Assembly (NCBI RefSeq): GCF_009914755.1
Contig: NC_060940.1
DNA length: 64,000 nt
Direction: 5' to 3' (one strand)
Source of the DNA: the human T2T-CHM13v2.0 reference genome, Homo sapiens
Below, piece after piece: positions 1 through 64,000 of the stretch. Made by a program: the position numbers and the translations under genes. The notes under the pieces were generated by a model that saw nothing but the letters and a program-made list of their open reading frames with translations, searched no databases and was not told the origin of the DNA. Each line of letters begins with the position of its first letter. Position 1 is the first letter of the stretch.

Positions 1-409
1 ATGATCGGTAAATTACATTAAATCACTATAGAAGAAGCTATTTTTACACATACATGCAACCCAGTTATGATTCAGAGGCAAACAAGATTGAATGACTGTA
101 GAGATTATCTGACAGTTGAGCAGCTGACTGTCCATTTATGAACAGGGAGGTGCATGTGGCTAAAGGAGGATGAGTCAGAACCAAGTATCTTCTAAAGGAA
201 TCTGTTGAATAGACTACAGAAATGATTACAGCAAGCGACAGGGTACATACTTCTTCAGTGGAATATCTTGTTTTCTTGGGTGCCTATGGCCATCCCAGTA
301 TTACTGTTGGATGATTCATTGGTCTGTGGGTAGGAACAACTCTTCATTGTCAGGGAAAAAACAGCATGTCTCCTTTGGAAAGAAATTACTGTCAGTGTTG
401 CTGTGATGT

Positions 410-800
410 TCTCTATGTTTTATAAGTTTTCATTTTGTGCTTTTTGTTGGTGATTTCACTGTTTAAAATGGCCCACAAGCATAATGTTAAAGTGCAGTCT
501 AGTATTCCTTAAATGCAAGAAGGCCGTAATGTGCCTTATGGAGAAAATGTACATGTTAGATAAGTTCCCTTCAGTCATGAGTTACAGTGCTGTCAGCTGT
601 GAGTTCAGTGTTAGTGAATCAGCAATATATATTGAAGATGATGTCTGAACAGAAGCATACATAAAACAAAATTATGTATTGATCAGTTGAGGAAGATGTT
701 AGGCTAGAAGGAACCTACGTCTGCATTTCCCCTAGGAACAGTGGTTTAGTGTTCACTGATACAGTGTTCATGTAGATTTGATAGAGTATAACAATGGCAA
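410..800 (+). mobile_element. MER44/Tigger7-type DNA transposon remnant
   Basis: gtttaaaatggccc...gcaagaaggccgtaatgtgccttatggagaaa...atttcccctagga motifs. Confidence 0.75.
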
Positions 801-971
801 GTCGTGTGTGTGTGTATGTGTGTAGGCTTAATGGTTTTCTTTACCCAGTATTTACTATGTTTTTTTCCATTAACAGCATAATGTAAACATCCCGTGTAAC
901 ATGCTTGTTTTTGGTGGTGAGGGATGCTTGTTTTTGGTGGTCAAGGATCAGCAGACCTGCCTGGATTCTAG

Positions 972-1656
<685 letters not shown>

Positions 1657-2420
1657 TGATCATTTACCATTATTTACAAAAATCCCCTGAGAATGAACAT
1701 TCTTGTAATAGAATTTTTTTTTACATCTTTGATTAAGTTTTAGGCTAATTCACAGACGTGGCATTGCTGTGTCAAAGGAAAATGCACCCTTATTCCCCCA
1801 AATTGCCTTCCCAAAATCATTAGCCAGTTTACCCTCCCCCTGACAATGTAATATAACCTGTTTTCCCTCCTGATACATGTTATTGAAATGTTTTTCAATT
1901 TATTTTAATATTTGTTTTAAAATAGTTATCTTGTTCTGATTTAATATGTTAGTGAACTTTTTTTCATAATTTTTGGTTAGTTATGTTAATTTTGTTCTAA
2001 ACTATTCTTTTCCACATGGTTAGCCAGTTTTTTCAACTCCACTGGTTAAATAAAATATCCTTTTACTATTGATTTTAAGTGTTGCCTTTTTCATATGTTA
2101 AGTATTTATATACTTGGTTTCATTTTTGAATTTTTTGGTTTTGTTCCATTAAGTTGTAGCTGACTGCCACAGCACTCCTATATATTTATTGGTTGTGTTG
2201 TATGTTTTAGTATCTGAAAGGGCAAAAAATTACTCTTTCTCTAATTTCTCATGGATGGCCTGATTGTTTTATGTGAACTGTAGACTTCCCAAATTCTAAA
2301 AAACATTATTTTGATATTTCAGATATTTCATTGGAATTTTGTTGAAGATTACTTTGGGATAAATTGTCATTTGTAGTCTTTCCAGTCATGAATATGACAT
2401 CACACTAGTTATTCAAATCG

Positions 2421-2832
<412 letters not shown>

Positions 2833-4248
2833 TAAATCTTTTTGAACTCATCATATATCCCCACTGCCCTTATAAGCATTTCCTGCACATAGTTAACAGG
2901 TAATAAACATTTGTGGAATAGGTGGATCTTTTCAAATGGAAATTATTATAGGAAACTTACAAGAAAAAAATTCTAGATTCTAGCTGTTTTCTGTTCTTCT
3001 ATTAATCAGTATTTAAATATTTACTGAGAACCTAAGGAGTAATGAATGATCACACCCTCTTACGTTTTCTTAATACGTCAGTTTATAGACTAGAGCCACC
3101 AGTGTTTAAGCTCTAACAACTTATTACAGAGAATCGAGATATCCTTTCCAATCGAAAGGGATTTTTTGATAGTGAAGTTTCAGCTTCTTGCTTTTGTCAA
3201 TAGCTTTGACACTTGGTTTCTGTGTGTATTGATTTTATGACTCAGTACTGATGTGCATGGGGGTCTTGTTTGCAAATCTGTAGTTACTCTGTTTTAATTG
3301 CCTTGAAATTCTCTTTAGAATCACTCAAAAGAGGGAACTCTGCCATCCCTTTGTACCTTTAATTTGTCTCCTCATCTCGGCTACCTAGAAACTATGATCT
3401 TTTCTGTAAGTTATATAGTATTGTAAAGGAAAAGACAGGTAAGGATGCCACTGCTTATTCCAAATTTAGATATTCATAGAATAAGTACCTTCCAGACCCT
3501 CAAAGAACTATTTGTACAGGTTAATACATGAGAAGTAGACTTAGGTTCTTCCTTTGATACTTAAATTTCAAAACACAGGATTAGTAATATTTAGCTACTT
3601 AAGTTTGGTTCATTTGCTAAAAGAAGAACATTTACCATCTCAGGCCCTGTATTAGAAGGATCTTTGTGTCTGTGAGAGAAAAGGCAGAATGGAGTTTTTC
3701 TATCATAATTGAATCCGTTTTGCCTTGCACACCCCTTTGGAGCATTTGATGAAAGCAGTGGACTTCATTAGAAAAATGCACATGGGCTCAAACACATACA
3801 TTTTTGCGCAGCGACGTTTCTGGCCTTCTTGAAACATATCTGTAAGCCCAAACCCCTGTAGGTTTTCTGAACTCCATCTAATGCAGCCAACAAAGGGGAA
3901 ATTTTAAATGGGGCCTGTAACAACCTTTAGCCTGCGTTCCTTCAGGTTTCTTCACTGGCTGTTCATAGCCTGCCCTGCTGGGGTTTTTTCTTCTACCCAG
4001 CATCTAAAAGTTGGACTTGCTCCAGATTCTTCCTGGGTCCCTTCTTTTCCCCTGCTTACTCTGGGGGTCTCTTCCTTTCCTCTGGATTTAAATACCATGG
4101 TATTGTTGATGGCTGCCAGATTTATAACAGCCCGGATCTATTCTCAGAATGCTGGAATCCCATATGTAACTGCCTCCTCAAAATCTTGATTTGGATATCT
4201 CATAGATATCCCTTATATGTAGCAGATAAAAATTGTTGCAAACTTTTA

Positions 4249-5300
<1,052 letters not shown>

Positions 5301-6022
5301 GATGGTACAAACATGTTTTTGCTGAAGCTCTGCTGCATGAGTGGTGGGAAATTTAAAGCCACAGAATGTGAAAATTAGGTGATATCATGTATAATTTAAA
5401 TTGAATATAACATCACAAATACTTATATTTAGAGCTTGAGATGATTAAAAATTGTGTTAAACTAGCTTTTCCCTTACTTTTCCAGAAGAACACAAGATGT
5501 GACACTGTAGTCACTTTTTAACCTGCTGTGAAGTCTCAAACATATTTGTGATATTTTACTTTTGGAAAGATAAACTGTTTTCTTGTTTTTCTCATGTATG
5601 GTTAGCTGCATCTGTTTACCCATTTTAAATCAATTTTGTATAAAATATTTCATTGTTCTAGGACAATGGGTTTAATCCCTAGTTCATATTCTAATAACTT
5701 TTCTTTTTAAAGTTTGAAATAAGGAATCATTTTCAGTGAAAAACTGTCTTTGTGCTTAAATGACATTTTTTTTGACAGAAGCATTTCACTGTGTATTAAA
5801 TGACATTATTGAATTGCATTATAAAATGCCAAACTGTTGAGACAGAATTTTATTTTCTTTATACTTTGAAGTTTGGTATTCATGAATACATGAAAGCACC
5901 AAACATTTACTTTGAAGATGTACACATAAAACTGTATTTATTTGAATGAGAACATCTAAATAAATCAGTAGGATCATCTAAATATTATTTTTAATTATAA
6001 TTGCAGTCATTAGTCTTGATTA

Positions 6023-7090
<1,068 letters not shown>

Positions 7091-7674
7091 AATAATAATT
7101 TTTTTAAAAAGAATAAGCCAAGAGATTGTGGAATCTTCAATTCTAAAGAATATAAATCATTTATGACTAATATAAAATCCAGTTCAAGTGGTGTAAAGTT
7201 GACTTTGCTATTAGAAAAGATGTCTCCATGATTAGAATTTATAATGAGGTGTGCTAATAGGTGAAATGACAATCCCCAGTGCATGCTACTCCGTCCACCT
7301 GTTAGCCTTCTAACAGGGTTTAAGATTAATGAAGATTTCTGGATGGAAATCTTCATGAGAGATGGTAAATCAAGATTCACTGAGATGAAATAAGGGGTAT
7401 TGTTTTTAGGTTTTGTGATGGGTTGAGCAGAGGTCGGCATAGTCACTTGTTTGATTTGATGCACATTGGTGGAGTTTTAAATGCACAGTGTGGAAGGGAA
7501 TGAGCACTTATCAGAACAGAAGGAAATGTGTGGTTAAACGGTTTCAGTTGTAACTAAAGACTATTTCCCTTGGTCCAAATAGGAGGAGAAATGGAACCTT
7601 TTGTATTTTGGTTATTTTCCAATATAAGTAGAAATTGGTTCATTGTGGTTTATTGCAGCCCTTAGCAGAAATGA

Positions 7675-9979
<2,305 letters not shown>

Positions 9980-10394
9980 TAGTTGATTTTGTTATAGTAT
10001 TTAAGAATTTCAACAGGGAGTTGAAATAAGTAGATTTTGGGTTAACTTACCAGTTTCTAGATAAATAATTGATACATGTAGTCAAACCCTGTGACCTTAA
10101 AACTTTTCTACTATATTTAAAAGACTGATTCACCTTACTGTTGCCTATTGGGAAAAGTAAAAAATAAATAAATAAAAAACTGTGAAATAGCTTGAATTAA
10201 ATTTCATAAGTCCCATATAAAGGATAGCAGTGTTTTGTTCCGAATTATTTATGGACACCTAAAGATAACCACATACTACTTAATGTGATATAATAGTAAA
10301 TATTATACCAGTTAAAGTTCTTTGGTTAAAAGCAGTAGAAATCAACTCTGGCTAACAAGACAAAAAAATAAAAAGAAAAAAAGATTAATTATCA

Positions 10395-10866
<472 letters not shown>

Positions 10867-10973
10867 CATAATTTTATTCATCTTTTCTACAGAGTTTATA
10901 TAAGTAAGTTTAATCTTTTTATTTTCATGTGTCTGATGGTTTTCAATTATTTTCATCCTTTTCTGTGTCTTAG

Positions 10974-11090
10974 GTATATTTGAAGGCTCCCATGATTCTG
11001 AATGGAGTCTGTGTTATCTGGAAAGGCTGGATTGATCTCCAAAGACTGGATGGTATGGGCTGTCTGGAGTTTGATGAGGAGCGAGCCCAG
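10974..11090 (+). CDS. CBFB: CBFB exon 4 (117 nt, phase 0/0)
   Basis: Flanked by ttctgtgtcttAG and GTaggg; translates VYLKAPMILNGVCVIWKGWIDLQRLDGMGCLEFDEERAQ, recognised as CBF-beta residues 95-133. Confidence 0.98.
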
Positions 11091-11429
11091 GTAGGGTAAC
11101 ATCAGGCTTTATTGAGCATGGTCCCTTTAGTCCCTAATCTTGCCTTTGCCTGGGGACCTATTTTACCCAATTTTTAAGAGTAAGTATAGAAAGTATTGTG
11201 TTGAAGCAATATTGAGGAATCCTGAAAATGTTGATACTCAAATTCTGATCCTGATTTTGGGAAAGTTTTTTCTTCAGCAGTTCTAAATTTCATGGGTTAT
11301 TCGTATCTGCTCAGTGGGTGCTTCAAAGTCCAGCAAGTAGCTCTTTAAAATATTTATTCTTGATCTTTAGAACACTATGAATAGGGAAAAAAGAAAAAAC
11401 TGTTCAAAATAAAATGTAGGAGCCGTGCT

Positions 11430-15165
<3,736 letters not shown>

Positions 15166-15537
15166 CTAAAGTATTTTATTAAGATAATAGGTTAAAATTT
15201 TTAACATTTTTTATACTTGGAGTTTTCCAAGCCTTATTTCCATAGTCCCCAAATTGAACTATATCACTACAAATTAAGTGCCATCTGTTGTGATAGTTTA
15301 CTACTATCACAATGGAGTTACATAACTCTTACCGATAATAGGAGTTATACAGTGTATAGTAAAAAAAATTCAGAGCAGGTGACTCCAACTATTTAGGCAG
15401 CAATCAGTACTTCCCTGTAGCTCCCCTTGTCCCCATCTGCAAGATAATATAAGTAAAGAAGCAATGAAATGTAGATGCTAGGGGCAGGAGTTCATAGTCG
15501 TATAATGTGAATCCTGGCCCCACTACTTACCAGCTCT

Positions 15538-15912
15538 CATGAACTGAATGTTTGTTTACCCCATCCCCAAATTGATATGTTGAAGCCCTACTCCCGTTGT
15601 TACTGTACTTGAAGATAGGGCATTTATGGAGGTAATTAAGGTTAGATAAAGGCGTAAGAGTGGGGCTCTGATCCAGTAGGGTTAGTGTCCTTAAGAGACA
15701 GGAGAGAGCTCTCTGTCTCTCTCTCTGCCGTATGAGGACACAGTGAGAAGATGGATGTCTGCATGCCAGAAAGAGGTTCCTCACGGGGAACCAAATTGGC
15801 TGGCACATTGATCTGGGATTGCTAGTCTCCAGAAATGTGAGAAAATAAATTTCTGTTGTTTAAGCCACTCCATTTATGGTATTTTAGTATGGCATCCTCA
15901 GATGACTAAAAC
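15538..15912 (+). mobile_element. MLT1A-type MaLR LTR inserted in a MIR
   Basis: tgaactgaatgtttgt...tgagaaaataaatttctgttgtttaagccac; MIR halves on both sides. Confidence 0.8.
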
Positions 15913-16719
15913 ACTAGCTGTGTGATGCTGGCAAGTTATTAAATCTCTCCAGGCCTCAGATTTCTCCTTCCTAAGATGGGATAATGCTGCCCACAAGATT
16001 GTGGGCAGTTGAATGGGATAGCATATGTAAAGGGCTGTGCCTAGCACAGTATCTAGCGTGCAGTACAGTTCCTAAACAAAGACTCTTGTTTGTTACTGCT
16101 TGTACTTTAGCATTTTATACTTAGGGTTTCCACTCTTCTCCAGATGTCTGTCTTGTGAAGTAGTGTGTAAAATCACAAAGCATGGATTTCAGCCCTCTTT
16201 CACTGGGCTGGAATAGGCCCCATCTCTAGCGAGTGAGCCGGTGGCAGCCTCACTTCCATGGCCCAACACAGCTTTGTTTCTCTCTGCTGATCACACAGGC
16301 AGAAATAACTCTTCTGAATTAACCAAAAAACAGTTTTTTGAAAAGTTAAAGTTCATGGTTAATGTTATATCATTCATAATGTAATATAATTTGATATAGG
16401 ATGAGAGTGACCATATTACTTATTGTAACTGTATTATTCCTAAAAGTATAAGGTCATGTTTAACTGAAATTATATAATATTTTGACCCACAAATTGATTT
16501 TATTATATTGCTAGCCCTAGAAAAATTGTTTCATTCAAAAAACATTTTTAAAAATACGTTTTTAAATAAAACAACATGTGCACATTACAGCAAAATAAAA
16601 GTTATATCTTTATGCTAATCTTCTGAACATTAAGATTAATAAGCAGAATACTTAGTCTTGATATTTATTCATGCACTTTATTAGTCTCTTATTTATATCT
16701 GTATCTAATATTTTTCTGA

Positions 16720-17305
<586 letters not shown>

Positions 17306-17499
17306 CTTACTTTTATTTTCTTCATAAAAGTGCCCACAATATGCTTCAGAGTTGCATATTATAATTAGTAAATTTGGAACAGCTGACATCTTCAATTGAG
17401 TGTCTGTAAACTACGTAAAAAATTGACAAAATACTCTAACAAATGCTGAAGTATCTGGTAAACTAAGAGCTAAATGGAAGAGAGTCAATTCCATTTTTG

Positions 17500-21000
<3,501 letters not shown>

Positions 21001-22562
21001 TCTAAAAGCTTGAAAAATATGAAGATTTTGGCACTTTACCATTGAATAATCAGAGATTTCCAACTAATTTTAAACAAAACTTTACTACAAAGACTCATTT
21101 ACCAAAAGAAGGTCATTGTTATTGTAGGAACTAGGTTGGTTTTAGCATAGTTCTTGAGACTCAAGTTTTCTAAAAATCCAGTGTGTACTGTCATGAGATT
21201 AGTTTTTTTTTTTCATTGTCAGCTTTGTCAAAATTCTGCAGTTCAGTTACTTTAACTATGGATATATAAAGATATTTGTAAGTTATATAAACTATAACTT
21301 CTAAAGGATAGAATGTTTCATTTCTTTGGATGCAGTTATAAATTATATGTGTACCACTACTAGTTCCTAGTAGATTTCTAATTCAATGAGAATGTTATTT
21401 TCTTATACAATATGTGTTCCACCAACATTTGTATTACCAACATAAGCCAATAATTTTATCTTCATTGTTGTACTTTTTAAATGACTTTGTTTTGGCAATC
21501 ACAAAACAATATTTCACGTTCAGTATAATGACCTTGCAAAGTTTTATTTGATTCCATGATTGGATTAGAAAAATTGAACCATTATTGGAATTGATGCATT
21601 TTCTGTTTGAAGTACTTGATGACACTGCTGTAAAATTAGTGTCTTTTTGTTTGCAAGGTTTTTCTGTTCATGAAGCAACGTATAAACAGCTTTACTTTTT
21701 ACATATGCACAAAAACGTGGGTGAAATTAATTTGGAAGAGTCATTTAAGTGAAAAGTTACGTGCTACAGATTGATGTGTTAAATGTACCATTTGCAGCTG
21801 CACATACTGATTGTCTTTTATGTAAATACTGATGCTTCTTCAGCAGATTTATTTATTTTGGTTTTCATGTGATCAGTGATACCATTCTGGTCCCCACAGA
21901 GAATAGTAAATGTCGATATTTTGTGCAAATTAGATGTTCATCATCAACTGTCTTGGAAAAAAATTGATTCTTAATTTTTTAATTAAGCATGAACTTCCAG
22001 TTTTTAAACTCTGATGCAGAAAGGTAAGTGTTACCGAACTGTTAAATATATATAGTTGTAGATTTAGACAATAAATAAAGACACAATTTAAATACAGTGA
22101 AGAGAGAATTACTACAACAAGAGTGGTCGAATATTCTGTGTATGCTCTATGACAGAACTGCTAAGCCTTTATTTTCCACATGGATTTAATTTACACCCAG
22201 CCATGTTTTATGATGACCCCACCTGGCTACGTTGTGCAGGTTGTGGTATAGACTTTGGAGTAACAGACTAGTAGTATAACAAGTGGCTGGTGGGGACGGG
22301 AGAATTGAAAACCTTATCCTACCCGAACCTGAATGGAGTTGGTTGTTCCTAGCCATTTGAGCCTACTTTGTGGGTAAGCACGTGGTTTTTATTAGCAGGT
22401 GCCCTTTATGCTGTCCTTGAAAGGGAGGTGTTAGATTGCAGCAGGAAAGGATCAGGATAATACTGGTAATTGCTGATTGTCTTTCCATTTTACCATTTGT
22501 TAAAGTGTGAACTCTGTTCACTGCACATATGTCTCACATGTCATTAGAAAATACCAAGACAA

Positions 22563-23255
<693 letters not shown>

Positions 23256-23689
23256 CACAGTTTTTTCCTGTCATCGGCAGATGTGTCCCAGTTGATACCT
23301 AAGTGCATAGAAAGCCGTGGGAAATTGGGAACAGCATTCTTTTGCGGCTACCTCTGGCTTATATTATGTCCTGAGAATATAGTAGGTCCATGTTATGATG
23401 TTCAGTCAAATGTTTGAATTTTATGTATCCATAAGTGCTTGTTGAATAATAGCATTTATTGAATGCTGTCAGTATGCTTAAGCACTTTTTATGTGTTATT
23501 TAATCTTTACAACAATCTTGTTATAAAGTATTACTATGCCTTTCTTACATGTAAATTTACTGAGGCTTAGAGAAATGAAATAACATTGCCCTGGGTTATA
23601 AAGCTAGTAAGTGCATCACAAGAATGGGAATTTGATTACATCTTTCCATTCTGTTTACGTTATAGACATTGTCACTGAAAATTTTGAGT

Positions 23690-24090
23690 ATTAGAAAACC
23701 CCACTGACAGTGACAAATAAAGGATTTATCACACAGAACAAGATATCCAGCAGTACACAGTCCAGGCCTGGTATAGCAAGCACTTAATTATGTTATCAGA
23801 GGCCCTGGGTCTTTTTTTTTTTTTTTTTTTTTTTGACCCCAACGTGATATGAGGTCTTTTAATCTTGCTGCTGTACCATGCTCATTGTGTGACTGTGTCC
23901 TCATTATTATGTTTGCAAGATGGCTGCTGCATCTCTGAGCACTGCATCAGTTCCTAAGAAGGTGGAATGGTGAAATGTCTCAAACTTTCTTGGAAGCCCC
24001 ATTAGGTGACTTGTGTTTCTGTCTCATTGGCTACAACTGAGTTACGTGGCCACCCCTTGCTGCAGTGAATCTAGGAAAGTGAGTAGTATT
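23690..24090. mobile_element. Old MLT1-type LTR remnant (host of the tRNA micro-insertion)
   Basis: gcaagatggctgctgca and gtctcattggctacaactgagttacgtggccaccccttgctgcag motifs. Confidence 0.6.
23816..23852 (-). pseudogene. Micro-retrocopy of tRNA-Trp(CCA) 3' end with poly(A) tail
   Basis: Minus strand TCATATCACGTTGGGGTCA then A-tail versus recalled tRNA-Trp 3' end TCAAATCACGTCGGGGTCA (17/19); TSD GGTCTTTT at 23808-23815 and 23853-23860; TTTT/AA site. Confidence 0.8.
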
Positions 24091-25281
24091 GATGACTTTT
24101 CTGGTATTGTTTTGGATCTTTTCGTTTCTTCAAGTGTACCATCAAAAATCCTGGTATTCTGGCCAGACACAGTGGCTTACGCCTATAAGCCCAGGATTTT
24201 GGGAGGCCAAGTCAGGCAAATCACTTGAGGTCAGGAGTTCGAGACCAGCCGGGCATGATGATGCTCACCTGTAGTCCCAGCTACTCGGGAGGCTGAAGCA
24301 AGATAATTGCTTGAACCTGGGAGGTTGCAGTGAGCAGAGATCACACTGCTGTACTCCAGCCTGGGCAACAGAGTGAGACTCTGTCTCAAAAATAATAATA
24401 ATAATAAATTCTAGTATTCAGAAGTGTGTGACGGCAAAGGCCAAGCATCCTGGGCTGTACACAGTGAGGGAGCTTTTTTAAGTTGGGGGCATTGTAGTCA
24501 GATTGTGCTTTAAAGGCATACTCCGATGGCTGTGTGGTAGATTGGGTTGAGGAGTGACCAAATGGAAGCAAGGAGAGACTGTTGAGGAGACTTTTGCAAT
24601 GGTCTAAGTGAGATTTTAGGGGTCTGAACTAGGAGGAAACTTTTTATAGGAATGAAGAGGAGACTGAAGATTCCAAAAATATATAGGACATCAAGTGGGT
24701 AGGACTCAGTGGTTGATTGATTGTGGAGACAATGAGAGAGTGAAGAGTCAAAGATGATGGCTCAGGTTTCTTGCAGAAAAAAAAATGGTGCCACCAACAG
24801 AGACCAAAAAAGAGTAGAGAAGAAAGTTTAAGTTGGTTACCTTTTTAGATGCAATGAGTCCTGAGGTATCTGGGTTTCCTTCAGGTGCAGATCTTTAGCC
24901 ACTAACTGGGAAAAGACAGATTTGTTATATGTTAATAAATATATTTTCCTTAATAATTTCCCTTGAGATTTTATTTGCTTTTTGTTGTCCAGAAGTTTCC
25001 AACATTTGTGTAGTCAGTGCTGTTCATCTTCATTTATATTTCTGGCTTTAGTTCATAGAGCATTTCTTTTCCCCAAATGATAGAAGTATTTACCACATTT
25101 GTTAGCCTTAAATATTGTATTCATCAGGATTTTATTTTGATGAGTAGGATTAAGTAGGTAAAGAAAACGGAAGAGCATTTTCAGTTGTTAGAATATGATT
25201 AACATGACTTATGTTTCCAAGGTGTGGCATAAAATATGAAATACTGAATTTTTCTTTTAAAAGTACCTCTGACTTTTTTTT

Positions 25282-25746
25282 ATATATATACTTTTAAGTT
25301 TTAGGGTACGTGTACACAATGTGCAGATTAGTTACATATGTATACATGTGACATGCTGGTGCGCTGCAGCCACTAACTCGTCATCTAGCATTAGGTATAT
25401 CTCCCAATGCTATCCCTCCCCCCTCCCCCCACCCCACAACAGTCCCCAGAGTGTGATGTTCCCCTTCCTGTGTCCATGTGTTCTCATTGTTCAATTCCCA
25501 CCTATGAGTGAGAATATGCAGTGTTTGGTTTTTTGTTCTTGGCGATAGTTTACTGAGAATGATGATTTCCAGTTTCATCCATGTCCCTACAAAGGACATG
25601 AACTCATCCTTTTTTATGGCTGCATAGTATAAATCATGCTGCTATAAAGACACATGCACACGTATGTTTATTGTGGCACTGTTCACAATAGCAAAGACTT
25701 GGAACCAACCCAGATGTCCAACAATGATAGACTGGATTAAGAAAAT
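25282..25746 (-). mobile_element. Young L1PA (L1PA2-like) 3' fragment with 5' inversion
   Basis: Antisense L1 3'UTR 25282-25630, sense piece 25631-25746, [17 protein letters not shown]; GAG (not ACA) at the diagnostic site. Confidence 0.92.
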
Positions 25747-25778
25747 CTGACTTTTTTTTTAATGGTGTTGATGTTTCA

Positions 25779-26440
<662 letters not shown>

Positions 26441-26508
26441 ACAAAACCCAAATATTGTATTTTTTTTATAAATCAAAATTAAAATAGGTATTTCATGTAT
26501 TCTGACAG

Positions 26509-26604
26509 CAGGAGGATGCATTAGCACAACAGGCCTTTGAAGAGGCTCGGAGAAGGACACGCGAATTTGAAGATAGAGACAGGTCTCATCGGGAGGAAAT
26601 GGAG
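26509..26604 (+). CDS. CBFB: CBFB exon 5, short form (96 nt; 187-aa isoform; usual CBFB::MYH11 fusion donor)
   Basis: tctgacAG|CAG GAG GAT...ATG GAG|GTgaga; translates QEDALAQQAFEEARRRTREFEDRDRSHREEME. Confidence 0.98.
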
Positions 26605-26635
26605 GTGAGAGTTTCACAGCTGCTGGCAGTAACTG
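26509..26635 (+). CDS. CBFB: CBFB exon 5, long form (+31 nt; 182-aa isoform)
   Basis: Second donor ACTG|GTtagt at 26636; adds VRVSQLLAVT and shifts the exon 6 frame to GKKTTRP*. Confidence 0.93.
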
Positions 26636-27289
26636 GTTAGTACTTTCCCCCAAACTCTCAGGCTGTGTTTGTGATGTTTGTGCATAATGCTTTTTAATAG
26701 TTTAATTTTGTCTTTCATTTTTAAAAAGTTGTACTCTCTGGCTTTGTGTTTATTAAATGTAATTGCTATAAAGAAATTTATTTTAATTTTAAAGTTGTAC
26801 ATCAATTCCTCATTCATTGGTCTTCATAAAAATCATTTACTATAATAAGGTATATTTTCTCTTAATTCATTTACTCAAAATCTCACCTCTTTTTTTCTTA
26901 TTTTTCAAATTATTTGTAAAAATCAGCTTATGTTAACAGATTGCATATTTTTAGAACATTATTAAAACTCGAGTAATACTACTTTCCATTTTTCTATGAA
27001 TATTTGTCTTGGTTTTATAACTATAATTGTCAGTCATTTGTGTGATTTTAACTAAAGGAAAATTTAATATTCAAACTATTCAAAGAACGGAATTAAACTT
27101 TTTCTTTTAACCTTTCTATTGTAAAATACAGAAACAGAAATCAACATTAACAAATCTGTAGCTTCCTTTGCTGGTTTACTTAGGATACATTTTTTAAAAT
27201 AATAATAAATAAAAAAATCTATAGCCCAATGAATTACTGTAAGGTTAACATCCTTACAACCACGGTTTGGTCAAAAAATAAAACTTTGA

Positions 27290-28486
<1,197 letters not shown>

Positions 28487-29089
28487 GTATATTCTAGCAA
28501 AAATAATCAAGATAAGAACTAATGTGTTTGAAAAAGAGTGTTGTCAAATGTTACTGTATATCATGCTTCAAGTTTATAAACTTTGTATCAACATGAACAT
28601 TTCATACAAGAAGAAATAGAAAAAGCACACATTCATCTTTGATAATCAAAACACATTAAAATATAATTATAATATATCAACTAAACAGAACCATTTCCAG
28701 GTGTTAAAAATCAGTATTAGGTACCTAAGATTGTTAAATTCATGTCCTATATACTTTTGGAATCTACAGACAGTAGAATAGTGGTTGCCGGGGAAATGGG
28801 GGTTAGTTATTTAAAGAGTATAGAGTTTCAGTTTTGCAAGATGAAGAGAGTTCTAGTTGGTTGCACAACAGTGTGAATGTACTTAACACTACTGAGTGTA
28901 TGCTTTAAAAATGGCTAAGATGGTAAGTTTTATGATATGTGTATTTCACCACTTTTTTTAAGTTTTTAAGTCAATGTTACATAATGAAGAAAATTTGTGG
29001 TTTTTTTCCAAGCACAAAATTATATGTACACTATTGTTTAAATTAAGGTGTGTGTGCATACGTGTGTGTGTGTGTGCGTGCATGGGTGC

Positions 29090-30274
<1,185 letters not shown>

Positions 30275-31581
30275 TTAAAATTTAGTATCTTTTAGTGATT
30301 GCTAGATCTCTTTGTCAGTGAGTTAATTAATCTAATGGGCTGATAGCAGCTGAGGATGTCCCCAAGAATACTTGTTAGCTAAGAGAAGAAAATGGAGGGA
30401 TATATGTGATACTTGTTTTCTTTGATGCTGTTGTAATTCTTGTGATTTTCATATATGTGAATACAAGACTTCCACACCATGCCCTTTCTTTCGGTATCTG
30501 TAAAATTTAGAAGCTTTAAAATGTATAATGTACATTTGTTACATTTCTGAACCTTTTTGCTCATGCTCTTTGTTCCCTGATGTAGAATGTTCTTTTCTGT
30601 CCGTCAAGGCCCAACCTGAATGTTGTCATTAAATGTCAGGCCTTTCCTCAGTCTTCTTAGTCATAATCATAAAGCCCTTCCATTCTGTAGCACTTTTTAT
30701 TTCTACTAGTGTTCTTATTGAACAACATGTTGAAACAATTATAAACATTTGTGCCCTCCACTTTATGGCAATCCCATGAGATGGAGCCCCTGATTTTTGT
30801 GTCTTCCACATTACCTACCACAATCCTTTGTACACTGCTTAGTTGTTCATTGGATATCTTCAAAAAACAGCCCCTATCCTGCCTGTCTGAAAACTAGAAT
30901 TATAGGAGAGCCTGCTATGATAGTTCATGTAGATAATACATATTAATGGTCTCTGGAAAGATTCTAAATATTTATAATGTGTTGGTTTATATTAACTAGT
31001 TAAGTAAAGTAATAAACCCCAAGTGTGTTGGTCTGTATTCTGCATTAGGGACTGAGAAATATATAGATGAAAATGCATTGTTTCTGTCTTTGATCAGCTG
31101 TCAGTCTTGTGGGAAAATGATGGATAAACAGATCATTGCAGTGTACTTTAGCAACCACCATACATAATGGAGGTTCAAAAGGGACAGCAGCAGTGTAGAG
31201 GAAGCTTAAGTCTGCCTCTGCTTGGGAAATTCACAGGGTAGTATACTTAGAGGGATTTGAAGGAAGAGTGTGTTTTGCCAGCTGGACAAGTTGGAGAAAG
31301 CATTCTGGGCAGGACAAACAGTGTATGCAAAGGCATGGAGGAGTAAGGAGGAGTAAGAGAGCCTGCCAAGTCAAGAGAGTGTGATTGGTCAGTATTTCTG
31401 GAGCAAGCTAACATGGCTTTAAATGAATATAGGAATCATTTTCTAAAAAGTGCTCTTCAGCTACATTATATTTGGAGATTAACTATTTGACAATTAATGG
31501 AACAACTGTTGAAAGCTTTTGTATGTATTTTGCTTTACATAAAACTCTAGATTAATTGACTAAGAATTTTCTATTCTAAAT

Positions 31582-31875
31582 TGTGGTGGCTCACACCTTT
31601 AATCTCAGCACCTTGGGAGGCTGAGGGAGGATTGCTTGAGCCCAGGAGTTCAAGACCAGCCTGGGCAACACAGCAAGACTTTGTCTCTACAAAAAATTTA
31701 AAAACTAGCTAGGCATGGTAGCATGTGCCTGTGTTCCCAGCTACTTGGGAGGCTAGGTGGGAGGATCGCTTGAGCCCAGGAGGTCAAGGCTGTAGTGAAC
31801 TATGATTGTGACACTGCACTCCAGCCTGGGCAACAGAGCAAGACCCTGTCTCCCTGACCCCACAAAAAGAAATAA
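31582..31875 (+). mobile_element. AluJ
   Basis: Alu consensus. Confidence 0.9.
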
Positions 31876-34800
31876 ATACATTGTTAATTTGATTTTTCTA
31901 ATTTAAAATGTTGGAAGAATATTTTGGTATGTGAGTTTATATGTATATATGAACAGAAATATAGTCTGTTGATAGAAGTGTCACATAATTTGTTGCTCAG
32001 ATAGATTGTTTCTACTTGTTTTTTTGTCAGTGATTGAGAGCATGGGCTTTGTAGTCAGGCCTAGTTGAGATTCCTGCTCCGTCACTTGCCTCAAGAGCCC
32101 TAATTTTCTCACAGAATTTGAGTATTAAATGGGAAAATGCTTGTAAAGCACTTAGTATGATGCTTGGTATGTGTATGCCTACAGTAAATAATAGCTCTGA
32201 AGTACTTCTTTTTAGCACTAAAAGCTCCACCATAATGCTGGTTCCAGTTAATTGAATTATTTGGCTAACAAGAACATCCTTTTAGTTCTCTGAAGTGTAT
32301 CAAGGCACTTTCCCTACATTATGACCTAGAGCATAGAGAAAAGAGTTATATTTTCATCAATGATTTAAGATCCTGTAGTCCCTTATGGCAGTAATTTAAA
32401 ACATCAGTTCTTGTAGAGAACTGTCATCTGGAAAATTGGGCTGGAATCTGACTCCAGCACATGCACTGGCAATCACATAGGGGAGTTTGGGGTTTGTGTG
32501 TCTTTTGGCACTTAGCGTGTATATATTTTGCTTCTTTGTCTTTTTTTTCCATCCATAAAAAATTCCTAATGTCACCTTATTTTCTTGCAGTTTACCTTCT
32601 TTTTCCTAAAAAGAGAATATTGGAGAAAAATGTTGTTTCCCCTCTGTGATTCAGATTATCTTTAGAGATTCAAACATCATCTAATCTAACATTATTACAG
32701 TTGATAAAACTGAGAGTCTCCAAAAAATTAATTGACTTGCTCTCCCTCAAATATTTGGTTAATGGAAGAAACAGTGAGTATTTAAACCAGTTTCCTAACC
32801 AGGAGGCCTGCACAAATACAGCTTAGCGCTGGGAAATTAATTTCCACACCACCCGTAAAGATGCTTAAGCTGAAAAATAAAATCTGCCAGGAGAGATTAA
32901 GAACCGTTTTGCCTGGAATAGAAAAGGCTGAGGCAGAAAAGAAAAATAATGGTTCTAGTGGGTGGTCCTGATGCCTGACTGGAGAGGAGGGCCAGAGAAC
33001 AGTGGTAACTCATGGGTGGCAGCAAGTCAGTAAACGGCCTGTGGAAGCTTGAGATCCTAGCAGCACAGAGGTTTAGGGATGTCCTCCACTGTTTGGATAA
33101 CTTCTGAGGCCTCCAGCCCTGCCATGCTAAACTTGTAACAGTGGTGCTCGTGAGTATTTAATCTATGTGTAAGGTTAAGATTACTAAGGGGGGAAGCAGA
33201 ACTCCAAGTGGTTGGTGGCCCAAGGGGTTTTGATTTTCAACAGTGTCTTTTAACCTGAAACTAGTTATAAAATTCCTTGAGCATTCTTCCATTTCACCAT
33301 GTGTAAAATTTAGAAAGTTTTCGATCCTTCATGATAGGATTTAGTGTTTTCTTTTTCTCATTTTTCTGGAACAGCCTATTTCAGTAGTACAATATTTTCT
33401 TTACCTTTCAGAGGTAATGGCAGATTATCATTAACTTGAAATGAGAAACTATAGTGAAATGAAGAAGCATTGTTTATGTTAGTAACCTTTACCAAATACT
33501 CTTGTCATTGATATACATTAAAATGATATACATAAGGTACACAGTACTGTGTATAATATCTTACTCTCTGGGTATTTTTCCTACTCTGTGGGTAATTTTT
33601 GTTTAAATGTGCATAGTCATTCTCTAGTAGAATATCTAAGAAACTGGAACTAGAAACTATGGGGGAGAACCAGGTACCTGGGGGACAAAATAAGCAAATT
33701 ATTATTTTTCACTGTGTATCTTCTGTACCTTATGAATTTTGTATCATTAATTATTTAGAAAAAAATAAAATTTGCTTTCAGTATTACACAGAATAATGAA
33801 AACAGAAGATTCTAGACCTTGCTATCTCTATTCTCTGGCATATAGGCTGTTTTTTATGTGAAACCCTTCCTCCATTTGAAATTGTATACAGAGCCCCACT
33901 GTATAAAACAGTTTTTTTAAAAGGCACTGCTCTGGGCAAAGCCAGGGTAGGGATTGTTCTGGTCTCCCTCTGGTGTCCCTGGGGGTGTTTTTACGGAACC
34001 CAGTGGGTGGCAGAACATAATGAGGACTCTGGATGTAGTGGAATGAGCACAAGGTTTTGCATCCCGGCTCCACTACTTGTTGCCATATAGCATTGAGAAA
34101 GTTGCTTATTCTCATTGAGCCTCATCAGTAAAAACTCCCTCCCAGGTTGTTGCAGAGCTCAGTATCTGAGGCTTAGAATGGGGACTCAGTGGAAGCCAGT
34201 TTCTTTACCCCTTCTTTCTGTGTACTTGGCTCACAATATATCTGGAGTGGCAGGAAAACAGTAAAAGTAGTCATATCCTAACTTTAGACTATGAAAGTCG
34301 AAGATACTATTTTGCCAAGCCATTTTAGATTCTGGTGTTTTTTGTTTGGTTGGTTGGTTTGGTTTTTTAAAACAACCAGTAAAGGATTTTGGACTTTTCT
34401 TGGCTCTGTTGGAGGCTACCAGTTACTGTGGGGATTGAGTAGTGACTAGAAGTGGGTATGAAGAGAACTTCCCATGTTCTGGTAATGTTAGTTCTTGACC
34501 TGGGTGCTAGTTAGGTGGGTGTGTTCGCTTTGTGAAAATTCTTCATTACATACTTAACAATTTGGGCACTATTCTGTACTTGTATAAAAAGAAGGCTTTT
34601 AAAAATAAAAAATAATCACAGACGTTACTTTTGTGAAATGCTCTCCATTGGCATCTGTTGCTATATAGAAGCATCCTAGCACCTTTTCTGTCTGAGAATC
34701 CTTCCTTGATCTGAAAATGTTGACATGTTTCCCATGACCTTTCTTTTTGGGGTATATATGTCTATAACTAATTCAAATGTCTTTTGTGAAGGAAGATGGA

Positions 34801-36034
34801 GGTTAATAAAGGACAGATTTCATGCTCTGATCATAGTTGAGTTAGAAAGATAGCAACTTGTACACTAGTCTCTGTTTCCAGAGACTGCCTTCAACTTGAT
34901 TGGCCTTTTGACCTAAAACTGTAATATAGCACTCTTGGCTTTTAACTCAGCTCCAAGGTGACAGGGTGCTTAAAGATATTTTCTCTATTATCTTAAAAAT
35001 GCCTACATTTGGTTAGATTATAAAGTGGCAGCAAATAAATGGTTGTCTTTAATGTCAGAGAATGGGTAAATTATTGTTTATCCTACTATGAGCAATTTTA
35101 ATACAATTCAAATCATAGAATTTTATGTGGAAACTATTTGGAAATAAAAACAGGCAAAAAGTTTTATGTGGTTTTTGTATTTGTATTTTGCATAGTTTTG
35201 GGGCCTTCAATTCTGTGTGGTCCAAGAAAAAAATCTCAGCCTCTATTTATTTTAAATTTCCGAAGACTTCAGTTTTCAAATTATTTAACTCTACCAATAT
35301 TCTTTCTTGTGTATGGATAAATCAGCATGAGAATATGTCTGTGCTAGGCCTTCCTGGGTTGTGTTTTGGGTAATGGCAGTAGATGAGAATGAACTGGGAG
35401 TATGAACTCAGACTGAGAATGAGAATCGGAAGAAGATTAATGAAGGAGGAAAAGGATACGAAATCTGACTTCCCCCACTACCAGAGGAAGAGAGTCTTGG
35501 TTCTCTATCAGAGGAGCAATAGACTTTATTAAGATTTATTTTTGTTTTAGCCTTGTTTTAGTTTCTAAAAATTATTCTATCTGCAGGATATGGATTTTTC
35601 AACATTTGAATAGTTATTTGAAAAGTTCATAAATGGAAATGGGAAGTGATGAACAGCTTTGTTATAATAACAGCATCATGAGTGCATCCTATGTGCCAGG
35701 CAGTGTACATTATAATTTTGGCTTTATATTTGATCTTTAAATGCTCTTGTAAGTTACCTCTTCATTTTGAGGAACCGAGGCTAAGAGAGGATAAGAAACT
35801 TGCCTAAGGTGACATAGCTGAAGTGGTAGGGCCATCATGGTCCAAGCCCAGAAATGCAGATTATTCCCACTATTTCATTTTAAAATGTTACTTTATATTT
35901 GAAGTTTTCCTTAGGTTGCATACTTTGTAAGAACTATATTTTTTGACATGCCTGTTGGAACAGCTCTCGCAGTCTGCTTATCTGACAGATGTTTATAATT
36001 GTCTGCTGACTTTTTTTTACCCTTTTTAAAATTT

Positions 36035-36580
<546 letters not shown>

Positions 36581-36929
36581 TTTAACCTTTTTAATGAGTT
36601 TGGGGAAAGTGCATTCCTTTCTCTCATGTTGAGACTTAAAATTTGTGCTTTGTGTCTCCTCCAGACTTAGCAATAGGGAGAACTAGCAGTGACTAAGGAG
36701 GCTGACATTAATGCCAATTGTAAGTTAAAGGCTCATCTTTTCCATAGGTCTGATTCTGTGTTCTGACTCTGCCTCCAACTATGTTACTTGGGGGAAATTA
36801 CTTAACCTTAGTCTTAGGCTGTCATCTGCACAATGAGAGTTGAATCAGATCTCTCAAGTACTTTGCCACTCTAAAATTCTATAATTCTGTATTCAGAATT
36901 TTATTTTTCTCCCTTCCTTCCCCCTGAAT

Positions 36930-37541
<612 letters not shown>

Positions 37542-38411
37542 TGTTCTTTTAGCCAAGTATCAAACAAAAAGTGAATACTACAGTATCTGGACATAGTACA
37601 CACTCAATAAAATATAGTTGTTTTTAATTGTTAGGGAATTTTCCCATGAAGAGTTTTCAGCAGGTTTTTTTTTTTTTTTTTTTTTTTTTGAGCTCTCAAT
37701 ATTAAAAGAATGGAGATCAACCAGGAAATTTTCTTCATTCTGGATACCCCCTCCTCGTGGCTGTTTCTGCATAGCTCTGACCAGTAGGGAAAACTCAAGC
37801 TGCTGGTGTGTGTTCTTTCGTCTCATTTGGAGTCATCTCATGACTGCCTCCTAGCAACTCTATTTGCCTTGTTCCTGGGAGATGATATACTGAGAGAAAA
37901 CAGGAGAGCAACTGGTAGTAAGAGGTCTGTAGCACAAGGTTGAGATTAATTCTTCATAAATACTAAGAACAGATTTGTGCTCTGAAATCAGACTCATGGA
38001 TGTGTGCTTTATATTAAAACCCCAATTCTGAAATAACTGTTACTAAAAGGTTAGAATCAAGGCCCTATGGCTGAGGAGAAGGAAACTAGAAATTACAAAC
38101 TTTGTGCTTTTAGGATGATGGAGTTCAGAGTTTCTTTGCCATCATGTAGTATAGTTTACCCATAGAGGAAATCCTTCAAAAACCTTCATTAGAAAACTGC
38201 CACAGTAAGAAGTCCTGCTTCTTAAAGCAGCTGCTTATTCAGCTGTTAAGTTCTACTCCTATGGAAGCTATTTTACTGAACCTAAATCTGTTTCTGTATT
38301 TGTTTCCTTCATATGACGGTCAATACATCTTCCCTTCTAGCATTAAATGTCCTCCCAGATCTCTCATTCTTCCCTCTTCTGCTCTCATTTGTACTGTTAG
38401 ACTTCCTCCCT

Positions 38412-38552
38412 CTTTTTTTTTTTTTTTTTTTTTAAAGAGATGGGGATCTCACTATGTTGGCCGGGGTGGTCTGGAACTCCAGGGCTCAATCAGTCCTTCC
38501 ACCTAAGCCTCCAAAGTGCTGGAATTACTAGTGTGAGCCACCGTGTCCGGGC
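38412..38552 (-). mobile_element. FLAM-type Alu monomer
   Basis: Monomer consensus. Confidence 0.85.
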
Positions 38553-39229
38553 CCCTCATTTTTGTTCCTACTCTTGACTCTTCATCACAGTGTCTTTCCT
38601 TACATCTTCCTCAGTGCCTTCACAATGTAAATAGAAATGAAACCCACAAATAATAGCAAGACAACTTTTCTTTACTCCTGTTCTCTGTGCTTTTATCAAA
38701 AATGTAATATTTTAAACAAATCCATGGCTATTTCTGTGCAGCTGTGACCAGTAGGGAAAACTCCAGCTGCTGATGACTGTGCTTTGTCATATATTTGGAG
38801 TAATCCCATTATTATTAAAATAATTTGAAAATTATTTTTGCCCCAAGACACAAAAGCTGAAATACTCTTTTCACAAAGTATTATTGGTAGGTTAGTAGTG
38901 ATTTATAAATATATAATTAGGATTTATTTTTCTCAGTGTTTCTTCATTGCTTGGCCCCTTTCTAACCTTCATTGACTGAAAGCAGATGTTTATATCACCA
39001 TCTCTGATTTTGCAGAATTGATCTGTCCTTACACTGCATTTAGCATTGATTGTGTATGGAACATAAATTGCTTTTCTGATGCATATGTATTCCATAGCTC
39101 TTTGAATTTGTGACTGTGTACTATAACCTATTTAATTGAAAAGAATGTGCTAAAATTTAGTCATTGTCCATTCTGCTAACAAAAGCAGTTAAAACATGCT
39201 AGAGAAATATATCAGAATTTTAAGAAAGA

Positions 39230-42731
<3,502 letters not shown>

Positions 42732-43005
42732 GCTAGATTTGTTGTTATTTCTTATGTAGTACATATTTATGGTGATTTTCTTTTGAATAAAAATGATTTT
42801 TATTCTTGATTTTTAAGGAAACTTTAGTAAAATATGTCAGACATAATTTTAATTGGTTTTTTTTTGCCTGTTACATGTGACTATATTGGCTGAAAACTTT
42901 TTAGTTATGAAGTTTTTCTGTGTGCTACTGTCTTGTATTTTGTATATCTAGTATTTTGATTGTCAAAACACTTTTTGACCCCAAATTATGATTTTGTCAT
43001 TGCAG

Positions 43006-43074
43006 GCAAGAAGACAACAAGACCCTAGTCCTGGTTCCAATTTAGGTGGTGGTGATGACCTCAAACTTCGTTAA
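43006..43074 (+). CDS. CBFB: CBFB exon 6 coding part (187-aa isoform; 182-aa isoform stops at TAG 43026-43028)
   Basis: ttttgtcattgcAG|GCA AGA...CGT TAA = ARRQQDPSPGSNLGGGDDLKLR*; alternate frame (G)GC AAG AAG ACA ACA AGA CCC TAG. Confidence 0.98.
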   Translation, partial: ARRQQDPSPGSNLGGGDDLKLR

Positions 43075-43715
43075 TTAATAGCACAGCAGATGTGTGCTGC
43101 CCATCTTTACATACACATTGCTTCTAGTTGGCAGAAATAATTGATTAAAAGACCAGAAACTGTGATAACTGGAGGTACTACGGTCTATTTCTCAACCTTA
43201 GGCAGTAATAGACATCACAAACTGCCATGGTTTTGCACTATGATTATAATACCTGCATTTCTAATTTTTTAAGCATGTAGCCAGTAATAATTTGAAGTTT
43301 TTTTTCTATGCAAGCTTACCTTGTTGGCATTATTTTAGGGAGTTGAAACTATCAACTGTAAAGCTCCTTTTCTTCCACTTTAATTTAAAAGTTCATGTCA
43401 TTTAAAAACAAGTCAAGAAATTAAAATTGTATCAGAGGGTTTTCTCTAATCATTTTTTCTATTTTTTTTTTTGTACTTCTAGATGTTTTGGTTATACAGC
43501 TTCATTTTAGATGAGCATTCTTATTTTTTGTTTTGTTTGCCCCATTTCCTTTTGTGTTTTTATAGTCTATAGCATTTTAAAACTGCTGATGTTGTTTGCA
43601 TTATTTACAGGCTAAAAACTTAGTAGCATAGAGCTGTCTGCCACAGCCTTCTGACAAAGTTTACAGTTATTAAAGTTGCAGTATCCTTTTAAATGCTAGT
43701 AATCAGCACTCTTTC

Positions 43716-43828
43716 TTTTTTTTTTTTTTAATAGAGACAGGGTCTCGCAGTGTTGCCCAGGCTGGTCTCGAACTCCTGGCATCAAGCGATCCTCCTGCCT
43801 TAGCCTCCCAGAGTACTGGGATTACAGG
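43716..43828 (-). mobile_element. Antisense FLAM monomer within CBFB 3'UTR
   Basis: Alu left-arm consensus; TSD CTCTTTCTTTTT on both sides. Confidence 0.88.
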
Positions 43829-44659
43829 CTCTTTCTTTTTAAACATAAAAGTTTTAAATTGGTATTAACTCTGTACTCTGCCCTAGATTGTTTTAGCTTC
43901 TGTTCTGTAATCATGAGTTTGGTTGGAGATATTCTCCATAGATGATCTTCTACTGAAATGCCTAAAGAAGTCACAGGCTGGCTTCTGTTTTATTCAGGGA
44001 TTTTTTTAAAAAGTCAATCAGAAAAGGGATACTGGAGCTTCTTCATGTATGTAACAGCATATTAAACTGGAGACAGTGATGAATCAGCTACAAAGGTAAT
44101 ATTGTATTAAAATCATGTTTAAGATAGCTGCTTTTATGTGTATTTTATATTGCATGCTTTTGTAAAAACATGCTGGGTGATGAAAGATTAGTTTTAGAGA
44201 GAAAATGTTCATCTGTGCAGAGGATGCATTTTCTTCCATTAATTCTGGAAAAAACGTTCACAGTTATATATATGGTATTTTGCAAAAGGACTATTAATAG
44301 AACCTTTTGAGATGAATTAATGTAAGAATATTTTTTAAATAGGCTTACTGTCAAATTGCAACTTTTTTTTTAGATACAGAGTGGAAAACAGTGCTAAGTC
44401 ATTTGGCACCTCCTTACAAATATTTTTCATGGTCACATTTATTAAATGTTACTACATTTCTGAATTTTTGAAAAATGTATTTTATCATTAAATGGCATTA
44501 TTTTAAAGGGTGAAAAACTGACACAGTCAATTCAGAAAATGGACTGAAGTCTGAATAAGGTCATTGCATTTAAAAAGCATATAACTGTACTTGACTGATG
44601 AGGGAGGTGTTACTTTCATTGTATATAGGTCTTATTTCATAAACAGATATCCTGTATCA

Positions 44660-44665
44660 AATAAA
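44660..44665 (+). terminator. Candidate proximal polyadenylation signal in CBFB 3'UTR
   Basis: AATAAA with upstream TGTA (44653) and T-rich downstream sequence. Confidence 0.45.
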
Positions 44666-45331
44666 AGTATTTGTTATATATTTGAAGTTATGCATGGAAA
44701 GGAGTGTGTTTAAATTGTTACAAACAATAATGCGTCATTAAAGGCCATGCTGATCTTGCATAACTATAAGTACTATGAATGAATTTGGTTGGTTTTGGTG
44801 TTGTACAGCTCACATGTTTACACACTCAGTGCCCTAATTTCCCCTGAGGGAATCGCTTTTTAAGTGATCCTTACAGTGGTGTTTTATGTTACTTTATTAC
44901 AGAGCTCCTTGGTTTTTTACTTCTGCACTTAAATTTTTTTAAATAACATGATGATGGTACATTTTCCTCTATTGTCTAGCTAAGGGCTTTCGGTCCACCA
45001 GTAAATAAGATCAAATGCTCTTAAATGTTCCTGTTACCATCCTAATGTAAATACTGGATTTTTCTGTCATTTAGCACCATGCTGCTTCTGTCTGTCTTAA
45101 TGCTGGCATTAAGATCATGAGCCCTTTTTCTCCAGTAGTACAGGCTTTGAAAACTACTTCTATTAAGTTATTGATGCAATTTGATATTTTTTCATAATCT
45201 ATATTTAAACAAAATTACATCATTGCATCATCTTTTCTAAATTCATCTCCATTAAAACTTGCCTTAAGCTACCAGATTGCTTTTGCCACCATTGGCCATA
45301 CTGTGTGTTTGTTTGTTTAATTTACTTTCAC

Positions 45332-45337
45332 AATAAA
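45332..45337 (+). terminator. Distal polyadenylation signal of CBFB
   Basis: AATAAA with U-rich upstream sequence and a pyrimidine/GU-rich downstream element (gggtcttggctctttctt). Confidence 0.8.
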
Positions 45338-46019
45338 CTTCTGTGTAGTAAAAACAGGGTCTTGGCTCTTTCTTGACCTAACCCAGTAATTTCTAAGAAA
45401 GCAACAACAGTGGCATCTAGTGGTAATTTCTGTTGATTCCAAAGAAGACTACTTTAAATATAGGTATCACAAGGTATACAAATCCCCCAGTGTATATTAT
45501 GGTTTTCAAGAAATCTGGCTTGATTTACCCATCCTGTGAGATATGACCATAAAGTAGTGATGTTGGGAGAAAGAATTTTAAATTACACATCCAAATTAGT
45601 TCCATCTTTCAAGCTAGTTGTTTTGGAAATATACAGCCGTTTTGATTGTGCTGGTGTTATATCAAACATTCTTAAGACTCCTGGCATTTTCCTACAACAG
45701 AAAAGTAAGCCCTTTTCCTTGAAAGTATGCCTTAAGCTTGACACATGATAAACAGATTCACTCATTAACCACAAGACTTACTGCAAATGACAAAAATGCC
45801 TTTAAATTCTGAATTGACACCATTAAGGGAAATTCCAAAGAGTAGGATTCATGCTCTGAGAGTTAATTTCAAAAAATTGAGCAGTAACAGCATGGTTTTA
45901 GTAAGTATATCACTTCTAGAAACATAATTGGATATGCTAGCTCGGGGCTGCTTGGTGAAAAATATCTTACTTGATTTATGCCTCATTTGGCAATGAGGAG
46001 CTTTTCAATCTATAAACCA

Positions 46020-46890
<871 letters not shown>

Positions 46891-46937
46891 GATATTACCA
46901 AATATACGTAACTGAGTATAAGATACCTTTGGTGTTT

Positions 46938-50300
<3,363 letters not shown>

Positions 50301-51049
50301 TCAAGTAATGTTTCAAGCTTGTTACATTTCTTCCCTTCCAAGTTATCACGTGACAGTTTTACCAGAAGGATTGACATCCTTCCAAACGCCAATGTCAGTT
50401 CCTCCAATCACCGTCCTTCCAGCTACCCAAGCTGGGAAAACTATGTCGTTATTCTTGACTCCCAGTCTCTCTCATCTCCCACATGCAATCTGTAAATCCT
50501 GCCAGTGGATTCCATCAATTCTGTTACTATTAGATGTTTTAAAATTTTAGTTATACACAAAGCAATTACCTGTAAGCCAGACACACAAGTACAGACCTCC
50601 TAACAAATCTGTGAGATTGTTACAGATTTTACAGAAGAAACTAAGGCATGGAGAGGCTAATTAACTTGTCAAGGCACAAAGCTATTAAGTGGCAGAACTG
50701 GGATTCAAATTTTGAGTCCCTGAGCTTAATCACCATGTTCTGACCTGAAGCTGTCCCTGCATGTCTGGCTTTGACTGCTACCATGACTACTTGCCCTCCC
50801 TGAATATGCTTTTCATTAGCCAATTCCATATTTCTGAACATCCCTACCCTCAGTTTGGGGGAATGGCTGTAGCTGACATTCTCCTGAGTTGGCCTGCTCC
50901 TGCCAGGCACCTTCTGCTTCTATTGTGTGTGTGTGTATTGGGCTCTGGGCCAAGGCCTCCTAATATCACCATCCCAAAGCTGTTATTCCCACCTTGGATA
51001 AAAACCTGGGTGAATCAACATTAAATGAGCAAAGATAAACTTCTGTTTA

Positions 51050-51543
51050 TTTTTTTAGAGATACAGTCTCATTCTTTTGTTGCCTAGGCTGTACTGGAGT
51101 GCAGTACATAGCTCACTGCAGCCTCAAACTCCCAAGCTCGGCCGGGCGCGGTGGCTCACGCCTGTAATCCCAACACTTTGGGAGGCCGAGGCGGGCAGAT
51201 CACAAGGTCAGGAGATCAAGACCATCCTGGCTAACACTGTGAAGCCCCGTCTCTACTAAAAATACAAAAAATTAGCCGGGCGTGGTGGCGGGCCCCTGTA
51301 GTCCCAGCTACTCGAGAGGCTGAGGCAGGAGAATGGCGTGAATCCGAGAGGCGGAGCTTGCAGTGAGCCAAGATGGCGCCACGGCGCCACTGCACCCCAG
51401 CCTGGGCGAGAGTGCGAGACTCCGTCTCAAAAACAAAAACAAAAAGCAACAACAACAACAACAACAAAACTCCCAGGCTTAAGTGGTCTTCCCACCTGAG
51501 CCTCCTGGGTAGCTGGGACTACCTGCATGTGCCACCACATCTG

Positions 51544-51594
<51 letters not shown>

Positions 51595-52935
51595 GGGTCT
51601 TGCTATATTGCCCAGGCTGGTCTCAAGCTCCTGGCCTCAAGCAATCCTCCCACTTCAGCCTCCCAAAGTGCTGAGATTATAGGCATGAGTTACCACACCT
51701 GGCCAGATAAACTTTTGTTGTTGACTAACATTGTTCACAGAAATCTGCCTACTATTCCAACAGGGAATTTCTTAGGGCGCTCCCCGACAACTTTGTTCTT
51801 TCTGTTTGGGGGTTACCCAAATTAGAAATCCTTTTCACTTTGTTATCCAGAATGATGTGGTTTCTTCTTTGTCTTGCCTCTGGTACAACCCCACTGGGCT
51901 TATCCCACAACCCCACTGGGCTTATCCCACCCCAATTTAGGCCCCACCCATCTTTCTCCTCCAGAAATAAGTCCCCTCCAAGTTTTGAGAGAGTCTTGCT
52001 CTGTTGCCCAGGCTGGCATGCAGTGGGGTGATAATTGGCTCACTGCAACCTCTACCTCCTGGATTCAAGTGATTCTCGTGCCTCAGCCTCCCAAGTAGCT
52101 GGGACTGCAGGCATGCACCACCACACCTAGCTATTTTTTCTATTTTTAGTAGAGACGGGTTTTCACCATGTTGGCCAGGGTGGTTTCAAACTCCTGACCT
52201 CAGGTGATCTGTCTGCCTCGGCCTCCCAAAGTGCTGGGATTACAGGCGTGAGCCACCGCGCCCAGCCAGACACTTTTAATTGACTAAGATTGCTCCTCAC
52301 CAATCTTAAGATTTTTCCCCAGATTTCCTTCCCAAGCTATCTAGCCCAGCTGCCCAACTAGGCTTTTCTAAACATATCTTTAATGCTTGTCATGATAAGG
52401 AATAATGACCCCCTGATTCCTGTCCTCTGCCACTCTATTAGGTATGATTGACAATGTTTTATTTTTCCAGAAATGTTCTTTCTTTTTGGTACAGCCACTG
52501 TTTCTTTTATTTTTGTTTTTACAGAAAAAAAGGCCGGGGGAGGGGGGTGGTGGGTGGTCATGGTATGCATACTTCTGCACCTGGCTTTTTTCTCTTGGAG
52601 TTCCTTCCACATCAACATAGAGACCTACTTCACTTTTTATTATTTATTTATTTATTTAGAGACAGGATCTTGCTCTGTCATCCAGGCTGGAGCCCCGGGG
52701 CTCAATAATCACAGCTCACTGCAGCTATCCTCAAGCTATCCTCCCACCTCTCAGCCTCTTGAGTAGCTAGGACTCCTGGCCCAACCTACTGCCATGACAC
52801 CAGCTAATTTTTTTTTTTAATAGAGACTGGGTCTTGCTATGTTGCCCAGGCTGGTCTCAACTCCCGGGCTCAACCGATCCTCCCACCTCATCCTCCCAAA
52901 GTGCTGGTATTACCGCTGTGAGCACTGCTCTCAGC
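51050..52935. mobile_element. AluJ (-) with nested AluY (+, 51140-51465), plus Alus 51983-52267 and 52635-52935 (-)
   Basis: Alu consensus; TSD aaactccca(a/g)gct. Confidence 0.9.
51546..51591 (+). repeat. (GT)n microsatellite in Alu linker
   Basis: Directly visible. Confidence 0.97.
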
Positions 52936-52956
52936 ATTCACCTTTAAAAACATATC

Positions 52957-52998
<42 letters not shown>

Positions 52999-53020
52999 AT
53001 CTATCTATCTATCTATCTAT
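52957..53020 (+). repeat. (TCTA)n tetranucleotide STR with one TCA interruption
   Basis: Directly visible. Confidence 0.97.
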
Positions 53021-53559
53021 ATCACGGTTTATTTAGCCACTTCCCTACTGGACATCTCAGTGACCCAGTTCTGTTGTTTTGGCATACAATGCTGCAGTGG
53101 ACAACCTTCTCCATGTAGTTCATTTTAATCAAACAGCGACTTCAAATTTTGATAGAGCCTCCAAAGAAACGCTAGTATCAAGCCAGTTTGAGAATTTAGT
53201 ATGCCACTCTCTCCCCTACTGAAAACCTTCTTCCAGGGGCAATGTAATGGAAAGGACTTGGGTTCTGCGCCTAGAACCAAGGAGCCTTGGGTCTTTAACA
53301 TCTCTGGGCCTCATGTATTCGCCTATGTAAAGTCGGTATAATCTCGCATCTCAGGTTGGTTGTGAGAACCCAGAGACTGCCTCCGTGAAGGCTTGGCATC
53401 AGCATAGGCCTCGGCTGTCCTTTAGTTTCAGGGTGTCCCGGGGCACGGGCCAAAACCTCAGGCTGAACCTGCTAGAGGAACCTTCCTGTCCCTTGCAGAT
53501 TAGGAAAACTGTGGCACAGAAAGCGCCAAGGGGTTGATCAAGACCCCCACAGCTTTGGT

Positions 53560-54760
<1,201 letters not shown>

Positions 54761-55099
54761 TAGTAGTAAAGACAATAATAGCTTGCTCTCCCCAAATGCC
54801 TAATGCCCGGCCCTGCTCTTTTTGGACGTAATTCTCTCTAGTACCCCTCGCCGGCACCTGAGGATAGGTACTGTTGTTATTCCCATTTCCATTTTACAGA
54901 CTAAATAATGGCTGAGAAGTGGCTGACCCCTCTGATCATCACTGTGGCCTGTGGTCTGTCTCCCACTGCTTTTCTGGGCTGTGGCTTCCTTCCCCTTTTT
55001 AGGAGGGGAAACCTAGGCTTGGAACCCATGATCAGATGTTGGGGCTCTGGTCAAGGGAGTTGAGTTTGTGTGTATTAAAGGAACAGCTGACTTGCTTCT

Positions 55100-58656
<3,557 letters not shown>

Positions 58657-58669
58657 GAAATGATCTTAT

Positions 58670-59900
58670 TCCCTGAAGAGCTTAGTCTAGTGATAGAGAG
58701 GGATTATAGAAATAGTTCCTTTTATTATAATCAAGTAGAAGATGTATAGGGTACTGTGGAGGGGAAGAAGAAGGGACTTGACCTGACCTAGGGGTTCAGA
58801 GAAGGCTTCCTGCCAAACAACAGGAGCTGGAAATCTTCCAGTCGAATGAAAGAAGAAAAAAAAAAAAAACCACAGGAGAAAAGGTAGATGATGTGTGCAG
58901 GGAACTATAAGCAATTTGGTATTATAATTAGAGCATGATGTACTGGTAGAAGAAGAAAATGGATTTCCCAGAGTCCCAATTCTGTTTGGTTATAGCTGCC
59001 TGGGATACTATCAAGGATACTTTGTGTTGGAATCTGTGCAAATCTGTGGAAAAAAGGATATGTATTAGTGAAGTGTATTGTGGGCTTTCGTTTAGGAAGA
59101 ACTGGATTTGGAGAGGTGGGGAAGAAGGAGGAATCTAGAGGTTTCTGACTTGAGAAACTCTGTATGATGTTGGACATAGATATTGAGACCTAGAATACAG
59201 AGAAGATGAAAAGATCACTTTTAATCTGTTGGCTTTTATTTGCCTTTAGATGTATACAGAAAACAGATGGAGATATGAGTCAGAAACTGGGTGGTTAGTT
59301 GAACCAGGGATGAGCAGAAGAAACATAGCCTATTGGAGAGACTTGGAAAAGTTAGAGGAGAGTAGTATTGGTGGAGAGACAATAGGAGTTCAAGAGAAGG
59401 AGGGTGGTCAACAGGATTCGTGGTATAGGACCTAAGTGTTCTACCTAATTGCTTTGTTTCACAGATGTGCATGACCACCTACAGCTGTGCCAGGCACAGT
59501 GATTGGGTGCTGGGAGGTATTGAGGTGAACAAGACAGACAAGGTCCTACCTCTGTGAGGATATAAGGGAGACTAACAGATAAATAAATGGTATGAGAGGC
59601 TTCATTGAATAAGGCAGTGAGGGAAGTGAGGTGTGACCAAGACCTAAAGTGCGAACAAGAGGCAGCTTTGGGTAGAGCATTCCAGATTCCAGCAGCAACA
59701 AGAGCTAATTCAGAAGCCTGAGGTGAGAAGGAGCTTGACGTGTGCAAGTAACAAAGGGTGAACAGTGGAAAGAAGATATAGATGGGTAAGATCCAGAATA
59801 TTCAGGGCCTTTGGTGATGACATGGTGTTTGGGTTTTATCTGCCTGCAATGGGAAGCCATTGAGAGGTTATAAGCAGGCAAGTGCTGAGATCTGTGAGAC
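58670..59900 (-). mobile_element. L2 remnants
   Basis: ggggttcagagaaggcttcctg, agagcattccagattccagcagcaacaagagc, aatgggaagccattgagagg motifs. Confidence 0.65.
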
Positions 59901-60162
59901 AAAGATTTGTGCGGTTTAGAAGGCTGACCATTCTGTTAGAGCTGGGATAGTGCTCCTGTTTCTTTGCCATTCATATAGTTAGTTCCCTTTAGAGATCTTT
60001 CGTAGCCCTCCTTTACCAGTAGCTGTGTGATGACCAGTCACCATGGCTGCTTCGTCTCCTCTGGGTGAGTTTCTCCCTGGGTGACTCAGGATCCTAAGAT
60101 CCTAAGATGCTGAGACATCCTTTGATGTGGTAAATGGAATCCTCCCTCAAGAAACTGGCATG

Positions 60163-63366
<3,204 letters not shown>

Positions 63367-63671
63367 CCTGATTTTAAACTTTTAAAATTGTTCCTTATAA
63401 GTCATGTACTCTAATAGGCCTTCATTTCAGAGATGCAGAGACAGGTGCCAGAAAGGAAGAGAAAGGACCTATCTCAGGTCATATCTAAGCCATGGCAGAG
63501 TGAGGACCAAAACCTGGGTCTGCAGAATTATGCAGTCAGTGCTTTTCTTGCTTGGTTCTTTGATTCATACTTACTTTGCTTTCTCTGAGCGCTTGTCTGT
63601 GTCAGATCAGTGTGGAGGTCCCTGTTTCCAGGAAGACTTTTTGTATATTCACTGCCTCCCATCCCCTTCCA

Positions 63672-63800
63672 TGCATGTCCAACCTTTTGGCTTCCCTGGG
63701 CCACATTGGAAGAAGAATTGTCTTGAGCCACACATAAAATAGACTAACACTAATGATAGTTAATGAGCTTAAAAAAAATAAAAATGTAAAAAGGGTCCAT
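63672..63800 (+). mobile_element. MER30 (hAT-Charlie) fragment
   Basis: tgtccaaccttttggcttccctgggccacattggaagaagaattgtcttg. Confidence 0.85.
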
Positions 63801-63813
63801 GCATCATACGCAT

Positions 63814-64000
<187 letters not shown>

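What the first reader, a model, noticed from the sequence alone, without database searches (positions are those of the whole stretch)
23808..23860. Retrotransposed polyadenylated tRNA-Trp 3' fragment that may record m1A58 as a genomic mismatch
Seen: what looks like an orphan T23 run is GGTCTTTT-(T)n-GACCCCAACGTGATATGA-GGTCTTTT/AA. That is an 8-bp TSD, a canonical L1 endonuclease site (TTTT/AA) and, on the minus strand, TCATATCACGTTGGGGTCA followed directly by poly(A). Knowledge (recalled): human tRNA-Trp-CCA ends ...GTGTTCAAATCACGTCGGGGTCA, so 17/19 nt match positions 55-73. One mismatch (23841, C66>T) is CpG decay. The other (23849, A>T) sits at position 58, the m1A that stalls reverse transcriptases and causes misincorporation. 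There is no CCA, so the tail starts at discriminator A73. Inference: L1 ORF2p copied an adenylated, CCA-less but already m1A58-modified tRNA (a possible surveillance/decay intermediate), misread m1A58 and fell off about 3 nt later. An alternative reading is a stall at 58 followed by a jump to the tRNA 5' end (GACCTCGT>GACCTCAT, overlapping the TSD GACC). Both models put the discontinuity at position 58. Inserts this short may escape repeat annotation and could form a genome-wide archive of germline tRNA adenylation and modification.
Basis: partly seen in the sequence, partly recalled or inferred. Interest (0 to 1): 0.9.

Follow-up and report, generated by a model that had tools for sequence, protein, structure and literature searches.

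The report
L1-inserted tRNA-Trp tail fragment
A 19-base copy of the end of tryptophan tRNA, with a poly(A) tail, was pasted into a CBFB intron by the LINE-1 machinery, and its one odd base sits where the tRNA carries a methyl group known to make copying enzymes err.

Summary
Window 23808-23860 reads GGTCTTTT, a T-run, GACCCCAACGTGATATGA, then GGTCTTTT/AA. This is an exact 8-bp target-site duplication at a TTTT/AA LINE-1 nick site. On the minus strand it holds a 19-nt insert followed by 18-22 A.

The insert matches positions 55-73 of tRNA-Trp-CCA at 17 of 19, ends exactly at discriminator A73 and has no CCA. None of the 8 tRNA-Trp loci in this genome encodes T58 or T66. No other locus matches with fewer than 2 mismatches.

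The m1A58 idea gains partial, independent support. In a limited scan of 15 tRNA families I found four other LINE-1-type tRNA 3' copies. Two also carry T at position 58: a pre-tRNA-Trp/Alu chimera on chrX and a full-length tRNA-Gln copy on chr1. Two read A58 correctly. In four short copies, all 3 substitutions outside CpG sites fall at positions 57-58.

Two points remain unproven. The template may not have been an adenylated tRNA, because a template switch from a poly(A) tail fits equally well. The insertion's age and ancestral bases are unknown, because no primate genomes were available.

Such inserts are rare: 4 poly(A)-tailed copies in 15 families. This is a new variant of a known kind, of moderate interest.

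The parts
23808..23815 (+). Target-site duplication, upstream copy (GGTCTTTT). Its TTTT 3' end is the inferred primer for first-strand cDNA.
   Evidence: identical to 23853-23860; the only T-run in the window whose 8-mer key recurs at 18 nt.
23812..23833 (-). Poly(A) tail of the insert, seen as a T-run on the + strand. It is 18-22 A, depending on how many T belong to the duplication.
   Evidence: uninterrupted T23 at 23812-23834. The last T (23834) is the complement of discriminator A73.
23834..23852 (-). 19-nt copy of tRNA-Trp-CCA positions 55-73 (T-loop from U55, the 3' strand of the T stem, the 3' strand of the acceptor stem, and discriminator A73). No CCA.
   Evidence: 17 of 19 to the 3' end shared by 5 tRNA-Trp loci; no locus with 0 or 1 mismatch other than itself.
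23849..23849 (-). Position 58: T where all tRNA-Trp loci have A. This is the site of m1A58.
   Evidence: One search gives the mismatch. A58 in 8 of 8 loci. The same A>T occurs in the chrX Trp fragment and the chr1 Gln copy.
23841..23841 (-). Position 66: T where 7 of 8 loci have C (the eighth has A). It is a C>T change within a CpG, consistent with ordinary CpG decay.
23853..23860 (+). Target-site duplication, downstream copy (GGTCTTTT).
23857..23862 (+). LINE-1 endonuclease consensus TTTT/AA at the reconstructed empty site.
   Evidence: On the minus strand it reads TT/AAAA, with the duplication starting at AAAA.

Best explanation
LINE-1 ORF2p nicked the CBFB intron at GGTCTTTT/AA. It used the TTTT end to prime on an A-tract that lay directly 3' of discriminator A73 of a tRNA-Trp molecule that had been 3'-processed but not CCA-tailed. 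It then copied 19 nt (positions 73 down to 55).

At m1A58 it inserted dA instead of dT, which gives T in the sense strand. It terminated three bases later in the T-loop. The short cDNA was joined to the other side of the break, leaving an 8-bp target-site duplication. The C66>T change is later CpG decay.

Shown here: the anatomy, the source RNA, the absence of CCA, and the absence of a T58 gene. Inferred: that T58 arose during reverse transcription, and that the stop at 55 was polymerase fall-off rather than a pre-cut template. Left open: whether the A-tract was added to the tRNA itself, or belonged to another RNA from which ORF2p switched templates.
For: Anatomy.

Source:
- ARAGORN tRNA-Trp genes. 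There are 8 Trp loci; 5 share the exact 19-mer and the insert matches it at 17 of 19.
- The window 19-mer at up to 2 mismatches gives 18 hits against 21 for the reversed control. None has 0 or 1 mismatch except itself. Only the window copy is followed by a long A-run.
- Trailers of the 8 Trp genes are not poly(A).

Position 58:
- A58 in 8 of 8 Trp loci.
- chrX:135099449 holds TTCCTATCACGTCGGGGTCA, an 11-nt trailer-like piece ending TTTT and a full Alu 5' end, all inside one duplication (...AAAAATCATT). It has C57 and T58 and ends at 54-56.
- chr1:178450400 is a full-length tRNA-Gln-TTG copy with CCA and an A tail. It has CTAT three times where the gene has AAAT at 57-60.
- In four short copies (97 aligned nt), the 3 substitutions outside CpG sites are at 58, 58 and 57.

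From the literature:
- m1A causes both arrest and misincorporation (PMC4787781, abstract and passages).
- The OTTR RT misincorporates at position 58 and is impeded by m1A (PMC12140624, passages). That this enzyme is a non-LTR retroelement RT is my recollection, not something I read there.
Against: - Two of the five LINE-1-type copies read A58 correctly: chr9:124849681 Gly-TCC 55-76 with A12, and chr6:56163518 iMet 35-76 with A20.
- The sample is five events from a partial scan, and the window copy is the discovery case.
- A crude test on 19-mer near-matches showed no general excess at 58: iMet 1 of 27 non-gene hits and Gln none. Most of those hits are probably chance matches.
- The ancestral base at 23849 is unknown, so a post-insertion A>T transversion cannot be excluded.
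- The error spectrum of LINE-1 ORF2p at m1A has not been measured in anything I could find (0 papers).
- The start at 55 equals the 5' end of the 22-nt tRF-3b class (PMC9021294). The template may therefore already have been cut, and 'fall-off' may be wrong.
Confidence: 0.6

Rival explanations
1. Same LINE-1 insertion of a tRNA-Trp 3' end, but T58 is an ordinary post-insertion A>T mutation, or was copied from a lost or variant source allele. It carries no information on RNA modification.
For: - Only one non-CpG mismatch is at stake in the window.
- Two other copies read A58 faithfully.
- The 11-nt trailer of the chrX fragment matches no present tRNA-Trp gene, so a lost source gene with a variant T-loop is conceivable.
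- No orthologues were available.
Against: - 0 of 8 Trp loci have T58.
- The same A>T recurs in a different tRNA, Gln on chr1.
- All 3 non-CpG substitutions in 97 aligned nt fall at 57-58.
- A58 is part of the internal promoter (B box; established knowledge), so a T58 gene would be poorly transcribed.
Confidence: 0.25
2. This rival concerns only the origin of the A-tract. The tRNA was never adenylated. ORF2p began on the poly(A) tail of its usual template (L1 or Alu RNA). While still in the tail, it switched to the free 3' end of a CCA-less tRNA-Trp precursor.
For: - The chrX chimera shows this kind of switch onto a Trp precursor 3' end, from the 5' end of an Alu RNA.
- Template switching is one of two mechanisms discussed for U6/L1 and the newly reported tRNA/L1 chimeras (bioRxiv 10.1101/2025.02.02.635956, passages).
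- The known poly(A)-marked tRNA in surveillance is one lacking m1A58 (PMC4307339, passages). That fits poorly with a template that was both adenylated and m1A58-modified.
Against: - No L1 or Alu sequence lies between the tail and the tRNA. The switch would have to fall inside the A-tract.
- Three other copies have CCA followed directly by A-runs, a pattern equally expected from adenylated tRNAs.
- Sequence alone cannot separate the two models.
Confidence: 0.4
3. This rival concerns only the 5' end. The template was already a short 3' fragment cut in the T-loop between 54 and 55, of the tRF-3b type. The start at 55 would then be the RNA's own 5' end, not polymerase fall-off after m1A58.
For: - tRF-3b are 22-nt species whose fourth base is A58 and carries m1A (PMC9021294, passages). 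The window insert begins at the same base.
- The chr9 Gly-TCC copy is exactly 55-76 with CCA and A12.
Against: - tRF-3b derive from mature CCA-bearing tRNA. The window copy lacks CCA.
- The chrX copy carries a precursor trailer, yet also ends at 54-56.
- Three similar 5' ends could equally reflect a polymerase stop in the T-loop.
Confidence: 0.3
4. One reading: arrest at m1A58, then a jump to the tRNA's own 5' end. TCAT would then be positions 5-8 (TCGT with CpG decay), and the GACC of the duplication would overlap positions 1-4.
For: - 6 of 8 Trp loci begin GACCTCGT.
- The last four bases of the duplication are GACC, a 1-in-256 coincidence, or microhomology at the 5' junction.
- Both mismatches would then be CpG transitions.
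Against: - GACC is present in both copies of the duplication, so it belongs to the target.
- TCAT fits positions 55-58 equally well (3 of 4).
- The chrX and chr1 copies show T58 in a context that continues into 54-56 or the T stem. A jump to the 5' end cannot produce that.
- It needs an extra step and an extra mutation.
Confidence: 0.07
5. The insert is not from tRNA-Trp. It would be a severely 5'-truncated copy of some other transcript, for example the chr4:183844816 locus or a copy of an old interspersed repeat that contains a similar motif. Alternatively it was primed on the A-rich trailer of the chr17 tRNA-Trp gene, with later growth of the A-run.
For: - chr4 reads TCATATCACATTGGGGTAAAAAAG, 2 differences, with an A-rich continuation.
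- chr21:18122385 carries the window's 15-mer exactly, inside an old repeat.
- The chr17:8127094 gene has the trailer AACAAAAC directly after A73.
Against: - Hits at 2-3 mismatches are at control level: 4 against 6 and 18 against 21.
- chr4 has no poly(A) signal in the 50 nt before the match.
- The repeat motif is internal, and the chr21 copy matches only 16 of 19.
- A trailer origin needs loss of a C and growth to 22 pure A.
- Only the tRNA hypothesis explains why the match ends exactly at a natural RNA 3' end.
Confidence: 0.05

Closest known systems
Tailless tRNA-derived retropseudogenes (Schmitz et al. 2004 as cited in, and Noll et al. 2015 = PMC5322556; abstract and passages read)
   Same: - LINE-1-mediated insertion in trans of tRNA or pre-tRNA pieces.
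- Target-site duplications and the LINE-1 target consensus.
- Unprocessed (CCA-less) tRNAs are among the templates.
   Different: - Those copies lack an A tail and are truncated at the 3' end in loops. This one has an intact 3' end at A73, an A tail of about 20, and is truncated at the 5' end.
- Their screen required at least 30 nt (PMC5322556, methods passage), so a 19-nt insert would not have been caught.
tRNA/LINE-1 and U6/LINE-1 chimeric insertions (bioRxiv 10.1101/2025.02.02.635956; passages read, supplementary tables closed)
   Same: A small RNA is joined to a LINE-1-driven cDNA in a single retrotransposition event. Template switching or RNA ligation is invoked. The chrX Trp/Alu chimera found here is of this kind.
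   Different: - Their 21 tRNA chimeras are mostly 5' halves (positions 1-37), antisense to the L1.
- The window insert is a 3' end in sense with the A tail, with no L1 or Alu sequence.
Retroviral primer-binding site and the plus-strand strong stop at m1A58
   Same: Reverse transcription of the 3' end of a tRNA, limited by m1A58. In this genome, tRNA-Trp 59-73 followed by CCA occurs at 5 loci with unrelated sequence from position 58 on. Similar families exist for Pro, Arg, Glu, Leu and Ile. The PBS being the 3' 18 nt is stated in the abstract of PMC11251516. The m1A58 stop is established knowledge, recalled here.
   Different: - Those sites include CCA, stop before 58, and lie next to an LTR.
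- The window copy lacks CCA, passes 58 with an error, has an A tail and a LINE-1 duplication.
tRF-3b, 22-nt 3' tRNA fragments carrying m1A at their fourth base (PMC9021294; passages read)
   Same: Same 5' end (position 55), and the same base (A4 = A58) marked by polymerase misincorporation.
   Different: tRF-3b end in CCA and are RNAs found in Argonaute. Here the product is genomic DNA, without CCA.
TRAMP/exosome nuclear surveillance of pre-tRNA (PMC4307339; passages read)
   Same: It gives a known route to a 3'-adenylated, CCA-less tRNA precursor.
   Different: - The described substrate is yeast pre-tRNAiMet that lacks m1A58.
- The window copy, if T58 is an m1A mark, came from a modified molecule.
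- Nothing here shows that this pathway made the tail.
Modification-induced misincorporation in tRNA sequencing (PMC4787781, PMC12140624, PMC8062790; abstracts and passages read)
   Same: The same logic applies: m1A58 is read out as arrest plus a mismatch in cDNA.
   Different: Those are laboratory polymerases and sequencing reads. Here the polymerase would be ORF2p and the read-out a heritable insertion.

Membership tests
LINE-1 (ORF2p) target-primed insertion in trans | Target-site duplication flanking the insert | tested here: met
   An exact 8-bp GGTCTTTT lies on both sides. It is the only T-run in the window with its key 18 nt away.
LINE-1 (ORF2p) target-primed insertion in trans | Endonuclease consensus TTTT/AA at the reconstructed empty site | tested here: met
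   GGTCTTTT/AATC on the + strand, and TT/AAAA on the insert's sense strand.
LINE-1 (ORF2p) target-primed insertion in trans | 3' poly(A) abutting the duplication | tested here: met
   18-22 uninterrupted A lie between A73 and the duplication.
LINE-1 (ORF2p) target-primed insertion in trans | Empty (pre-insertion) site in related species or haplotypes | not testable with these tools
   No primate or other human assemblies were held. Paralogues of the flanks reach only 23978-24064.
tRNA-Trp-CCA-derived sequence | In-register match to the mature 3' end, better than to any other genomic sequence | tested here: met
   17 of 19 to positions 55-73, ending at A73. No hit with 0 or 1 mismatch elsewhere. 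12 non-tRNA loci tie at 2 mismatches, which is at control level (18 against 21).
tRNA-Trp-CCA-derived sequence | Mature 3' CCA | tested here: not met
   A73 is followed directly by the A-run. The template was therefore not a mature tRNA, or had lost its CCA.
Tailless retropseudogene | No oligo(A) tail, and 3' truncation in a single-stranded region | tested here: not met
   An A tail is present and the 3' end is intact at position 73. Definition taken from PMC5322556.
Retroviral primer-binding site (tRNA-Trp) | 18 nt complementary to positions 59-76 including CCA, next to an LTR end | tested here: not met
   No CCA, and the match continues to 55. True PBS-like sites in this genome look different.
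tRF-3b-derived copy | Starts at position 55 and ends with CCA (22 nt) | tested here: inconclusive
   The start at 55 is met and the CCA is absent. Definition taken from PMC9021294.
m1A58 reverse-transcription scar | Substitution at position 58 that is absent from all source genes and recurs in independent copies | tested here: inconclusive
   0 of 8 genes have T58. T58 is present in 3 of 5 LINE-1-type copies and A58 in 2 of 5. The ancestral state and the ORF2p error spectrum are unknown.

The most novel reading that the evidence does not exclude
LINE-1 ORF2p leaves a reproducible scar when it copies m1A58: A58>T, often with 57>C, followed by termination or stuttering within a few bases. If so, the rare micro-retrocopies of tRNA 3' ends are heritable records of the modification state and 3'-end state of germline tRNAs. 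Those end states include CCA-less, trailer-bearing or CCA-plus-A molecules. The window copy would then show that a 3'-processed, not yet CCA-tailed tRNA-Trp already carried m1A58 and had an A-tract at A73.
Probability: 0.4. Interest if true: 0.75.

Novelty: new variant of a known kind. Interest (0 to 1): 0.6.

Why it matters
LINE-1 is known to copy tRNAs and other small RNAs into the genome, and m1A58 is known to stop or mislead reverse transcriptases. What has not, in the searches I ran, been put together is that germline insertions could preserve the polymerase's error at a modified base.

If that holds, three things follow:
- An in vivo error signature for ORF2p on a natural modified template.
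- A way to ask which tRNA processing intermediates meet the LINE-1 machinery in the germline.
- A class of very short inserts that repeat annotation and earlier screens miss; one such screen required at least 30 nt.

The locus itself is an intronic T-run in CBFB with no sign of function. The value lies in the mechanism, not in the gene.

Tried and rejected
- **Rfam and ARAGORN on the locus** found no tRNA call, as expected for 19 nt. The five weak Rfam hits (E 0.7-5.7) lie outside the insert.
- **Empty site from paralogous repeats.** BLAST of 23690-24080 against the genome gave 22 matches: itself, 19 that cover only the T-run, and two old-repeat matches to 23978-24064. A finer BLAST did not extend these to the insertion site.
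- **Crude test for position-58 excess among 19-mer near-matches.** iMet gave 1 of 27 non-gene hits and Gln none. I judged this uninformative because most such hits are chance matches.
- **Tally of 'orphan' tRNA-like rows with a substitution at 58**, taken from the scan tables. I fetched four of them:
  - chr18:75036022 and chr10:43875097 look to me like MIR-type SINE sequence. This is recognised by eye and was not tested against a repeat library.
  - chr16:3351894 aligns over only 22 nt.
  - chr10:64779635 is ambiguous.
  - I dropped the tally.
- **chr12:67692912** (Gly-TCC 59-73 with CCA, then AAAATG, with upstream TTTCCT) first looked like another C57/T58 case. Its context looks like an LTR/primer-binding-site junction, so it is not counted.
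- **chr9:95925109 and chr8:1923432** (Trp 19-mer near-matches) have no tail, trailer or duplication and are treated as chance.
- **Pattern searches at 3 mismatches** were swamped by a tandem repeat.
- **Glu-CTC and Leu-CAG tables** were cut at 100 of 227 and 100 of 173 rows. Tailed copies there may have been missed.
Full report
**What is there.** The + strand of window 23800-23865 reads aggccctg GGTCTTTT, then further T up to 23834, then GACCCCAACGTGATATGA, then GGTCTTTT aatc. The T-run is 23 long (23812-23834). On the minus strand this reads TT/AAAAGACC, TCATATCACGTTGGGGTCA, an A-run, then AAAAGACC. The two 8-bp copies are identical and cannot be extended.

The reconstructed empty site is GGTCTTTT/AA, the LINE-1 endonuclease consensus. 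The geometry is that of target-primed reverse transcription. The upstream ...TTTT end is continuous with the oligo-T, which is followed by the complement of the insert. The site lies in an intron of CBFB according to the hub's gene table, antisense to the gene.

As a rough control I examined the 38 homopolymer runs of 12 or more in the window. The 4-nt+TTTT key recurs downstream within 450 nt for 8 of them, mostly at Alu distance, and in the opposite control direction for 5, mostly T-rich keys. Only this run has its key 18 nt away.

**What the insert is.** The window's genome could be searched. A pattern search found a near-match on chr17. ARAGORN calls it a tRNA-Trp(cca) gene (sequence). A BLAST with that gene found 8 tRNA-Trp loci.

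- Their T-loops are TTCAAAT in 6, TTCAAGT in 1 and TTCGAAT in 1.
- All 8 have A at position 58.
- Position 66 is C in 7 and A in 1.
- None has T at either position.
- Six begin GACCTCGT.
- None has a poly(A) trailer.

The insert equals positions 55-73 at 17 of 19. The mismatches are at 58 (A>T, window 23849) and 66 (C>T in a CpG, window 23841). The match ends exactly at discriminator A73 and there is no CCA.

The window 19-mer at up to 2 mismatches has 18 genomic hits against 21 for the reversed control. None but itself has 0 or 1 mismatch. Five of the 17 two-mismatch hits are tRNA-Trp loci, and only the window copy is followed by a long A-run.

A random 19-mer would match the exact 3' end of one of roughly 100 distinct tRNA ends at 2 or fewer mismatches with probability about 6e-7. 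That figure is my estimate, and the number of distinct ends is recalled. I therefore take the source as tRNA-Trp with about 0.9 confidence.

Two look-alikes deserve mention:
- chr4:183844816 has two differences and an A-rich continuation, but no poly(A) signal. It sits among hits that are at control level.
- An old interspersed repeat contains ATCAC[G/A]T[T/C]GGGGT[C/T]A internally. Its chr21 copy matches the window's 15-mer exactly but only 16 of 19 overall, and not at an RNA end.

**Is T58 a copying error at m1A58?** The window alone cannot say. It has one non-CpG mismatch, which would fall on position 58 by chance about once in 15-19 times. I therefore looked for other LINE-1-type copies of tRNA 3' ends.

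For tRNA-Trp, the authentic 19-mer at up to 2 mismatches gives 11 hits: 7 genes and 4 others. The 15-mer for positions 59-73 at up to 1 mismatch gives 44 hits against 221 for a control that lacks CpG. I read the flanks of 20 of these and of others.

- Five loci carry 59-73 followed by CCA, with unrelated sequence from position 58 on. These are the 18-nt primer-binding sites of endogenous retroviruses, the classical case of reverse transcription stopping before m1A58.
- chrX:135099449 reads TTCCTATCACGTCGGGGTCA, then ATGGGCATTTT, then a full Alu 5' end and the Alu with its short A tail. All of this lies inside one duplication...AAAAATCATT, which recurs after the Alu.

I read the chrX locus as a template switch from the 5' end of Alu RNA onto the 3' end of a pre-tRNA-Trp that still carried its trailer. 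The tRNA part ends at 54-56 and has C57 and T58. A read-through transcript from a lost Trp gene next to an Alu would give the same picture, because the trailer matches no present Trp gene.

I then scanned 14 further families, using the 15-mer for positions 59-73 with printed flanks and up to 1 mismatch. The families and calls were:
- Gly-TCC, Asp (41), Pro (42), Ser-AGA, Arg-TCG, Arg-ACG, Thr-AGT.
- Ile-AAT, Gln-TTG, Ser-GCT, Gly-GCC.
- Glu-CTC (100 of 227 rows shown) and Leu-CAG (100 of 173 rows shown).
- iMet.

Many rows are retroviral primer-binding sites. Three further poly(A)-tailed copies appeared:
- chr9:124849681 is Gly-TCC 55-76 with CCA and A12, with an approximate 13-bp duplication. 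A58 is read correctly.
- chr6:56163518 is iMet 35-76 with CCA and A20. A58 is read correctly.
- chr1:178450400 is a full-length tRNA-Gln-TTG copy with CCA and an A tail. The gene's AAAT at 57-60 is replaced by CTAT three times, that is C57 and T58 plus a triplication at the site.

So T stands at position 58 in 3 of 5 LINE-1-type copies, from two different tRNAs, and the change AA>CT at 57-58 occurs twice. In the four short copies (97 aligned nt, 18 of them at CpG sites), the four substitutions at CpG sites are at 66, 56, 64 and 57. The three at non-CpG sites are at 58, 58 and 57, and nowhere else.

This is what a polymerase error at m1A58 predicts:
- m1A causes both arrest and misincorporation (PMC4787781, abstract and passages).
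- The OTTR enzyme both misincorporates at 58 and is impeded by m1A (PMC12140624, passages). That it is a non-LTR retroelement RT is my recollection.

The evidence remains thin for four reasons:
- It rests on five events from a partial scan.
- Two copies are faithful.
- The window copy is the discovery case.
- The ORF2p error spectrum is unmeasured. My search for ORF2p, tRNA, m1A and template together found no paper.

I put the probability that T58 in the window is a copying error at about 0.6.

**Where the A-tract and the 5' end came from.** The window copy is the only tailed copy without CCA. The other three have CCA followed directly by A.

That is possible. However, the described substrate of that pathway is pre-tRNA lacking m1A58 (PMC4307339, passages). 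The chrX chimera also shows that a Trp precursor 3' end can be picked up by template switching. A switch from inside the poly(A) tail of an L1 or Alu RNA would leave exactly the window's structure. I cannot separate these two models from sequence.

The 5' end at position 55 recurs in the window, in chrX (54-56) and in chr9 Gly-TCC. It equals the 5' end of the 22-nt tRF-3b class, whose fourth base is m1A58 (PMC9021294, passages). The template may therefore have been a pre-cut fragment, rather than the polymerase falling off. The chrX copy argues the other way, since it carries a precursor trailer and ends in the same place.

It draws on a real coincidence: the duplication ends in GACC, and 6 of 8 genes start GACCTCGT. 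It needs more steps, however, and it does not fit the other two T58 events.

**Comparison with what is known.** LINE-1-driven copies of tRNAs are known in two forms:
- Tailless, 3'-truncated retropseudogenes (PMC5322556).
- tRNA/L1 chimeras, mostly antisense 5' halves (bioRxiv 10.1101/2025.02.02.635956).

The window insert is neither. It has a tail, an intact 3' end and no L1 sequence, and at 19 nt it lies below the 30-nt floor of the earlier screen. It is not a primer-binding site. It works like a processed pseudogene of a tRNA 3' end.

In four literature searches I found no statement that genomic retrocopies record m1A58. These searches cover only the held open-access library, so this is not proof that the idea is absent from print.

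**Verdict.**
- The source and the insertion mechanism are well supported.
- The m1A58 reading is strengthened by independent events but is not proven.
- The 'adenylated surveillance intermediate' and the 'archive' claims are weaker than stated. Such inserts exist but are rare: 4 tailed copies and 1 chimera in 15 families, under a scan that misses diverged copies.

The decisive tests are orthologue alignment, a full census and an ORF2p assay on native tRNA. None of these could be run here.

Noticed in passing
L022 (G000 chrX:135097949-135100967), about 1484-1765: A single LINE-1-type insertion inside an L1 poly(A) tail. It holds the tRNA-Trp 3' part (54/56-73, with C57 and T58), 11 nt ending TTTT (trailer-like, matching no present Trp gene), then a full-length Alu with internal deletions and a short A tail. 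It is flanked by ...AAAAATCATT on both sides.
   Followed up: partly
L089 (G000 chr1:178450320-178450520, minus strand): A full-length tRNA-Gln-TTG retrocopy with CCA and an A8GA5 tail. Positions 57-60 (AAAT) are replaced by CTAT three times. There are further gaps and changes in the D-arm region. No clear target-site duplication was seen.
   Followed up: partly
L086 (G000 chr9:124849611-124849790): tRNA-Gly-TCC positions 55-76 (tRF-3b length, with CCA) plus A12, inserted in an Alu tail with an approximate 13-bp duplication. A58 is read correctly.
   Followed up: partly
L063 (G000 chr6:56163420-56163600): Initiator tRNA-Met 3' part from A35 to CCA, plus A20. It starts two bases 5' of position 37, and A58 is read correctly. 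No clean duplication was seen.
   Followed up: partly
L067, L068, L069, L081, L082 (chr11:60708147, chrX:70130540 and 70218080, chr19:24103348, chr19:30274076): tRNA-Trp 59-73 followed by CCA, with shared non-tRNA flanks. These are primer-binding sites of endogenous retroviruses that use tRNA-Trp. Large families of the same kind turned up for Arg-TCG, Pro, Glu-CTC, Leu-CAG, Arg-ACG and Ile.
   Followed up: no
L066 (G000 chr9:130881071-130881225): An exact 15-mer of tRNA-Trp 59-73, with both CpGs intact, and no CCA, tail, trailer or tRNA-like upstream sequence. Unexplained.
   Followed up: no
L090 (G000 chr10:64779570-64779770, minus strand): A Gly-TCC-like 3' part (about 50-73) with T at 58, followed by a trailer-like GGAACTCATTT and an A-rich stretch. 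It may be another precursor copy, or chance next to a MIR-like element.
   Followed up: partly
L084, L075 (chr21:18122385, chr3:47281176): An old interspersed repeat contains a motif close to the tRNA-Trp 3' end (ATCACGT[T/C]GGGGT[C/T]A followed by ...TTCAACATA...). It is a trap for short-fragment tRNA scans.
   Followed up: no
window 41222-41239 and 43716-43729: Two other homopolymer runs whose 8-mer key recurs about 100 nt away. They may be short 5'-truncated retro-inserts. The second key is low-complexity.
   Followed up: no
window 23978-24064: An old interspersed repeat, 75-78% identical to copies on chr14 and chr2. It does not reach the insertion site.
   Followed up: no
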